From: Candidatus Heimdallarchaeota archaeon
Lineage (GTDB): Archaea; Asgardarchaeota; Heimdallarchaeia; Hodarchaeales; Hodarchaeaceae
DNA: 64,000 nucleotides
Direction of reading: 5' to 3'
Assembly: GCA_011364965.1 (NCBI GenBank)
Contig: RDOB01000007.1
Coordinates: forward strand, 32,001-96,000
Below are positions 1 to 64,000 of the stretch, piece after piece; the first letter of the stretch is position 1; the number at the start of each line of letters is the position of its first letter. Under the pieces are notes generated by a model that worked only from the letters and a program-made list of their open reading frames with translations, searched no databases and was not told the origin of the DNA. The position numbers were made by a program, and so were the translations under genes.

Positions 1-152
1 CCATATCCTGCTGTTTGTACTTCTGAAACTACTGTAAACCCAATATTGTTTTCCTCGATTAATTTTCGTGCGACATTATTGGTAGAACCGACTTCCTGAT
101 ACTTAAAAATAAGTGGACAAAGTTTAGAGTCAATCCAATATTCATTAATCAT
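1..152 (-). CDS. birA: biotin--protein ligase, N-terminal part (runs off window edge)
   Basis: Not in ORF track. Manual translation from ATG 152 gives MINEYW...FKYQEVGSTNNVA...VVSEVQTAGYG, matching the STN and EQTAGRG motifs of BirA. Confidence 0.8.
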   Translation of the reverse strand, partial: MINEYWIDSKLCPLIFKYQEVGSTNNVARKLIEENNIGFTVVSEVQTAGY

Positions 153-325
153 AAACCACACCTTGTGAAAATCCTGTTAAGCGCATTTGAATACTATAGA
201 AATAAAAAGTTCCTCCCTCTATTCATAACTAAACTGAAACATTATTACTATTCGATCATTTACTAGAGCATATTATTGTTCAAAGATTCTAAGTAAATTG
301 ATATGAGTCATCAAATAGGCTTCTT

Positions 326-787
326 TTATCGAAGAAATTGCTTCAATTTATAATAGCTAAAAGTAACAATGGCAATGATTGTTAATGCAAGAAATATGGC
401 ACCGAAATACCTTTGCTCTGGATTTAATCCACCACCTATAAATCCAAGCGGAATTAAATCCTCAATGATAATAAAAAATCCGAAAAAAGTAACCAAATAC
501 AAGAGAATATAAATTGATGAGAATGATACTACTTTTTTCAGAGTTGGAATTTGAAATGGATCCCAATCTTCAGCAAGAGTACAGCTTAGTGTAGCTAAAA
601 TAATTACGACTCCAATGATGGTGCCAATAACTCCGATAAAATATTCATTTAAATCCAAATTTAGAAGAATAATTCCCCAAAATACAACTGGTATTTGTGC
701 AAGCAGTGACCATCCTAACGATGCTAGAATTAATCCTTTTCCCTCAATTCGTCTCCAATCAAATTGTACAGCAGTTGTCATATCCAA
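326..787 (-). CDS. hypothetical membrane protein (~4 TM)
   Basis: Four hydrophobic segments; directly downstream of the PDCD5-like gene. Confidence 0.7.
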   Translation of the reverse strand: MDMTTAVQFDWRRIEGKGLILASLGWSLLAQIPVVFWGIILLNLDLNEYFIGVIGTIIGVVIILATLSCTLAEDWDPFQIPTLKKVVSFSSIYILLYLVTFFGFFIIIEDLIPLGFIGGGLNPEQRYFGAIFLALTIIAIVTFSYYKLKQFLR

Positions 788-797
788 GATCCTACTT

Positions 798-1139
798 TTA
801 TCGTCTTTTGAATGTAATTTTTCCTTCTCTCTTTGTTTGAGTAAGTTGTGTAAGTAATTTTTTTAGTTGATTATCTGTTATTTTATTTGTTACACGTCCT
901 GTGGAAGCAAGTTGTATCAACTGGTTTTCCAGTTTTGTTGCGTATTCAGGTTTAGCCAGTTTGATGTTTGCTAATCTCTCCCTAGCTTCGTTGGTCAAAA
1001 TTCCTTTTAAGATCATCTGGCGTTGATTTTCAATTTGACGCTGCTGCTCCTCTGCTTGTTGAGCTGCCAATTGTTCTTCCTGAAGTTGAGCGAGGCGTTT
1101 TTGTCGGATAGCTTCTAAATCTGAATCTTCTTCAGCCAT
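798..1139 (-). CDS. PDCD5-family DNA-binding protein
   Basis: DLEAIRQKRLAQLQ and ILTNEARERLANIKLAKPE motifs; usual neighbour of eS19. Confidence 0.95.
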   Translation of the reverse strand: MAEEDSDLEAIRQKRLAQLQEEQLAAQQAEEQQRQIENQRQMILKGILTNEARERLANIKLAKPEYATKLENQLIQLASTGRVTNKITDNQLKKLLTQLTQTKREGKITFKRR

Positions 1140-1273
1140 ATTATATAAACCTCCTCAATAATCGTTCTATTATACATATGAGGATACCTAATTAATTTAA
1201 TTAAGAATCCTAATAATTTATTATAAATTAGTTTCAATAAATAAATTTTACGAACGAAGTTTTATATTAGTAG

Positions 1274-1723
1274 TTAATATATACTTAATTCAGGTAATTC
1301 TTGTTTAATTTTGTAAGCTAAAGTATCTACAAATCTACGTCCTTCAGGAGTAATTATTCGTCCTTCATTACTTGAAGCAATGGTTATATATCCAGCTTTT
1401 TCCAACTGGTGAACTGCCAATCGAATTACAGCCCCAGATCCTAATCTCGCTCTTTCTGGTTTACTGCCTCTGTTTTTTCTACCTCCGTACATCTTTCTTA
1501 GATGAATGATCCCAATGGGTCCATAAATGTAAATTTTCCTTAAAACCGAAGCCACACGAGTGTACCACCAATCTTTCCGTTGCTCAGGAGCGTTTTCATT
1601 TGATACACCAAGTTTAACGTAATCAGCCCATTTTGGTGGAATGAAAATCTTCTCATTTTCCTTCAGTTCTTCAGAGATCGCTTCGATAAGAAGATTGCTT
1701 GGAACCATTTGTGCTGTAACCAT
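1274..1723 (-). CDS. rps19e: 30S ribosomal protein eS19
   Basis: PPKWADYVK, DWWYTRVASVLRKIY, YGGRKNRGSKP. Confidence 0.98.
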   Translation of the reverse strand: MVTAQMVPSNLLIEAISEELKENEKIFIPPKWADYVKLGVSNENAPEQRKDWWYTRVASVLRKIYIYGPIGIIHLRKMYGGRKNRGSKPERARLGSGAVIRLAVHQLEKAGYITIASSNEGRIITPEGRRFVDTLAYKIKQELPELSIY

Positions 1724-1960
1724 TATTAATTCTCCGTATGAATAGTTAATTATTTGTGAATAATACTCTGAATTGTTTCCTAATTTAACTCTATTAGAGA
1801 TGATTTAATTGGTATTTTTAGTTGTTGTTATTTCTATAGCAAGATCGGAATAGAAGAAAACACACAAAAGATTAAGCCAATTTCCCTCTTTTTTGAAAAT
1901 TCTACTCAATCTGAGTGTTTTTCTTGCATTAAAAGACTAGTCATTGATGAGGATGATATT

Positions 1961-3097
1961 GTGTCATTAAAAGCTGATCAGATGCTACTTTGTATGTTTC
2001 TGTGTTTTTTGGTAAGCATCAATGCTGTATATGAGGGACAAGCATACACTTTACAAAACGAAGATCCAATTGTTGTTCTTTTTGATGAAGGACATGGCCA
2101 ATTTTTTAATCGTACACTCTATCAACAGGCAATTAGCGTTTTAATTGATAGTGGGAAAAAAGTCGTTTTCAGTACCGAAAAAGAATTCAATAGATCAAGC
2201 TTTGAGGGCATAGACATCTTTGTAAGTACAAATCCCAAGAATTCCTTCTCCTTTGAAGAGAGGTATTTCATTCGTGAATTCATTCAAGAAGGAAAGTCTA
2301 TATTACTTCTCGCAAATCCTCTTGTAGAAAATAATGAAACATTAAATGGCCGTGGGGATAAGCTAAATGATGTCTTAACTGACCCTGAAGTGGGTATTCT
2401 AGCGGAATTTTGGACCCGACCTGATGATGTTGGGAGCGTAAAATCCGCCAATGTCGTACAAAATGAATTTTATAATCTTGGTAGACCCGAATATATTAAA
2501 ATCGAAGTAAATAGCTCTGTACACGAGATTTTATCATTAAATGAAAATGTAACATCTATTGTCACTTACTCATGTTCAATTAAGTCCCCTTTGCAAGATG
2601 TATTAATTGCTCCTTCCTATGCTATCAGTAAAACCACTCATAATGAAATCTATGACTATGCTTCAGATATAACACTTATCAGTACAGCAGGGCGACAAAC
2701 TGAAGCAAAAATACTACTTGGTGGTTCTTCAATCATGTTCAGTGATCTTACTGATGCTTTATTGGGAAACAAGACTTGGTTCGAAAGCGAAAACAATTCA
2801 GTACTTTGGGAAAATATGTTTGATTGGTTGGCTGAAATAGAGGAAAGCGAGTCTGCCGACTTAAATACACTTGAAACAGCTTTCATTCCTCTGCTGACGC
2901 TTTCTGTAACCTCAATACTCTCTATAGCGTTTGGAAGCGTTATTTATTCATATGGTTCTGGTAAAAAAATAGTAATAACAAAAAGTATTGAATCCTCTGT
3001 CGAAGCAAGAGAAGCCACCGAGGAAAAACCTCAACTTTCAAGCAGAGAAAGACGCCTTCAACAGATCAAAAGACAGAGGAGAAACAGGAGAGAATAA
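1961..3097 (+). CDS. secreted, C-terminally anchored protein, DUF4350/GIFT(IFT52/GldG)-like domain
   Basis: Signal peptide, VVLFDEGHGQFF, GSSIMFSD...NSVLWENMFDWL, C-terminal TM helix and basic tail. Confidence 0.55.
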   Translation: MSLKADQMLLCMFLCFLVSINAVYEGQAYTLQNEDPIVVLFDEGHGQFFNRTLYQQAISVLIDSGKKVVFSTEKEFNRSSFEGIDIFVSTNPKNSFSFEERYFIREFIQEGKSILLLANPLVENNETLNGRGDKLNDVLTDPEVGILAEFWTRPDDVGSVKSANVVQNEFYNLGRPEYIKIEVNSSVHEILSLNENVTSIVTYSCSIKSPLQDVLIAPSYAISKTTHNEIYDYASDITLISTAGRQTEAKILLGGSSIMFSDLTDALLGNKTWFESENNSVLWENMFDWLAEIEESESADLNTLETAFIPLLTLSVTSILSIAFGSVIYSYGSGKKIVITKSIESSVEAREATEEKPQLSSRERRLQQIKRQRRNRRE

Positions 3098-3098
3098 A

Positions 3099-3383
3099 AT
3101 GGGCCGTAAACGCAAGCGAATCGTAAGAACAAAACCCATTCCAACATTACCCACAGTTTTTGATTGTCCAGTTTGTGGAACTTCAAATTCAGTGCATATC
3201 GATGTTAATCGTGACATTAGAACCGCTGTAATTTCCTGTGGAAAGTGCCGAATTCAGATTTCGCGTCCAATAAAGCCGATAGAAGAACGGGTTGACGTAT
3301 ATGGAGACTGGTTAGATCATCTTTTAGAGGATTCCAAGGCCGATGAGGCAAATAATTCAGATGAGATCGAATCAGCTGATTGA
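3099..3383 (+). CDS. elf1: transcription elongation factor Elf1
   Basis: MGRKRK...LPTVFDCPVCG...CGKC...VDVYGDWLD; true start is ATG 3099. Confidence 0.93.
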   Translation: MGRKRKRIVRTKPIPTLPTVFDCPVCGTSNSVHIDVNRDIRTAVISCGKCRIQISRPIKPIEERVDVYGDWLDHLLEDSKADEANNSDEIESAD

Positions 3384-4054
3384 GAAAGTCACATTTTATG
3401 GGAAAGAACGGTATGGAACAAGAGACGAAAAGAAAGATCATCCATATTTCAATGGGATTTTTAGCTCTATTATTAATCATATTTCCAAGATGGCTTGCAT
3501 TAATATTTGTACTTATCGCGTTAGGTTTTATTCTTGTCATTGCTCGCCCTTCGGTATGGAAAAGCGGTTTTGATGCAATGGCTTCTAGGGAAGAAGATCA
3601 AAGGTCAGGTTTGCTACATGGACCAACCCTTTACATTATCATGGTTTTGATTTTGATTTTGTTCTTTGACATGCGAATTGCAGGAGCAGTATTTGCAATA
3701 ATGGCATTTGGTGATGGATTTGCTAATGTAATTGGAACACGATTTGGGAAGCATCGATACCCAACATTCGAAAATAAAAGTTTTGAGGGATTAATTGCAT
3801 TTATCTTTTTCGCGTTTATTAGTTCCTCTCTTGCCTTTCTTCTTATCTCAGTAAACCCTGATTACGCATCATGGATACAACTTCTAAATATTAAAGAACC
3901 TACAGAAATATCTTCCCTAAACGTATTTAGCATTTGTTTTATTGTCTCTACAATCGCAGGATTAATAGAACTTACTTCAAGTCGGATACTAAATGATAAT
4001 ATCACCGTTCCAATCATAAGTGGATTTCTCATGACCCTTCTTTTGAATTTTTGA
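3380..4054 (+). CDS. CTP-dependent polyprenol/dolichol/phytol kinase family membrane protein
   Basis: RKIIHI, GDGFANVIGTRFG, KSFEG and NDNITVP motifs. Confidence 0.85.
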   Translation: MRKSHFMGKNGMEQETKRKIIHISMGFLALLLIIFPRWLALIFVLIALGFILVIARPSVWKSGFDAMASREEDQRSGLLHGPTLYIIMVLILILFFDMRIAGAVFAIMAFGDGFANVIGTRFGKHRYPTFENKSFEGLIAFIFFAFISSSLAFLLISVNPDYASWIQLLNIKEPTEISSLNVFSICFIVSTIAGLIELTSSRILNDNITVPIISGFLMTLLLNF

Positions 4055-4644
4055 TAATTATGATACGCTATCTAATTCCTATAACTGGAAGGCCCAATGC
4101 AGGAAAAACCTCTCTTCTAAACTTTCTAGGAAGGATGAGTAGACCAGTTGGGAAACATGCAGGAACCACTCTTCAAATCGAGACCATTCCAATATATCGA
4201 AATCTGAGTTTTGTCGATTTTCCTGGTTTTGGACGAGCTGCAAAGAAATCTAAGCGGATCGAAGAGAAAATTAAAAATAATATCATCCAGTTTATCGATA
4301 ATCCAGAAAACAACTTTCTGTTTGGCTTACACATAATCGATGCGTCCACGTTTCCAATCGTGGTCCATTCACTTGAAAAAAAGGGAATAATACCCATTGA
4401 TATTGAAATGATCTCATTTGTTTCCGAAAATACAAAACACCCAATATTTATTATTTTTAATAAGATTGATAAAGTTAAAATCTCTTTTATGAAACAAAAT
4501 CTGGTAATCCTAAAAAGTTATGAGCTTCCAGAATATGAATTGTTTCAGGTTTCATTGAAATCGAAGGAAGGATGTAATAATCTACGTAATCGCGTCAAGA
4601 ATCAAATTATTAAAGAATTAGGCGTATCTTACCAACATTGGTAG
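4051..4644 (+). CDS. engB: EngB/YihA-family GTPase
   Basis: GRPNAGKT, GTT, DFPGFG and NKID motifs. Confidence 0.85.
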   Translation: MIIMIRYLIPITGRPNAGKTSLLNFLGRMSRPVGKHAGTTLQIETIPIYRNLSFVDFPGFGRAAKKSKRIEEKIKNNIIQFIDNPENNFLFGLHIIDASTFPIVVHSLEKKGIIPIDIEMISFVSENTKHPIFIIFNKIDKVKISFMKQNLVILKSYELPEYELFQVSLKSKEGCNNLRNRVKNQIIKELGVSYQHW

Positions 4645-4834
4645 AGAAATATCCAATTTTAAGGAAAATATGATGAATTAGGCTGCAGATACAAATTGAA
4701 TTATACCTAAAAGTAATCTTATTAATTTTCTTAAGTTTAAGGGATTTCCCAAATATGTAATTGTTTTGGAATATAAAAATAACACAAGTAATCAATAGAT
4801 GAGAATAAATGTATAAAACTAGTAATATTGTAAA

Positions 4835-7039
4835 GTGGTAATAAAGAAATCACTAGTAATAGCATCAGAATCCATCCAACGAGTATTTTATGTTATCTAT
4901 GAGGAATTGAACTTGAGTAATATTGAAGAACTCATTCTTAAAATCTCTGAGAAAACTGGCTTATCGAGAGGGCAGATAAAACAGAAAATTGAAGAAAAAA
5001 AAGAAGAATTGGGATTTTTTGTAAACGATATTGCAGCTGCGCATATCATTGCAAAAGATCTTGATGTAGCCTTAGGCCAATCCAAATTTAAAAAACCTAA
5101 ACTCACAATTAAAAGCTTAAAAAGCATGGAACCAGGCTTACCAGGAATCGAGTTGACTGGGGTGGTATATAGAATATATCATCCTATCGAATTTACCAAA
5201 GGAGAAGGTAAAAACATACTTGTACCTCTTCTACTACATGATGGGACTGATAGTATCCGATTATTGCTATGGGGAAACCAAGCGCGATTAATAACTGAAA
5301 ATCGCATTCAACGAGGATCAGTAATTCGAATAAAACAAGCTTACACAAAAATCGGAAGAACACAAGAGCTCGAGCTCCATATTGGAGATAAAGGTCTAGT
5401 AGAAATTGAAAAAGATTCTGAAACAGAATACCCAGATCCTGAAAATGATATTATGCAGCTCGATGTGATTGACGAAGAAATGCAGGAAATCGACATACAA
5501 GCTACCGTAGTAAGCGTGGGGAATATTGTAACATTCAATCGAACAGATGGGTCTGAAGGGAGAGTAACTAATCTACTTCTAAAAGGAGAAAGAGTGACAA
5601 GGCGAATGGTATTTTGGGATAAAAGGGTGGATGAAGCATTCAATTTTACTAGAGGTGATATCCTGTTAATTCAAGCAGCTAATGTGAAAATGGATCGTGA
5701 TGGCAATCCTGAACTACATGCCTCAGGCGCAACATACACCAAGAAAATTGGTCATAAAACCATGCTTTCTATTGAGGAGAAAAGAGCTGATGTCAGTACG
5801 TCTCAAGAAATTGTTGAAAGAAAGATAAAAGATCTTCAAACAAGTGATAACTTGGTGTCAGTAATAGTCCGAAAGGGGCCAGTAGGTAAGGTATCCAGTT
5901 TTACGAGGAAAGATGGCACTGATGGAGCAGTTCAAAGAGCTGTGATCTTTGATGAAACTGGTGAAATAACATTGGTTTTATGGAATAATTCAATTGATGC
6001 TTATGATGGATTAGAGGATAATGCGTTCAAAGCTTATCCATTAAGAGTTAATGTTTCACGGTACAAAACACTCGAGTTACATTCAACATTTGGGACAGAA
6101 TTTACACCTCTTGAGTCTTCTAAAATTTCAGAAGACCCTCCAATTCAAGATATTCAAGATATTAGTCCAAAACAAGGATTAATATCTATACAGGGTGTTA
6201 TTCAAGAGATATCAGAAACAAGAGAATTTATTCGAAATGATGGAAATAAAGGTCGTGTGTGCTCATTAACAATAGCTGACAACACTGGAGCTACGCGAAT
6301 AGTAGCTTGGGGAGATAATGTGGACAAAATTCACGATATTCAAGAGAAAGAAATGAAATATGTAAAAATATTTTTTGGAGGAGTACGTCAGCGCGATACT
6401 GATGAATTAGAAGTCCATTTAACCTCGCAAAGCCACATTAGACCTTCGTCTCGCGTTCCTGAAGCTTTGAGAGACATTTCAACAATAGAAAAATCTTCTA
6501 GTGTATCAAAACCTCAAGTAGAGTATAAAAAAATAAGACTTTCAGAGCTAAACGAGACTGAAGATGATAAACTAATAGAAGTTTTAGGGAAAATGACCCG
6601 TATCTTTCAGCAAACCCCTTATTATTATGCATGCCCAGAATGCCGGAAAAAAGTGGATGAATTAGAAACAGGATGGATATGTGCAGAACATGGAATTGTT
6701 GAACCAGATATTCGATTCCGATTATCAGGAGTAATTGATGACGGAACTGGAACCATTCGCACCACATTCTTTGGATTATCTGGAGAAATCCTTACAGGTA
6801 TGAGTGGAAAAGACATCAAAGCGTTGATTAAGAATGGATTGAGTGATGATGAAATTTTTACTTCTGTTCAACAAGAAGCAGAGGGAAAAACCGTTCTGAT
6901 TCAAGGTAGAGTGCAATTGCAAACACGTGAAGTACAAGGTGAAACCATGCAGAGCCAGACATTATTTGCAAATCGAGTCCGAATGCCGCATGCAAAAACC
7001 ATTGCAGAAGATTTAATTGCAGAACTAGAGGAGTCCTGA
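4835..7039 (+). CDS. rpa: replication protein A large subunit (multiple OB folds plus Zn-finger OB)
   Basis: Repeated F-x-R-x-DG and D-x-TG-x-(I/R)-x-x-x-W OB motifs; YYACPECRKKV...CAEH; DDGTG. Confidence 0.93.
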   Translation: MVIKKSLVIASESIQRVFYVIYEELNLSNIEELILKISEKTGLSRGQIKQKIEEKKEELGFFVNDIAAAHIIAKDLDVALGQSKFKKPKLTIKSLKSMEPGLPGIELTGVVYRIYHPIEFTKGEGKNILVPLLLHDGTDSIRLLLWGNQARLITENRIQRGSVIRIKQAYTKIGRTQELELHIGDKGLVEIEKDSETEYPDPENDIMQLDVIDEEMQEIDIQATVVSVGNIVTFNRTDGSEGRVTNLLLKGERVTRRMVFWDKRVDEAFNFTRGDILLIQAANVKMDRDGNPELHASGATYTKKIGHKTMLSIEEKRADVSTSQEIVERKIKDLQTSDNLVSVIVRKGPVGKVSSFTRKDGTDGAVQRAVIFDETGEITLVLWNNSIDAYDGLEDNAFKAYPLRVNVSRYKTLELHSTFGTEFTPLESSKISEDPPIQDIQDISPKQGLISIQGVIQEISETREFIRNDGNKGRVCSLTIADNTGATRIVAWGDNVDKIHDIQEKEMKYVKIFFGGVRQRDTDELEVHLTSQSHIRPSSRVPEALRDISTIEKSSSVSKPQVEYKKIRLSELNETEDDKLIEVLGKMTRIFQQTPYYYACPECRKKVDELETGWICAEHGIVEPDIRFRLSGVIDDGTGTIRTTFFGLSGEILTGMSGKDIKALIKNGLSDDEIFTSVQQEAEGKTVLIQGRVQLQTREVQGETMQSQTLFANRVRMPHAKTIAEDLIAELEES

Positions 7040-7123
7040 ATGGTCATTTAATGATTTGAATAATAGCTTACAAGTCAATAATTATGAATCTTTTGATTAT
7101 CCCTGAAAGAAGATAAAAAGTGA

Positions 7124-7258
7124 TAGGAACGGAGGGAATTTCAGATCTTCTGAATTCAGAGGACCTTTTGAACCCCCGACCTCTTGGACCCAAACCAAGA
7201 ATCATCTAGCCCCTGACTTGCCTGAAGTACAGGTAAAACCAAGCTAGACTACGTTCCT
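7124..7258 (-). tRNA. tRNA-Pro(TGG) with two non-canonical introns (D-loop ~7205-7234; T-loop 59/60 at 7138-7166)
   Basis: Acceptor AGGAACG/CGTTCCT, anticodon arm CTTGG-TT-TGG-GT-CCAAG, T-stem GGGGG/CCCTC; canonical BHB at the T-loop intron. Confidence 0.9.
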
Positions 7259-7343
7259 GACGCTTTTGATCTATTTCCTCATCTCTCAGGATACAATTTA
7301 CTATTTTCCTTTATCTAATATAATCTTTTGCGTGATTCCCTAA

Positions 7344-8546
7344 TTATACAATTTCCTTTAGTATTTTTAGTATCTGGAGTTCTTGGGCAGTTGTTTTTAT
7401 TGTACTTCCAGAATAGTGAGTTTTTCCGCTGTTATACTTCTTTTCTCTTAATTTTTCAATAATAATTTCCGTTGGAGGTATTCGGGTTCCTACTTTTTTT
7501 GCTAGAGCCTGTAGATCATACGACCAAGGTTGATCAATATTAACTTCTCCTTTCATGTTGTCTAACACTTTTAATAGGGTCTTTTTAGTTCCCAAATTTT
7601 CCATATGGGGGTCTAAAATGATCTTTTGAATAAGATTTTCATTTTGTAAATGCCCCAAATACAATGGTCCTACCCTTGCAATTTCTGTAGAAGAACATTT
7701 TGAACACTGGACATTCTTGTCTCCGATATGTGTCATAAATATTGTCTGGCATTTTCTACAACGATTTAGAAAACCTGTTTTATCAAGTACCCTAGCCACT
7801 CCCCGATAACGAAGAAAGAATGAACGAATGAAATGTCTATGATAGAAGGTCAAGATGGGTATTAATGATTGGTTAATAATCAATCCCACATGTTGAACTC
7901 CTGTTGTTAATGCTCTAGATGCCAGTTCATGGATATTCCCTATTCGTTCGTCAAATTGACTTAAACAATATTTAGAGAATAATGCTTTTGGATATATACC
8001 TGCCAAGCTTGCTAGATCAGTTGACGTGACCGCAATAAGTCCTTCAATTCCTACAATTTTTATACTATTTAATATAAATGGAATTGGGCTGCCAAATGGA
8101 TCAATATCAACGAAATCAAAGTTCTTATTGTTTTGATGGTGCATCTGAAGAAAATCATTTGCGTCTTGATTGAATACTCTAAAATATTTGGATTCTAATG
8201 ATAAATTCTTAATATTCCGAGTAGTATAAATTGTTGCAATAGTATTGCTGTCATTACAATATAAATCAGAAGTAGGTGTTTCTAATAAATAGCGCCCACT
8301 CCGTATCCCGACTCCGCATAAAGGTTCACACCCCCGAAGGGGAGTTTTATTCAGAAATATGCTATAAGCTCGTAAAACTAATACAGAAAGATCTCTATTG
8401 ATTTCTTGATATGGATTAAAAAACACATCATCTGTTTTTTTTGGGACTTTCTGCTCTCGAGTACTTGAAGGGATTTTAAATGAACCTAATCCTTCTTTGA
8501 TGGTTTTTAATTCTTGAGAATTCTCCATAAAGGACTCATCCCTCAT
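7344..8546 (-). CDS. trm1: tRNA (guanine26-N2)-dimethyltransferase
   Basis: VFFNP...NRDLSV, GIRSGRY, DIDPFGSP and GPLYLG. Confidence 0.95.
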   Translation of the reverse strand: MRDESFMENSQELKTIKEGLGSFKIPSSTREQKVPKKTDDVFFNPYQEINRDLSVLVLRAYSIFLNKTPLRGCEPLCGVGIRSGRYLLETPTSDLYCNDSNTIATIYTTRNIKNLSLESKYFRVFNQDANDFLQMHHQNNKNFDFVDIDPFGSPIPFILNSIKIVGIEGLIAVTSTDLASLAGIYPKALFSKYCLSQFDERIGNIHELASRALTTGVQHVGLIINQSLIPILTFYHRHFIRSFFLRYRGVARVLDKTGFLNRCRKCQTIFMTHIGDKNVQCSKCSSTEIARVGPLYLGHLQNENLIQKIILDPHMENLGTKKTLLKVLDNMKGEVNIDQPWSYDLQALAKKVGTRIPPTEIIIEKLREKKYNSGKTHYSGSTIKTTAQELQILKILKEIV

Positions 8547-9192
8547 CAGCTAATAGCAAAAATGCTATATTATACTTTACTTTACCGCGACCTTTACCTT
8601 TCGTTGCTACAATATACGTTTCAGCACTGCTGGATCGGGATGTCGGAGGTTTGTGAACCTTAACGACTTCATAATACTCTTTAATCTTTGCTATTAGATC
8701 CTTAAAATATTCCCCATGAAAAACTTTCGTTAAAAAAGCTGATGCTAGAAAATAATTGGAAATCCCGAGAGAAACTTCAGCTAACCAAATTTGCCGTGCG
8801 TGATCTGTAACCCAATGCCCAGAGACATTTGGGGAGCAATCTGCAAGCACTATATGTTCTCGATGTTCCACACCGTGTTTAATAATGCTCTCTTGAAGGA
8901 GATGAATCGTATCGAGTTGTGTAATATCACCTTGAATAATCTCTGTGATTTTTGGAATAGGCCGGACTCTTGCCATGTCAACTAAAAAAATTGCTGCCTT
9001 GGATTGAGTTTGATCTCGTGCTATTTGAGAAAATCCTCCAGGTGCGCCACAGAGATCGATTATGGTTTGATTTTCTCTAAAAATATTGAACTTTTTATCA
9101 ATTTGAAGTAATTTATAAGCTGCTCGACTCCTGAATCCTTCTTGTTTTGCTTTTTTTGAATAAAAGTCTCGTTTTTTCCGCAGATAAAACAC
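8536..9192 (-). CDS. rlmE: 23S rRNA 2'-O-methyltransferase RlmE/FtsJ
   Basis: GFRSRAAYKL, DLCGAPGGFSQ, KPPTSRSSSAETY. Confidence 0.96.
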   Translation of the reverse strand: MFYLRKKRDFYSKKAKQEGFRSRAAYKLLQIDKKFNIFRENQTIIDLCGAPGGFSQIARDQTQSKAAIFLVDMARVRPIPKITEIIQGDITQLDTIHLLQESIIKHGVEHREHIVLADCSPNVSGHWVTDHARQIWLAEVSLGISNYFLASAFLTKVFHGEYFKDLIAKIKEYYEVVKVHKPPTSRSSSAETYIVATKGKGRGKVKYNIAFLLLADEG

Positions 9193-9217
9193 CCAATGAT
9201 ATAATTTAGTGATTGAT

Positions 9218-9628
9218 TTATTTCCTTCTTCTAGGTTTGAAATCTTTCCTCTCTTGTGTTTCCCCTCTTAATCGCTGGATTCTTTTTGGTCTCTTTTTCT
9301 TTGCTTCTTTAAGGAGCTCTTTCTTTTGTTTTTCTAAAGCTGGTCGAATGTAAGACCTTACCTGATTACTAAGATCCTTCAGTGTTTGTTGTTTACCTAT
9401 TTTTTTCTCAACAAGAATTATTCCATTTGGTTCCCACCAGTGGCGGGGATATGCAGCATCCTTTCGAGTTTCATAACTAAGACCAATTTTTTCCGCTGCT
9501 AAACGTAATTCTGTTAGTGATGGGTTTTCAATTGCTTCATTCAGCGGTAGTCTGCGCCCCTCCTTCCTTGTAAGGGATTTATCAAAATATTCAGGAAATA
9601 TAAAGTAATGAGTATTATCTAAACGCAA
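9218..9628 (-). CDS. srp19: signal recognition particle protein SRP19
   Basis: IFPEYFDKSLTRKEGRR...ENP...YPRHW. Confidence 0.95.
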   Translation of the reverse strand: MRLDNTHYFIFPEYFDKSLTRKEGRRLPLNEAIENPSLTELRLAAEKIGLSYETRKDAAYPRHWWEPNGIILVEKKIGKQQTLKDLSNQVRSYIRPALEKQKKELLKEAKKKRPKRIQRLRGETQERKDFKPRRRK

Positions 9629-9912
9629 TTTTTTTCTCTACTCCGATTAACTTGGGCTAGTTTCAAAATTATATGTTTTTTCATGATACTGTAATCATTA
9701 CAATAGGTAATTCAACATTTGGTCGTTTTGCGTGTAATAGAGAAAAACCAATAATATAACAGCATATGGTTCATTCAAGGACTTTATGTATCGTAATAAG
9801 GTCAATTCCCCTCACTTTCATTGTACAGAAAGATTTAATCTAAATAAATTAAAATCAAATGTTGAGAAAGGTTTTACTTTGGATTTACGGACATTTAATG
9901 AGATGAGAGAAA

Positions 9913-11706
9913 ATGGTAACCAATCCAGAAAAATCTCCTTTAATGAGGAGTCCTATTACAGTAATTTTAGGTCATGTGGATTCTGGAAAAACCAGTTTAT
10001 TGGATAAAGTTCGCGGAACTGCTGTACAATCGAGAGAATCAGGTGGAATAACGCAGCATATTGGCGCCAGTTTTTTTCCCATTGAAACTGTTAATTCATT
10101 ATGTGGTTCTTTACTTGCACCTGGAAAGAGAACATTACAAATTCCAGGGATTTTGATAATCGACACTCCTGGGCACAGTTCCTTTATGAATTTAAGACAA
10201 AGAGGAGCAAGTGCAGCCAATTTTGCTATCCTTGTTGTAGATGTTCGACGGGGAATACAACCACAAACTGTTGAATCTTTACGTATATTGGTAAAACAAA
10301 AAGTTCCATTCTTAATTGCAGCAAATAAAGTAGATCGTCTTCCTGGATGGAAGAGTAATCTAAATATATCAATGGCTAAATCTTTAAGGGATCAACCGCC
10401 ATCCGCTTTGGAGGCACTTGATGCAATAATTTATGATATAATGGCAGAACTTAGTCATTTTAATATTGAACCAGAGCGATTTGATAAAATCAAGAACTTT
10501 GCAAAGAAAGTAGCTATCATCCCTACATCTGCTATAACTGGCGAGGGAATCCCCGAATTATTTCTGGTATTGGCAACACTAACTGAGCAATATCTTCGAA
10601 CTCAACTTGAATTACACTTAAATAAAGGTCGAGGAGTAGTTTTAGAAGTAAAAAAAGAAGTGGGCCTTGGAACAACACTTGATGTGATTCTTTTTGATGG
10701 CGTAATCAAACAAAATTCACAAATAGTGATCGCTGGAGTCAATGGGCCGATCTCTACATATATTCGGGCAATATTATTACCAAAGGATTTAGATGAAATA
10801 AGGGATCCTCGGAATAAATTTGAGAATGTAGATCAAGCTGTCGCCGCTATCGGAGTAAAACTTGTTGCACCCAACATTGATGATGCCATAGCCGGTTCTT
10901 CACTTTATGTAGTCGATGATTACGAGAAAGCTGAGGCTGTTCATCGGATTGAGGAGGAGCTAGCTAATATTCTTGTAGAAACCGATGAGGCAGGAGTTAT
11001 TGTGAAAGCTGACACCTTGGGTTCATTAGAAGCTCTTGTGAATTATCTAAGAGACAATAATATTCACATAAGATTTGCATCAGTAGGTGATGTGACCAAA
11101 AAGGATGTATACCAAGCATCTTTATCAAAAGATGAAAATAAGCTCTATGGTGTTATTCTAAGTTTCAGAACAAATTCCACTTTAGAAGCAATAGATGAAG
11201 CTGAGAAACATCAGATTCCAATTATTGGAAGTGACATTATATATCGATTGGGAGAGGAATATCAAAATTACGAGTATGAAGTCCAGAAACAGCTGGAGCA
11301 AGAAGCACTTAAAGGCATTGTGAGACCTGGGAAAATTAAGGTTCTCCCATACGTCTTTCGGCAGTGTAAACCATGTATTGTTGGTGTTGAGGTTTTATCG
11401 GGGACACTTACACCTCAAGTGGATCTAATAAATCGAGAAAACAAAAAGATAGGGACTTTAATTCAAATTCAAGATAAAGGGGAAAACTTATCAGAAGCTA
11501 AGGTTAATGAACAAGTCGCAGTTGCTATCAAAGGTCCTACTCACGGACGACAGATAGAAGAAGGAGATGAGCTCTGGGTAGATGTTCCTGAATCTCATTC
11601 TCGAAGAATCTTGAAAGAAAAACTCCTCTCCCCGACTGAAATGGATGCTCTTAATGAGCTAGTCGAAATTAAACGAAGGACTGCGAACAAGTATTGGGCA
11701 CTGTAA
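9913..11706 (+). CDS. infB: translation initiation factor aIF5B (IF-2)
   Basis: RSPITVILGHVDSGKT, GGITQHIGA, DTPGH, NKVD. Confidence 0.98.
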   Translation: MVTNPEKSPLMRSPITVILGHVDSGKTSLLDKVRGTAVQSRESGGITQHIGASFFPIETVNSLCGSLLAPGKRTLQIPGILIIDTPGHSSFMNLRQRGASAANFAILVVDVRRGIQPQTVESLRILVKQKVPFLIAANKVDRLPGWKSNLNISMAKSLRDQPPSALEALDAIIYDIMAELSHFNIEPERFDKIKNFAKKVAIIPTSAITGEGIPELFLVLATLTEQYLRTQLELHLNKGRGVVLEVKKEVGLGTTLDVILFDGVIKQNSQIVIAGVNGPISTYIRAILLPKDLDEIRDPRNKFENVDQAVAAIGVKLVAPNIDDAIAGSSLYVVDDYEKAEAVHRIEEELANILVETDEAGVIVKADTLGSLEALVNYLRDNNIHIRFASVGDVTKKDVYQASLSKDENKLYGVILSFRTNSTLEAIDEAEKHQIPIIGSDIIYRLGEEYQNYEYEVQKQLEQEALKGIVRPGKIKVLPYVFRQCKPCIVGVEVLSGTLTPQVDLINRENKKIGTLIQIQDKGENLSEAKVNEQVAVAIKGPTHGRQIEEGDELWVDVPESHSRRILKEKLLSPTEMDALNELVEIKRRTANKYWAL

Positions 11707-11846
11707 GAAAAAAATTACTACAACAACAATTAAGAATCTCAAACTTCCGCACATCTAATGACACCTATACATCTATAATCTGATGTATTTTTATCCCCAA
11801 CATTATTCGGTTACTTGATATTATTAAAAAGATAAGAGATGAGTTT

Positions 11847-12227
11847 ATGGTAAGATTTCAACTTAATATAGCAGATGGGAAACAAAGTTACAAGAAGGAA
11901 ATCGATGCGGATGCCATGACCCGTCAACTCATAGGAAAATCGCTTGGTGATGAGCTTGAAGGAGAGGTAATCGGTTTTGATGGTTATCACTTCAGAATTA
12001 CAGGAGGAAGTGATCATGCAGGCTTTCCAATGGCACCAGGTATCGAAGGAGCGATGCCTAAACGAATTTTAATTGGTCATAGGGGAGTAGGATATAAACC
12101 TACACGAGCTGGAAAACGAAGACGGAAGCGAGTTCGTGGGGCAATGATAAGCGAAGATATATATCAAATAAATCTAAAGATTCTAAAAAGAGAAAACAAA
12201 GCAAAATCAATAGAAGAATTACTTTAA
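11847..12227 (+). CDS. rps6e: 30S ribosomal protein eS6
   Basis: ITGGSDHAGFPM, GKRRRKRVRG. Confidence 0.97.
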   Translation: MVRFQLNIADGKQSYKKEIDADAMTRQLIGKSLGDELEGEVIGFDGYHFRITGGSDHAGFPMAPGIEGAMPKRILIGHRGVGYKPTRAGKRRRKRVRGAMISEDIYQINLKILKRENKAKSIEELL

Positions 12228-12246
12228 GAGATTTTCGAGGCTTGAT

Positions 12247-13563
12247 ATGCCAGTTAAGAAGAGAAAAAGCACCCGAAAAAGGAAAACACCAGCTGCAGTT
12301 GCGGCTATAAGTGTACAGGAAATTCCAAACCAAGCCGAGATTTCCATAGGCATGATTGGACATGTAGATCATGGTAAATCCACTTTAACAAAAGCATTAA
12401 CTGGAAAATTCCCTGATACTCATAGTGAGGAAATTCGGAGAGGGATCTCAATTCGCTTGGGGTACGCAGAAGTAGAATTTCGTGCATGCCCTGAATGTGC
12501 AAGCCCCGAAAAATATACCACACAAAAGATTTGTCAAATCTGTGGCAAAGAAACAACTCTTCTAAGGCGAGTAGCATTTGTAGATGCCCCTGGCCACGAA
12601 GTCCTTATGGCAACAATGTTATCTGGCGCAAGTATCATGGATGCTGCGATTCTAGTAGTCGCAGCTAATGAACGTGTCCCCATGCCTCAAACAAGAGAGC
12701 ATCTTGCTGCTATGGATATTATTGGAATGGAAAATATCATTATTTGTCAAAATAAAATTGAACTAATAAGCGAGAAAGCTGCAATACAAAATTATAAAGA
12801 TTTAAAGTCTTTTATCTCGACTACATCCGCTAAAAAAGCTCCAATTATCCCAATAAGCGCAGTACATAATACAAACTTGGATATTCTCATTCAAAATATA
12901 GAAGAAAATCTCCCTACTCCAGAACGAGATGATACTCTTTCTCCCAGAATGCTGGTTGCTAGATCTTTTGATATAAATAAACCTGGACAACCACCCATGG
13001 GTTTAAGAGGAGGGGTTGTCGGTGGAAGCATTATTCAAGGTAAATTTAGTGTTGGAGATGATGTGGAAATCCACCCAGGTATCCGAAAAGGAAATAAATG
13101 GGAATTTCTTCGAACTGAGATATCTAGTTTAAGAAGTGGATTTGGAGAGCTTGAAACTGCTCTCCCAGGAGGATTGATTGGTCTTGGAACTAATCTAGAT
13201 CCTGCATTGACGAAGAGTGACTCCCTTGTTGGACAAATCGTTGGTTATCCTGACGAATTACCTCCCTCGTGGGATATTCTACATTTTGATCAACACTTAA
13301 TGGAAAGGGTTGTTGGTAGTGAAATTCAATCTGCAGTAACAAATATTGAACTGAATGAGAATTTAATGTTGAGTGTTGGGACTGCAAAAACTGTCGGAAA
13401 GGTAGAGCAATTAAGTAAAAAAGGTATTCAACTTTCTCTTCGAATTCCTGTTTGTGCAGAGATTGGTACTCGAATAGCTATCAGTAGACAGATTGATCGT
13501 CGGTGGCGGTTAATCGGCTGGGGAGTAATAAAGGGGGGAACTGAGTTACGAACCCGCAATTAA
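12247..13563 (+). CDS. eif2g: translation initiation factor aIF2 gamma
   Basis: GHVDHGKST, RGISIRLGY, Zn knuckle, DAPGHE, WRLIGWG. Confidence 0.98.
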   Translation: MPVKKRKSTRKRKTPAAVAAISVQEIPNQAEISIGMIGHVDHGKSTLTKALTGKFPDTHSEEIRRGISIRLGYAEVEFRACPECASPEKYTTQKICQICGKETTLLRRVAFVDAPGHEVLMATMLSGASIMDAAILVVAANERVPMPQTREHLAAMDIIGMENIIICQNKIELISEKAAIQNYKDLKSFISTTSAKKAPIIPISAVHNTNLDILIQNIEENLPTPERDDTLSPRMLVARSFDINKPGQPPMGLRGGVVGGSIIQGKFSVGDDVEIHPGIRKGNKWEFLRTEISSLRSGFGELETALPGGLIGLGTNLDPALTKSDSLVGQIVGYPDELPPSWDILHFDQHLMERVVGSEIQSAVTNIELNENLMLSVGTAKTVGKVEQLSKKGIQLSLRIPVCAEIGTRIAISRQIDRRWRLIGWGVIKGGTELRTRN

Positions 13564-13976
13564 ATTCCGATTCAAATCTTAATTCAGCAATCCATATTAT
13601 TCTGGATTCAAATTTTGTAATGGCAATCACTCAGATGAAAGGTTTGAGCATAAACGATGAACTTGATCGTGTTGTTCCTAGATTACGGAAACTAATTGCA
13701 CTGAGTCCAATAAAAGAAGAACTAATCAAATTATCCCAAACAGGAAATTCTAAGACCCGAATGCAAGCTAAAATTGGTCTAAAATTCATAGAAAAGTATG
13801 CTAATACTCAAGAAGTCACTTATTTTCATAAAAACATAGACTTTATTCTTTTAGACTACGCAGAGAAACAGAAGGGAATAATTGCTACCAATGATCGAAA
13901 ATTACGGAAATTTGCAGGGAAAAAAGGAATAAAAACACTTTATATTAGAAATCGCCAGTTTTTAGAATTGAAGTAA
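13548..13976 (+). CDS. PIN-domain nuclease (Utp24/Fcf1-like); start uncertain and upstream of ATG 13620
   Basis: In-frame IILDSNFVM lies upstream of the called ATG; IATNDRKL motif; conserved position after aIF2gamma. Confidence 0.8.
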   Translation, partial: TNPQLNSDSNLNSAIHIILDSNFVMAITQMKGLSINDELDRVVPRLRKLIALSPIKEELIKLSQTGNSKTRMQAKIGLKFIEKYANTQEVTYFHKNIDFILLDYAEKQKGIIATNDRKLRKFAGKKGIKTLYIRNRQFLELK

Positions 13977-14110
13977 ACGAAATTTAATGTATTTTAAATT
14001 CAACTTCTATAGGGAGATTCATAAATACACATATATTTGAGGTTTTACGGCATTTCTGAAGATTAAAAGTAAATTAATCCCTAAACATTTTAATGGAAAT
14101 ATTATAAATA

Positions 14111-14183
14111 GCCGCTGTGGCTTAGTTGGTAGAGCGACAGACTTGTAATCTGTTGGTCGAGGGTTCAAGTCCCTCCAGCGGCT
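14111..14183 (+). tRNA. tRNA-Thr(TGT)
   Basis: GCCGCTG/CAGCGGC acceptor, ACAGA-CT-TGT-AA-TCTGT, GAGGG-TTCAAGT-CCCTC. Confidence 0.97.
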
Positions 14184-14468
14184 TTAGACTCATTTTTTTA
14201 TTCTTTACGTTTTTAATCTGTTAACAAATTTGATTTATCAATATAGACACCATAATTTGCTAGATTCATTTTGTTTTGAGAGAAATTTCTTATGTATGAA
14301 GGGAATATCAATTTTATATAGCTTGAAAAAGGAGGCATCTCTGAGTTTAATAAATATGAAAACTTCCTCCTAGAGCAATTATGCACGCGAGGATACTTGT
14401 AGATATTAGGAAAATCTTCCTTAGGGAATTTTAAATTCTAAAATAATTCAAATATTGCGTGAATTAAA

Positions 14469-14882
14469 ATGAATTCGTCTGATTTAACAATTTCATGGAA
14501 CTATCTAGATACGGGTCATTGTGCATTCAAAACCAAGTCAACAAAACCTGGAAAAATTCGATGTAGCCATTTGTTTACTGTTACTGGTGCTCATAAATTT
14601 ACTGATTGCCCATTAATTCAACCAACCTATGTTTCCTTTCAACGCCAAGAAGAACTTGTTTATCTAATAGAGAAACATCCAAAAGAAGCTCCTGCTTCAA
14701 TGTGGGGGTTTACTGAACTTCCAGCAGATAGAGAGAAAGCGAGGAAAATAGTAGAGAAAGCTGTTAAAAATCTTAACCACGATTTAAAACAAACCATCTG
14801 GAACCGCTTTGAACAACAATTTGATGTTGCTGAAGTAGTAAAAGCCAGTGAAGAATTGAAGGAAGAAGAAGAGGAAGATTAG
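14469..14882 (+). CDS. Mak16/eL28-family protein
   Basis: Colinear with the Mak16 N-terminal domain: W..L..GHCAFK, C...F.VTG.....CPL....Y, VYL..K, P..MW....L; acidic tail. Confidence 0.85.
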   Translation: MNSSDLTISWNYLDTGHCAFKTKSTKPGKIRCSHLFTVTGAHKFTDCPLIQPTYVSFQRQEELVYLIEKHPKEAPASMWGFTELPADREKARKIVEKAVKNLNHDLKQTIWNRFEQQFDVAEVVKASEELKEEEEED

Positions 14883-14910
14883 CTTCCTCAGAGAATATTG
14901 TTATAATATT

Positions 14911-14987
14911 AAACGAGCGCCTATGATGAAACCTGACAAGCATGAGAAATTCGATGAAATATTATAGTTACTCTGAGCTGCTCGTTT
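14911..14987 (+). ncRNA. double-guide box C/D sRNA targeting LSU rRNA H69-H71
   Basis: Terminal stem AAACGAGC/GCTCGTTT; C ATGATGA 14923, D' ATGA 14942, C' TCGATGA 14951, D CTGA 14973; guides antisense to the conserved rRNA strings GUAACUAUAA and CUUGUC(A/G)GGU. Confidence 0.88.
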
Positions 14988-15072
14988 TTTTCATTCTATT
15001 CCATTTATGGGCTTTTATCTTGTTGATGAACAATGATGAACAATCTAGCAAACTCTGGAAGTTCATATTGAT

Positions 15073-16188
15073 TTGATATCTTCCAATGAATTTAATTTTC
15101 TAATAGGAAAAAATGTTATTTTATTACGCTTGGGAGGCGAATTGGGAGTAAAAAGTAGACGTACTCGTTCTAGAATGGTCAGGCAATTAAGTTACAATAT
15201 AGAACAAACTCAATCTTTTCAAGCCTGTAGTTCATGTAAAATTACCTCTTATAGAAATCGTTTGGTGATTTGGTCAGAAAATGTAACAGATTGGGCTCCT
15301 TTGGCGAAAGAGATTTCAGAAACGGTCAGTGGGGTCTCTTCGCTTAGTCTCGCTATTGTTCTTGATTCAAATAAAGAAACTATAATATGTAAAGCATATA
15401 ATTCAATAAAAGATGAATTGAGACCCGAAATAAGTTTTGCAGTGAGAGTACGACGAGAAGGAAAACATTCTTACTCGTCAAGAGACATCGCAAGAGAACT
15501 TGGATCGAAAATATTGGAATCTAACATCTTGAATTTAAGAGTTGATCTAGAAAGACCTGATTTAGAAATTTTTCTTGACATTCGAGGCTCTCTTGCCTTT
15601 ATTTATACGCGAATATTGTCCGCAATGGATGGAATTCCTTCTAAAGTTCAGGGTAAAGCGATTATGATTCTTAAACCACATTATAATTCACTTCTTGCTG
15701 CATTTTTAATGAAAAAAAGAGGAGTTGAAATAATTCCTGTTTTTTTTGAAACAGGCCACGAATTAGAGAAGATATTTCAAGATTATACACAAAAACTATT
15801 CTTCCAAAAAATGAGAAAAAGGTCAATTCAATCTAGTTTGGAGAGATTTAAAGATAGTAAATCACTATGTTTTCTCTGTCAGGCTTTTTGTGAGGCCTAT
15901 TGCCAAGAAATCGCTATTAATGAGAATATAGGTACAATAATATCCCCCACCTGCTTCAAATTTAATAAAGAAACTATTTCATTGCCAGCTCTCGAATTCC
16001 TTGAATCTACTTCTAAATTACCTGTGCTTCGTCCAATTCAATTCGGTTATTTTGGTGAAAGTTTAAAACTTGAAGTCCCTGATAGTGGCACATGTTGTAG
16101 ATATCGGTCCACACTAGAAATCCTTATCTCAAATGATATTAAGGAAGCTACAAAGAAATTCTTTGATTTTTCTAGAAAACAAGATTAA
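15073..16188 (+). CDS. THUMP-domain ThiI-like protein with degenerate PP-loop
   Basis: GELGVKSRRTR, SFAVRVRREG, VDLERPD; SGGIDS is replaced by KPHYNS. Confidence 0.85.
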   Translation: MISSNEFNFLIGKNVILLRLGGELGVKSRRTRSRMVRQLSYNIEQTQSFQACSSCKITSYRNRLVIWSENVTDWAPLAKEISETVSGVSSLSLAIVLDSNKETIICKAYNSIKDELRPEISFAVRVRREGKHSYSSRDIARELGSKILESNILNLRVDLERPDLEIFLDIRGSLAFIYTRILSAMDGIPSKVQGKAIMILKPHYNSLLAAFLMKKRGVEIIPVFFETGHELEKIFQDYTQKLFFQKMRKRSIQSSLERFKDSKSLCFLCQAFCEAYCQEIAINENIGTIISPTCFKFNKETISLPALEFLESTSKLPVLRPIQFGYFGESLKLEVPDSGTCCRYRSTLEILISNDIKEATKKFFDFSRKQD

Positions 16189-16189
16189 A

Positions 16190-16798
16190 TTATTCCACAA
16201 TTCTCTTAATGATCTCACCATTTGGTGTAGTCTCAGAATAAATAATTCCTTCAAAAATAGAAATTTTTGTATCGAGATTTCGCCATATGTTTGGCGGAAG
16301 ATTAGCTTTCATGCAGACATAATCAAGGTAACTTTCTAAATCCCATCTTTGTTCTACAGCTACTTGAGGAAGTAATAAACCTCTAAAGTGCCCCCGTTCC
16401 GCAATAAGTCCGTGTTTTCCGATTTTAATCAAATTAAAATAGTCTTTAGGATCATTTATTTCTAGTAACTGAGGTACCGTTAAGATGGTAACTTCCACAA
16501 TTACGTTTTTCATTTCATTTAAGGTGACCGAAGGAAACCTTGGGTCGTTGATAGCTGCATCTATTGCAGAATCTATAGTCGATTGGATTAATGTGCTTCT
16601 CGGACTTTCAATTCGTCCAATACATCCCCTTAATTTTTCTCTCGACCCTTCGATAGTGTGTAATGTAACAAATACGCCTGATTGGTCAAAAAGATCCTTG
16701 GGGGCATCATCAGGAATTTTCAGTTTGCTATGAGTCACCAAATATGTTTCTATTGTATTCCTTGCCAATTTGACTAGATATTCTCCAGAATAGGACAC
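16190..16798 (-). CDS. AMMECR1-domain protein (AmmeMemoRadiSam A)
   Basis: GVFVTL, LRGCIG, DPRF, GLLLPQV. Confidence 0.96.
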   Translation of the reverse strand: MSYSGEYLVKLARNTIETYLVTHSKLKIPDDAPKDLFDQSGVFVTLHTIEGSREKLRGCIGRIESPRSTLIQSTIDSAIDAAINDPRFPSVTLNEMKNVIVEVTILTVPQLLEINDPKDYFNLIKIGKHGLIAERGHFRGLLLPQVAVEQRWDLESYLDYVCMKANLPPNIWRNLDTKISIFEGIIYSETTPNGEIIKRIVE

Positions 16799-16955
16799 TC
16801 TAAGGACTCCATCAATGATTGGATATACATTAAAACTCTATACTTAATCTGAAAAATATCTAGTCCTTTTTAAAAAGGGTTATTATTATAATTCAAAACT
16901 CGTACAAATGAGAGCTAACAACCTAAAGTTAAATTGAAAAGGATGAGGACTGAAA

Positions 16956-17363
16956 TTGAGTAAAGAACGTCGCGATTTAAGCCAACGGAAGATTCGGCGT
17001 ATTCAAACTGCTACTGATGAGCCTTCTGCAGACACTGATTCAATAACAGTATCCTCAATGGCTGATAGATTTAACGCGTTATCTCCAAATACAAAATTGT
17101 ACTACTCCAAAGTTGTTTTTAGCATTATTTGGGGAATAATAGCTGGTCTTTCTTTTATTTTCTTTGATATTTCTCCTGGTTTATGGTTCTTATTTCCCAT
17201 AGTGGGGTTGATATCATGTAACGCTTTTGTACGCTTTTACTTAGAGCTACCGGGTGATGAGGTGGACACAAAGCGCCTTTGGCTCTCAGGAACGTTTACA
17301 TTTATAGTTTTATTCGTTGTTGTATCATCATTAATATGGATGTTACCAGGACCCCGTCTTTAA
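16956..17363 (+). CDS. EMC6/Rab5ip-like 3-TM membrane protein
   Basis: S...GIIAGL in TM1 and G.FTFIVLF....L in TM3 fit the EMC6 pattern. Confidence 0.6.
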   Translation: MSKERRDLSQRKIRRIQTATDEPSADTDSITVSSMADRFNALSPNTKLYYSKVVFSIIWGIIAGLSFIFFDISPGLWFLFPIVGLISCNAFVRFYLELPGDEVDTKRLWLSGTFTFIVLFVVVSSLIWMLPGPRL

Positions 17364-18115
17364 ATAGACCAATCATCTCCAGCAGTAAAAGTCCGACTGA
17401 GATGAGCTGCTAGAAGTTCCATTCCATCTCCAGTTAAGGAACTTATCGGAAGAATTGGAATATCAGATAAGGTTTCTACGATTTGCCCTATTCCAAATGA
17501 AAATTCTCTATTCATCCCATGAAGTTCTTCAATGGCAACATATGGATCCTCTCTCCAAGATAATATTGTTTCAATTTGATGTGCCTTAATTAAATCGCTT
17601 TTTGTCAAAACATGAATCATAGGTAAATTCAGTCTTATCTGGACTGAAGTAGCGAGTAGGTTAATCGAAAGAAAACCAGAGATATTAGATACAAGGGCAG
17701 AATCAAATAAAAAGGCTAATGTTGAGGTATCAGCTGGAAAACTCTGAATTATTTTTAAACTAGCAGTTCGATATGCAAAAAGCTCAATTTGCCCCGGAGT
17801 ATCAATAAGAACAACCTCTGAACTTTCCCCGAGGTCAGTTATTTGTTCCTGAATCTCATGAATATAATCAGCAATCAAATCAGCAGCTGCAATCATTGCA
17901 CCATTTGGACCAAGCTGATATTCATCAACCAGCTGTTCAAAGTTAATGAACTCCCTAATATCAATGTCGGCCTGATAAGGAACATGTTGGACTGCTGGGT
18001 CAAGATTAATTGTAGTTATTGACGCACCTCTTGTTATCAAATATCTCTGAAGAGATGATGTAAGCATTGTCTTCCCAGAGCCTGCTGTACCTACAATATA
18101 ACAAATATTTGGCAT
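17360..18115 (-). CDS. GPN-loop GTPase
   Basis: GTAGSGKT, NLDPA, LGPNGA, DTPGQIE. Confidence 0.96.
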   Translation of the reverse strand: MPNICYIVGTAGSGKTMLTSSLQRYLITRGASITTINLDPAVQHVPYQADIDIREFINFEQLVDEYQLGPNGAMIAAADLIADYIHEIQEQITDLGESSEVVLIDTPGQIELFAYRTASLKIIQSFPADTSTLAFLFDSALVSNISGFLSINLLATSVQIRLNLPMIHVLTKSDLIKAHQIETILSWREDPYVAIEELHGMNREFSFGIGQIVETLSDIPILPISSLTGDGMELLAAHLSRTFTAGDDWSI

Positions 18116-18119
18116 CTAA

Positions 18120-19262
18120 TCAGCCACCAGTTCCTAACAATAACTTGAAATCTATAATTTGAGTAGGAGAAGCCAAGAGACCTCTTGAGTAAATTTCTAG
18201 TGTTATGGAAGCACTATAAACTCCTAAATCACTCAGATAAGCGATCACAGCTCCCTCAATAACTTTCTTTCCAATGAAATTGTATACCACGCTCCATCGA
18301 TACAATCCCTGAGTCTCATTTACTTTAATTTCAAAATAATCAATATTATTGAAAAGCCCTCCTGAAGTGATTTCAATTTTTACGGGAAAAAAGTACACAT
18401 CTTGAGTCCCTTCCTTCCAAGAGTAGTTATTTGTCAAATTAAAAGGAGTTGATTTGTCTTCTAGGGGATTAGCCAATGAATTATCACTCATAGCATAGAT
18501 ATTAACATCTGGGGACGATAAAAGTGCTCCTAATATATTAAATCCAAGAAAAGAGAAAATTATTAAAAAAATGATAGCTGTATAGAATAGAGTTTGTTTA
18601 GAGGCAATATTTCTCTCGAATATGATTCCTTTCTGAATTATATTTAGATTATTCACCAAATTCTGATTTTCACTAGATTTATTTTGAATACAAGACTCAT
18701 CTTTTCCTTGTTTTACCTTTTCTTTTTCATCTCCTCCAAGAAAAAGCAAGATAATCGCAAAAGATAATACAACTAACCTACCAAGTGTTGTTTGAATAAC
18801 TAGTAAGAACCATCCAACATGCGGAACTCGAAATACAACCACTCCATGGATTATGTCATCTTCTCCTATAACGTACCAGCTATCAGGATCCACTCGATTA
18901 TCTCCATTAGTTTTGAAACGAATCGTACCATTTTCTTCCCACTTCGCCACAACACGGTGAACAACTGGATCATTTACGTAAGGAGTGTCGAAAATAATAA
19001 CATCGCCAACTTTGATCTCATTGATTGGGACTCTTCTTATTAAAAGGATATCACCTCTAAATGGATACATCTCAGAATACTCATAATCTTGAAATCCGTT
19101 GTAAATTGGAAGCATACTTCCAGTTGTAACAGAAACAATTGGATGTTTAGGATTTGCTAAATAAGAGTTGATTCCAGAAGAAACAGCAACTGCTAAGACA
19201 ATTGCAATTCCTAAAAGCAAAACTCCCTCAATAATACCTTTATATTTTCTGATAGCCTTCAA
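18120..19262 (-). CDS. sec11: signal peptidase I (Sec11/S26B) with C-terminal extension
   Basis: TGSMLP, GD, VVHRV, KTNGDN, PHVGW; extra TM helix and C-terminal domain. Confidence 0.9.
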   Translation of the reverse strand: MKAIRKYKGIIEGVLLLGIAIVLAVAVSSGINSYLANPKHPIVSVTTGSMLPIYNGFQDYEYSEMYPFRGDILLIRRVPINEIKVGDVIIFDTPYVNDPVVHRVVAKWEENGTIRFKTNGDNRVDPDSWYVIGEDDIIHGVVVFRVPHVGWFLLVIQTTLGRLVVLSFAIILLFLGGDEKEKVKQGKDESCIQNKSSENQNLVNNLNIIQKGIIFERNIASKQTLFYTAIIFLIIFSFLGFNILGALLSSPDVNIYAMSDNSLANPLEDKSTPFNLTNNYSWKEGTQDVYFFPVKIEITSGGLFNNIDYFEIKVNETQGLYRWSVVYNFIGKKVIEGAVIAYLSDLGVYSASITLEIYSRGLLASPTQIIDFKLLLGTGG

Positions 19263-19645
19263 TATATATCAATTCAAGGAGAGAATGGAGACATTTTTTA
19301 GCTTACTGATCCAAACTATAATTGAATATAATATGTCCCCTATTCAAATAATCAGGTCAAGGATTGCTCATATTAAATTTTTTCATCTCTAATAGAAAAC
19401 ATAAGAATTTAGTGGACGTAGAGGCTAATAGATTGTACCATTTAGTAATTGGTTACATTTTTTTAGCAAATAATCCCTCTCATTTGAATTATTTAGCAAA
19501 AATATAAAATCTAGAACCATTATTTTCTATTATAATCATCTTAACCATCAAGCAACTTTTAACGTTAAAGTAGAAATGATGTAAATGACATAAAGCAGAA
19601 AATAAATGCCAAATATGTCAACATTTTATATGGAGTTTACCTAAG

Positions 19646-19948
19646 ATGAAAATTCCCGCTAAAATGCGTACTTACTGCCCCAATTGCAAGAAACATACTT
19701 TCCAAGACGTGAAGATTGAGAAAGCGAGGCAGAGAGGAGGCGGAATGGGCCATGGAAGTCGGAGATCGGAAAGATGGACAAGTAGGATTGGAAATCACGG
19801 TCGTTATTCTCGAAGGCCAATTGCTTCACGTAATATGACATCTAAAACTACCAAAAAAGTGGATTTACGAACTACATGTACAGAATGCGGAAAGAAATGG
19901 ATTCGAAGTAGACCCAGAGCAAGACGAACTGAGTTAAAACGAGTATAG
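19646..19948 (+). CDS. rpl44e: 50S ribosomal protein eL42 (L44e)
   Basis: MKIP...TYCPNCKKHT, KTTKKVDLR..CTECGK. Confidence 0.97.
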   Translation: MKIPAKMRTYCPNCKKHTFQDVKIEKARQRGGGMGHGSRRSERWTSRIGNHGRYSRRPIASRNMTSKTTKKVDLRTTCTECGKKWIRSRPRARRTELKRV

Positions 19949-19981
19949 AGTCATTTGTATAAATTAGGAAGTATTCACCAA

Positions 19982-20350
19982 ATGGATGAGAAAGAATCAC
20001 CATCTGAGACAGATTCTAACTCCCCAAATCAACCGTCAACACAAGACTCTTCTGCCAAGACTACGATCGATGAACCACAAACTATCATTGAACAGCTCGG
20101 CCGAACTAAAAAAAGAATATTGATTGAATTATATCGAGATTCGGTTGGATATAAACGATTAAGTAAAATGATAGGTGTTGGACTTGATACAGTTAGGAGT
20201 CATATCCGAACTGGTAAATATAGTCGCTCATTACTTGAATTAGGGCTTGTAGAACGAGGTGAACAAGGATGGCAATTAACACCTCTAGGATTACAAGTAA
20301 CGGAGCTTTTACAACAAGACAGTGAATTCAAAGCCTTTTTTTTCGAGTAA
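19982..20350 (+). CDS. winged-helix/HTH protein
   Basis: LSKMIGVGLDTVRSHI and LLELGLVE...WQLTPLG. Confidence 0.7.
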   Translation: MDEKESPSETDSNSPNQPSTQDSSAKTTIDEPQTIIEQLGRTKKRILIELYRDSVGYKRLSKMIGVGLDTVRSHIRTGKYSRSLLELGLVERGEQGWQLTPLGLQVTELLQQDSEFKAFFFE

Positions 20351-20554
20351 TAACTCCTCTTCAGAGTCATCTTAATTAAATGATGATTTTAGTTTTCTTT
20401 AAGCGTCAAAAGAACTCTAAAAAATCATGGGAAAGAATTTAAAAACAAGCTTGGGTTCAATTAGTGCGGATATCACTTCTCTAAAGCACTTCATTGATAA
20501 TCTATAGCCTGTAAATGATTGTTATAAAAAAGATCGATGATTAATCCATGAGAA

Positions 20555-20653
20555 AGCGGCTTAGGGTAGCTAGGTTATCCCGCGGGGCTCATATTACGTT
20601 CATATGCGTATGAGAGACCCCGAGATCGGATGGTTCAAATCCTCCAGCCGCTA
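20555..20653 (+). tRNA. initiator tRNA-Met(CAT) with canonical 37/38 intron (20594-20616)
   Basis: A1-U72 pair, G-C-rich anticodon stem CGGGG/CCCCG, BHB CTCA-TAT / TGAG-AGA. Confidence 0.92.
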
Positions 20654-20921
20654 TTACTCTTCTTTAATTCTTAAAGTAACTCGAACAGAGGGTTTGAGAA
20701 ATGATCAATTACCGAAATTAGCTAAAGAGATATCTTAAACCAAATTTTTGATGTCTGAGACATGATTTTTTCTGAAAAAAAAATTATTAGTGATCGTTTA
20801 TTGATCATAGATAAATAAAGGCACACTAGATAAAAAACCTAAGAGATTTCACATTCCTAGTTCTACTATAGGAACTTTTTTTAACAAGATAATTAGTAGG
20901 TAAACATGGGAATCAAGGATA

Positions 20922-21170
20922 GTGGTGAAGCAAATATCTGATATTAATGGTTCTATAAATCAAAGAAAAAAGAAGAAAAAATCATTTTGGTTCGAATATG
21001 CGGAAGAAAAAGGATTAGATCCTCATAAATCTGCATGGGCTGAATTTGACAAAAAAGAAAAGGAACTTTTGACTGCAGAGAAGGTCAGATTTTGTAGTAC
21101 ATGTGGAGCTTCATTAAAAATGGATTCACGTTTTTGTCAGAGATGTGGATCAAAAATACACAGAATTTAA
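20922..21170 (+). CDS. small zinc-ribbon protein
   Basis: FCSTCGA...FCQRCGS. Confidence 0.7.
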   Translation: MVKQISDINGSINQRKKKKKSFWFEYAEEKGLDPHKSAWAEFDKKEKELLTAEKVRFCSTCGASLKMDSRFCQRCGSKIHRI

Positions 21171-21197
21171 TATCTTAATTCTCTATATTTTTAAGAT

Positions 21198-21374
21198 TTA
21201 TCGTTCCCGTTGAAATTCAGGTTGACCTACAGGAATCTCGCGCTCAATACGCTTGACATAATTCTTTTTATTCCGTAAGATTGGTGTTAAGCCTTTTTTT
21301 GTACGTGCTTCAACCTTAGGTGTTTGATTTCTGACTTTCCCAGCTTTTGTAAGTGAACCGTGACTACCTGCCAT
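21198..21374 (-). CDS. rps30e: 30S ribosomal protein eS30
   Basis: [18 protein letters not shown]; start is ATG 21374. Confidence 0.97.
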
Positions 21375-21628
21375 AATAATGATCCTTCTTGATTCAAATA
21401 ATACAGGTACAGTCACCTTACTTTGGATTTTTAACCTTTATACAAAAAGATTGAATTTCTTTGGAAAATTCATAATTTTTAAGGGAAGATAGATTTATGA
21501 GTAAGATGCAGTTTTATTCTTGAACTAACGCAATATGTAGCCATAGAACATAAAAAATGCCTGAAATTTCTAAACTATAGTTTTAAAGAGATTTTGATTT
21601 ATAATAATAAAGGAGATGTTGCAACTTC

Positions 21629-22498
21629 ATGGAAATTGATTATAAAGCTTTCAAGCTTAAAGTTACTCCACAAGAGATAGCACAATTAATTGATCATACA
21701 AAATTAAGTGCGTGGGAGGGACCTGGGAGCATAATAAATTTATGTAAAGAGGCACAGCAGCATAATTTTTTCTCTGTTTGTGTCAATTCAAGTTATGTCT
21801 CCTTGGCAGCTCAATCTCTAGAAAATTCGGATGTTAAGGTCTGTTCTGTCGTTGGGTTTCCCCTTGGAATGATGGATAGCGAATCAAAGGCATTTGAAAC
21901 TAAAAAAGCTGTGAAGGACGGAGCAGATGAAATTGATATGGTTATAAATGTTGGAAGATTGAAAGATGGCGACACTGATTTTGTTAGATCGGATATTGAA
22001 TCCGTGGTTACAGCTGCTAGTAATGCACTTGTGAAAGTTATCATTGAAACCTGTTATTTGACAGATAAAGAAAAAATTGAAGCTTGTACAATATCAAAGG
22101 ACGCTGGAGCTCATTTTGTAAAAACCTCCACAGGTTTTGGAGTATATGGGGCATTTCCATATGATATAAAATTAATGCGAAAAACTGTCGGCCCAAATAT
22201 TGGAGTGAAGGCTGCAGGGGGCATCCGAAATTTCTCTGATGCAGCAAGAGCAATAATTGCAGGAGGTAATACTTTAGATCCATTGAAATTCCGACTTGGT
22301 GCTAGTGCTGGGATTAATATCATGAACAATCTGAAATGGATGGCGTTAAGTGACCACTGGATAATCGATGAGATTCCTTGTCACCTATGCCCCACAAGGT
22401 CTGCTACATTCGGAAAAATGTCTGAAGCACATTATTCGTACCATAAAGAGAAATGTCAAACATGTGAATTCATTGAATATAACTTATTTTATGATTAG
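21629..22498 (+). CDS. deoC: deoxyribose-phosphate aldolase with Cys-rich C-terminal extension
   Basis: IDHTKL, VVGFPLG, EIDMV, FVKTSTGF, VKAAGGIR. Confidence 0.96.
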   Translation: MEIDYKAFKLKVTPQEIAQLIDHTKLSAWEGPGSIINLCKEAQQHNFFSVCVNSSYVSLAAQSLENSDVKVCSVVGFPLGMMDSESKAFETKKAVKDGADEIDMVINVGRLKDGDTDFVRSDIESVVTAASNALVKVIIETCYLTDKEKIEACTISKDAGAHFVKTSTGFGVYGAFPYDIKLMRKTVGPNIGVKAAGGIRNFSDAARAIIAGGNTLDPLKFRLGASAGINIMNNLKWMALSDHWIIDEIPCHLCPTRSATFGKMSEAHYSYHKEKCQTCEFIEYNLFYD

Positions 22499-22514
22499 GA
22501 AAGGAAAGTTAAAA

Positions 22515-24281
22515 ATGAAGAATTATAATCTATTACGCTGCAATTTAACTGATAGAACAGTAAAGCCCGAAAAGATCTCTGAAGAGATTCTAAAATTGTA
22601 CATTGGAGGCAGAGGTCTTGGTGTGAAAATCCTGTGGGATGAAGTACCTCCAAAAACTGATGCTTTAAGTGAAAATAACAAATTAATTTTTTCAGTTGGC
22701 CCACTTACTGCAACTTCCGCTCCGACGTCAGGACGTTTTTCTTGTGTGTCAAAGTCTCCTTTAACAGGAACGATATTTGATGCTAATTCAGGTGGACGAT
22801 TTGGATTTGAGCTAAGAGGATTAGATATTTTAGCACTTATAATTGAAGGAAAAGCTTCAGAATTAAGTTATTTATACCTAAATGCAGAATCAGGTATATA
22901 CGAATTACGCTCTGCATTAGAATTTAGTAAAAAGGACACTTGGATAACAACAGATCAATTGATTGAACAAACAGACTCACAAGCAAAAATTGCTTGTATA
23001 GGTCCAGCTGGAGAAAATAAAGTTTTAACTGCTTGTATAATAAACGATAAAGGACATGCTCTAGGTCGAGGAGGATTAGGTGCCGTTATGGGCTCAAAGA
23101 ATTTGAAAGCAATCGCCATAAGAGGTAATAAACTAGAAAAAAACGATGAACTTAAAGATGTTTCAGATGAATTGCACTTGGCCTTAAGAAAAAATCCCGT
23201 AACAAAATCTGCATTGCCTGTTTTCGGTACCCCAGTATTGGTTAATGTAATTAACGAATTAGGAATGTTTCCAACCAAAAATTTCCAAGAGGGAGTGTTC
23301 GATGATGCTCCTGGTATTTCAGGAGAGAAATTACAGGAATTATATGTTGTCCGAAAACACGCTTGTGCGGGGTGCACTATAGCATGTGGAAGAATCACAA
23401 AGTTAACTGAGGAAAAACAAGGAAAAGGACCCGAGTTTGAGACAATATGGGCATTTGGCTCTCAAATAGCGAATAACAACTTGGCGTTAATATGTGAGTT
23501 GAACTATTTATGTAATCAGGTCGGATTGGATACAATTTCAACTGGAAATACCATCGGTTGTGCAATGGAATTAGCTGAGGCCGGATTACTCCCCGATTTT
23601 CCAAAATTTGGAGAAACTGATAAACTTATGGACATAATCAAGGAAATAGCATTTAAGAGAGGAATGGGTTTAGATTTAGGTGAAGGTTCGAAACGTTTTG
23701 CTGAAAGATATGGTAAACCAGAATTATCAATGAGCGTTAAATCACTTGAAATACCTGCTTATGATCCAAGAGGAGCACAAGGGCAAGGATTGGCCTATGC
23801 AACCTCAAATCGTGGCGGTTGCCACTTAAGGGCATATATGATTAGTACAGAAATACTTGGAAACCCAATTCCAATGGATCGTTTCACTCCTCAAGGAAAA
23901 GCGGGGATTGTTCGCGTTTTTGAAGATTTATCTGCGTTCGTAGATTCCTTAGTTCTCTGTAGATTCTCATCTTTTGCACTATCAGCAATCGATTATGCTC
24001 GATTATTATCTGTCATATATAAAATAAAATATACAGAATCCGATGTGATGCGTATAGGGGAACGGATCTGGAATTTAGAACGCCTTTATAACGTGAAAGC
24101 TGGATTCGGTGCGAAAGATGATCAATTACCTCCTCGATTATTGACAGAAGTACATAAAATCGGGGGTTCAAGAAATAAAACTGTAATGTTAAATCAATTA
24201 CTCCCCGAATATTATAAATTAAGAGGTTGGAATGCAGAAGGAATTCCTGAACCATCAACTTTAGAATCTTTGAGTTTATGA
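22515..24281 (+). CDS. aor: tungsten-containing aldehyde:ferredoxin oxidoreductase
   Basis: GGRGLG, KSPLTG, GRGGLGAVMGSKNLKAI, CxxCxxxC, DTISTG; start is ATG 22515. Confidence 0.95.
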   Translation: MKNYNLLRCNLTDRTVKPEKISEEILKLYIGGRGLGVKILWDEVPPKTDALSENNKLIFSVGPLTATSAPTSGRFSCVSKSPLTGTIFDANSGGRFGFELRGLDILALIIEGKASELSYLYLNAESGIYELRSALEFSKKDTWITTDQLIEQTDSQAKIACIGPAGENKVLTACIINDKGHALGRGGLGAVMGSKNLKAIAIRGNKLEKNDELKDVSDELHLALRKNPVTKSALPVFGTPVLVNVINELGMFPTKNFQEGVFDDAPGISGEKLQELYVVRKHACAGCTIACGRITKLTEEKQGKGPEFETIWAFGSQIANNNLALICELNYLCNQVGLDTISTGNTIGCAMELAEAGLLPDFPKFGETDKLMDIIKEIAFKRGMGLDLGEGSKRFAERYGKPELSMSVKSLEIPAYDPRGAQGQGLAYATSNRGGCHLRAYMISTEILGNPIPMDRFTPQGKAGIVRVFEDLSAFVDSLVLCRFSSFALSAIDYARLLSVIYKIKYTESDVMRIGERIWNLERLYNVKAGFGAKDDQLPPRLLTEVHKIGGSRNKTVMLNQLLPEYYKLRGWNAEGIPEPSTLESLSL

Positions 24282-24325
24282 AAACTAATCCTTTTACTAA
24301 TACAAATTTTCGATGATGCATAGCA

Positions 24326-25282
24326 ATGAAAGTAATTAGAGGATTTTCTAAGAAATCTGGGTATGACTGCTCAATTTGCCATCATAAATGCTGTGCAACG
24401 GAGTTTGACCTTCCCTTACTACCCCATGAAAATGATAAAATTCGCCAAGTATATCCTCATTGGGCAAAATTGATTAAAAAAGAAAATAATTATCATAAGT
24501 TAATGCGAGGAGATAGTTGCCCTTTTTTAAGAGTAAATGGCCATTGTGAACTTCATTCAACTAATTTAAAACCCCTAATATGCCGTATATATCCGTTGAT
24601 TATTTCTCGTATCGACAATAACTCTGTATTGATCTGGATTGACCCTTGTAGGGGAAATGGTTTCAACTGGGTAGCGGGTGTGTCCCATCAGATAAAGAAT
24701 GACGAGATAGTAAAATTATTGCAGGAACTCATACCTTATTTTACAGATTACATAGGAGATGAGTATAACAATGATAATCCTTATGCTGATGTTCGAAACG
24801 CACGGATAAAAGAAGAAGAAGTGTTTTTCGAAAAAACAAGGCCTACAACTAATTACTCGTTATTAACATCAGGATTAAAACAATGCAAGTCTTATCTAGA
24901 TACAGAGACTGAAATGCTCACCCAGCTTAATTCTCAACTCAATAAAAAGGATCGCTTAATCGAGATACTCGAATCTGTTTTTCATTGGTTATCTTGGAGT
25001 CCAGTGGGATTAAATTTGTCATTCCCTAATTCGAAAGTGATATTCAGCATAGCTGCAGCATGGGTCTATTCATGGAGTAGAGAATTAGGAGAGACTTATG
25101 TTAAGCACAAAGAAAAACAGGATATTTACAACAAAATGGGATCAATATTAGCAACTGCTATTCTTCCGTCATTCTGGTACCAATTTTCAATTGCAAGTGA
25201 TGATAAATATCTTAAGACATTTTCAGGGAAGATTATTCAGGTTTTGAAAGGAAATCTGCCTCAAGATAACCTATTAGGCTAG
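24326..25282 (+). CDS. YkgJ/UPF0153 CxxCxxCC cysteine-cluster protein
   Basis: CSICHHKCC, CPFL, C.LH, KPLICRIYP. Confidence 0.85.
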   Translation: MKVIRGFSKKSGYDCSICHHKCCATEFDLPLLPHENDKIRQVYPHWAKLIKKENNYHKLMRGDSCPFLRVNGHCELHSTNLKPLICRIYPLIISRIDNNSVLIWIDPCRGNGFNWVAGVSHQIKNDEIVKLLQELIPYFTDYIGDEYNNDNPYADVRNARIKEEEVFFEKTRPTTNYSLLTSGLKQCKSYLDTETEMLTQLNSQLNKKDRLIEILESVFHWLSWSPVGLNLSFPNSKVIFSIAAAWVYSWSRELGETYVKHKEKQDIYNKMGSILATAILPSFWYQFSIASDDKYLKTFSGKIIQVLKGNLPQDNLLG

Positions 25283-25288
25283 GAATTA

Positions 25289-26422
25289 CTAATTATCGTC
25301 AAAATCAGAGGGTAAGCCGATCTGTTTGATCAGAATATCACTAAGTTTATCTGTACGTGGTTTTGACTCTAAAAGGAAGTCCTCTAAATTTGTCTCAACC
25401 TGTTTAAGGACAATTCTCTCTTCAGGATCGAGGTTTTGGAAATCAATATGGTACTCAAAGAATTTACAAGCGAGTTGAGGCATCCTGGTCAGCTTGTGAA
25501 TTTCCTCATCCGTTAATAAACGAATTCGATGTAAAGTTTCCAGCACCCTTTGATCAAAAATATTTGTACTAGGATGAATAATCGCTGTTAGATAGCTTCT
25601 TCCTTGGGTGATATCATCTTCATCCATCCAAATATCTGAACCAAGTGACCACATTTCATAATCTATTCCCCAAATATGTTTAGTTTTATTCTTGTCATCT
25701 GTTTGCACAAGATAATTACCTGCATTGCGATCAGGATCATTCAGCCATATATCAAATGGTAATAGGGTAAAACCATCGTTAATTTCTCGAATAGAAATGA
25801 AAGCAGAGTCTAAATCCCCATTAAAAGAGTCTAAATATTCGTCTAAGTTCATAGAATTGGATATTTTTTCAGTTAGCAATCCCAGAACTGTACTTGGATC
25901 ATTATCTTTACTTCTCTGAGCAAGTTGGGATTCAAAGCGCTTAGATGTTTTTAAAATAAAACTCTCACGTGAGCAAAGTTCGTAATATTCATCCGCTGTC
26001 TCTGGCCCCCCATCTTCATCAAGAATCACTACATTCCCCAAACTAAGCCTAGTTGATGGTTTTAAGACAATATCACTAATCTTTTGAGAACAGATTAGAA
26101 TAACTTCAGGGACATTAAGTTTTAATTTTTCACCTAATCTCGCTGCAGTTAATTCATTAAAAACCCGCCAGAGATGCATCCGAGATTGACTATCCTCGGG
26201 GGATGCCTTAATATCAACCTCTAAGTCGAGAATTTTCTCCATTTCAAAATCGATAATATTAGAAAAAGTTTTTAGAAGCCAATCTTTCCCATGTTCATCG
26301 GTTAAAATGATAGCTTTTCCATGTTGTCCTGCAGCAGCTAAGGTTTTCTCAGTAATGCAGAAACGATTTATAACCTGACCTGCCTTTTCTGAATCATAAA
26401 TAACTAAATCCCAGTCTTTCAA
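25289..26422 (-). CDS. HipA-like / PI3-PI4-kinase-fold kinase
   Basis: WLLK, NELTAARLG..L.L.VP, FDIWLNDPDRNAGNYL, IDYE. Confidence 0.75.
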   Translation of the reverse strand: MKDWDLVIYDSEKAGQVINRFCITEKTLAAAGQHGKAIILTDEHGKDWLLKTFSNIIDFEMEKILDLEVDIKASPEDSQSRMHLWRVFNELTAARLGEKLKLNVPEVILICSQKISDIVLKPSTRLSLGNVVILDEDGGPETADEYYELCSRESFILKTSKRFESQLAQRSKDNDPSTVLGLLTEKISNSMNLDEYLDSFNGDLDSAFISIREINDGFTLLPFDIWLNDPDRNAGNYLVQTDDKNKTKHIWGIDYEMWSLGSDIWMDEDDITQGRSYLTAIIHPSTNIFDQRVLETLHRIRLLTDEEIHKLTRMPQLACKFFEYHIDFQNLDPEERIVLKQVETNLEDFLLESKPRTDKLSDILIKQIGLPSDFDDN

Positions 26423-26482
26423 AACTTACCACTCACACATTTAGGTGAATGGAAATATAAAGAGCAAATGAAATTAAAAAAG

Positions 26483-28600
26483 TTAACTGATCGGTGTTCC
26501 ATTTGAAACATCGATATCTGGAACTAATAATCCCAAATTCTCTCCATCAACAGCAGCGAGTAACATACCTTCAGACCGAACCCCACGAATAGTTGCAGGT
26601 TCTAAATTGACAACCACAACAATTCGTTGGCCAACTAGCTTTTCAGGGACTCTATGGGTTGCTATACCAGCGACAAGCTGTCTTATTCCGATCTCTGGAC
26701 CAAGATTAACCTCTAGTTTCAATAATTTCGTTGCTTTCGGAATTAGTTCTGCTTTTACAATAGTACCTACTCTCAAATCAAGCTTTTGAAAATCTTCAAA
26801 GGGAATAGTTTGAGTTTTATCTTTCATTTTGATCTTTCCTTTAAATTCTTTATTCTTTTGAGGTTTATTGAGTTGTACGAGTTGTTTTTGTAATTCATTA
26901 ATATCTATCTTGGCAAAGAATGGTTTAGTCTTTTTTACTTGTTGTCCAGGTTTTAAAATTAATTTTCCTGCTTCACTAAGTTGCTGGGATGCTGCAGTTC
27001 CCTCTAAATTAAGGGCGTTCCAGAGCTTTTCAACTGTTTCAGGAATGATGGGAGAAAAAATAATGGCTAAAGTCCGTAAAGACTGAGCGCACAAAGAGAG
27101 AGTCGTGTCAACAGCAGTGGGATCAGTATCAATTAATTTCCAAGGTTCTTTTGCACTAAGATAGGCATTTGCCGTGCGTGCGAAATCCAACATGGCCCCA
27201 ACCGCTTTTTTATATTCAAAATGATCAAACTGGTCAGCAACAAGATCAGGGACCTTATGGATAGAATCAACAAAGTCACGATCTAACTCATCAAGTCGAT
27301 GGCATTCAGGAATCTTACCTTGATAGAATTTTCGTAGTAAAACAAAGATTCGATGAATATAATTACCTAGGACATCATTCAGGTCAATATTAACTCTTTG
27401 TTCAAAATCCTCCCAAGTAAACGTTGAATCACGAATTTCAGGCCTTGTAGCTGCTAGGTAATACCGCCAGTAATCTGTAGGTAATAATTTGGCTGCATCA
27501 TCGATCCAGATCCCGATGCCCCGAGATTTACTAAATTTATCCTCTTCAAATAATAAAAATTCAGTTGTACTGACATTATATGGCAATACAAAGGGCTTAC
27601 CATACGAATCTTCGACCCCTAAAAGAAGCGCAGGGAAGAGCAAAGTATGGAAAAATATATTATCTTTACCAATGAAAAAAATAGTTTTTGTATTTTGATT
27701 AAGCCAATAATCCTTCCAAAAATCAGGATTCAAGTGATCTTGTTCACCAAGAGCAGCAGAAGCAGATACATAGCCCAGAACAGCTTCTAACCATACATAA
27801 ATGGATTTTCCTTCTGCTCCTGGAATCGCCTTTCCTGCAGGAATACCCCAATCAAGGTCTCGAGTTAATGCTCTTGGGGCTAAACCTTCATTCAGGATGT
27901 TTTCTGAAAATTTACGAGCATTCTCAGGAAGTTGTTTATTATTTTGAATATAGCTTGAAAGCTGATCTTGGAAAGCACTGAAATTATAATACCATTGATT
28001 GCTTTTTTTCACAATAGGCGTATTTCCACAGATTTTACACACAGGATTAATTAATTCGACAGGATTAAGAGGTTTTCCACAAGCAGGAGCATCACACTGG
28101 TCACCACGTGCACCGCTAACCCCACAGTGAGGACAAACACCTTCAACAAATCGATCAGGTAAATATCTTTGATCCTGAAGACAATAAAGCTGTTCTACCT
28201 CTTCAGAATAGATATAACCATTTTTAAAACATCTATTGTAAAAATCTTGAACCCAAGAGTAATGGAAAGGGTCAGCAGTTGTTCTATAATTCAATCGGAC
28301 ATTCCATTGATCAAGTAGATCGAGAATTCGCGAATGATTCCGCGCAACTAATTCTTGAGGTGGAATTCCTTCACGAATTGCCGAAACCTCGATAGGAGTC
28401 CCATGACAATCAGATCCCGTTGCAGAAATAACATCTGCGCCACGTAATGTGAGGTAACGGACATAGATGTCGGCACTAAGAAGATGCAAAACAGTTCCTA
28501 GATGAGGAATTGCATTTACATAGGGCCATGCAGGGCAAATAACAAATTTTTGGGCTTTTAGATCTTCCAAACTAGTCACATCCTTCGTGTTGAATATCAA
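26483..28600 (-). CDS. metG: methionyl-tRNA synthetase with C-terminal tRNA-binding domain
   Basis: PYVN..PHLG, Zn knuckles, GKDN, KFSKS, DLRVG...SEGMLLA. Confidence 0.98.
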   Translation of the reverse strand: MIFNTKDVTSLEDLKAQKFVICPAWPYVNAIPHLGTVLHLLSADIYVRYLTLRGADVISATGSDCHGTPIEVSAIREGIPPQELVARNHSRILDLLDQWNVRLNYRTTADPFHYSWVQDFYNRCFKNGYIYSEEVEQLYCLQDQRYLPDRFVEGVCPHCGVSGARGDQCDAPACGKPLNPVELINPVCKICGNTPIVKKSNQWYYNFSAFQDQLSSYIQNNKQLPENARKFSENILNEGLAPRALTRDLDWGIPAGKAIPGAEGKSIYVWLEAVLGYVSASAALGEQDHLNPDFWKDYWLNQNTKTIFFIGKDNIFFHTLLFPALLLGVEDSYGKPFVLPYNVSTTEFLLFEEDKFSKSRGIGIWIDDAAKLLPTDYWRYYLAATRPEIRDSTFTWEDFEQRVNIDLNDVLGNYIHRIFVLLRKFYQGKIPECHRLDELDRDFVDSIHKVPDLVADQFDHFEYKKAVGAMLDFARTANAYLSAKEPWKLIDTDPTAVDTTLSLCAQSLRTLAIIFSPIIPETVEKLWNALNLEGTAASQQLSEAGKLILKPGQQVKKTKPFFAKIDINELQKQLVQLNKPQKNKEFKGKIKMKDKTQTIPFEDFQKLDLRVGTIVKAELIPKATKLLKLEVNLGPEIGIRQLVAGIATHRVPEKLVGQRIVVVVNLEPATIRGVRSEGMLLAAVDGENLGLLVPDIDVSNGTPIS

Positions 28601-28776
28601 TCGTTAATCCCAGGCACCATTGAACCTGAATCCGTTGCTCGCGAAGAAAAAAAGGTTTTATCAGTGCAATCTGAGACAACTGACGACAACATAGAGGGAT
28701 GCGTGAAATTAGAAGAGAGAAACTAATTTGAGTAAAGCATTTGGCAATCCCACACTGGTTATCGCCTCCAGTATCC
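28601..28776 (-). promoter_or_regulatory. putative structured 5' leader of metG
   Basis: TATA-like TTTATATT on the minus strand near 28790-28797; several stems and a U7 tract before the TTG start. Confidence 0.4.
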
Positions 28777-28809
28777 TTTTAATAATGTCAATATAAATGA
28801 CTTTCGATT

Positions 28810-29574
28810 ATGCCCAATATTGAAGTAATTTCATTTGATCTGTGGAATACACTTTGTTACGCCAAACGGCCAGTAAAGTGGGACATAGAAGCAGAAATAC
28901 AGGCACTCTGGAGAATGTTGCCAACAGCTCCCCGAGCAATAACAGTAGAGACATTTATAGAGGCATATAAAGCAAGATCAACAAGAATACAACCAGTAGG
29001 ATTAAAAACGAGTTACAAAGAGCAAAGGACTGATCAAATAGTATTAGATGTATTGAGGAAACTGGGACTTCTAGATACAGAGAAATTGGAAAAATTTGCA
29101 CAAGATTTGATCTCCGAGTACTTTAAGAGGCAATTAAAGTGGATCTACATCTATCCTGGAGTACATGACTTACTAACAAGATTAAAACAGAAAAATTACA
29201 CACTAATCTTGATCTCGGATCATCAGTGGCCTTCAGATGGAAATGCTGTTCTTCAAAAACATGATCTGAAGAAATATTTTACAAATGTAGTTTTTTCTGG
29301 GGAAATTGGATATCACAAGCCAAGTCCTCAAATTTTTCAAGCAGGAGTGAAAGGAATTAACCTTTCTAATCCAACAAAACTACTGCATGTAGGAGACGAT
29401 TACTATCGGGACATTGAGGGCATTATCAAGTTTGGTGGAAAAGCTGTATGGATAGACTCCTGGACGGACTCAGATTATCAACGAATGAAGGATAGAAGAC
29501 CAAAAATCACAAAGGAAAGATCAGAGGAAATAATTGCTATTATAAGGGATTTAAGGGAGTTTCCAGATGTATGA
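28810..29574 (+). CDS. HAD-superfamily hydrolase
   Basis: FDLWNTL, KP, HVGDD...DI. Confidence 0.92.
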   Translation: MPNIEVISFDLWNTLCYAKRPVKWDIEAEIQALWRMLPTAPRAITVETFIEAYKARSTRIQPVGLKTSYKEQRTDQIVLDVLRKLGLLDTEKLEKFAQDLISEYFKRQLKWIYIYPGVHDLLTRLKQKNYTLILISDHQWPSDGNAVLQKHDLKKYFTNVVFSGEIGYHKPSPQIFQAGVKGINLSNPTKLLHVGDDYYRDIEGIIKFGGKAVWIDSWTDSDYQRMKDRRPKITKERSEEIIAIIRDLREFPDV

Positions 29575-29883
29575 AAATCAAATCAGACAGAAAACATAAA
29601 AATGGTATGAAAGACCAGAATAAACAGAAATCCACCTCCCCTCAGGAAGAGAAATACAAGTAAAAACAAAGAAAAGCAATGGAATATACATACCAACACA
29701 TTATCTAAAAAATCTGTTGGAAAGAATTTATGATTAAGGGTTTCTTAAGATAGGAATAAGGAATAATAAAAGGGTAAACTTATCTTAAAAAAATGGTAAA
29801 AATTCCAATAAAATTTGTGAAAATTGAATAAATGAAAGCAAAAGGAACCGAACATAGAGAAATCATAAAAAATTAAAGAAAAA

Positions 29884-30160
29884 TGTTTTAAAGGAGAAGA
29901 AAAGAAAGCATACATGAGAGTGGAAAGACACGCTCACTCAACAAGATGATGAAACGAGTCTTGTAAAAGAAAAGTGGAGCCTTGGAGGAATAAAAACTCC
30001 CAAAAGGAGCTAAAATATCCAGAAAAATCCTTCCAAGAACCCCGACATGCAAACCATGGAGTCCTGGCTCGTAGAAAATTCCTTTTCTAATCAAGAGTCA
30101 GGATTCCCTCCCTCCCCCCTCCTTGTGCATTTTTAACCTTTCTTTTCTACATTAAAAACA
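29884..30160 (+). ncRNA. candidate structured ncRNA (multibranch, with C-box K-loop)
   Basis: Closing helix 29898-29908/30138-30148 encloses four hairpins; G-U pairs favour the + strand. Confidence 0.45.
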
Positions 30161-30321
30161 ATTTCGATTTTTTTTACTGTTTCAGTCCCCTAATATAACC
30201 CTATCTCCCTATTCGGCCCGTTCAGTGCCTTTTTCTCTTTAATTCCGCCTTTTTTCGAGAGTTTATAATATTACATTCCTCTAATTTTCCAGAAGTAAAA
30301 AAAAGGTTTTTTTTCCCCTTT

Positions 30322-30535
30322 TGGGCTTGACGCCGCATAACCACAATCCACCAACCTGTACCGCCATTATATGAGTCATTAGTATCGTAGAACCGACGTG
30401 ATGATAACTAGAATGCTGATTTCTACCTTTTAACTAAAATGATTCAGAGGATTATGCAACATTGCGTGATATGTATTTATCATAGTAAAAAAAGTTAAGG
30501 AGTACTGACCCTGTCTTGTTAGAACAATAACAGTG
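30322..30535 (+). ncRNA. candidate C/D-motif (K-turn) RNA
   Basis: GTAGAA/TTCTAC stem enclosing GTGATGA (30398) and CTGA (30416); further nested stems. Confidence 0.4.
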
Positions 30536-30585
30536 AAAATTAGATCAAATAGTCTCTAAACCAATTATTGTCAATCAGCTTCCCA

Positions 30586-31419
30586 TCAGTACTTAGGTGA
30601 AATTGGGTAATTACTGATTAGCAATTCAGTATTGCGTTGAACTGTATTTTTCATATTACTGGAAATTATGTAACTATAAACATAATATTCTGAGAAGAAG
30701 TCTTGTATAGTTGGAGAATCTCGATTCGAGAGAATCCATAAATTAGTTATGTCATCAAGATATGATTTTAAAGTTCTCCAGTCAATATTATTCATCCCTT
30801 TTCCATATAAATTCCCTTTTTTCGATGTGTCAAAATAAGGAGGATCAAGATACCACATTACTTCTTGATCAGTTAAAATTGAAGCACTTCGTTTAAAAAC
30901 TTCCGAATAGTCCAGATTGGTAATTTCAACTGGATAACGATTAAGTATCTTATGAATGGATCTCATTTTATCAGGTTTATTAATCTGCCAATTAGAATGA
31001 GCTTTTTTAATGCTATATCCCCCTCCAGCTCCATTAGGAGAACAGCTCAGAATTATTAACTTTTTTATTGCCCGTTCCAAAAGTGAAGTGGGTCTTTTTT
31101 GTTTCCACTGGAAATAATCTTCGCGGGTTATCAGGGGAAGTATTCGAATGTATTCGTTTAATTCCTCTAAAAGGTCAGCATCTTGAATACACTTGAGTAG
31201 TGCAAATATTTCAGGGTCTTTATCATTCAACCAAGCTTCTTTAGCTTTAGGTGAAACTTGGATGAAAAAATTGGCCAAACCTGTGAATGGTTCAATTAAA
31301 AAGGGGATTTCAGGTGGAATTGAACCAAATAAAGCCCAATATTTTTTTGTATTGCTTTTAGCACCAGGATAACTAGCAATAGTTAGTTTTGAAGGGATTT
31401 GCATATTGAAAGCCATCAT
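30586..31419 (-). CDS. orphan D12-class DNA adenine methyltransferase (Dam-like)
   Basis: YPGAKS, EPFTG motif I, LND, YLDPPY, ELLI.NY. Confidence 0.9.
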   Translation of the reverse strand: MMAFNMQIPSKLTIASYPGAKSNTKKYWALFGSIPPEIPFLIEPFTGLANFFIQVSPKAKEAWLNDKDPEIFALLKCIQDADLLEELNEYIRILPLITREDYFQWKQKRPTSLLERAIKKLIILSCSPNGAGGGYSIKKAHSNWQINKPDKMRSIHKILNRYPVEITNLDYSEVFKRSASILTDQEVMWYLDPPYFDTSKKGNLYGKGMNNIDWRTLKSYLDDITNLWILSNRDSPTIQDFFSEYYVYSYIISSNMKNTVQRNTELLISNYPISPKY

Positions 31420-31810
31420 ACGTTGCTTCTTTATTGTTCTTAAAACAATTGCGTTAGAGTAAAGATATCTTTTTTATATTCAAGGTCACTAAATCTTCCC
31501 CAGCTTTTAATTTATTTTCTATGACATACCCTGAATTGTTCCTTGAATTAATTTTTATTACCAAATCATATAGCCTTAAAAAAATATATCTGAGGAATAT
31601 TCAGCTGGAACATTACTGAAAGACCCTTTTGCCTAGGAATAAGCCCATTTGGAAATAAATGGGTATTTTTGATGTATTTAATTTAGATCAAGCAAATCAA
31701 AAATTAAAGCAGTAGGGTGAAGAGGAATGGTTCCCCTTAACGATTCCTACCTTTTACCTATGATAATGTTCATTCATAACAAATAAAACCTAATCATCTT
31801 TTTTGGATTA

Positions 31811-32593
31811 CTAAGTCTTTTCTGCAATAAAGAGAGCATATCCAATTCCCTTTTTTCTTACAAATTTCATGATCTCTTGGAATTTTTCTTCGTCTTCCAT
31901 CTCTATTGCACGAACTACTATTAATTTATTTAATAGATTTCGATATTCATCTGAAAAATCGATTACTTGGACGTTTACAAAACCTGCTTCTTTCATTATC
32001 CTTGTATTATCCTCAATACTGATAGCACCACCTACACAATTGCAGTATATTTCATCATCTTCCTTCATTGATCTGGGCAATGGAAGCCATGTGATTACGT
32101 CATGTATAACAACTTTTCCTTTCCCTTTTAGTACCCGTAAGATTTCCGTAAATGCTTTCATTTTATCAGATATTAATGATATAACACACTCGCTAATGAC
32201 CCTATCAAAATAATTGTTAGGAAATTGCAGTTCCGTTGCATTAGTTTTTTGAAATTCAGTCACATTTTCGACGTTGAAAATTTTAGCACTTCTTTGGGCA
32301 GCTTCAATTCCTTGAGATGAAAGATCGACTCCAATTATCCTGCCATTTGGCTTAATTTTTTCAGCAATATTGATAGCAGTTTCGCCACTTCCGCAACCGA
32401 TATCAAGGACTTTCATTCCTGATTGTAAGTTTAGTTCCCTAAAAAGTCTTTCTTTGGCTTTTCCCATCTTCAATTCAGAGTTATCCTTATATTTTGTGTA
32501 GTATTCCCTATCATACTTTTCTTCAACAATATTTTTGATTGATTCATCTGCTTCAATCTCAGCTTTAGGATTACAGCTCGTACATTTCTTCAT
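31811..32593 (-). CDS. arsenite methyltransferase-like SAM-dependent MTase
   Basis: VLDIGCGSG, ISECVISL, YCNCVGGA, N-terminal CTSC. Confidence 0.75.
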   Translation of the reverse strand: MKKCTSCNPKAEIEADESIKNIVEEKYDREYYTKYKDNSELKMGKAKERLFRELNLQSGMKVLDIGCGSGETAINIAEKIKPNGRIIGVDLSSQGIEAAQRSAKIFNVENVTEFQKTNATELQFPNNYFDRVISECVISLISDKMKAFTEILRVLKGKGKVVIHDVITWLPLPRSMKEDDEIYCNCVGGAISIEDNTRIMKEAGFVNVQVIDFSDEYRNLLNKLIVVRAIEMEDEEKFQEIMKFVRKKGIGYALFIAEKT

Positions 32594-32638
32594 TTTTAGT
32601 TCCTCATATACAATTAGGTGTAGTAATTTTTTTAAATT

Positions 32639-32665
32639 CTACTACTCCTATATAAGAAGTAGTAG
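32639..32665. promoter_or_regulatory. inverted-repeat operator around a TATA box between divergent MTase and TrmB genes
   Basis: CTACTACT-CCTATATAAGA-AGTAGTAG. Confidence 0.6.
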
Positions 32666-32720
32666 TAAATTTTTATTAATACTCTCTGCTAGCTACTTCT
32701 AAGAATTTGGTAGAAGAAAT

Positions 32721-33470
32721 ATGATTGAAACTGAAAAATTAATTAATGATAGTTTTATTTCTAAATTGAAAGCCCTTGGATTGTCAACATATGCTGCTAA
32801 AGTATACTTAGCCTTATTATCAAATCCTAACAGTTCCGCTACATTTCTCTGCAATGAAACTGGAATTCCAGACTCTAAAATGTATTATACTTTGAAAGAA
32901 CTGCATAAAATAGGGATGATAGATGTGAGAGAAGGTTCACCTAATACGTATAATCCATTACACCCCAAAATGGCGATTAGTCACCTAAAACAGGAACTTC
33001 TTGAGAATTATTCTCATAAAGTAAAAGAAGCGGATACTCTTATAGCTTCTATATCACCAATATTTGAAAATGCTGAGAATCAGGAAGATATGGAGGTAGC
33101 TTACGTTATAAATGGTCAAAAAAATATTCTTAGAAGGATTATTCATCTAATGTCTAATTCTAATGATGAAATATTAATCATTATTTCAAGTAACAACCTA
33201 TTTCAGACTCTTCTACCAGTACTAAATAATTTGAAAAGTAAAATTACTGTTAAATTTGCTGGTTCTATAGAGATTTGTGAAAATAGTGACCTATTTCAAA
33301 TAAATAACCTTAAGATTTCAACTTGTTCTTGCAATATAGTCCTGACAGATAAAAACACACTCATTACTGTGTCTAGTTGGGAAAACGGGATTGCTATCCT
33401 TACGAATGACAAAGGTTTGGTATCCATGTGTCATGAATTTTATGAAAATCACCTTTGTCAATTAGTTTAG
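32721..33470 (+). CDS. TrmB-family transcriptional regulator
   Basis: LGLSTYAAKVYLAL...TGIPDSKMYYTLKEL...G...P; Cys-containing effector domain. Confidence 0.92.
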   Translation: MIETEKLINDSFISKLKALGLSTYAAKVYLALLSNPNSSATFLCNETGIPDSKMYYTLKELHKIGMIDVREGSPNTYNPLHPKMAISHLKQELLENYSHKVKEADTLIASISPIFENAENQEDMEVAYVINGQKNILRRIIHLMSNSNDEILIIISSNNLFQTLLPVLNNLKSKITVKFAGSIEICENSDLFQINNLKISTCSCNIVLTDKNTLITVSSWENGIAILTNDKGLVSMCHEFYENHLCQLV

Positions 33471-33891
33471 CTATTTTCAACTGATTATCCAAAATTAACG
33501 GAAGGTCAACGGTTTTTTGGAAGTTAATCCTGTCTATATTGATTAATCCTTAGCTATCTCCACTTCAGAAGGATTAGCAATATAATGGGGTGTTGTTACA
33601 TGGGATTGTTGAATACTCGCTTGCACATCAAGAAATTTTACTCTCACCAAATCAAAGCTGTCATTGGGGGAATATATATGGTAAAATATAGTCAAAAGGA
33701 AGTTAATATGATTACCGATGTTCTAGAAAGCACTATGATTTTCCAAAAACGATTTGGCGATGAAAAAGTGAAACTTTGCCCTGTTGGGACCGAATTCGGA
33801 TTCAATTAAAGTTCTAGTTGATAATTTCTAATGTTTGAAAACCAATAGTAGGTACTGATACTTCTTCAGTCCTGAAGAACGAATTCGTCCC

Positions 33892-34515
33892 TCATTCGAC
33901 CTCATTAATAGAGGAAATGCGTTTAATGTTTTCTTTTTCTTGCACTGACCTGTTATAGGGATGATCAATCAGCCAGAGGAACTGCTCATCCTTTAAAGTA
34001 TTCACAATGTAGGGGTTATCATCAATGAATGTTTTATAGTTAAGAACTGGTTTTTTATCTGGAATATAAACAATAGCTCTGTAATCAATGTTATGAAGAT
34101 CAAGCCATAACTTAATACCATCTAAAGTATGTCGGGATGTAACAATATCAAATGGTTTTAACCTATCGGTAGCTTTCTTAATGTTAGCAATTAAGGGTGG
34201 AATTTTGGTATAGTTATTGTTCCAAAGATGATCTGTTTCAAAAAGAAACTTTTCTAGAGTCTCATTCCATTTTCTCAAACTTGTAAAATCCCAATCAGTG
34301 ACATCATTGATCCGAAATTCTTTCTCATATTCTTTAACCCACGCTGCAAGTATATCTGCTAAAACCCCTTCAAGATCTAATGCTATCACCATTTTCGAAT
34401 CAACACTAGTCAATGAATTACTCTCGTAATCAGCTACTGGCAGAAAACGGAGATTTTTTTTGGGTTTTTTTAGGGTAATCCCAAATATCGTGGAGTTTTT
34501 TGGGATATTCTTCAA
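33892..34515 (-). CDS. 5'(3')-deoxyribonucleotidase (NT5C-like HAD); start probably ATG 34392
   Basis: IALDLEGVLAD, IVTSR, FIDDNP, HPYN. Confidence 0.8.
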   Translation of the reverse strand: MKNIPKNSTIFGITLKKPKKNLRFLPVADYESNSLTSVDSKMVIALDLEGVLADILAAWVKEYEKEFRINDVTDWDFTSLRKWNETLEKFLFETDHLWNNNYTKIPPLIANIKKATDRLKPFDIVTSRHTLDGIKLWLDLHNIDYRAIVYIPDKKPVLNYKTFIDDNPYIVNTLKDEQFLWLIDHPYNRSVQEKENIKRISSINEVE

Positions 34516-34630
34516 ATACTGTTTCGTACTCTGTAGCTAAAAGTGCTTCTTCTAGTAAAACGATTCAATGAAGATCTCTCAAAGTATATATAAAATATAA
34601 GAAGGATAAAAGACTCCAAATCGAGTTAGA

Positions 34631-35007
34631 CTATCCTATCACTGCCAGACTTCCCATAAAAATTGTCCAGCCAATGTAATTCAGATTTTTTGAATATTGA
34701 TATATTTTCGTTGTCCCAAGACCCAGATTATATGCAAAGGAATATAATGCAAGCATTATGATAATTAATCCGATTGTAGAAGCCGTTAAGCCAGGAATAA
34801 ATAAAATCCCGTACGTTGCTGGAACAAATAAGCTGATAACAAATCCTTCCATAAGCTAAACTACAGCTGGAACCATAATTTTTTTTGAGCTAATAATTCA
34901 GGGTCTTCAAATGGTTTTCTTCGCTTTCTATCAGCCCATAGCCATAAAGGATACGTTATAGCATAACCTGCAATATAAAATAACCAGAGGTTAATAATAT
35001 TTACCAT
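34631..35007 (-). pseudogene. disrupted membrane-protein gene
   Basis: MVNIINLWLFYIAGY...PFEDPE is followed by a frameshift in an A-run and an in-frame TAG before the MEGFVISLF fragment. Confidence 0.55.
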
Positions 35008-35039
35008 TCCTAAACATCCAGGGTTTTTTAGCTGAATTA

Positions 35040-35498
35040 TTATACGCTATAATTCTTAAGAATATCATCAGCCCAGGCGTTTGCTCGTTCCAATTCCCCC
35101 TCTTTCAACGGGCCTTTTCGTCCTTTAACAAAAAATGCTTCTGGTGATATTATTAGTCTTCCATTCTTTTTCCTCAAATTATCAGCAATTTTTCCAGCAG
35201 CATAGCCGAAGATTTTGACTAATCTTGTAGATAATCTCGTATCGAACGCAGCAACATTTATATCTTTCATACTAGCCTCTGGAATTTGGTTAAGAAAGTC
35301 TTGTATCGCTTCTGTAGGACTGCCTCCATGCGTTGGTGAACCAATTATTAATAGCTTCAATCCAATTAACTCTGAAAGATTTACACTGTTTACTCGAACT
35401 ATTTTAGTGTCCATTTGGATCTTTATGGCATTTCTAATTGCTTTAGCTATTTCTTCTGTATTTCCATAAACTGAATCATAAATTATCATCGCTTGCAT
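35040..35498 (-). CDS. flavodoxin family protein
   Basis: YDSVYGNTEEIA, GSPTHG, AAFDTR. Confidence 0.92.
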   Translation of the reverse strand: MQAMIIYDSVYGNTEEIAKAIRNAIKIQMDTKIVRVNSVNLSELIGLKLLIIGSPTHGGSPTEAIQDFLNQIPEASMKDINVAAFDTRLSTRLVKIFGYAAGKIADNLRKKNGRLIISPEAFFVKGRKGPLKEGELERANAWADDILKNYSV

Positions 35499-35600
35499 CA
35501 GGATATACCTCATTTTTACTACTCATAATCTCAATTATGGAGGTAGGAAAATCCTTTTTTAAGCAGCATTATGATAAGAAAATTTTGAATCTGAGTAATT

Positions 35601-36323
35601 TCATTTCATCTGTTCTACTGGGTGGAAAAGGAATGTTTTTTCTATTAAAGTGTAAATAATACTTAGAATTGCCAAGATTGTAAAGCTAATCAATGTTAAT
35701 TCTAATGTATTCGTTAGTATTATAAATATGACAATATAAACATGACCATGGGAAACAGGCTGTGATTCTTGGAATAACCAACTTGTGTAAATAGATATAA
35801 TCGTGAGAAAACCAAGAGAGCTCAAAGTAAGTGCAATTAAAAACCATACATTGAAACCCCATATCTCTGATGTATATGTTGTAATATTTAATCCTGCTCC
35901 AATCCAGAAAAAGATTCCCTTGGCATATTCAAGGACAGAATCCAACCATTCACCTTTTCTGCTACTGCATTGTCGTTTTCTAGCTAATTGTCCATCAATG
36001 CAATCCATCAGTGCGGATAACCAATACAATAAACTTGCGATCACCATATAAGAATAATCTAGGGCTCCTAATACTATTGCTATTGAACTTAGAATGGTTA
36101 GAAGCAAACCAAACCAAGTGATCCTATTTGGTGTAATTAAAGAAAATGGTTCTATAAAGGTTACAATAGGTTCTGCGATTTTCCTATGGAAACCAATAAC
36201 AGGATCTTCCTTCTTATAGCTGTGTCTTGAGCTTTTCTCTCCATTTGCCTTACCCATAGTTAATTTGGAGACTATATATTTCAAACTGTACTTATCATGG
36301 ACTTTCAATAAATCATGTTCCAA
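35601..36323 (-). CDS. CDP-alcohol phosphatidyltransferase
   Basis: TPNRIT and DCIDGQLAR...S.KGEWLDSVLE. Confidence 0.9.
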   Translation of the reverse strand: MEHDLLKVHDKYSLKYIVSKLTMGKANGEKSSRHSYKKEDPVIGFHRKIAEPIVTFIEPFSLITPNRITWFGLLLTILSSIAIVLGALDYSYMVIASLLYWLSALMDCIDGQLARKRQCSSRKGEWLDSVLEYAKGIFFWIGAGLNITTYTSEIWGFNVWFLIALTLSSLGFLTIISIYTSWLFQESQPVSHGHVYIVIFIILTNTLELTLISFTILAILSIIYTLIEKTFLFHPVEQMK

Positions 36324-36963
36324 GATAATTTGCCCCTAGTTTTAACGAACGAAAAAAAATTCATTTTCTCTGATTTATAAATCCTCCATTTTAGTATTAT
36401 AAGGTATAATAGCTTATGACTTCACACTTGATTTAACATCAATTTGATTTTGATATCATTGCAATGTTTTGAAATAATAGTTGAAATCCTATCTAAATCT
36501 GTAATATAAAGCATATTTACTTGCTTAAGGACTTTAAATACTAAGTTAAAATACAATGTTGAACACAGGTTTGATTAGGTTTTTACAGGAATCTGGAATT
36601 TTAAAATCAAAAACTTCTTAAAATTTAAAACTATCACTTTTTCAAACCTTTCTCTATGAATTATTTTCATCACAATAATCTTTTTGACATTTAGCCCTTT
36701 TAGAAGGGAAAAGAGAGGAGAATGGGTATGAGTGAGTTTGTAAATGAGTACCTGATACATTGAATTAAACAAACTAGAAAAATCACTTCCTATGAGACTG
36801 CAATTGAGTATGATCGCAAGTCAGGAAAAGTAGTGGGTTATCACATATTTGAACCAGAACCCGTGATTACATCCCAATCCTCGCGAAAAGGTTTGAAACA
36901 ACGATTGAGGGCAAAAAAACTTTCATCTGATGATAATGTTTCTGTTCAAAGTGGATTAGTAGT

Positions 36964-37356
36964 ATGGAAACCTCAATAGGAACCTTCTTCGCCTTCGATC
37001 CTCAAATGCTAAGTAATCCTCCTCGAAGAGAGTTAGATAAAGTTTTTGAAAAGCCAAGGATGCTAGATCCAAATCCAGATTTAGAGAAATATATGGAAAC
37101 TTTTTTTCAAGATTTTCAAGTAATAGATACACTGAAACGTCGGCGTTTAGTTTGTTCTGTATGTTTGGCGCCGATTGAAGAAGATCAATTCATCGTTTTA
37201 CCCCATCCGCAATATCCTGAGGATCCTTCTAAAGTGTCGTACTTCCATTCTAAAAGGAATTGTTCACTGCGTTCAAAGAAAGTCAAGACCGTAAGAGGCC
37301 ATTGGTTGAAAACACGACTTCAGCAGTCAGCTGAAGTATGTAAGGAGGAGGAATGA
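36964..37356 (+). CDS. hypothetical protein, possible Zn finger
   Basis: CSVC ... FH...C. Confidence 0.55.
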   Translation: METSIGTFFAFDPQMLSNPPRRELDKVFEKPRMLDPNPDLEKYMETFFQDFQVIDTLKRRRLVCSVCLAPIEEDQFIVLPHPQYPEDPSKVSYFHSKRNCSLRSKKVKTVRGHWLKTRLQQSAEVCKEEE

Positions 37357-37474
37357 GTTCTCTATACTAGACTTAAACCATTTTAGAAAGAAAATTAGTA
37401 AGAAGTCTTGAAAATTTTCCATTTCCATGTCCCTGGGGAAATTAGAGAATTGTACCGTTTTGGCACCATTGGGA

Positions 37475-38791
37475 CTAAAAATCAGTGATAACATCCAAGG
37501 AGGTAGAGTGTTTATTATTTGATATAAGCTGGTTTAAAAAAATATATGGGAGAAAAGCGCCAAGAAGAAAACCAATTTCTACAATAAAGAGTAATGGAAA
37601 TGACTTATAAACCATGATTAGACCAGCTATTAAACTAGCAATTGATCTGCCGAAAGTGGATATTAAACCAAAAAAAGCCAAAAGAAATGTTCTTGACTGA
37701 GATTCAGAGCAAATATTCAACATTAAAGTAGTGGAAGGGGTAGTAACAAGTCCTGCTCCAGCTCCGAAGATTCCTATACTTATTAAGAAGAGATTCTGTA
37801 AAGAAATAATATCTGGTATTCCACCTTGGGTTGCTCCTATACCTATGAATGTAACTAAGAGAAGTCCTAAACTTGAAACACATACTCCCAGCAAAATAAC
37901 ATATGAAGTGCTAGTCCGCTTCTCTAATACTAATGCTAATGGGATAAAGATTAAGGTTGTAGTTCCCCATATCGCTGCAACTCTCCCAATATTTCCCTCT
38001 GAGAATGCTAGGATCTTAATTGCGAATGGTTCTAGAACAGCATCCTGAGCAAATAAACCAATCAAAAAGAATAGTAAAAACAAACTCATTAAAATTACTT
38101 GTGAATTCATTACTTGATGAGTTGATAACTGTATCGTCTCACGAATAGGATGTACAACTTCTGATTTGGCTGATTTATCCTCTTTGATTAGTAAAGCAGG
38201 TAGTACTCCCAGAAGTATGCTTAAGAAGCCAAGACTGATGAAAAATCCTTCAAATTTTAAGCTTCCATAAAAAATCGCTCCAAATATTCCACCAAGTGCA
38301 TATCCGAGTAATCTAAAGAATTGAATCGCACCGGCAGCTTGCCCTCGTGATAGTTCATTAGTTTTATCGAGTAAGTAGGCATCTGACATTGTTGCAACAA
38401 TAGCTGAGCCGATAACAAACCCGATCATTCCTATCAAGATTAGAATCGACCCTAATACCTGAGAGATTAGAAATAAACCTAAAGTTTGTATCAATAGCCC
38501 CAACATGACATAAGATCGGCGATTAGATCCAAATAATGGAAAATTATCTCCTAAATATCCTATAACTAATCTAAAAAGCTCAAATAGTGTAGTAATTCCA
38601 ATGATAAATGCTATTGTCGTTGTTTCCCACCCAATAATCGCGAGCTGTGCAGGAATAAATGTATTGATACCAATTACCCCCACACTGACTCCTATATGCA
38701 CAATGGCAATTCCCACTATAGATGATAGGCCTAAGTATTCAGGTTTGGTATTTTGGATCAATGAGGGATGTGAATCATACAAATTAATCAC
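37475..38791 (-). CDS. MFS transporter, PucC/BCD-like
   Basis: ~12 TM; GYLGD.....G.NRRSY and QDAVLEPF signatures. Confidence 0.8.
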   Translation of the reverse strand: MINLYDSHPSLIQNTKPEYLGLSSIVGIAIVHIGVSVGVIGINTFIPAQLAIIGWETTTIAFIIGITTLFELFRLVIGYLGDNFPLFGSNRRSYVMLGLLIQTLGLFLISQVLGSILILIGMIGFVIGSAIVATMSDAYLLDKTNELSRGQAAGAIQFFRLLGYALGGIFGAIFYGSLKFEGFFISLGFLSILLGVLPALLIKEDKSAKSEVVHPIRETIQLSTHQVMNSQVILMSLFLLFFLIGLFAQDAVLEPFAIKILAFSEGNIGRVAAIWGTTTLIFIPLALVLEKRTSTSYVILLGVCVSSLGLLLVTFIGIGATQGGIPDIISLQNLFLISIGIFGAGAGLVTTPSTTLMLNICSESQSRTFLLAFFGLISTFGRSIASLIAGLIMVYKSFPLLFIVEIGFLLGAFLPYIFLNQLISNNKHSTSLDVITDF

Positions 38792-38969
38792 GATTCTTTG
38801 AATTCTTAAAGATGATAAAAGTGGTTTGGATAAAACAATAAATCCTTTAGGTTATGAAAACGTAAGTGGATAATAATACAATTAAATTGCATTTAGCTGA
38901 TATTATTATTATAAAATCTTGAGAAAAGCAGTTTGATTTGGAATGATCAATACTTTTTTTGGGAGTTTG

Positions 38970-40175
38970 TTAACTTATCAATTGATAAAATTCCTTTACT
39001 TTTTTTAGTATGTTCTTTGAATGAATTCTGTTCTTTGTTTCAAGAGCAAGATGAACAGCTACATGTCCAAACGGTACGGATGGAGAATACCTATCAAAAT
39101 CAATATCTACCACGTTACCTTCCATAGAGGCTATAATCTTTAATAGCGTCTCTAAACGACCAGGTTTATCTTCCACCAAAGCATTTAGTTCTTGGTATCT
39201 TCCTGATTTAATCAATCCTTGCGTTATGATTCTTCCTAAAATGGTTGTATCGACATTACCGCCACTGACAATTAAAACAACTTTCTCTCCTTCTTTTGCA
39301 ATATTATGATGCAAAAGTGCTGCGAGGGAAACTGCCCCTGCTCCTTCTGCTATAGATTTGCATCGTTCCATTAAAAGCAGTATTGCTTCTGCTATCTCTT
39401 CTTCATCCACAATTACAATATCATCAAGGAATGAGTTCATTATTGTAAAAGTTAATTCACTCGGACTCTTAATAGCAATACCATCAGCAATTGTATTACC
39501 TTTTCCAGTATTGATAAGGATTCCAGCTTTAATAGATTGATAAGCAGCATTCATTTCTTTCGTTTGTACACCTACTACCCGACAGGACGATTTCTTGGAT
39601 TTTATTGCTGTTAATATACCAGAAATTAATCCTCCTCCACCGATAGGACAAATTATTAAGTCAACTTCCGGTAGGTCTTCTAAAATTTCCAATGCAATAG
39701 TTCCTTGTCCTGCAACAACATGATGGTCGTCAAAAGCATGAATTAAAGTCAATTGATCAGTCTTCGCAATTTCAATTGCTTTGGTATATGCTTCCTCAAA
39801 ACTCTCCCCATATAGTATTACCTCTCCTCCATATTCTTTTGTTGCTTCTATTTTTGGTATTGGGGCACCTTTGGGCATGACAATAGTTGAAGGGATATTG
39901 AACATGGAAGCAGCCAATGCAACGCCTTGAGCATGATTACCAGTGCTTACAGCAACAACTCCTTTTTTTCTTACTGTTTCATCTAGGTGAGCGATCTTAT
40001 TATACGCTCCTCGTACTTTAAAAGACCCAGCTTTTTGAAGATTTTCGTATTTCAAATAAACTTCGCATCCAGTCTTTTTAGAAAAAGTAGTTGAATGATT
40101 CAGAGGCGTACGTTTTACTTTCTGCTTCAGGATTTCCTGTGCTTCTAATATAGATTCAAATGTGGGAAAATTCAA
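38970..40175 (-). CDS. ilvA: threonine ammonia-lyase with ACT domain
   Basis: ENLQKAGSFKVRGA, STGNHAQG, GGGGL, SGGN, DKPG. Confidence 0.96.
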   Translation of the reverse strand: MNFPTFESILEAQEILKQKVKRTPLNHSTTFSKKTGCEVYLKYENLQKAGSFKVRGAYNKIAHLDETVRKKGVVAVSTGNHAQGVALAASMFNIPSTIVMPKGAPIPKIEATKEYGGEVILYGESFEEAYTKAIEIAKTDQLTLIHAFDDHHVVAGQGTIALEILEDLPEVDLIICPIGGGGLISGILTAIKSKKSSCRVVGVQTKEMNAAYQSIKAGILINTGKGNTIADGIAIKSPSELTFTIMNSFLDDIVIVDEEEIAEAILLLMERCKSIAEGAGAVSLAALLHHNIAKEGEKVVLIVSGGNVDTTILGRIITQGLIKSGRYQELNALVEDKPGRLETLLKIIASMEGNVVDIDFDRYSPSVPFGHVAVHLALETKNRIHSKNILKKVKEFYQLIS

Positions 40176-40370
40176 TAGTTACACCTTAAATTTGATCATT
40201 TTGAACTAATTTTATCCTAATAATTTCATTTTACATTTATAATATTTTTCAGTTTAAAGAGTGGGAAACTGGGTTTAGAAAATAAGACTGAAAAATCAAA
40301 TTCTTATTCTCCTGAGGTCTCCCTGTAATTCGGAGCGGTTAAAACTCCTTACATCCATAAAACAAATTCC

Positions 40371-40664
40371 TTAGCGGACAACTTTATTGATCTCTGATCC
40401 CAAGATCAATGTCGCGGCAATGTCATCAACAGATTCTCCTAAGGTTTTAAAGTCCTCCATTTTTTCCGACATTGTCTGTTTCATTGCTTTAAAGACTGCA
40501 TATTGCTTATCTATTGAATATTTAGAATAGATACTAGATGTGACTAAAATTGCTGCAATTCGTGCAGTTTTTCTTGGATCTTTCTTATAATTTTTGTCAT
40601 CAGCTTTCATAATTTCTTGTAATTTTTGGAAACGATCGAATACATCTAAATATGCTTCACTCAT
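40371..40664 (-). CDS. hypothetical protein
   Basis: ORF preceded by GGAGG SD; no recognised motif. Confidence 0.65.
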   Translation of the reverse strand: MSEAYLDVFDRFQKLQEIMKADDKNYKKDPRKTARIAAILVTSSIYSKYSIDKQYAVFKAMKQTMSEKMEDFKTLGESVDDIAATLILGSEINKVVR

Positions 40665-40909
40665 ACAAAATGAGCCTCCTATAGAAATTTTTTATGGGTT
40701 TGAACTTGTATGGGAGGAGAGAACCAGACTTTGTGGAAAAGTTTACCTAAGCATAAAAAATTTTATTGTTAAATAGAGAGGATAATTCATTTGGATATAT
40801 GAATAAATCACCTTTCTACTAATGATATCGAACCCTAACTAATTAATCGGAAAACTATAGACATTTATTCCTTAAGTTAACAGTTTAATCATATTAATTC
40901 AGCTCAATT

Positions 40910-41380
40910 ATGCCGGAAAAACCTATGCTTACAGAAGATGAGTGGTTAGATAGACTAGCTATTGAGGCTCAAGAACTGGCTCGTGAACAGCCAACTTTTC
41001 GCCCTGTAAATAACGATTTAACTCATTGGAGAGGGGAGATTTTAGGATCAGGCCTTTATGAAGGTGGAGTCTTTTTTATTGAGATCCACATCCCAAGGAA
41101 GTACCCATTTGAACCCCCAAAAGTGCGTTTCAAAACACCAATTTGGCATGTAAATATTTTCAAAGAAAAAGTTTGCGTGGGTATTTTAGGAAAGGATTGG
41201 AGCCCTGCTTACAGTTTAATCCAAGTAGTGGAAACAATAAGGTTTCTATTGAATAGTCCGAATCCTGATGATCCTCTTAATGCTGCTGCTTCGCGTCAAT
41301 GGAAGCGAAATCGTGAGGCATTTATTGATCAAGTTTCAGACTATATCACTAAATATGCCCACTGGAATCAGAGTTATTAA
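40910..41380 (+). CDS. ubiquitin-conjugating enzyme E2
   Basis: YEGGVF, YPFEPPKVRFKTPIWHVNI, catalytic VCVGIL, WSPA, PNPDDPLN. Confidence 0.96.
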   Translation: MPEKPMLTEDEWLDRLAIEAQELAREQPTFRPVNNDLTHWRGEILGSGLYEGGVFFIEIHIPRKYPFEPPKVRFKTPIWHVNIFKEKVCVGILGKDWSPAYSLIQVVETIRFLLNSPNPDDPLNAAASRQWKRNREAFIDQVSDYITKYAHWNQSY

Positions 41381-41402
41381 ATGCTGTAAGATTAGCTGTA
41401 AG

Positions 41403-42431
41403 TTATACACCACGATGAATCTCACGCTTAACTGCATATTTTGGTGGGTGTTCTAAACGAGCAAAAACATGTTCAGCACGAGTATCTTCTTGTAATCGTT
41501 TCAACCACGATAAGTCCTCTTCTGATTCTAATCCCCAGACAAACAGTGCTTTTTTATATCCAGTTTGCTCATATAAAACTGAGCTACGAATAGCACGAAT
41601 AAGTTGTTCCCATCCAGAAGTATCTGGTTCTGGATACATGGGGGAATATGGCATTATATGATAGATTACATAACCACTAATTTCGATAATCTTATCTAAG
41701 GAAATGCCAAAATGACGGGTAAAACCTGCATTCCATTCAGTTTCTGGATCAACTGGAACTATCATTCCAACATTGAGTCCAGGTTGTTCGGTTTTAGCAG
41801 TTTCCACAGCTTCACGAAAAGCAGTTGTAATCAATTCCGCACGCCATTCTTCAAACATTTGCATTACATGTGGTGCTTTTTGGATGTCAATATATGTCGT
41901 ATCTAGGCTGACTCCTGAAATTTCAGAAAACTTTCGAATACTCCGTCGTGAAAAAGAATATTCTTGACGAGGGTAAAGAAATTCTTGAAAGTTCAGGGTT
42001 TCTATGGGATGTCGTGAAATTTCCCTCGCGATGTGATTCATATGTTTCCAATAACCTTCCATGGAAGGATCAACATAATCATGCACTTTTGTTCCATCAG
42101 AACGTACGATAGAATAATTACCATCTTGGCCTAAAAACGAATCTCCAAAAGCGTACGCAATTGCATGAGTTCTAATTCCCAGATCGTTTGCTAGTTCAGT
42201 AAAATCCGTAAAAAATTTTTCATAAATTGGATCGCTAGGAGCTGCCCCACTTCGATAGGTAACATACCCATCTTCCTTCTTACAGACTATAGCGACTTCT
42301 TCAAGAACTCCACCATATTCTGCTAGGAATGAGTTGGCTCCAGCAGCAGCAGGAGACTCACGAGCTGTTGGATCGATCACAGGAATAAATTTTTGATTAA
42401 TTAACCCATCAATATTCACTTTCAATAACAT
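41403..42431 (-). CDS. hypothetical TIM-barrel (glycoside-hydrolase-like) protein
   Basis: K.EDG...Y.S, LGIRTHA, VDPS and WRAELIT resemble GHL-type barrels. Confidence 0.5.
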   Translation of the reverse strand: MLLKVNIDGLINQKFIPVIDPTARESPAAAGANSFLAEYGGVLEEVAIVCKKEDGYVTYRSGAAPSDPIYEKFFTDFTELANDLGIRTHAIAYAFGDSFLGQDGNYSIVRSDGTKVHDYVDPSMEGYWKHMNHIAREISRHPIETLNFQEFLYPRQEYSFSRRSIRKFSEISGVSLDTTYIDIQKAPHVMQMFEEWRAELITTAFREAVETAKTEQPGLNVGMIVPVDPETEWNAGFTRHFGISLDKIIEISGYVIYHIMPYSPMYPEPDTSGWEQLIRAIRSSVLYEQTGYKKALFVWGLESEEDLSWLKRLQEDTRAEHVFARLEHPPKYAVKREIHRGV

Positions 42432-42847
42432 CCATTGCGAATCCTAATTTTTTAAATCTAATGAGGAAATAAATGCATTTCCGTATCATAAATATTGTTT
42501 GGTCTCGTAAGATAATCTCATTTGTTGAATTAAAGGCAAAATATTCTCGCAGGGATTATCCATAATTATGCTTCTTATTTGTTATTATATTTTATTTATC
42601 TTTTTTATTAGTAAACTAAACTCTACTAATTAGAATTTTTAAACCTAAGTTCTATTATTTAATAAGCAAAAAAATAATTAAATCATTTCTAGTTTCGATA
42701 GAAGTCAATTTTAGTTTGCTAAAATAAAAACCTAAACACAGACTTTTATTTCTCCTCCCTCAACGAAAAGGATTAAAAAATACTCATTCTAAGACAGAGC
42801 GATTAGCATTATATAATACATTTAATTAAGAATAAAGGTGATAACTT

Positions 42848-43795
42848 ATGAGTAGGATCATAGAATGGAGCCAAGGGGTTTATCGATTTATAGATGACGT
42901 TGGTAAGGGAGGTGAGGAGTATGCCAGCTATTTGGTCCTAGGTGATGATCAAATTGCCCTAATTGACATTCCAACGCGCTCTCTAGGGAAAGATATAATT
43001 TCTTACGTCAAAAAAATAGGACGAGATCCCTCCGCGATTAAATATTTGGTTTTAACACATTCTCATCCTGATCACTGGGCAGGAATCGATTCCTTGGCGA
43101 AAATAAAACCCGAAATCTGGATACATGAGGCGGGGATTAAAGCTTTGACCGAGGGGCAAAAATATATTCTGCAAACCCAGTTCCATCAAGCCTCACGGTT
43201 CAGTTTAGCAATGAAATCCTCTCTATTCTCCAAAATCAGTAAAATTGACGAAAAATTCATCCATCCTTTTTCTAGCAGTGAAACACTTGAGCTTGGAGGG
43301 GAATCACTTATTCTTCAACATACTGGAGGGCATTCTGCTGATTCCATTTTAATTCAAGCATATCGGGGACAATGCACATTTATTGGAGATGAAGGTAATA
43401 TTTATCCTGATCAGCCTGCAGCTTTCTATTTAGACGCAACAGGAGATTCTAAAAAGCGCTTAAAACTTCTAGAACTTCTTAAAAATGTCCGTACAGAAGT
43501 GATTTGTCCTTCTCATCAAAGTCCTGTTCCGAAACCTACCGACATGTATATTCATAACCTAATTTTCGAACATAATCACACAAAAGATACATTATATGAT
43601 CTTTTACTAAGTGTTGGGCAATCAAAAGTACATTATCTCTCTGAGGAGTATCAAAACACCTTGGGAATATCTTGGAAAACGCCTTTCGATGAATTGGGTG
43701 TTGCTGAAACCACTGTTACCGTTTTCATGAATGAGCTGAAAAAAGAAGGAAAAGTGGATTATGAATCGCATAATGAACGCTGGAAAGTAGTGTGA
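42848..43795 (+). CDS. metallo-beta-lactamase-fold hydrolase
   Basis: THSHPDH, GGHS, GD, PSH. Confidence 0.92.
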   Translation: MSRIIEWSQGVYRFIDDVGKGGEEYASYLVLGDDQIALIDIPTRSLGKDIISYVKKIGRDPSAIKYLVLTHSHPDHWAGIDSLAKIKPEIWIHEAGIKALTEGQKYILQTQFHQASRFSLAMKSSLFSKISKIDEKFIHPFSSSETLELGGESLILQHTGGHSADSILIQAYRGQCTFIGDEGNIYPDQPAAFYLDATGDSKKRLKLLELLKNVRTEVICPSHQSPVPKPTDMYIHNLIFEHNHTKDTLYDLLLSVGQSKVHYLSEEYQNTLGISWKTPFDELGVAETTVTVFMNELKKEGKVDYESHNERWKVV

Positions 43796-43807
43796 GAATA
43801 GTACCAC

Positions 43808-44254
43808 TTATTCAGTGAACCAAGCAGATTCTGATACTATATCGATATCAATAGAGATCCATTTTTCTTCAGGATGACCTTTTTTTGTCTCTAATAATAA
43901 TCTGAGATAAATAAAAGTTTCAGGCGAATAAAGGTAAATCTCCCATGAATGCCCAGAAATAATTTTAAACTCTTTATAACCTGTATTACTGATATCTCCA
44001 GATGTAATTGTGAAATGGATTACTTCTCCCTGAATTTCCTCCAATTTAGCTTCAATTACATTGAGAAGTTCAGGAATTAGGTACTCTAGAGGAGTTTCAA
44101 AAGATGGGTGAATATTCCAAGAGATTATTGTATTGTTATTTCTTTGCTTTTTTTTTACCTGATGGGTTCGACTTCTATCGTAATGAAACGAGGCTATTTT
44201 TGATTCGATTATAGTTACCAACTGCTTGATGACGTCTTGTTCATAAGTATCCAT
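43808..44254 (-). CDS. hypothetical protein
   Basis: Last gene of a three-gene minus-strand operon containing the RING gene. Confidence 0.65.
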   Translation of the reverse strand: MDTYEQDVIKQLVTIIESKIASFHYDRSRTHQVKKKQRNNNTIISWNIHPSFETPLEYLIPELLNVIEAKLEEIQGEVIHFTITSGDISNTGYKEFKIISGHSWEIYLYSPETFIYLRLLLETKKGHPEEKWISIDIDIVSESAWFTE

Positions 44255-44265
44255 CTTGGAACCTG

Positions 44266-44598
44266 CTATAAGGGCTGTTTACAATAAGGACAGTACTTCT
44301 TTGTCGCGAGCCATCTAAGCATATGCTCTTGGTGAGCTTTTTGATGGCAATTTGGGCATTCCATAATTTTATCTACATCTTTATAAGAATCTATTGGTTT
44401 CCAACATATCATACAACGAATTTTTTCAAATGGATCCCATTCACCAATTGTTTTTCCTTTTAAAATGAATCTTGTTTGATTTGACTTATTTTTCGTCAAA
44501 CTAGCCCAAAACGACCTATCAGGAGTTGAATTTTTACTCATCAATTGTGAAGGACGTAAAATATATTTATTATTCTTATAAGACATTGTTTTATCCAT
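44266..44598 (-). CDS. RING-finger protein (putative E3 ligase)
   Basis: CMIC...CPNC...HQEH...W....CPYC. Confidence 0.85.
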   Translation of the reverse strand: MDKTMSYKNNKYILRPSQLMSKNSTPDRSFWASLTKNKSNQTRFILKGKTIGEWDPFEKIRCMICWKPIDSYKDVDKIMECPNCHQKAHQEHMLRWLATKKYCPYCKQPL

Positions 44599-44971
44599 CC
44601 TTATCGATCTGATCATGCAATTTCTCAAGTATTATAGCGAGTTCTTCTTTTAATGCAACTAAATCTGCTTTTTCGATCATTAGATAAGATGAAGCTTCTG
44701 ATTGTAACTCTTGCACTTCCTTCTCCTTTTTGGCCATATAATTGACAAGATTGGCTATTGAGTTGCCAATCGAAGACAGGATATCACTTTGTTTGTTAAT
44801 TATTTTATGCAATTCTACTATCTGTTCATTTATTCTTGAGAAGTCTTTTTCAAAATCAGTTGAATCTGGTTTTACTAAATTTATAGCTGTTTCGAGACCT
44901 TTGATCGTAGGTACTTCCCCTTTAGGAGTCTTAAGGGTTTCGATTTCAACTTCTCGGGACTCTTTTACCAT
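44591..44971 (-). CDS. coiled-coil hypothetical protein
   Basis: Heptad-rich; overlaps the RING gene start. Confidence 0.65.
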   Translation of the reverse strand: MVKESREVEIETLKTPKGEVPTIKGLETAINLVKPDSTDFEKDFSRINEQIVELHKIINKQSDILSSIGNSIANLVNYMAKKEKEVQELQSEASSYLMIEKADLVALKEELAIILEKLHDQIDKDG

Positions 44972-45196
44972 TTGCTTTCAATTTAATACAAAGCTAGTTG
45001 GATTACAAAAAGATAATCTTATTGAGTAAGGGAAAATAAGCTAAGTAAGTTTTTTTCAAAATGCCTTCGAATGGAATTTCTTTTAAACACTGATACCTTT
45101 AATGGTAAATTGAAGCTCAGATATCACTTAATACAGTGTTAAATCCTTTTTTTCGTAAATAATTTTTAAAAAAATCTTATAAGGGTAGATGTATGA

Positions 45197-45766
45197 ATGC
45201 AAAAAAAGACAGATGAAATCTATTCTGTTATTTTACTCGGAACTAGCGGAGTAGGTAAATCTACTATTGCATTCTACCTCGAACATGGCTATCCCCCTCC
45301 AAGGAGCATCCGTCCTACAATTGCTTTTGGAATAACGCATATAGTTATAAATGGAGCGGTTTTAAGCTTAATTGATGTCGGAGGCCAGAGAAAATTTCTA
45401 GATATGCGTTTTCATGAACGATTTGTGAGAAGTGCTGACGGTTTGGTATTTGTAATGGATAGTTCACGGAAGGACTTCAAAGTGGACGAGGAATGGCTTC
45501 ATCATGCTTTAAGTTTAATGTCTCCCGACATTCCAATGATCGTAATTGCTAATAAACAGGATTTACCTTCTGCTTTATCTCCAGATTTCTTGGAGGAACA
45601 CTTACTGCGTGATACCTTGAAAAATCATTTTTATAAGGTTTTTGGAACTGTTGCTGCTGATCCCGGAGGCGTTCGCAGTGGGGAAAACGTAGAGTTAGCT
45701 TTTCATTACCTTGCCACAGAGATGAATTCTAAAAGAAAAATAATCTACCAAAAAGAACAGATTTGA
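45197..45766 (+). CDS. Arf-like small GTPase
   Basis: GTSGVGKST, PT, DVGGQ, VFVMDSS, ANKQDL. Confidence 0.9.
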   Translation: MQKKTDEIYSVILLGTSGVGKSTIAFYLEHGYPPPRSIRPTIAFGITHIVINGAVLSLIDVGGQRKFLDMRFHERFVRSADGLVFVMDSSRKDFKVDEEWLHHALSLMSPDIPMIVIANKQDLPSALSPDFLEEHLLRDTLKNHFYKVFGTVAADPGGVRSGENVELAFHYLATEMNSKRKIIYQKEQI

Positions 45767-45781
45767 TGAGAGGATAGATTT

Positions 45782-46570
45782 ATGTTCGAAAAAGTGCGTG
45801 TAACTACGGGGATTCCTTATCTAGATGCTTTGACCCAAGGAGGATTTATTAAAGGCAGTACTAACCTCGTAATTGGACCTGCTGGAGCTGGGAAAACTAT
45901 CTGTGGACTCCATTTCCTCTTGGAGGGTGCTAAAAAGAATGAAAACGGCTTACTTGTTGCTATGCAAGAACCCCCTTGGGCTATCAGACGAGATGCAAGT
46001 AATTTTACTTTTTTCGATCATAATTACTTTGTTGAACCAGAAAAGGTAGTTATGTTAGATTTCACACCCTCTGGCTGGGAATTATGGGATCCTGACAGCT
46101 TATCATATGCTGAAGGATCAGAAATGATATTAGAGGCTGAAGGAGTACCTTATGACGAAACTTCTCTTCCAACTTTTCTACATAAAGTCTTTTATCACAT
46201 CTCTGAAGTAATTGAAGAAAAGAAAATAGAAAGGGTTGTAATAGATCCCCTGGCTGCATTCCGGTTTTATGATTATGGGAATGATTATGGATTCCTCAGA
46301 AAACTCACTACAGGTTTCCTTACAAATATAGCTTCATTAAATGTTACTACTGTTGCTATTTCTGAATTAGCAAGTAGTTCAGAGCAATCTCTCTTTGGAG
46401 AGGAGTATATTGCAGATTCTATTTTTCATTTAGATATGCTTTCAGTAAGAGGGGAGCTAGTGCGTATCCTTCGTATAAGTAAGATGCGTGGGACAAACCA
46501 TTCCACTAAAACATTGAGGTATAAAATCACAAATAATGGGATAACTTTTATTGAACCAGAAGATGAATAA
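45782..46570 (+). CDS. KaiC-like (RAD55-family) single-domain ATPase
   Basis: TGIPYLD...GGF, GPAGAGKT, RVVIDP, ISKMRGT.H. Confidence 0.92.
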   Translation: MFEKVRVTTGIPYLDALTQGGFIKGSTNLVIGPAGAGKTICGLHFLLEGAKKNENGLLVAMQEPPWAIRRDASNFTFFDHNYFVEPEKVVMLDFTPSGWELWDPDSLSYAEGSEMILEAEGVPYDETSLPTFLHKVFYHISEVIEEKKIERVVIDPLAAFRFYDYGNDYGFLRKLTTGFLTNIASLNVTTVAISELASSSEQSLFGEEYIADSIFHLDMLSVRGELVRILRISKMRGTNHSTKTLRYKITNNGITFIEPEDE

Positions 46571-46668
46571 AGATACCCAATAACTAGGGATTTCATTCCT
46601 CATTCAAAGCATTTTAAAAGTAGATATTAGATTTCAATTATCAAATTACTAGACCGAAGGAATGAAAA

Positions 46669-46902
46669 ATGCAAATTACCATTGTTCAAGCCATTGGCGG
46701 CGGAGAAATAACTCTGGATTGTGAAAAAACAAACTCAATTGCTGCGATTAAAGATCAAGTTGCCCGAGAGAAAAAAATTCCTGCTCGCTCCGTCATTTTA
46801 GTATTCCAAGGAAAACAATTAGATGAAAGTGAAACATTGAAATCTGCTGGAATAGAAGATATGGACAAACTTTACATGATCACACGGACAACAGGAGGAT
46901 AG
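46669..46902 (+). CDS. ubiquitin-like protein
   Basis: MQITI, LVFQGKQL, TL...GI, ends RTTGG. Confidence 0.95.
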   Translation: MQITIVQAIGGGEITLDCEKTNSIAAIKDQVAREKKIPARSVILVFQGKQLDESETLKSAGIEDMDKLYMITRTTGG

Positions 46903-46935
46903 ATTTTAAAATAGTTTTTTCTCGTCCTACTCCAT

Positions 46936-47931
46936 ATGAGCGGGAGATACCATAGACAACAATTAATTGATAAATGGGATCAAGAAAAGGTTACTGAAAG
47001 TACAGTAGCAATTATTGGGATGGGAGCTTTAGGTACGGTCGCTGCTGCCTCACTAGCCATGGGTGGTGTGGGTCATTTAATTTTGGTTGATTTAGATACA
47101 GTTGAAATAAGTAATTTAAATCGGCAGTTATTCTATCGAAGTACGGATGTAAATAAACCTAAAGTTGAAGTAAGTGCAAAAATTCTAGAGCAGATTAATC
47201 CTGATATTAAAATTACTCCGCTCAACATGCCAATTGAGGAAGTTTCAACAGAAATTTTATCAAAATGCAACGTAATTGCTGCAGGTCTGGACACATTTCA
47301 AACTAGAAGATGGGTTAATTCCTTCGTTGTGTCTCACAACATTCCCTTAGTTTCTGGAGGAATGTATGGCTTCTATGGAAATATTCAGGTTATTATGCCA
47401 AAAGAAACAGCTTGCATAGAATGTCAAACACTCATTCCTGAACATGAATTACAAAAGGCTTGCACACCATTCGGGGAGGTTCGAAAAGCAATTAGAGGGG
47501 AAGAGGAAGTAGATGCATATCAACCTGCTGTATCTAGCGTTTCGTTTGTTATTGGGGGTTTAATGGCTCAAGAAGTATTTAAAATAGTTTTAGGACTAAA
47601 ACCTCTTTCTGAATACTTATTCTGGGATGGAGATGCTGGAGTTTTTACTTCCTTGGCATTACAAAGGCGTGAAAATTGTATTATATGTTCAGATCATTAT
47701 CAACTTCGCGAAACAATAATTCACTCCCCCTCAGACCAAACCCTCCTAGATTTTGCCAATCAATTGCGCTACTCCTTTAATCTTGGTCCAAATATGCGAA
47801 TTCTCTATAAAGCTAAAGAAATCGCTCTTACAAGTGATTACATGAATACAATTTTCCAATCTGGAGCAATTTTTCGTGTAGTTGACCCTTTACTCTCTTT
47901 CCCGGCCAAATTCAAAGTAATTTTGGATTAA
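46936..47931 (+). CDS. ubiquitin-activating enzyme E1
   Basis: RYHRQ, GMGALG, DTVEISNLNRQ, CIEC, catalytic ACT, CIIC, C-terminal UFD-like region. Confidence 0.93.
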   Translation: MSGRYHRQQLIDKWDQEKVTESTVAIIGMGALGTVAAASLAMGGVGHLILVDLDTVEISNLNRQLFYRSTDVNKPKVEVSAKILEQINPDIKITPLNMPIEEVSTEILSKCNVIAAGLDTFQTRRWVNSFVVSHNIPLVSGGMYGFYGNIQVIMPKETACIECQTLIPEHELQKACTPFGEVRKAIRGEEEVDAYQPAVSSVSFVIGGLMAQEVFKIVLGLKPLSEYLFWDGDAGVFTSLALQRRENCIICSDHYQLRETIIHSPSDQTLLDFANQLRYSFNLGPNMRILYKAKEIALTSDYMNTIFQSGAIFRVVDPLLSFPAKFKVILD

Positions 47932-47955
47932 AATACCCTTACTTTAATCTTTTTA

Positions 47956-48702
47956 TTAGATTAAAGCAGGTAGGAAATAGAATACAATGAAAAAAAATGC
48001 CACAACTGCTCCAATACCATAGGAGTAATATCGATTAAGGAGATGTAAAGATTGTATTCCATTTCCACAATGATAAGCAGAAAGGCCTATAAAGTATAAA
48101 TATATTAAATCAAAAAAAACGTAACTTCGCCAAGTATCTGTACTAATTGTTGATATCCCCGGACCAATAATTCCGATTAATAAACTCACAACCAAGGATC
48201 CCATTATTAGTGGTCCTAAAGAATACCCGACTAGTCTATTGGTAAAACGAAACCCTGCTTTTCCTCCAAGTAATTTTGCTATTAACCAAATTGCAATGCT
48301 GACTGCATACCATCCAAAAAGCGCAAGAGGAAAAAAAGCAATCCAAATTATTAATGGAGCTAATAAAAAATACCAGAAATGAAAATCATGCCATGAAGGG
48401 TTTGCAGCTTTAAGGGCTAATGCTCCTAGCCTCATTGAATAAGTAATTGAGATTAAAATCAGAACAATAAAAATCCCCTTCCTATCAGGATTGACTGCGA
48501 TCTCATTAAAAAGACGTGGACTAAGTCTAGGATCATATAGACTCCGAAAGATGCGTAAAAAGCTTTCCCGAAGCGTAATATTTGTTCTTTCTCTAGCTCG
48601 AACGATTTTAGTCAGGTCGTACCCACAATAAGGACATAGAATATATCCACCAGGACTTCTTTCACTGCAGTTTGGACAGACGATCGATTCGGAACTTGAC
48701 AT
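47956..48702 (-). CDS. zinc-ribbon plus Yip1-domain membrane protein
   Basis: CPNC...CPYCG; LYDP...F; AKLLGGKAGF....LVGYS..P; 5 TM. Confidence 0.8.
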   Translation of the reverse strand: MSSSESIVCPNCSERSPGGYILCPYCGYDLTKIVRARERTNITLRESFLRIFRSLYDPRLSPRLFNEIAVNPDRKGIFIVLILISITYSMRLGALALKAANPSWHDFHFWYFLLAPLIIWIAFFPLALFGWYAVSIAIWLIAKLLGGKAGFRFTNRLVGYSLGPLIMGSLVVSLLIGIIGPGISTISTDTWRSYVFFDLIYLYFIGLSAYHCGNGIQSLHLLNRYYSYGIGAVVAFFFIVFYFLPALI

Positions 48703-48879
48703 TAATCTTACCTCTTAGGGAAGCTTACTACTATTTTTTCGTATTTACTATTCTTAACCATTTCCCAACTGAGTATTTGCCAAACCCTTTCCAGAGAAAC
48801 CTTAAAAGCACTTTTCAATTCTCAATTAATACTTACTTACTTTTGGAAAATTTAACATAATATTTGGAGTGTAAAACAC

Positions 48880-49899
48880 ATGAGTGATTTTCTTTTTGGA
48901 CCTATTGGTGAAAAATTACTGGAATTAATACAAAGCTTTTCTAATCCCGTTTTAGATTTATATTTTGGCATTATTACAACCCTAGGTGATACCCTACCGA
49001 TTCTTATCATAATTATTCTTCTTTATTACACAATTAATAAAGAATTTATAAATAAAGTGATTTATGTACTTATTTTTTCTGCTCATTTGAATACTGTCGC
49101 CAAAATTATCTTTCATAACCCAAGACCGTTTCAATATGATATAAAATACCAAAAAATAACTAACGTGTTCGGTATGGAAACTACGTGGAGTGCTGGGGGA
49201 TATTCTTTTCCCTCAGGACATTCAAACACGCAAGGCGCCTTTTGGGGATATGTTTTTTCCCGCTATAGAACACCAGTATATATAATATTAGGATTCCTCC
49301 TTCTTACCACCATCCCACTTTCTCGAACATATCTTGGAGTTCATTGGCCTAGTGATATACTTATAGGAGTGTTATTTGGATTATTAATAGCTTATTCTTT
49401 CCTATATGCCGAAAAAAGGTATGGTGAGTCTCTCCGCAACCAATCAAATGGAAAAAAGATAATATTAGGTTTTTGCGCAAGTTTTGGATTGTTAATCCTT
49501 GGATTAATTGCATTATTTTTAGGTACAATATTACCATTCAATCAACAGATCTTGATCACTGATCCTTTTGTTTGGGATGAGGCAAATATTGGAACATATC
49601 CTGGAATTCTTGCTGGGTTTATTGCTGGGCAAGTTTTAGAAAAAAAATATGTGGATTTTAAAATCAGAAGAGAAAATAAAAAAATCATTGCTATACGTTC
49701 AATAATTGGTTTAGTCACAGTTATTGTGTTATATTTGGTAGCTGGAAAAATTGAGGATCTTGCTACTGAGTTTTCAGATCAAATTGCTTGGAGTACAACG
49801 ATAGCTAATTATTTCTCATATCTATTGATTGCTTTCTTTTTAGCATTTATAATCCCGTGGATATTTACAAAAATCGAATCTCTTATTTTTTCTGATTAA
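48880..49899 (+). CDS. PAP2-family lipid phosphatase
   Basis: K......PRP, SFPSGH, SRTYLGVHWPSD. Confidence 0.93.
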   Translation: MSDFLFGPIGEKLLELIQSFSNPVLDLYFGIITTLGDTLPILIIIILLYYTINKEFINKVIYVLIFSAHLNTVAKIIFHNPRPFQYDIKYQKITNVFGMETTWSAGGYSFPSGHSNTQGAFWGYVFSRYRTPVYIILGFLLLTTIPLSRTYLGVHWPSDILIGVLFGLLIAYSFLYAEKRYGESLRNQSNGKKIILGFCASFGLLILGLIALFLGTILPFNQQILITDPFVWDEANIGTYPGILAGFIAGQVLEKKYVDFKIRRENKKIIAIRSIIGLVTVIVLYLVAGKIEDLATEFSDQIAWSTTIANYFSYLLIAFFLAFIIPWIFTKIESLIFSD

Positions 49900-50127
49900 T
49901 TACCCTTTTCTTTTTCCTTTTTTTAATTTTTATAGTTAAGATTCGGTTTTTTGAATAATTTTAGACCTCTAATTTAATATGTCTCTAATTATCATCACTT
50001 TCGAAAAGAAATACGACTTTTTCTGAAAACTTCACCTGAATTGAATTTTTTAGTAAATGTAAACCCTTAAAGTAGAAAACTGAATATAATCACCTCGAGA
50101 ATAATGTAAAATTAATAACGTTTAAAT

Positions 50128-51378
50128 ATGAATTTAAGCGGAGTTCCTTACCCAATGGACGAAAAAAATTCCTCTAATCAACATGATGAACCCAATAAAG
50201 AACATCCTGTTGAAAAAAGGATTGATGACGACGATCGTTTTGATGAAATGGAGGAATTCGCCCTAAAGGTTCGAGTTGAGCTTGAGGATGCGTTAACAGG
50301 ACGGGATGACTATTTACATCTCCTAGAGGATGTTTATGACCTTTCTGACAAAATGCCTAAAAAATATCGGGATGAATTTCATCGTTTTCGTTTGTTGAGT
50401 GCGGAGAACACTGAAGAAATTCATATGATCTCCTGCTTTTTAAGCAGTGGAAAACCATTATTTGATTACTCTGTGTCAGAAAAAGTGGATCCTGAGAAAT
50501 CTCATGGACTAATATTGAATGCGATTAAAAACTATGTTCGTTATAAGCTAGGTGAATTGTTAGAAATTCTCACATTAGAAACATATTCAATTCACCTGTT
50601 TCTTGCAGAAAAAACATATATAATAAGCATTATTACCTCCAAAAATCTCCCTCGAGATAAAATTGCCCCGCTTGCAATCCAAATGGCTCGAACATTGAAG
50701 TATTATCCTAATGAAACACCTTATACCAATAAAGAATTAAAAGGCGATTTGGATCGTGCAATTAGCGCAACAATTAGTACACTTGTCAAAGAACAACACA
50801 CGCTAAAGATTATCTTAATTGGTGATGGAGCGGTTGGAAAAACTTCAATCAGACGTAGATATCTTGGCGAGGGGTTTAAAGATGATTACCAGATGACCAT
50901 TGGAGCAGATTTAGCAGCAAAAGCTGCACCAACCATTTATGCCGGCGGAAAACAAATCAAATATTTAATTTGGGATCTTGCGGGGCAACCTCGATTCAAT
51001 CACGTCAGAAAAGCTTACTACATGTCTGCAGTTGGCGCCTTGGTTGTTTTTGATATAACTCGACCCGAAAGTTTTCAGAACATAGTAACCTGGATGAACG
51101 AACTATGGAGACATAACGGACGAGGTCCAGTACCATTAGTTGTTTTGGGTAATAAAACGGATTTATGCGAACAAGGTCTCACCTGTGTGCCAGAGGAAAA
51201 AGCTTTTACGTTTATTAGGCGTTTATCAGATCTCTCACATAAATATAAGGGTTTCAAGATTCATTTTCTACCCACAAGCGCAAAGACTGGATTGAATATA
51301 GATAAAGCCTTTGAACTGCTTGGAGAAGCTATTATGGACTTCTTAGGGTCAAGTAAAAACTCAAGAAAACAAATCTAA
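50128..51378 (+). CDS. Rab-like small GTPase fused to an N-terminal longin-like domain
   Basis: GDGAVGKT, YQMTIGAD, WDLAGQ, YY..A.GALVVFDIT, NKTD, TSAK; N-terminal SSGKPLF longin-type pattern. Confidence 0.88.
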   Translation: MNLSGVPYPMDEKNSSNQHDEPNKEHPVEKRIDDDDRFDEMEEFALKVRVELEDALTGRDDYLHLLEDVYDLSDKMPKKYRDEFHRFRLLSAENTEEIHMISCFLSSGKPLFDYSVSEKVDPEKSHGLILNAIKNYVRYKLGELLEILTLETYSIHLFLAEKTYIISIITSKNLPRDKIAPLAIQMARTLKYYPNETPYTNKELKGDLDRAISATISTLVKEQHTLKIILIGDGAVGKTSIRRRYLGEGFKDDYQMTIGADLAAKAAPTIYAGGKQIKYLIWDLAGQPRFNHVRKAYYMSAVGALVVFDITRPESFQNIVTWMNELWRHNGRGPVPLVVLGNKTDLCEQGLTCVPEEKAFTFIRRLSDLSHKYKGFKIHFLPTSAKTGLNIDKAFELLGEAIMDFLGSSKNSRKQI

Positions 51379-51515
51379 TAATCAGATTGATACAGTCCTT
51401 CCTTATTCTGAGGCTTTATTAAGTGAAATTGGGAAGTTTTCCTCAGATAGAATAATCACGTTAATATATGTATTCACAAAAAATACTATGTGAATCCGAA
51501 CATTGGTGCAAAAAA

Positions 51516-52256
51516 ATGGATCGAGATTTTATTTTAGCCCGAGAAGCACAACTAGTCTACTCTAATTCTGCTGCTTCTGGCTTTAACCCTGTAGGAGACT
51601 CATTAGAAAAATGGCAAGGAACATTAACTTATACAACGAATCGTGGGCGTAATATGTTCACATTTGAGATATTCTTACCTGAATATTTTCCTAATGTTCC
51701 TCCTGTTGCTACTGCTATTGGATTTATGGATCATCCCAACATAGATAATGATGGATTTGTGCAATTACGGATTCTAGATAATTGGAGAGCGGAGTTTCAT
51801 CTTTATCAGGTAATTATTGCCTTAAAAAACCTCATGTCTAGAGTTCCTCCAACTCCGAGAGGTCAAACTGCCAAAACAGCAAGAGATGTTGTCTCAAGAA
51901 TTACCCAAGCTCCTCCACAGCAGGAACCAGTACAAGCACGAAGTGAAGCAGAAAGTACGGCTCTTCGAATGGAACTTACTGCTATAAATCAGCAACTTAG
52001 AGAAAAAGAAGAAGAGATTGCCAGATTACGTGCGCGACAAGTAATTCATTCCGAACCTTCTTCTACTAGTCGTCCCCACCTTTCTGCTGTCGAAGAGCTT
52101 GAATCTGAAAAAATTGCAACCTCAGATCTACTAGCTGCACTAGAAGATCGTTATGCTAGCGGAGAAATTTCAATTTTTGAATATTCTAGATTGTATAAAA
52201 AATATTCCAAAGAATTATACGTATTGAAAAAAGAACTTGAGTATCTTGGAAGGTAA
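51516..52256 (+). CDS. vps23: ESCRT-I Vps23/TSG101 homolog (UEV, Pro-rich, coiled coil, steadiness box)
   Basis: E2-like fold lacking the catalytic Cys (HPNIDNDGFVQL); C-terminal LEDRYASGEISIFEY. Confidence 0.88.
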   Translation: MDRDFILAREAQLVYSNSAASGFNPVGDSLEKWQGTLTYTTNRGRNMFTFEIFLPEYFPNVPPVATAIGFMDHPNIDNDGFVQLRILDNWRAEFHLYQVIIALKNLMSRVPPTPRGQTAKTARDVVSRITQAPPQQEPVQARSEAESTALRMELTAINQQLREKEEEIARLRARQVIHSEPSSTSRPHLSAVEELESEKIATSDLLAALEDRYASGEISIFEYSRLYKKYSKELYVLKKELEYLGR

Positions 52257-52262
52257 TATTCA

Positions 52263-52883
52263 ATGAGTTTCCCAGAAAATCTGTCAAAACAATGGACCCT
52301 CGAAGGACAGCTCTATGCCTGCATAGGTACATTAGATTTACTTTCACGTACTTTTGAAAAAGGAGAACTCGACCCGAATATTTTTCATAAACAGCATAAA
52401 AACTTACTTACGAGTATTGTTGCCACTCGTTCAGCTTTATCTGAATATCATTTTGATCTTGACGATTTTATAGAAAAAGAGAATCTACAGCAGCTTTATC
52501 CCCTTGGATTAGAAAAATTACGGAAAACTGAAGGAACCGATGATAATAGTAGAAATCAAATTGATTATTCGCAAATCAAACGCTTACCTGCATTTGCAGC
52601 AGAATTTGTAGCAAATGCGATAGAATTGCTTGATTTACTGAAACTTGAAGCAATTGCCACAGTAGATCGCATTCTTCCATATCTTGATGAATTATTTGCC
52701 ATTTTATCTCAAATATCAGTATATGGAAACTCACATTGGGTAAGTCAAGATATTAATCAATGGATTGAGTGGATGGATAGAAAAAAACCTGGTATTTTAC
52801 TTAAGGAAGATGATCTGAAAAAACTTGAACTTCAAGTTGCAAGATGGCTCTCTGATTTCAGACGTGAATTAAATAATCTTTAA
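52263..52883 (+). CDS. vps28: ESCRT-I Vps28 homolog
   Basis: LYACI.TLD.L...F, AEFVAN.I.LLD.LKL...VDRI.PYL.EL. Confidence 0.9.
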   Translation: MSFPENLSKQWTLEGQLYACIGTLDLLSRTFEKGELDPNIFHKQHKNLLTSIVATRSALSEYHFDLDDFIEKENLQQLYPLGLEKLRKTEGTDDNSRNQIDYSQIKRLPAFAAEFVANAIELLDLLKLEAIATVDRILPYLDELFAILSQISVYGNSHWVSQDINQWIEWMDRKKPGILLKEDDLKKLELQVARWLSDFRRELNNL

Positions 52884-52899
52884 CTCTCCTCTTTTTCCC

Positions 52900-54246
52900 C
52901 TAATTAAGTAAGTTTGTTTTTCCAGTTCTAATAAGAAGTTCAGTAATTGCCTCATTAATTTTAGCTAATTCTAATTCAAATTCTTTGATGAGCTCAAAAT
53001 AATCTCGACTAGCAACTTTCTTCCGTCCTTCTTTTAGCTCTTGAAGTGCTCTTTCGTTCGCCAGTTTTCGAATTCTTAGGTCTCGGAGTCTATCATCAAG
53101 AACCCCAGTTACAAAATCTGGTTCTTCTTTCATCTGTGAGCTGGAATCCTTCTTACTCTTCCCATCATTCATTTCTGATTGGAAATTAATAGCGGAGAGA
53201 ATTTTTTCTTGAAAAATTTCGGAAGACCAATCTCGGAATGGTTCATGTACATAAATATCACTCGGACGACCATAATAGGCTAATTGAAGAGCATCAAAAA
53301 TCCGCATGAGGGTTTTATGGTCAGATCTAAGTTCATAATCATGTTTAATCGTAGTGATTTGTAAAGTATCCCTTTTAATGAATCCTGAGGTAGCTTTCTT
53401 TTGAACATCGATCAGATCTTCAGGGGGAAATTCATCGTATATCACGGCTTTTTGTCCAACAATATTCGTTCTTTTCTTTTGAAACATAACAATACGATCT
53501 GTTGTAATTGATAGATCAATGGGTGTTTTTCTAATGCGACCATTATGCAATTCAATCCCTGAAAAGAATCCTATACCCAATTCACCTGGAATGAAGAAAA
53601 AAATGTCGAAGTAACGGCCTAATTCTTTAGCCATCTGGTCAAATTCATCACATTTTGTTTCAAGAAGGTTAATCATTTCATGAATAGGTTCCAGTTTATT
53701 CAAAACGGTCTGATCAAAGCTAGTGACCTGTTTTTGGAATAATGAAATTTGAAGTGACAGATTTCGATGATCAGTGAAGGCCTCCTCCAGTCCCATAACA
53801 CTTCGGTATAATCGTTTAAGCTTAGCTGCGAATTCTAGGAACTCAGTTAGAACAAAGCTTTCAATTTTTTTGGTCTCAAGAAATATCTGATCAATTTCAT
53901 TTCTTGGATTTAGGAATTGTTTCTTGTATTCCTTTAATCGTGTATCAAGATGCCCTGTCCGTTTAAGTGCAAGAACTGGCCGATATCCAACCTGTTTCAA
54001 TGATTTTTTTAATTCAAAAATAACTTCCACAGCTTCAGCTTTCGGTCCATTTTCTATTGGAGAAGGTTCTATTTCACTAGAACCACATGGACATTTAAGT
54101 CCCCTGCCATTAATTTCTAAATGGGACGCACATTTCTGACAGAAGGAAGCTCCGCATCGTACGCACTTCTGGGAATCAGATTGACGAATCATAGAACCGC
54201 AAAAAGAGCAGTAAAGAGATATAATTTCAGTGACCAATCTCATCAT
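52900..54246 (-). CDS. FYVE-like Zn finger, coiled coil, PH-like and steadiness-box-like protein
   Basis: 8-Cys N-terminus; LSITTDRIVMF PH/GRAM-type strand; C-terminal helical hairpin resembling the neighbouring Vps23 tail. Start is probably near 54246, not 54354. Confidence 0.65.
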   Translation of the reverse strand: MMRLVTEIISLYCSFCGSMIRQSDSQKCVRCGASFCQKCASHLEINGRGLKCPCGSSEIEPSPIENGPKAEAVEVIFELKKSLKQVGYRPVLALKRTGHLDTRLKEYKKQFLNPRNEIDQIFLETKKIESFVLTEFLEFAAKLKRLYRSVMGLEEAFTDHRNLSLQISLFQKQVTSFDQTVLNKLEPIHEMINLLETKCDEFDQMAKELGRYFDIFFFIPGELGIGFFSGIELHNGRIRKTPIDLSITTDRIVMFQKKRTNIVGQKAVIYDEFPPEDLIDVQKKATSGFIKRDTLQITTIKHDYELRSDHKTLMRIFDALQLAYYGRPSDIYVHEPFRDWSSEIFQEKILSAINFQSEMNDGKSKKDSSSQMKEEPDFVTGVLDDRLRDLRIRKLANERALQELKEGRKKVASRDYFELIKEFELELAKINEAITELLIRTGKTNLLN

Positions 54247-54520
54247 CACGTGAGTCCCAGTATGAATAATCCTAACTTTGTTATTTTTAAGCATACAAAT
54301 TCTTGTCATGATATGACGAGATACAAATTGGATGAGTAATGTCAGAATTAACAAAAGCTCTATAAAATTAAATGAATTACAGGAAAGCTCCCTTAAGATG
54401 GTTATTTGACTCCAAATTAGAATGAGAACTGATATTAGGTATCGAATTCTAAAGGATTATAAATTCAATCGAATATACTTCGTTTGAGATTTATCTCTAT
54501 TCAATAGGATAGCTTGTAAT

Positions 54521-55237
54521 ATGGGATTACGGAATATTGAAGACAAACTCAGTCGAGAGGCCGAGATGAAACGAAAAGGAGCAGAATTGGCAATTAAATC
54601 CCTAGAAGAGATGAGTAAAAAGGTTCAAAACCTCCATAGAGATTTAGAAAAATTAGAAAATAAATTTGAGGCTGATTTTAAAAAGAATCCAGAACTAGCT
54701 CAACATCTTATGTCTATTAGGGAAGAGCTGGGATTACCTCTATCCATCGGACTCTATGAAGTTGGGCCCAAACCTAGTTTTAAAGATCGGCTGACAGGGA
54801 AGGATGAGTTCCATAATTATCTAGCTCTTCGTATTCTGGAAATAGGTAATAAGCTTAGAACGAAAACTGGAGGAATTGTTAGCGCTTCAGAGTTAATTTT
54901 GCGAATAAATGAAGAAAATAAGGGAATAACAATAGGAATTTCGGATCTCATGAAATCCCTAGACCTTTTGAAGCAAAATGGAATGATCCATTCTATTCGT
55001 GAATATTCAGGATTAAGAGTAATTGAATTTATAGATCCGAATCTTTCAGATGATCACCATAAATTATTAGAAATCGGTGCTCGCTTCCGTGGAGAAATAA
55101 GTTTAACTGATTTGATAAGAGAATCAGGGTGGTCTCTAGAGCGAATAAACCAATCCATCAATAGTTTAATAAACCAGAAAATCGCTGTGAAGTCGGAAAC
55201 CCTTGATGGAATTATTATTTCATTCCCTGGCCTTTAA
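54521..55237 (+). CDS. vps22: ESCRT-II Vps22/36 (EAP30-domain) homolog
   Basis: MGL..I, KKNPE, FHNYLALRILEI....R..TGG, tandem winged helices, FPGL terminus. Confidence 0.9.
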   Translation: MGLRNIEDKLSREAEMKRKGAELAIKSLEEMSKKVQNLHRDLEKLENKFEADFKKNPELAQHLMSIREELGLPLSIGLYEVGPKPSFKDRLTGKDEFHNYLALRILEIGNKLRTKTGGIVSASELILRINEENKGITIGISDLMKSLDLLKQNGMIHSIREYSGLRVIEFIDPNLSDDHHKLLEIGARFRGEISLTDLIRESGWSLERINQSINSLINQKIAVKSETLDGIIISFPGL

Positions 55238-55492
55238 GTTATCTGTTTTTCACATTCAATACCTGTTCCAATTTTTTCTTCCTGATTCTTTTCATTCAAT
55301 TCTGGAAACAACGGAGTTATGTTAAGTAAGGCGTTCAAATATGCTACTTATGGGAAGTTTTAATAAGAGCAAAGCTGAGTATAACTTGAAGAGCTACTTA
55401 AAACTTAAAATCAATATGATTACCAATAAATAAAATCAAAAGTTTTGTTACCAAAAGTAATAAAAAACCAAGAATAGTGAGATGAATAAATC

Positions 55493-56155
55493 GTGAAACG
55501 ATTCAAAGGCTTCCTTACTGGAAAAAAACCAAGTTCGTCCACAGAAACGAAAGCTAAATTAAAACGGACAATTAATCAGATGGAAGTGAAAATTAAAAAT
55601 TATAATCGCCAAGCAGATGAACAATACGAGCTAGCACGCAATCTCTTGAAATCGGGGAATAAAACAGGAGCACAACAGGCATTAAAACGACGAGAGTTAT
55701 ATCTAACGCAAATTACAAATACACATGCTAAAATTGCTAATCTTCAGCGTACTATAGATACTTTAGATGTATCTGCAGACAATGTGTCGTTAACACAAAC
55801 TCTTGGGGAAGCTCAAGTTGCAATTGATCAAAATATAGCTTCAGCATCCCCCGAAAAAACTGAAGAAATCATGATGGCTTTGGAGGATTCAATAGAACAA
55901 GTTTCAGATATGGAGGAAGCATTAACAGACACTACAATCACCGAGATAGGGATGGATGTGGAAGTTGATGATCGGATTTCTGCCCAAATGGCAGAATTAG
56001 AAGCTGAAATTGCTTCAGGCTCTCTTCCAAGTACTGGTGTGAGAACATCAGAACCCCCCATTCCAGTAAGTTCTGATACACCGGAAAAGAGGGAAGCTGA
56101 GAAGAAAAAGATAGATGAGATGCGGAAACAGATTGAAGAAGGGTTGAGATCTTAA
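55493..56155 (+). CDS. ESCRT-III Vps20/32/60 (Snf7-type)
   Basis: K.GNK.GA.QALKRR.LY, acidic C-terminal half, LP/PP segments. Confidence 0.9.
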   Translation: MKRFKGFLTGKKPSSSTETKAKLKRTINQMEVKIKNYNRQADEQYELARNLLKSGNKTGAQQALKRRELYLTQITNTHAKIANLQRTIDTLDVSADNVSLTQTLGEAQVAIDQNIASASPEKTEEIMMALEDSIEQVSDMEEALTDTTITEIGMDVEVDDRISAQMAELEAEIASGSLPSTGVRTSEPPIPVSSDTPEKREAEKKKIDEMRKQIEEGLRS

Positions 56156-56157
56156 AA

Positions 56158-56769
56158 ATGGTATTTGATAAATTCGGAAATTGGTTGAAAGGAGGAAGTA
56201 ACAGCCAGAACACTCGGAAATGGATTGTTCGTCTACGTATGGTCGAGAAACGTATGGTCAGGCAGCGAAACAAGCTGATAAAAGAAGAAAGACAAATGTT
56301 AAAAGAAGTTGAGCATGCTATCGAACAAGGTGATATGTCTACAGCTCGTTTATTAGCTCGTGATGTCGCTAAAAATCGATCCATGGCCCGAGGTTGTCAA
56401 CAAATGGCCAGTCGTGTGAAAGCAATCAAATTTAAACTTGAACAAGCTGCAGCAACCCAAGCCATTGGGAAAGATCTGAAAGGACTCGTCCGTACTCTAC
56501 ACACTATGAATGCTCAGTTGAAAATACCCCAACTTGAAGGTGTTCTACAACAAATGGAAATCGAAACTGAACGTATTGACATTGCCACAGAGGCTATGGA
56601 TGAAGGTTTCGAGATGATGACTACAAGTGAAGAAGAGGATGAAGTGGTGGATAAGATAATAGGAGAATTGAGTGCTTCTAAAGCAGCAACAGCTGATTTC
56701 GGGCTACCTTCCCCTGATATCCGCTCTCAAGAGCTCCAAAAAGAACTTGAAAAGATAAAAAAGGGATAA
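56158..56769 (+). CDS. ESCRT-III Vps2/24/46-type
   Basis: GD..TARLLARDV, EEEDEVVDKIIGE, LPSP, MIM1-like ELQKELEKIK. Confidence 0.92.
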   Translation: MVFDKFGNWLKGGSNSQNTRKWIVRLRMVEKRMVRQRNKLIKEERQMLKEVEHAIEQGDMSTARLLARDVAKNRSMARGCQQMASRVKAIKFKLEQAAATQAIGKDLKGLVRTLHTMNAQLKIPQLEGVLQQMEIETERIDIATEAMDEGFEMMTTSEEEDEVVDKIIGELSASKAATADFGLPSPDIRSQELQKELEKIKKG

Positions 56770-56839
56770 ATTCCTCCCCTCTCTTTTCCTTTCAGAATTT
56801 CACCTTAATCTCTAAAAAAAATTTATTAGTGGATGAATT

Positions 56840-57985
56840 ATGAGTTCCCCTTTATTCGAAGCAGCAAAGAAGAATGCAGAAAGAGCATATCAGCTCGATC
56901 AAAGTGGCCAGAGTCATCAAGCAGTTAGATATTATGTTAATGCCGCAGAACAGCTTCAACAGCTAATTAATTTTACTGATGATCCTAATATGAAGAATTT
57001 ATACTTTCAGAAAGCAATGGAGTATATTTTAAGGGTAAAAGAAATACGTGGAATTATTGAACCCTCTGAAAACAAACCTAGATCTTCTAGGGCTCCTCCC
57101 GAAGAATCAGATGAGATTTCAGATGCTATTTCGAGTGTAATTGTAAGAGAAAAACCCAATGTGAGGTGGGAAGATGTTGCAGGAATGGAAGAAGCAAAAC
57201 GTGCCCTTAGGGAAGCAATAATCTTACCAATGACACGTCCTGATTTGTTTAAGGGTTCACGTAAACCTTGGAAGGGTGTATTAATGTTTGGACCACCAGG
57301 TTGTGGAAAAACCTATTTGTGCAAGGCCGTTGCATCAGAAGTAGAATCAACCTTTTTTTCTGTCAGTGCAGCGAATCTTATTAGTAAATGGTTAGGAGAA
57401 TCAGAAAAACTCGTGAATGAGTTATACGAACGAGCAGTTGAAGAAGCTCCTTCAATTATATTTTTCGATGAAATCGATGCGTTAGCAAGTGCAAGGGGAG
57501 GAGCATCGGAAAATGAAGCAATGCGACGGGTTAAAACTCAATTATTGCAAGCTGTAGAAGGTTTTGCAACAGGTGATGAGTTACTAGTCACAGTTGGAGC
57601 CACTAATACACCATGGGATATTGATGCGGCAATGAGACGCAGATTTGAAAGAAGAGTTTACATTACATTACCCACTTCAGAAGCTCGAGAAAAAATGTTT
57701 CAGATTCATACACGAGGAGTCGATCTAGCCTCTGGTGTGAATTTTTCTGAGCTATCTTCCTATACTGCTGGATATACAGCTGCAGATATAGCGTTATTAT
57801 GTCGCGAGGCTTTGATGCGCCCGATTCGAGAACTAGATGCCGAAGGTGCACTCAAAGATTTGAGTGTGCAACCCCGGGCACCAGATATTGACGATTTTCT
57901 TCAAGGAATGGAGCACATTAAACCCTCCGTCTCACCTAAAGAGTTAGCAAGATATGAAGATTGGAGAGACCAGTTTGGAGGATAG
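56840..57985 (+). CDS. vps4: Vps4 AAA ATPase with MIT domain
   Basis: MIT helices, EKPNVRWEDVAG, GPPGCGKT, SKWLGESEK, FFDEID, RRRFERR. Confidence 0.96.
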   Translation: MSSPLFEAAKKNAERAYQLDQSGQSHQAVRYYVNAAEQLQQLINFTDDPNMKNLYFQKAMEYILRVKEIRGIIEPSENKPRSSRAPPEESDEISDAISSVIVREKPNVRWEDVAGMEEAKRALREAIILPMTRPDLFKGSRKPWKGVLMFGPPGCGKTYLCKAVASEVESTFFSVSAANLISKWLGESEKLVNELYERAVEEAPSIIFFDEIDALASARGGASENEAMRRVKTQLLQAVEGFATGDELLVTVGATNTPWDIDAAMRRRFERRVYITLPTSEAREKMFQIHTRGVDLASGVNFSELSSYTAGYTAADIALLCREALMRPIRELDAEGALKDLSVQPRAPDIDDFLQGMEHIKPSVSPKELARYEDWRDQFGG

Positions 57986-58017
57986 GCCTTTTTTTGGATT
58001 TCTAGGAGTACAAGTAA

Positions 58018-58797
58018 ATGGCTGAAGTCCAACGTGAAAGAAAAAAGAAAAAAACCAAGGAAAAAACATCAGAAACAGTCGATACTCTTGCAGCAATATT
58101 GGATGAGGTCACAAAACCCGAGGAACCTAAATTTGAGCCAGATTTAACAAAAATCCAGCAAAAAATAATCCATTCATCCCAATCTAGCCAAAATAAACAG
58201 ATTTCTCTCCCAGAAATTTCTATTCAAGTTTCTTCTGAAAAAGAGGAAATGGAATCTCAACTTGTCCCTGGAAAGGTTGATGTTCGAATAAAACCTATAC
58301 TTCCCTCATGGGTACAAAAACCTTGGAGATGGATGGTACCTGAAGAACCTAATTTGAAACAGCAGTGGCTTTTAACTTGGGGGGAATTTATTTTAGACTT
58401 TTCGCGAGTCCTCAATCTCCATATAATTGATTTACAGGAGATCAGCCTTGTATATCCATTCCAAAATCAGATTCTGAATAAAAAACTTACGCTTCCCCAG
58501 TTGATAATGATTTCTGATCATTTAATCGAAATTGAGAAAGCAAAATGGTGGGATTCGGAAAAAACCCGTCTTCGTGTCTATTGGAAGACCTTAAATTCAT
58601 TTGCAGATGATTTATTTGAATTCGCGTTTCAGAATGGTTATGATATGGTAACTGCCTATGATATAGTCAAGATGAATCAATCGTGGTCAGATTTGCCTCC
58701 TTCTGATGTACGGGTACTTATGCGATTATTAGTTGAGTTGAAACGTGCCTCTTGGGCCGACTCAGATAAGAAAACCATTCAATTTCATTATGAGTAA
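58018..58797 (+). CDS. vps25: ESCRT-II Vps25 homolog with disordered N-terminal extension
   Basis: QQWLLTWGEFIL, PFQN..LNKKL, A.W, VYWKT...AD. Confidence 0.85.
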   Translation: MAEVQRERKKKKTKEKTSETVDTLAAILDEVTKPEEPKFEPDLTKIQQKIIHSSQSSQNKQISLPEISIQVSSEKEEMESQLVPGKVDVRIKPILPSWVQKPWRWMVPEEPNLKQQWLLTWGEFILDFSRVLNLHIIDLQEISLVYPFQNQILNKKLTLPQLIMISDHLIEIEKAKWWDSEKTRLRVYWKTLNSFADDLFEFAFQNGYDMVTAYDIVKMNQSWSDLPPSDVRVLMRLLVELKRASWADSDKKTIQFHYE

Positions 58798-58956
58798 TTT
58801 TTACTTCTATCTATGAATAGATTTTTTTTCTATTTTACATTTTACTTCTGTTTATTCTGAAAGGGGACAAACTCCAAAACTTCTTAACTCTTTTTTTTGT
58901 TGGATTCTATGAGAATATAAGAGTGATAAGCTGGAACTCTGAGGAATTACTATCAA

Positions 58957-59613
58957 ATGTTAAACCCTGATGATGAAGGGGAGCTATTGGCCCCCTTAGA
59001 GGATTATTTGAAGGCAGGCGTTCATATTGGTACATCTTCTGGGATGAAAAGTATGGACTGGGCAATTTATCGAACCAGGAGTGATGGGTTGTATGTTCTT
59101 GATGTTCATAAAACAGATGAACGCATCCGAGTAGCAGCAAAGTTCCTTGCTAGACAACAGGATATGAAAAGAGTCGTTGTATGCAGTGTACGTGCTTATG
59201 GGATATATCCTGTAGAAATGTTTGCGAAGGTTTCAGGTGCACAATCAATTACTGGCAGATTCATTCCTGGAATATTTACGAATCCTAGTATAAAAGGCAG
59301 AAATGATTATTTGGAACCAACAGCAGTTCTAATCACAGATCCTCACTTTGATCGTCAAGCATTGAAAGAGGCGTCACGTGTGGGAATCCCTGTGATCTCT
59401 CTTGTAGATACAGATAACGTGATTCGGTATGTTGATCTCGCGATTCCCTGTAACAATAAAGGCCGAAATTCTCTAGCAATGATATTCTGGTTGTTAACTA
59501 AGGAAATCCTACGAGAAAAAGGTGAATTAACACCAGAAAAAGACGCACAGCTTCGAATTGAGCTTTTCCGTGCACCTAGAGGACGCAGACCCCTTCAAGT
59601 GGGCGATATCTAA
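58957..59613 (+). CDS. rps2: 30S ribosomal protein uS2
   Basis: YLKAGVHIG, GRFIPG.FTNP, IPCNNKG. Confidence 0.98.
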   Translation: MLNPDDEGELLAPLEDYLKAGVHIGTSSGMKSMDWAIYRTRSDGLYVLDVHKTDERIRVAAKFLARQQDMKRVVVCSVRAYGIYPVEMFAKVSGAQSITGRFIPGIFTNPSIKGRNDYLEPTAVLITDPHFDRQALKEASRVGIPVISLVDTDNVIRYVDLAIPCNNKGRNSLAMIFWLLTKEILREKGELTPEKDAQLRIELFRAPRGRRPLQVGDI

Positions 59614-59636
59614 ATTTAATGAGGTGAAATCACACC

Positions 59637-59840
59637 ATGATGATTCCAATTCGCTGTTACACATGTGGGAAAGTCATTGCTCAATATTATGACGATTATA
59701 TCAACGGTTTAAAAGAAGGGAAATCCGCTCAAGAACTTCTGGATGAATTTGGCCTAGAAAGGTATTGTTGTCGTCGAATGCTAATAACACATGTAGAATT
59801 AATAGATGATATTCTTACATTCTCTAATCCGACCCGATAA
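59637..59840 (+). CDS. rpo10: RNA polymerase subunit Rpo10 (RpoN)
   Basis: MIPIRCYTCGK...RYCCRRM. Confidence 0.98.
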   Translation: MMIPIRCYTCGKVIAQYYDDYINGLKEGKSAQELLDEFGLERYCCRRMLITHVELIDDILTFSNPTR

Positions 59841-59967
59841 GTTGTTACTCTCCACCTGCTGCTAAGCTAGGGAAGTAATTTATTTACCAATTTATTTTCG
59901 AGTTTATTTACTAATTTCATATAGTATTGGTTGACAAGAAAAGGATAATCCCCGTTAAGGTGTCTTA

Positions 59968-60876
59968 ATGGATCAAATCGGTGTGATGAGCAGAAATCGT
60001 GAGTATTTTCCTACAGCTCAACTTTTAACTGAACTAAGCAGGCGTAAAGATCTCTCTGGTATTTTTTTAGCTACACAGGTGATCTCTCCACTCATTACCA
60101 GTGATTTAGTTGATACTTTGTTTGCTGGACAATCATTACAAACTATTGCTGGAATTATTCCTCGAATAGGGCGGTCTCAGACTGATTTGGGAATGGTGTG
60201 TCTAAAACACTTTGAACTCATGGGACTTCCTACAACGCTTTCATCAAATGCGTTATTTCTAGCTCGCGATAAATTCCGCTGTTTTCAGTCACTAAAAAGC
60301 ATTCCAGGAATTCAATTACCCCGAACGTTACTAATCAATCATACATACGCATTTAAACGAGTCATTAATTCCTTCAAGTTTCCAATCGTTATCAAAATAC
60401 CCAATGCCACTAGAGGAGCAGGAACGATATTAGCTCACAATTCCCGTGTTGCTCAAGAGATCATTGATGCCCTATTCCTCAGGTTTGAATCTCCTGTAAT
60501 TGTTCAAGAGTTTATAAGATCAGGAAGAGGAGTTAATAAACAAGAGGCGATGGATGTCCGAGTTCTGATAATAGGAGATAATATACTTGGTGCGATGGCT
60601 CGTACTGCACAAAAAGGTGAATGGCGCACTAATTACGCATTAGGCGCGGTGTGTACACCATATACACTTAATGCTGAGGATGAAGAGTTGATTAGAAAGA
60701 TTATCGACACGATTGAAGTGGAAGTAGCAGGAATTGATATATTTCCGACAAATGAAGGATCTTATATATTAGAAGTAAATGCCTGTCCAGGGTGGAAAGC
60801 ATTTGAATTCGCGCATCCAAATATACAGGTAGCAAAGCATATTGTCGATTATCTTTTGAAAAAAATACGGTCTTAA
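59968..60876 (+). CDS. RimK-family ATP-grasp ligase
   Basis: ARDK, QEFI, DVRV, WRTN...G, EVNACPG. Confidence 0.92.
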   Translation: MDQIGVMSRNREYFPTAQLLTELSRRKDLSGIFLATQVISPLITSDLVDTLFAGQSLQTIAGIIPRIGRSQTDLGMVCLKHFELMGLPTTLSSNALFLARDKFRCFQSLKSIPGIQLPRTLLINHTYAFKRVINSFKFPIVIKIPNATRGAGTILAHNSRVAQEIIDALFLRFESPVIVQEFIRSGRGVNKQEAMDVRVLIIGDNILGAMARTAQKGEWRTNYALGAVCTPYTLNAEDEELIRKIIDTIEVEVAGIDIFPTNEGSYILEVNACPGWKAFEFAHPNIQVAKHIVDYLLKKIRS

Positions 60877-60989
60877 GCTGTTTAGATTTGAAAAAATAGC
60901 TAAATCTTTAAAAGCGCCAAGTTTCAATTCTTGATTAAAGTGCCAAAACCCCGCGTTCCTCCGTATTAACAAAATACTATGGGATTTAT

Positions 60990-61946
60990 ATGACCAACAA
61001 AGCGGATTATTCCTCGTTAAAGGCGTCTGAGGATATTAAAGAGCGATTGCAAGAAGAATTTCCTACATTGATTTCCCTTGCTGCCAGTCCCCCAGACGAA
61101 ATTGTACGTCGTTGCGAAATTAATAGAAGTACTGCAGAACGATTGGTAAACCAAGCCCGGAAATTACTAGGAAAAGCTGAACCAATCACCGCTGCTGAGC
61201 TTTTAGAACAGAGACTAGCTAAACCCCGAATCACGACCTCTTCCCAACAACTCGATGAAATACTCGGAGGAGGAGTTGCCGTTGGGGCAATAACTGAGTT
61301 TAGCGGAGCATTTTCTACTGGGAAAACTCAACTGGCGTTTCAATTATGTATCAACGTTCAGAGATCATTCGATGAAGGAGGACTTGAGGGAACGGCTCTA
61401 TTCATTGATACTGAAAATACCTTTTCACCAGCTCGAGTGGCTGAAATGAGTTATTCTTTCACATCAGAACCGAAAGAAATTTTGAAAAAAATATTTGTTA
61501 GCCGAGCATATAATGCTGATCATCAAGTACAGATTGTACAAAAATCAGATAAACTCATTCGGTCAAATGATGTGAAGTTAATAGTTGTGGATTCGATGGC
61601 TTCTCATTTCAGAGCAGAATTTCCCGGAAAAGATAACTTACCTCGAAGACAACAAATGCTCATGGCCCATGCTGAGGTATTGCAAAGATTGGCCGAAGCA
61701 TATGATCTCGCTGTAATGACAACCAACCAGATCTTAAGTAATCCAGATAGCTTATTGTCGAATAATATTGAACCAGCGCTAGGATTTGCATGGGGACATC
61801 GTCCAACTCACCGAATCTTGTTACGGAAATCACGAGGTACGACACGAATCGCGCGAATCTTTGATTCTCCTGAACTAGCAGAACGAGAAGCAGTTTTTCA
61901 TATTACAGCACAGGGGATTCGAGATGGCCCTCCCTTGGATTATTAA
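60990..61946 (+). CDS. RadA/Rad51-family recombinase (divergent paralog)
   Basis: N-terminal HhH region, LDEILGGG, GAFSTGKTQ, IDTENTF, IVVDS, TNQ. Confidence 0.88.
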   Translation: MTNKADYSSLKASEDIKERLQEEFPTLISLAASPPDEIVRRCEINRSTAERLVNQARKLLGKAEPITAAELLEQRLAKPRITTSSQQLDEILGGGVAVGAITEFSGAFSTGKTQLAFQLCINVQRSFDEGGLEGTALFIDTENTFSPARVAEMSYSFTSEPKEILKKIFVSRAYNADHQVQIVQKSDKLIRSNDVKLIVVDSMASHFRAEFPGKDNLPRRQQMLMAHAEVLQRLAEAYDLAVMTTNQILSNPDSLLSNNIEPALGFAWGHRPTHRILLRKSRGTTRIARIFDSPELAEREAVFHITAQGIRDGPPLDY

Positions 61947-62083
61947 AAATCCCTCTATCAAGTAAAAATTAGTTTTCATGATCATTTTTTCCAAATAAAT
62001 TGGAATTGTTCCGAAGAAGCAAAGGGAGAGATTGTGCGTGTAAAGGTAGTCAATAAATCACATTGTCGAAAAGGGTCATATGA

Positions 62084-62860
62084 ATGACAATGATGCAATC
62101 AGACAATGGTGGTATGTTTACATACATTCATAAGAAAGCAGATGTGACAATAACAGAACCTGCAGTGATTATACAAGGCCTTCCTGGAATGGGCCTCATT
62201 GGGAAGATTGCAGTCAATTTTCTAATCAAAGAATTTAAAGCTATAGAAGTAGCGCGTGTATATAGCTCTTTCTTTCCTCCCGTAGTTCAAATAGATAGTA
62301 AAACAGGAGTAGGACGTTTATCTAGAATGGAAATCTATATCATCACCGCAACCTCTCCTAATATTATTTTACTTACAGGAGATGCCCAACCACACGATAT
62401 TGGAATAATTCAAGTCTTAAATAATGTCCTAGATTTCCTCATGCAATACAAAGCAGATACTTTGATTTGTTTAGGGGGACTACGAGCACACGATGATGGA
62501 CCAGAAATAGCTGGATTTGGATATAATGAAGAAACTACAAACTGGCTTCAAGAACACGAAATTGAACTGCTAAAAGGTGGGGAAGTAACTGGAGCAGTGG
62601 GAGTTCTTTCCGCATTAGGTGCAGAACGAAATATGCGAAGCTTTGGATTATTAGGTAAGTTAACTTTGGCAGGAGCAGATCCCATCGCAAGTAAAAACAT
62701 CTTAAAGAAACTTGGGGAATTATACAATCTCAATTTTGACTTAAAAGATTTGGAAAGCAGTATTAAAGAAGCTCAAGAGAAAAATGAGCGACTAGCAAGT
62801 TTAGCACAAGACTTCCTAGAACCTGAAGATTCTGGTGAGGATCCAGGGTACTATATCTAA
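62084..62860 (+). CDS. PAC2-family proteasome assembly chaperone
   Basis: GLPGMGLIGKIA, FPP, GDAQP, LGG, G..G, DP.AS. Confidence 0.9.
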   Translation: MTMMQSDNGGMFTYIHKKADVTITEPAVIIQGLPGMGLIGKIAVNFLIKEFKAIEVARVYSSFFPPVVQIDSKTGVGRLSRMEIYIITATSPNIILLTGDAQPHDIGIIQVLNNVLDFLMQYKADTLICLGGLRAHDDGPEIAGFGYNEETTNWLQEHEIELLKGGEVTGAVGVLSALGAERNMRSFGLLGKLTLAGADPIASKNILKKLGELYNLNFDLKDLESSIKEAQEKNERLASLAQDFLEPEDSGEDPGYYI

Positions 62861-63074
62861 TCTGAAACATCCAATACATGTTCTGATCATTTTTTTAAAT
62901 TGAAATTGACTTCTGAGAACAGAGGAGAGATATTTCCAACCAATAAATATCTAATTTCTAGTTAAAAAATCTCTCACTATCAAATAATGGGTAAAAATTT
63001 AAAAAAATTCTAAAAAATTATAAGGGGATGTAGGTAAGTCACATGAGATCCAGATTCGCTAGTGTTAGCCCTAG

Positions 63075-64000
63075 GTGGTTAAGATCCCTCATAAATATAT
63101 TATTATAACAGGAGGAGTAATGTCAGGATTAGGAAAAGGATTATTAGCTGCCTCTCTCACAAAATTGCTTTCTTCATCCAGTTTTTTGATTCTTCCAATC
63201 AAATTTGATGGTTACTTGAACATTGATGCTGGAACTATAAATCCATACAAACATGGGGAGGTATTTGTACTTGATGATGGAACCGAAACAGATATGGATT
63301 TAGGGGAGTACGAACGCTTTTTAGATCAATCATTGGACTCCTGGTCTTCTCTGACTGGAGGAAAAATTTTTCAACGGGTTATTGAAAAAGAGAGGAAAGG
63401 AGATTATTTAGGACAAGATATCCAGTTTATCCCTCACGTTACAAATGAGATTATTAATTGGATACGTGAGAAAGATAATAATTGCGATATAACTCTAGTC
63501 GAAATCGGCGGGACAGTTGGAGATATTGAAAATGCCTATTTTATAGAAGCTATGCGTCAGCTTCATCTTAAAGTAAATCGATCCGATCTTTGTTGGATCC
63601 ATGTTACTCTGGTACCTGTATTAAATGTAGTAGGAGAACAGAAAACAAAACCCACACAAGCAAGCGTAAAAACACTGCAGGGGATGGGAATTCAGCCACA
63701 TATCTTGTTATGTCGATCAGAAAAACCATTGAAACCAGAAGTACGCGAAAAAATTGGAATGTTTTGCAATATTTCAGTCGATAATGTAATTTCTGGTCAT
63801 GATGTCAGAAATAAATACGAATTTCCATTGTTATTAATAAAAGAACATCTACTACCTCCATTATTTTCACAATTGGGCTTAAAACCAAGATTTGACCAGA
63901 AACTAGCATTATGGAAAAAACTAGTCCATAACATTGAAAATCCTTCAACTTTAGTCAGAATCGGAATCGGAGGAAAATATACTCGATTAAGCGACGCTTA
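63075..64000 (+). CDS. pyrG: CTP synthase (partial, runs off window edge)
   Basis: Not in ORF track. Manual translation gives [62 protein letters not shown]. Confidence 0.96.

Follow-up and report, generated by a model that had tools for sequence, protein, structure and literature searches.

Does the short gap between an L28e/Mak16-family gene and a THUMP-domain gene in a member of the Hodarchaeaceae hold a guide RNA, and if so, which ribosomal nucleotides would that RNA modify? The locus occupies positions 14911–14987 on the plus strand of the 64,000-nt stretch of DNA that was analysed (the window). The original prediction described it as a double-guide box C/D sRNA that installs two methylations of large-subunit (LSU) rRNA conserved in eukaryotes. 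Hodarchaeales are the proposed sister group of eukaryotes, and in the literature that we searched we found no description of C/D sRNAs from Asgard archaea, Hodarchaeales included.

A complete box C/D sRNA of about 77 nt can be read in the sequence (Table 1). Every element of the predicted C/D'/C'/D layout is present, including the 8-bp terminal stem, and four unpaired or weakly paired bases separate the 5' strand of this stem from box C. The boxes lie where they had been described, except that C' is better placed three bases further 3', as ATGAAAT. This shift gives both spacers the canonical length of exactly 12 nt, which is optimal for archaeal methylation, and it agrees with homologues that have a better C': ATGAAAT aligns with GTGAGGA in Ignicoccus sR91 and with ATGATGA in the sister family f2. 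The minimum free energy (MFE) fold contains the terminal stem, lengthened by G–U and C–G pairs. Its z-score of −1.29 is not significant, as might be expected of an RNA that is mostly single-stranded guide. The run of seven T residues into which the stem leads is likely an archaeal termination signal with a presumptive terminator function, and T-rich tracts also lie 3' of the stem in most homologues from the genus.

Table 1. Coordinates of the sRNA elements, neighbouring genes and other features discussed in the text (window positions unless a contig is named)
Feature	Position	Strand	Details
tRNA gene	14111–14183	+	75.9 bits; between the PIN-domain gene and the Mak16-like gene
L28e/Mak16-family protein	14469–14882	+	137 aa, acidic tail; PF01778, 43.2 bits
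Terminal stem, 5' strand	14911–14918	+	AAACGAGC; pairs with GCTCGTTT at 14980–14987, 8 bp
Box C	14923–14929	+	ATGATGA; fits RUGAUGA
D' guide	14930–14941	+	12 nt; AACCTGACAAGC = AACCTGACAAG(C); N+5 = C14937
Box D'	14942–14945	+	ATGA (CUGA variant)
D'/C' linker	14946–14953	+	8 nt; 2-bp mini-stem GA...TC
Box C'	14954–14960	+	ATGAAAT, degenerate
D guide	14961–14972	+	12 nt; ATTATAGTTACT = (A)TTATAGTTACT; N+5 = T14968
Box D	14973–14976	+	CTGA; three bases separate it from the 3' strand of the stem
Terminal stem, 3' strand	14980–14987	+	GCTCGTTT; runs into the T-run
Seven-T run	14985–14991	+	Read in the sequence
Second C/D-like stretch	15025–15105	+	Direct repeat GATGAACAAT, twice; contains ATGATGA; overlaps the start of the THUMP gene
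THUMP-domain protein	15073–16188	+	Pfam THUMP, 47.7 bits; weak ThiI match; not part of the RNA
Open reading frame	52900–54354	−	484 aa
C/D-like motif set	54176–54249	−	GTGATGA...CTGA...CTGA; terminal stem; 9-nt LSU match
Fibrillarin and Nop5 genes	C13:85990–87494		Fibrillarin PF01269, 269 bits; adjoining Nop5 PF01798, 218 bits
Orphan LSU 3'-domain copy	G000:C12:515019–515329 (locus L002:7020–7330)	−	About 310 nt; same genome, outside the window

Comparison within the genus (the Ca. Hodarchaeum group) points to a gene under selection. A BLAST search with a 96-nt query returned a single strong match per genome in 22 of 22 genomes, and the architecture was identical across all 22 homologues in the extracted loci. 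The TGATGA of box C never varies, and the base before it is A in 20 homologues and G in 2; box D is CTGA throughout. Among the first 11 nucleotides of the D' guide, ten are invariant; one genome has G at the second, which is unpaired with the target. The 12th base, likewise unpaired, is variable. The D guide contains 11 nt that are invariant in the 22 genomes, variation in its spacer being confined to the first bases. The internal boxes are looser: D' is xTGA in 20 of the 22 homologues and GAAA in 2, and C' has an invariant ATGA core followed by three variable bases. The mini-stem of the linker is GC...GC in most homologues and GA...TC in this genome, with pairing kept. Because the neighbouring proteins are 42–68% identical across the genus genomes and the guides are near-invariant, conservation of the RNA is selective.

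The terminal stem provides a second line of evidence. Its letters differ by lineage (AACGAGC, ATGAGCG, CAGCTGCGA and others), yet the strands pair within each genome: mean duplex energy was −12.0 kcal/mol for a genome's own strands, −7.6 kcal/mol for strands combined across genomes and −4.7 kcal/mol when the 3' strands were shuffled. These per-genome energies were used in place of RNAalifold, which missed the terminal stem in a gapless 78-column alignment of the genus, where the stem register differs between lineages. The element is more than a chance arrangement of motifs.

We asked which rRNA segments the guides could recognize. The host assembly is 87% complete and contains no 16S rRNA and, of the 23S rRNA, only an orphan 3' fragment; we therefore searched for the targets in 23S pieces of two congeners, G005 and G016, in which the sRNAs have the same guides. 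Both 23S sequences contain GGGAGUAACUAUAACUCUC...CCUUGUCAGGUAAG. In this same-genus LSU, the D guide (14962–14972) pairs at 11 of 11 positions with AGUAACUAUAA in the loop of helix 69, and the D' guide (14931–14940) pairs at 10 of 10 positions with CUUGUCAGGU in the 5' strand at the base of helix 71, the latter site lying 32 nt downstream of the former. Both antisense matches had been predicted, the second about 30 nt beyond the first; on the congeneric 23S they amount to 11 and 10 Watson–Crick pairs. The positions predicted for methylation agree as well: in a gapless alignment with E. coli rrlH, the N+5 rule leads to A1913 for the D guide and to G1945 for the D' guide, and both N+5 pairs (U–A1913 and C–G1945) are Watson–Crick. 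When guides were shuffled and searched against 5.7 kb of rRNA with Watson–Crick pairs only, the observed run was reached in 16 of 20,000 shuffles for the D guide and 160 of 20,000 for the D' guide. This test replaced a version that allowed G–U pairs, which was uninformative for the U-rich D guide (348 of 2,000). A further LSU sequence from the genus (G001:C57, locus L003) was set aside as test rRNA, as it differs from the rest of the genus in its helix 69/71 sequence and may be a contaminant.

No better rRNA or tRNA target was found for either guide. That the guides act on other molecules (16S rRNA, tRNA or mRNA) in place of LSU helices 69 and 71 is, in our estimation, very unlikely. The D' guide does have a second match in 16S rRNA near position 235, although this is weaker, with seven Watson–Crick and two G–U pairs, and SNORD27, which targets 18S rRNA, has UGACAAGCAU in common with the window copy. 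The GCAU extension on which a SNORD27-like target would depend is not conserved, however, as guide base 12 varies in the genus, and no tRNA match exceeds 7 nt. We rejected the SNORD27-like 18S/16S target and tRNA targets on these grounds; perfect matches are confined to the LSU sites, which covary with the guides, as described below.

The pairing with helices 69 and 71 also distinguishes this element from other C/D-like stretches. When the entire 2.97-Mb genome was scanned under strict criteria for motifs plus stem, five candidates emerged, and only 14911–14987 had both guides matching rRNA. With C and D boxes, a terminal stem, D' and C' boxes between spacers of about 12 nt, and at least 9–10 nt of complementarity to congeneric rRNA with a Watson–Crick N+5 pair, the element has the sequence features by which such sRNAs are recognized. 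Two other stretches of the window resemble it superficially. The one immediately downstream, built around a direct repeat, matched snoU2_19 with 17.8 bits (E = 5.6), is not conserved in the other 21 genus loci and was dismissed as a chance occurrence. The minus-strand motif set lies inside a long open reading frame and is probably also due to chance.

The orphan LSU fragment of the host genome corresponds to Rfam positions 2721–2973, begins at the sarcin–ricin loop and sits between protein-coding open reading frames. Its identity to the 3' end of the contiguous LSU of a congener is only 79%. Comparable isolated LSU fragments occur in six other genomes of the genus, with two apiece in three genomes.

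Homologues extend far beyond the genus. A sequence-only model built from the genus found weaker homologues in the sister family and in family f4/g5 of the class, and a broader model (R2, from alignment A4) gave one near full-length match each in about 65 of the 151 sampled Asgard genomes that constituted the search range, spanning at least 17 families. Synteny with the Mak16-like gene is restricted to the genus. We inspected 37 of the R2 homologues. In all 37, the D' guide is directed at the base of helix 71 and the D guide at the loop of helix 69, in the same order. Other families carry longer stem-loops at the D'/C' linker; in the g5 copies, a stem-loop of about 30 nt is inserted between D' and C'.

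Where rRNA letters differ, the guides differ with them. Covariation was read only in genomes that also contain their own 23S rRNA. At the D' site, the rRNA reads CUUGUCAGGU and the guide ACCUGACAAG in genus g1 (10 Watson–Crick pairs; CAGGU/ACCUG), CUUGCCGGGU and ACCCGGCAAG in family f21 (10 pairs; CCGGGU/ACCCGG), and UUGUCUAGU and ACUAGACAA in genome G118 of family f14 (9 pairs; CUAGU/ACUAG). Compensation is also seen within a single genus, g5, in which an rRNA CGGAU faces the guide AUCCG in one genome (G022) and CAGAU faces AUCUG in another (G028). In the D duplex, family f3 has G1910C in helix 69 and, in the guide, G in place of C; likewise, where helix 69 has A1918G, the guide has C in place of U. 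Such comparisons strongly support a mode of action in which the RNA pairs with these stretches of rRNA.

The register of the two guides is not equally fixed. The D-guide N+5 falls on A1913 in every genome tested. The D' N+5 falls on G1945 in g1, f14, f21 and f23, on the equivalent of U1946 in g5 and on the equivalent of G1940 in f3. The g5 copies (L089–L093 and L140) have an 11-nt D' spacer, which places N+5 on the U1946 equivalent, and in the f3 copies (L135–L137) the D' guide pairs 5 nt further 5'. Within family f4/g5, the LSU of one genome (G028:C99, locus L006) has about 880 nt inserted between helix 69 and the helix 71 target, so that the A1913 equivalent and CCUUG are 912 nt apart instead of 32 and the LSU match spans 4.1 kb; the insert is probably an rRNA intron or insertion.

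The gene context is conserved over a much shorter range than the RNA. All 22 genus loci, each with a syntenic copy of the sRNA, have the order PIN–tRNA–Mak16-like–sRNA–THUMP–AMMECR1. In the sister family f2, only the THUMP gene still adjoins the sRNA; in g5, neither the Mak16-like nor the THUMP neighbour does, and a search for related loci with the L28e alignment returned the same genus only. The original prediction, which placed the RNA 28 nt behind Mak16, was correct about the gap (the upstream stop codon ends at 14882), and the upstream gene encodes a protein of the L28e/Mak16 family, although the adjacency is limited to the genus. In a comparison with the PDB, the best solved relatives of the upstream protein are Mak16 chains (E = 1e-4) rather than eL28. 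Pfam did not report the Mak16 C-terminal domain PF04874 in this 137-aa protein, in which a short acidic tail replaces the long C-terminal region of Mak16. A histidine also stands where Mak16 relatives have a cysteine in the VTG-x-C motif (VTGAH versus VTGLC). The [4Fe–4S] cluster of Mak16 is reported to be essential for its function (PMC12646323), and L28e/Mak16 homologues have been reported as a signature of Hodarchaeales and Njordarchaeales (PMC10307638).

There is no convincing promoter within the 28-nt gap, and co-transcription with the Mak16-like gene, followed by trimming to a K-turn-protected RNA, is a reasonable inference from this arrangement. The same arrangement could suggest that the stretch does not act in trans at all, being a 3'-UTR or terminator hairpin of the Mak16-like mRNA or a coincidence of short motifs: it starts shortly past the stop codon on the same strand, its stem is followed by seven T residues, it has no clear promoter of its own and its MFE z-score is unremarkable. 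We give this explanation hardly any credence. A terminator would leave unexplained why a near-invariant 11-nt D' stretch and an invariant 11-nt D stretch lie between invariant C and D boxes, why guide and rRNA covary across families and why the same RNA occurs in other gene neighbourhoods, both in other Asgard families and in Ignicoccus.

The proteins expected of a C/D sRNP are encoded in the genome: fibrillarin adjoins Nop5 (Table 1), and two L7Ae-family genes lie on contig C12 (PF01248, 91 and 54 bits). We propose that boxes C and D and the terminal stem would adopt the geometry of a K-turn, and that D' and the degenerate C' would form an internal K-loop or K-turn, on which L7Ae, Nop5 and fibrillarin could assemble. 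Binding of the D guide to the helix 69 loop would then place fibrillarin on the A1913 equivalent, and binding of the D' guide to the base of helix 71 would target the G1945 equivalent. Simultaneous binding of two such nearby sites would probably also help domain IV to fold, adding a chaperone role. The element is very probably a canonical archaeal double-guide box C/D sRNA that directs 2'-O-methylation at the A1913 and G1945 equivalents, an RNA whose transcription, RNP assembly and methylation we infer from sequence. Several observations count against this assignment: C' is degenerate, D' is AUGA rather than CUGA, the MFE z-score is only −1.29, no Rfam family attains its gathering score, the complementarity was measured on congeneric 23S, and the D' site is unfixed across the family.

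An RNA that is made and bound to rRNA could instead serve mainly or only as a folding chaperone for helices 69–71, with one or both riboses left unmethylated. Two guides that bind 32 nt apart are the layout long proposed to assist rRNA folding. Nearby sites are the targets of around 45% of Pyrobaculum sRNAs, and there are conserved guides in which N+5 is mismatched (PMC6009581). The drift of the D' register by 1 or 5 nt between families, with the paired region kept, would also be in keeping with such a role. We nevertheless consider it unlikely that folding is the sole or main function, since both N+5 positions form Watson–Crick pairs, the spacers have the 12-nt length that is optimal for archaeal methylation, the D-guide N+5 never leaves A1913 in the genomes tested and eukaryotes methylate the same two sites. 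Methylation guided at both sites, probably with assistance to folding, is the interpretation that we carry forward.

The pair of targets has a precedent in archaea. Dennis et al. (2015; BMC Genomics 16:632) identified helix 69 as a methylation hotspot, and Ignicoccus hospitalis sR91 is predicted to target 23S A2179 and G2211 (Dennis et al. 2015, Additional file 1; PMC4644070 supplement). As A2178 in that numbering is E. coli A1912, these sites are A1913 and G1945. IHOsR91 has the same order of elements and the same pair of targets as the window RNA and aligns with it box for box and guide for guide; its own C', GUGAGGA, lies 12 nt before its box D. It differs in belonging to a hyperthermophilic crenarchaeon, in its G+C-richer boxes and in its gene context, and its guide letters follow Ignicoccus rRNA (CGGCAAG and CAGAGUUAC). 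Asgard and crenarchaeal copies have only the box order and the targets in common, with guide letters dictated by the rRNA. A partial counterpart is sR113 of Sulfolobus acidocaldarius, whose D guide, UCAGAGUUACU-CUGA, has this adenosine of helix 69, A2179 (printed as A21779), as its predicted target. Unlike in the window RNA, its D' guide has no predicted target, and its 5' half aligns poorly. Two Thermoproteales sRNAs share G2211 as a predicted target (Dennis et al. 2015), and in archaea it is usual for a double guide to address sites that lie close together (PMC7994747). The suggestion that one Asgard guide covers sites that yeast serves with two snoRNAs holds in that each guide matches its site, but the arrangement is neither Asgard-specific nor new, being predicted for Ignicoccus sR91. 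Rather than a new invention, the sRNA is probably one member of a long-established family that is widespread among archaea.

The two sites sit at intersubunit bridges B2a and B3 and have well-described eukaryotic equivalents. Yeast Am2256 is guided by snR63 and Gm2288 by snR75 (PMC5199042). Given that the yeast pseudouridines Psi2258 and Psi2260 are the counterparts of E. coli 1915 and 1917 (PMC2794176), the offset is 343, making Am2256 equivalent to A1913 and Gm2288 to G1945; the correspondence with the two yeast sites in the original prediction is thereby upheld. Plants, human, yeast and Ostreococcus all carry the methylation at the two sites (PMC11542601), and Dictyostelium methylates both by means of separate snoRNAs. 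Gm2288, at the base of helix 71 (bridge B3), is needed together with m5C2278 for the stability of the yeast 60S subunit (PMC4174444).

The eukaryotic guides share targets with the window RNA and differ in organization. Yeast snR63, human U46 (SNORD46) and Dictyostelium CD4 direct methylation of Am2256, Am3739 and Am2522, respectively, the same nucleotide as the A1913 equivalent. Unlike the window RNA, they are single-site and longer, and mostly lack a functional second guide for G1945. Similarly, snR75, Arabidopsis AtU15 and Dictyostelium CD14 target Gm2288, Gm2278 and Gm2554, all equivalent to G1945, although their genes are separate from that of the helix 69 guide and they have no significant match to the window RNA beyond the guide. 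At Rfam gathering thresholds, the window contains one tRNA and no C/D family. Below threshold, it matched SNORD27 (RF00086, 22.1 versus 52 bits), GlsR7 (RF02476, 19.4 versus 75 bits), plasmodium_snoR21 (RF01864, 17.9 versus 90 bits) and snoR442 (RF01232, 15.7 versus 50 bits). In these sub-threshold alignments, Giardia GlsR7 and plant snoR442 have the guide core AUAGUUACU-CUGA in common with the window RNA, and Plasmodium snoR21 has a similar D' guide. Such matches reflect only the boxes and the common guide core.

It is tempting to ask whether the archaeal family is the direct ancestor of the snR63/U46 and snR75 lineages, with the double guide having split into two single-site snoRNAs during eukaryogenesis. 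We consider this descent possible although doubtful. If true, the family would be among the very few guide-RNA genes traceable across the archaeon-to-eukaryote transition, and its site 3' of a ribosome-biogenesis gene in the genus would anticipate the way in which ribosome-related genes host snoRNAs.

The analysis provides a well-supported non-coding RNA annotation for Hodarchaeales. From one archaeal lineage to another, methylation sites are as a rule described as not conserved (Lui et al. 2018). The present family departs from this rule: its target in helix 69 is fixed in all Asgard families tested and its target in helix 71 is kept in most, and both sites are constitutively methylated in eukaryotes. 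What the Asgard data add is conservation across the phylum with guide–target covariation, together with the match to two constitutive eukaryotic 2'-O-methylation (Nm) sites. The family predicts modification sites that could be checked in cultured Asgard archaea, and it offers a concrete case in which to test whether RNA-guided modification of rRNA is continuous between archaea and eukaryotes and whether specific snoRNAs have an archaeal ancestry.

Follow-up and report, generated by a model that had tools for sequence, protein, structure and literature searches.

Hodarchaeales have been proposed as the archaea most closely related to eukaryotes, and the window analysed here (the whole stretch of 64,000 nucleotides) carries an ESCRT cluster of this lineage in which vps28 and vps22 are separated by a gene on the opposite strand. 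The initial annotation regarded its product as a candidate new ESCRT-I-associated membrane adaptor, which raises the question of what this protein is, whether it is new, and to which ESCRT subunits it might dock.

A conserved gene within the ESCRT cluster

The longest frame at the locus (52900-54354, minus strand) begins with TTG and has 484 aa, and a start at 54246 (MMRL...) gives 448 aa. We preferred the latter because it fits the length of the homologous frames, the maximal ORFs being of 443-453 aa in 18 of 20 genus-mates; ATG codons at 54294 and 54309 and the TTG at 54354 may be alternative upstream starts. With 52 homologs (49-71% identity) and many invariant alignment columns, this is a real gene, far beyond what chance would produce. 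The AlphaFold2 model of the 448-aa protein has a mean pLDDT of 78.5, and sequence searches of Pfam and the PDB with the window protein alone returned zinc-finger rows only, all of them sub-threshold.

Features of the locus and of the encoded protein (positions in the window; residues of the 448-aa product).
Feature	Positions	Strand	Remarks
UEV-Vps23 gene	51468..52256	+	UEV/UQ_con and Vps23-type C-terminus; steadiness box at residues 209-260
vps28	52263..52883	+	Ends 16 nt short of the studied gene's stop codon; convergent
Gene for 448-aa Znr_CC_PH_SB-type protein	52900..54246	-	Stop codon 52900-52902
Clade-invariant tail TGKTNLL, residues 441-448	52903..52926	-	G442, K443 and N445 invariant
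Steadiness-box-type helical hairpin, residues 377-441	52924..53118	-	AlphaFold2 and profile alignments
Linker, residues 331-376	53119..53256	-	Conserved EPFRDWSSE-YQEKIL, then a variable low-confidence stretch
PH-fold domain, residues 216-330	53257..53601	-	Seven strands and C-terminal helix, GRAM/GLUE-like
Four long helices ("coiled-coil" region), residues 68-210	53617..54045	-	AlphaFold2 model
Eight-Cys zinc module, residues 13-54	54085..54210	-	B-box1/FYVE/RING-like cross-brace spacing
Spacer, 274 bp	54247..54520	.	Shared with the divergent vps22-snf7-snf7-vps4-vps25 row
vps22 (EAP30)	54521..55237	+	No GLUE domain

The position between vps28 and vps22 noted initially holds at this locus and in genus-mates: the gene was found in 20 genus-mate loci, and in all 19 that extend to both flanks the order vps23-vps28-gene-vps22-snf7 is kept, with the studied gene reversed. 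In four of these 19 loci, viewed more widely, the Ub-E1-Yip1-Rab genes and the ESCRT row as far as vps25 are also kept. As the EAP30 model spans residues 2-221 of the 238 of the window's Vps22, this protein has no GLUE domain, in agreement with the initial annotation. The survey of Asgard ESCRT loci that had been suggested there likewise places the gene in ESCRT neighbourhoods, both in genus-mates and for distant Asgard homologs, which directly adjoin Snf7/Vps4/Vps25/Vps22 genes; in most other Asgard lineages it lies beside ESCRT-III, Vps4, Vps25 or Vps22 genes without ESCRT-I genes nearby. The company conserved across the phylum is thus that of ESCRT-II/III rather than ESCRT-I, and for this reason Vps22 has to be considered as a partner of the C-terminal hairpin as well as Vps23/Vps28.

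Domain architecture of the protein

The translation reads C13-x2-C16-x11-C28-x2-C31-x4-C36-x2-C39-x12-C52-x-C54, exactly the spacing annotated initially, and its four Cys pairs are predicted to hold two zinc ions per module. It resembles the FYVE domain of ESCRT-0 (Vps27/Hrs, EEA1) in its eight Cys and in the core C-x2-C-G-x2-F-C-x2-C, and the family profile matches EEA1 weakly (E 0.0017); however, R(R/K)HHCR, WxxD and RVC, the motifs that give FYVE domains their PI3P binding, are absent from the window protein and from the family alignment, S-Q-K preceding C28 here and (Q/H)-K standing there across the family. The description as FYVE-type spacing without the PI3P patch is therefore accurate. 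Against solved chains, the family profile matched RING domains (RNF4, E 9e-6; TRIM5, E 1e-5; BRCA1, E 1e-4), with FYVE, PHD and B-box chains scoring in the same list. None of the Pfam zinc-finger models reached its own cut-off, zf-B_box and ANCHR-like_BBOX staying just below theirs (best E 1.3e-5, 25.6 bits, cut-off 27).

The long coiled coil and the beta-rich PH/GRAM/GLUE-like region that had been proposed to follow are both recovered in the AlphaFold2 model. The former corresponds to helices at 68-87, 89-105, 115-151 and 160-210, mostly with pLDDT of 86-96 (one 10-residue block at 151-160 is lower, 64), and includes YRPV and FDQTV motifs that are invariant within the Hodarchaeales clade. The latter is a confidently predicted PH fold, with seven strands and a helix at 224-325 and a family-wide motif ITTDRI, which in long forms of the family reads GTLFITNKRL. 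Residues 207-330 superpose on the PH-GRAM domain of MTMR2 (Z 13.3, rmsd 2.7 Å, 110 aligned), on the PH domain of TAPP1 (Z 12.0, many PH domains lying at Z 11-12.6) and on the GLUE domain of EAP45 (Z 11.0, rmsd 2.8 Å, 97 aligned), the last at a Z equalled or exceeded by many PH domains. In the long forms, Pfam gives weak matches to GRAM, bPH_3 and Vps36_ESCRT-II, the latter confined to these forms and below its cut-off (E 0.0011-0.07).

At the C-terminus, AlphaFold2 predicts a hairpin of two helices (377-405 and 413-441), which in Hodarchaeales is divergent, its loop being two residues shorter than in the long forms and the G-x-IS signature lost, and which profile alignment places in register with the long-form hairpins. 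The Hodarchaeales hairpin profile alone has no significant similarity to Vps23 (0.3%, E 0.18), and a Pfam scan of this hairpin gave no match. With the long forms, the picture is as follows: they match the window's Vps23 family at 93.7% (E 1.9e-7); among solved chains, yeast Vps23 (2p22, E 2.5e-4) and TSG101 (6vme, E 2.2e-3) are hit by the C-terminal profile, which also aligns with the N-terminal hairpin of Vps28 at 61% (E 8e-5); Pfam Vps23_core is matched in one long form at its cut-off (E 5.3e-6, 26.8 bits) and by 8 of 22 C-termini, with CdvA also matched by the hairpin. The hairpin profile matches the Vps22 family at 30% (E 5e-4), more weakly than Vps23 or Vps28. Sequence comparison thus supports a hairpin of putative steadiness-box type, whose likeness to Vps23 is seen only through longer relatives. 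The initial annotation aligned the C-terminus by eye with the Vps23 steadiness box; its register agrees with that of the top hhalign alignment, which becomes significant only when distant members are included.

A probable shortened member of a known Asgard family

The same succession of zinc ribbons, coiled coil, PH domain and steadiness box has been described as Znr_CC_PH_SB or Znr_PH_CC_SB (asCOG cog.011556), with three zinc ribbons, and published as a likely ESCRT-I component whose PH domain is expected at the membrane (Makarova et al. 2024, mBio, PMC10936438). The member of Lokiarchaeum GC14_75 has 650 aa and is followed by metE and then by a Vps20 gene (PMC10936438). Several lines of comparison connect the window protein to this family. 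Its long-form relatives have 480-700 aa and three zinc ribbons and are encoded beside ESCRT genes; those of 647-692 aa, the size range of the Lokiarchaeum protein, adjoin a Snf7 gene, and one locus (L058, 647 aa) has a metE-sized gap before the Snf7 gene, as in Lokiarchaeum. When the window protein is included in the profile, long forms are retrieved at E 3e-25 and 5e-15, and hhalign aligns the Hodarchaeales profile with the long-form profile at 99.6% (E 7.4e-24), the 421 aligned columns running from zinc module to hairpin. A protein-language-model search returned the same Asgard clusters (519, 698 and 684 aa).

Of 400 Asgard genomes searched in six frames, 373 had a match to the long-form profile at E <= 1e-5, and in 25 of 33 Asgard families the matches were strong (E < 1e-20); this search is far more sensitive than a word-index search with the long-form alignment, which gave 2 proteins, and apparent internal stops in some long-form matches are the genes' own stop codons. 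Run in six frames on the window's own genome, the long-form profile missed the gene studied here. In the listed neighbourhoods of Heimdall LC_3, one Hodarchaeota genome, no protein is labelled cog.011556; LC_3 does carry a distant homolog, HeimC3_02860.

The putative link to the published family is drawn from shared architecture and size, from synteny, and from homology to forms in the size range of the Lokiarchaeum protein. The window protein has the domain order of Znr_CC_PH_SB, from a zinc module (here in reduced form) through helices and PH fold to a steadiness-box hairpin at the C-terminus; it is homologous to the 480-700-aa forms over its full length, and an ESCRT neighbourhood and the predicted role are likewise shared. 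In contrast to it, the window protein has four Cys pairs instead of six (the 12 Cys of the long relatives form six CxxC pairs, of which the two middle pairs are deleted in the Hodarchaeales form) and hence two predicted zinc sites against three ribbons, is 448 aa long against about 480-700, combines the shorter, G-x-IS-less hairpin with the clade-specific TGKTNLL tail, and has its gene flanked by vps28 and vps22, not adjacent to one for ESCRT-III. The best explanation is that the protein is probably a shortened Hodarchaeales ortholog of Znr_CC_PH_SB, with four of the six Cys pairs, that would act as an upstream ESCRT adaptor. The novelty proposed in the initial annotation is therefore not supported, the same architecture and role being published as cog.011556 and full-length homology being found. 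Since both the family and the idea of a membrane adaptor are already published, the window gives detail and not a discovery; what it adds is the loss of two of six Cys pairs, the hairpin likeness recognised via long relatives, and the ESCRT-II/III company. The family emerges as a predicted ESCRT component that is specific to Asgard archaea, occurs in nearly the whole phylum and is as yet uncharacterised; it may account for the way in which Asgard ESCRT gets to membranes in the absence of Vps36, Vps37 and ESCRT-0.

Proposed adaptor role and candidate docking partners

As an upstream ESCRT adaptor, the protein would dock through its C-terminal steadiness-box-type hairpin onto homologous hairpins of other ESCRT subunits, candidate sites being the Vps23/Vps28 headpiece or the N-terminal helical part of Vps22, and its GRAM/GLUE-like PH domain and zinc module would give contacts to membrane and/or ubiquitin cargo. 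In eukaryotes, such contacts reside in Vps36-GLUE and ESCRT-0.

Two readings would assign the protein a different kind of activity. One takes the zinc module for a RING/B-box-type ubiquitin-ligase or E2-binding domain, so that the protein would ubiquitylate or regulate ESCRT-I instead of serving as an adaptor, and appeals to the RING chains matched by the family profile and to the two B-box models near their cut-off. These scores, however, rest largely on Cys spacing, FYVE, PHD and B-box chains scoring in the same list, no Pfam zinc-finger model reaches its cut-off, and the core C-x2-C-x4-C-x2-C fits B-box1/FYVE better than the RING pattern C-x-H-x2-3-C, which argues against a ligase. Even with the report that, in vitro, a RING E3 attaches ubiquitin to the steadiness box of an Asgard UEV-Vps23 (preprint 10.1101/2023.07.25.550441), we consider a ligase highly improbable. 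Scarcely credible is the other reading, which takes the helical region together with the PH domain for an exchange module of DH-PH type, acting on the Rab-like GTPase whose gene lies upstream. A Rab-like GTPase gene does lie within the cluster, and another beside homologs of one Heimdall family, and DH-PH tandems head the Foldseek list (E about 1e-5), but with TM-scores of 0.17-0.34 and rmsd of about 17-25 Å. In VIA-align, the DH-PH rows have Z 11-12.9 and rmsd 6-19 Å, against Z 12-13.3 and rmsd 2.3-3.5 Å for PH-only rows; since the former score no higher than the latter, the helical part contributes nothing to the match, and on rmsd and Z the DH-PH identity suggested by Foldseek is disfavoured.

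Two further readings keep the adaptor and differ in its partner. That the protein takes the place of Vps37 as third ESCRT-I headpiece subunit, as the initial annotation proposed, joining Vps23 and Vps28 in a 1:1:1 core and contributing lipid binding, we regard as rather unlikely. The gene abuts vps28 and lies near vps23 in Hodarchaeales, and the family hairpin has relatives in the Vps23 steadiness box and the Vps28 N-terminal hairpin. The protein resembles Vps37 (Mod_r) as a non-UEV, non-Vps28 product with a steadiness-box-type hairpin encoded near vps23 and vps28. Counting for the same reading, no Vps37 homolog is reported for Asgard archaea, and an Odinarchaeota Vps23 dimer and one Vps28 fill the trimer (PMC9192718); in family f27 (small genomes of 1.3-1.4 Mb, suggesting Odinarchaeota) Vps28 is present in three of four genomes and the long-form profile matches are weak. 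Against it as an exclusive, ancestral role, the gene elsewhere in the phylum has no ESCRT-I neighbours, and of the 89 genomes in families f31-f33, 87 carry it while only 10 have a Pfam VPS28 match, a count that divergent Vps28 proteins escaping the model may lower. Pfam Mod_r moreover gave no row at E <= 1 in any scan (window protein, long forms, C-termini), and the stalk-plus-headpiece helix that is continuous in Vps37 has no counterpart here, the PH domain and the low-confidence linker 331-376 lying between helices and hairpin (AlphaFold2). A PH domain and a zinc module, both present in the protein, are absent from Vps37. Somewhat unlikely, in our view, is a Vps36-like function in trans, in which the hairpin would sit on the N-terminal helices of Vps22 and the protein would contribute the PH/GLUE and zinc head missing from Asgard ESCRT-II, serving the ESCRT-II/III step, outside ESCRT-I. 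It is favoured by the phylum-wide neighbours Vps22/Vps25/Vps4/Snf7, the 274-bp divergent spacer shared with vps22, the lack of Vps36 in Asgard archaea (PMC9192718), the steadiness-box-like N-terminal part reported for Asgard Vps22 (PMC10936438), the superposition of the PH domain on EAP45 GLUE and the Vps36_ESCRT-II match of one long form (E 0.0011). With Vps36/EAP45, whose GLUE domain carries NZF fingers in yeast, the protein shares a PH fold and zinc fingers in an early ESCRT component; it differs in that its zinc module has the spacing of a B-box/FYVE-like cross-brace, not of NZF, and stands at the N-terminus, whereas in yeast Vps36 the fingers are inserted in the PH domain, and in that it ends in a steadiness-box hairpin and has no winged-helix domains, neither Pfam nor the AlphaFold2 model giving an EAP30 or winged-helix match. 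The hairpin's weaker similarity to Vps22 than to Vps23 or Vps28 also counts against this reading, and gene adjacency is by itself no proof of binding. Because the gene stands beside ESCRT-II/III genes phylum-wide and is common where the VPS28 model finds little, the docking partner of the adaptor may be either the ESCRT-I headpiece or Vps22.

It is distinctly unlikely that the two-zinc variant of Hodarchaeales moved beside vps23/vps28 and became a true third ESCRT-I headpiece subunit with a membrane and cargo head: jobs split in eukaryotes among Vps37, Vps36-GLUE and ESCRT-0 FYVE would then once have been united in one Asgard protein. With its 448 aa and two predicted zinc sites, the Hodarchaeales form is compact and would make a convenient construct for biochemistry.

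Conservation and genomic context within Hodarchaeales

The gene lies on a single long minus-strand ORF (window 52900-54354), encoding the 448-aa protein P0001 when translation starts at 54246, and comparison with genus-mates, whose maximal ORFs are mostly 443-453 aa, supports this start over upstream TTG or ATG codons. A Pfam scan of the neighbours places it in an Asgard ubiquitin-ESCRT cluster, between vps28 and vps22 as initially annotated (see Table). Judging from sequence comparison, it is a real, conserved gene: a word-index search retrieved 52 proteins with 49-71% identity to P0001, all annotated as hypothetical or zinc-ribbon and, where the source is named, mostly from Hodarchaeales or Heimdall-group MAGs, and the alignment of homologs contains about 90 invariant columns. 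A profile search of genomes identified the gene in 20 of the 21 species of the genus (E < 1e-148), and all 19 genus-mate loci reaching both sides share the order vps23-vps28-gene (inverted)-vps22-snf7; four of them, examined over a longer stretch, likewise retain Ub-E1-Yip1-Rab upstream and the ESCRT genes as far as vps25. Of these four, only L041 shares the window's PAP2-like gene; L042, L043 and L044 lack it at the corresponding position. The Rab-like GTPase gene just upstream of vps23 (window 50128-51378, plus strand), whose product has about 215 additional residues at its N-terminus, is kept across the genus.

Table. Genes of the cluster (window coordinates) and predicted regions of P0001 (residues)
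Feature	Position	Strand	Basis or remark
Ubiquitin, E1-like protein, Yip1, Rab-like GTPase	vps23 side of cluster		Pfam
PAP2-like membrane protein gene (putative label)	48880-49899	+	between yip1 and Rab-like GTPase gene
UEV/UQ_con protein with Vps23-type tail	51468-52256		Pfam
VPS28	52263-52883		Pfam
Gene under study	52900-54246	-	strand opposite to cluster neighbours
EAP30/Vps22	54521-55237		Pfam
Two Snf7 genes and Vps25	vps22 side of cluster		Pfam
Vps4 homolog	56840-57985		AAA-ATPase sequence and conserved cluster place
Zinc module, small, strands and helix	residues 10-61		pLDDT 64-74
Four long helices	residues 68-210		pLDDT mostly 86-96
Seven strands and helix	residues 224-325		AlphaFold2 model
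Linker, low confidence	residues 331-376		AlphaFold2 model
Helical hairpin	residues 377-405 and 413-441		AlphaFold2 model

Relationship to the Asgard family Znr_CC_PH_SB

An exhaustive HMMER search returned only 11 cluster representatives, several of them relatives at 21-32% identity and of comparable length, including HeimC3_02860 of Heimdall LC_3. A profile built with these relatives matches proteins in other Asgard families, whose full ORFs are mostly 483-553 aa (one 5'-truncated) with 12 Cys, i.e., six CxxC pairs or three ribbons, and which at 7 of 10 loci directly adjoin Snf7, Vps4, Vps25 or Vps22 genes. The Hodarchaeales profile aligns with these long forms (Asgard relatives of 480-700 aa with six Cys pairs) over 421 columns, which begin at the first Cys pair and extend through the whole C-terminal hairpin (99.6% probability, E 7.4e-24). 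The largest family in the phylum set has homologs of 647-692 aa with three ribbons and a neighbouring Snf7 gene, and the nearest neighbours in a protein-language-model search are Asgard clusters of 519, 698 and 684 aa.

Makarova et al. 2024 (mBio, PMC10936438) described an Asgard-specific protein, Znr_CC_PH_SB (cog.011556), as "a likely ESCRT-I component" whose PH domain is "expected to be membrane associated", by analogy with Vps36. The members tabulated there include one of 650 aa in Lokiarchaeum GC14_75, followed by metE and then a Vps20 gene; the 647-aa homolog at locus L058 shows the same arrangement, with a metE-sized gap before its Snf7 gene. Through this chain of profile, size and synteny, rather than through the asCOG member list, P0001 is very probably a member of cog.011556. 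The initial annotation had proposed a new kind of protein; its observation is confirmed and its domain interpretation right, but both family and hypothesis had already been published (PMC10936438). Our additions are modest: a shortened Hodarchaeales variant with two predicted zinc sites, as opposed to three ribbons, a divergent hairpin and a near-invariant TGKTNLL tail; the constant location of the gene between vps28 and vps22 within the genus; and a phyletic distribution and synteny pointing at least as strongly to ESCRT-II/III as to ESCRT-I.

In Heimdall LC_3, three separate contigs carry the ubiquitin genes, the Vps28/Vps23 pair and the row of ESCRT-II/III and Vps4 genes (supplement table, PMC10936438), so the single compact cluster of the window is not the rule for that paper's "Hodarchaeota"; the same table does not list HeimC3_02860, the distant LC_3 homolog, as a flagged neighbour. 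As a lead only, a bacterial (Chloroflexota) cluster of 572-aa proteins is a weak look-alike in the protein-language-model search (score 0.80, rank 4), with Pfam GRAM in 68% of its members and Vps36_ESCRT-II in 51%.

Predicted domain architecture

The AlphaFold2 model of P0001, built from a 14-sequence alignment, has a mean pLDDT of 78.5 and agrees with the coiled coil and subsequent beta-rich PH/GRAM/GLUE-like region proposed initially. Residues 207-330 are firmly predicted to adopt the PH superfold: in an all-against-representatives structural search (VIA-align), they match MTMR2 PH-GRAM (Z 13.3, rmsd 2.7 A, 110 aligned), a Leishmania PH domain (Z 12.6), TAPP1 PH (Z 12.0) and EAP45 GLUE (Z 11.0, rmsd 2.8 A, 97 aligned). 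DH-PH tandems take the top Foldseek ranks, but a DH reading of the helical region was rejected because of poor superposition (TM 0.17-0.34, rmsd ~17-25 A) and because DH-PH rows score no better than PH-alone rows in VIA-align.

At the N-terminus, the eight-Cys spacing reported earlier, C-x2-C-x11-C-x2-C-x4-C-x2-C-x12-C-x-C, is exact. Its description as FYVE-like without the R(R/K)HHCR PI3P patch is fair: the core KC-x-x-CG-x-x-FC-x-x-C resembles that of FYVE, although every PI3P-binding motif is missing and no basic motif precedes the third Cys. RING, B-box, FYVE and PHD chains all match the family profile (RNF4 9e-6, TRIM5 1e-5, EEA1 1.7e-3), and the nearest Pfam models in long forms are zf-B_box and ANCHR-like_BBOX, "B-box/FYVE-like cross-brace" being a safer label. 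In the family alignment, Cys pairs four and five are gone from the Hodarchaeales form and the last pair has become C-x-C; the remaining pattern reads as a cross-brace finger.

The C-terminal hairpin (residues 377-441) is well supported as a steadiness box at the family level by profile comparison. Vps23_core matches 8 of 22 C-termini, and in one long form its score attains the Pfam threshold (E 5.3e-6); the long-form profile matches the window's Vps23 family (93.7%, E 1.9e-7) and has the Vps23 tail as its top match in the window's own genome; and a C-terminus-only profile places yeast Vps23 (2p22, 2f66, 2caz) and human TSG101 (6vme) within the first ten solved chains. The alignment with Vps23 drawn by eye had the right register, but the Hodarchaeales clade alone, whose hairpin loop is two residues shorter than in long forms, has no significant similarity to Vps23 (0.3%, E 0.18), so that for P0001 the alignment is supported transitively, through the long forms. 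Among solved chains, the hairpin profile scores best against 8whn_A, a 161-aa "Ribophorin 1 superfamily protein" in which two tandem stretches each align to a steadiness-box-type hairpin (E 1.1e-4). A possible Vps23-like paralog lies outside the window in the same genome: a second ORF, of 263 aa (G000:C13:128491-128769), that aligns with the long-form profile at its steadiness-box end (E 4.6e-4). The TGKTNLL tail (residues 441-448, window 52903-52926, minus strand) is nearly invariant in the Hodarchaeales clade (G442, K443 and N445 in all 22 sequences) and absent from long-form relatives, and could be a short docking motif.

Candidate docking partners

The Vps37-like role initially proposed is hypothetical, and another reading fits as well. 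The hairpin may dock into the Vps23/Vps28 headpiece, or onto Vps22, P0001 then supplying a Vps36-like head in trans. Asgard archaea are reported to lack Vps37 and Vps36 (PMC9192718). The Vps22 of the window lacks a GLUE domain, as had been noted, since the EAP30 model occupies residues 2-221 of its 238 aa, and a 274-bp spacer lies between its row and the divergently oriented gene. The C-terminus-only profile aligns to the Vps28 N-terminal hairpin (61%, E 8e-5) and, more weakly, the Vps22 N-terminus (30%, E 5e-4). In work on proteins other than the P0001 family (PMC9192718), Vps23 of Odinarchaeota forms a dimer to which one Vps28 binds, and two-hybrid assays show a stand-alone steadiness-box protein from Lokiarchaeota interacting with both Vps28 and Vps22.

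The long-form profile has matches in 373 of 400 Asgard genomes (E <= 1e-5), strong in 25 of 33 families, and the Pfam VPS28 model in 278 of 400. In families f31-f33, the adaptor is present in 87 of 89 genomes and VPS28 in 10, the ESCRT cluster consisting only of Vps22, Vps25, Vps4, one Snf7 gene and the P0001-family gene, flanked by housekeeping genes; this pattern is suggestive, not proof, because the Pfam model may miss divergent forms of Vps28. In small-genome families with VPS28, matches to the long-form profile are weak and probably zinc-only. Synteny confirms the expected ESCRT linkage, but outside the genus the neighbours are mostly Snf7, Vps4, Vps25 and Vps22 rather than vps28, placement beside which occurs, among the loci examined, only in the window's genus; the phylum-wide conserved company of the gene is ESCRT-II/III. 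These phyletic and synteny data move the choice of partner somewhat, and both docking models are kept. In another Heimdall-class family, the neighbour of the P0001 homolog is not an ESCRT gene but one encoding a 574-aa protein that matches Rab-like GTPases (L035 9944-11668; L028, L029).
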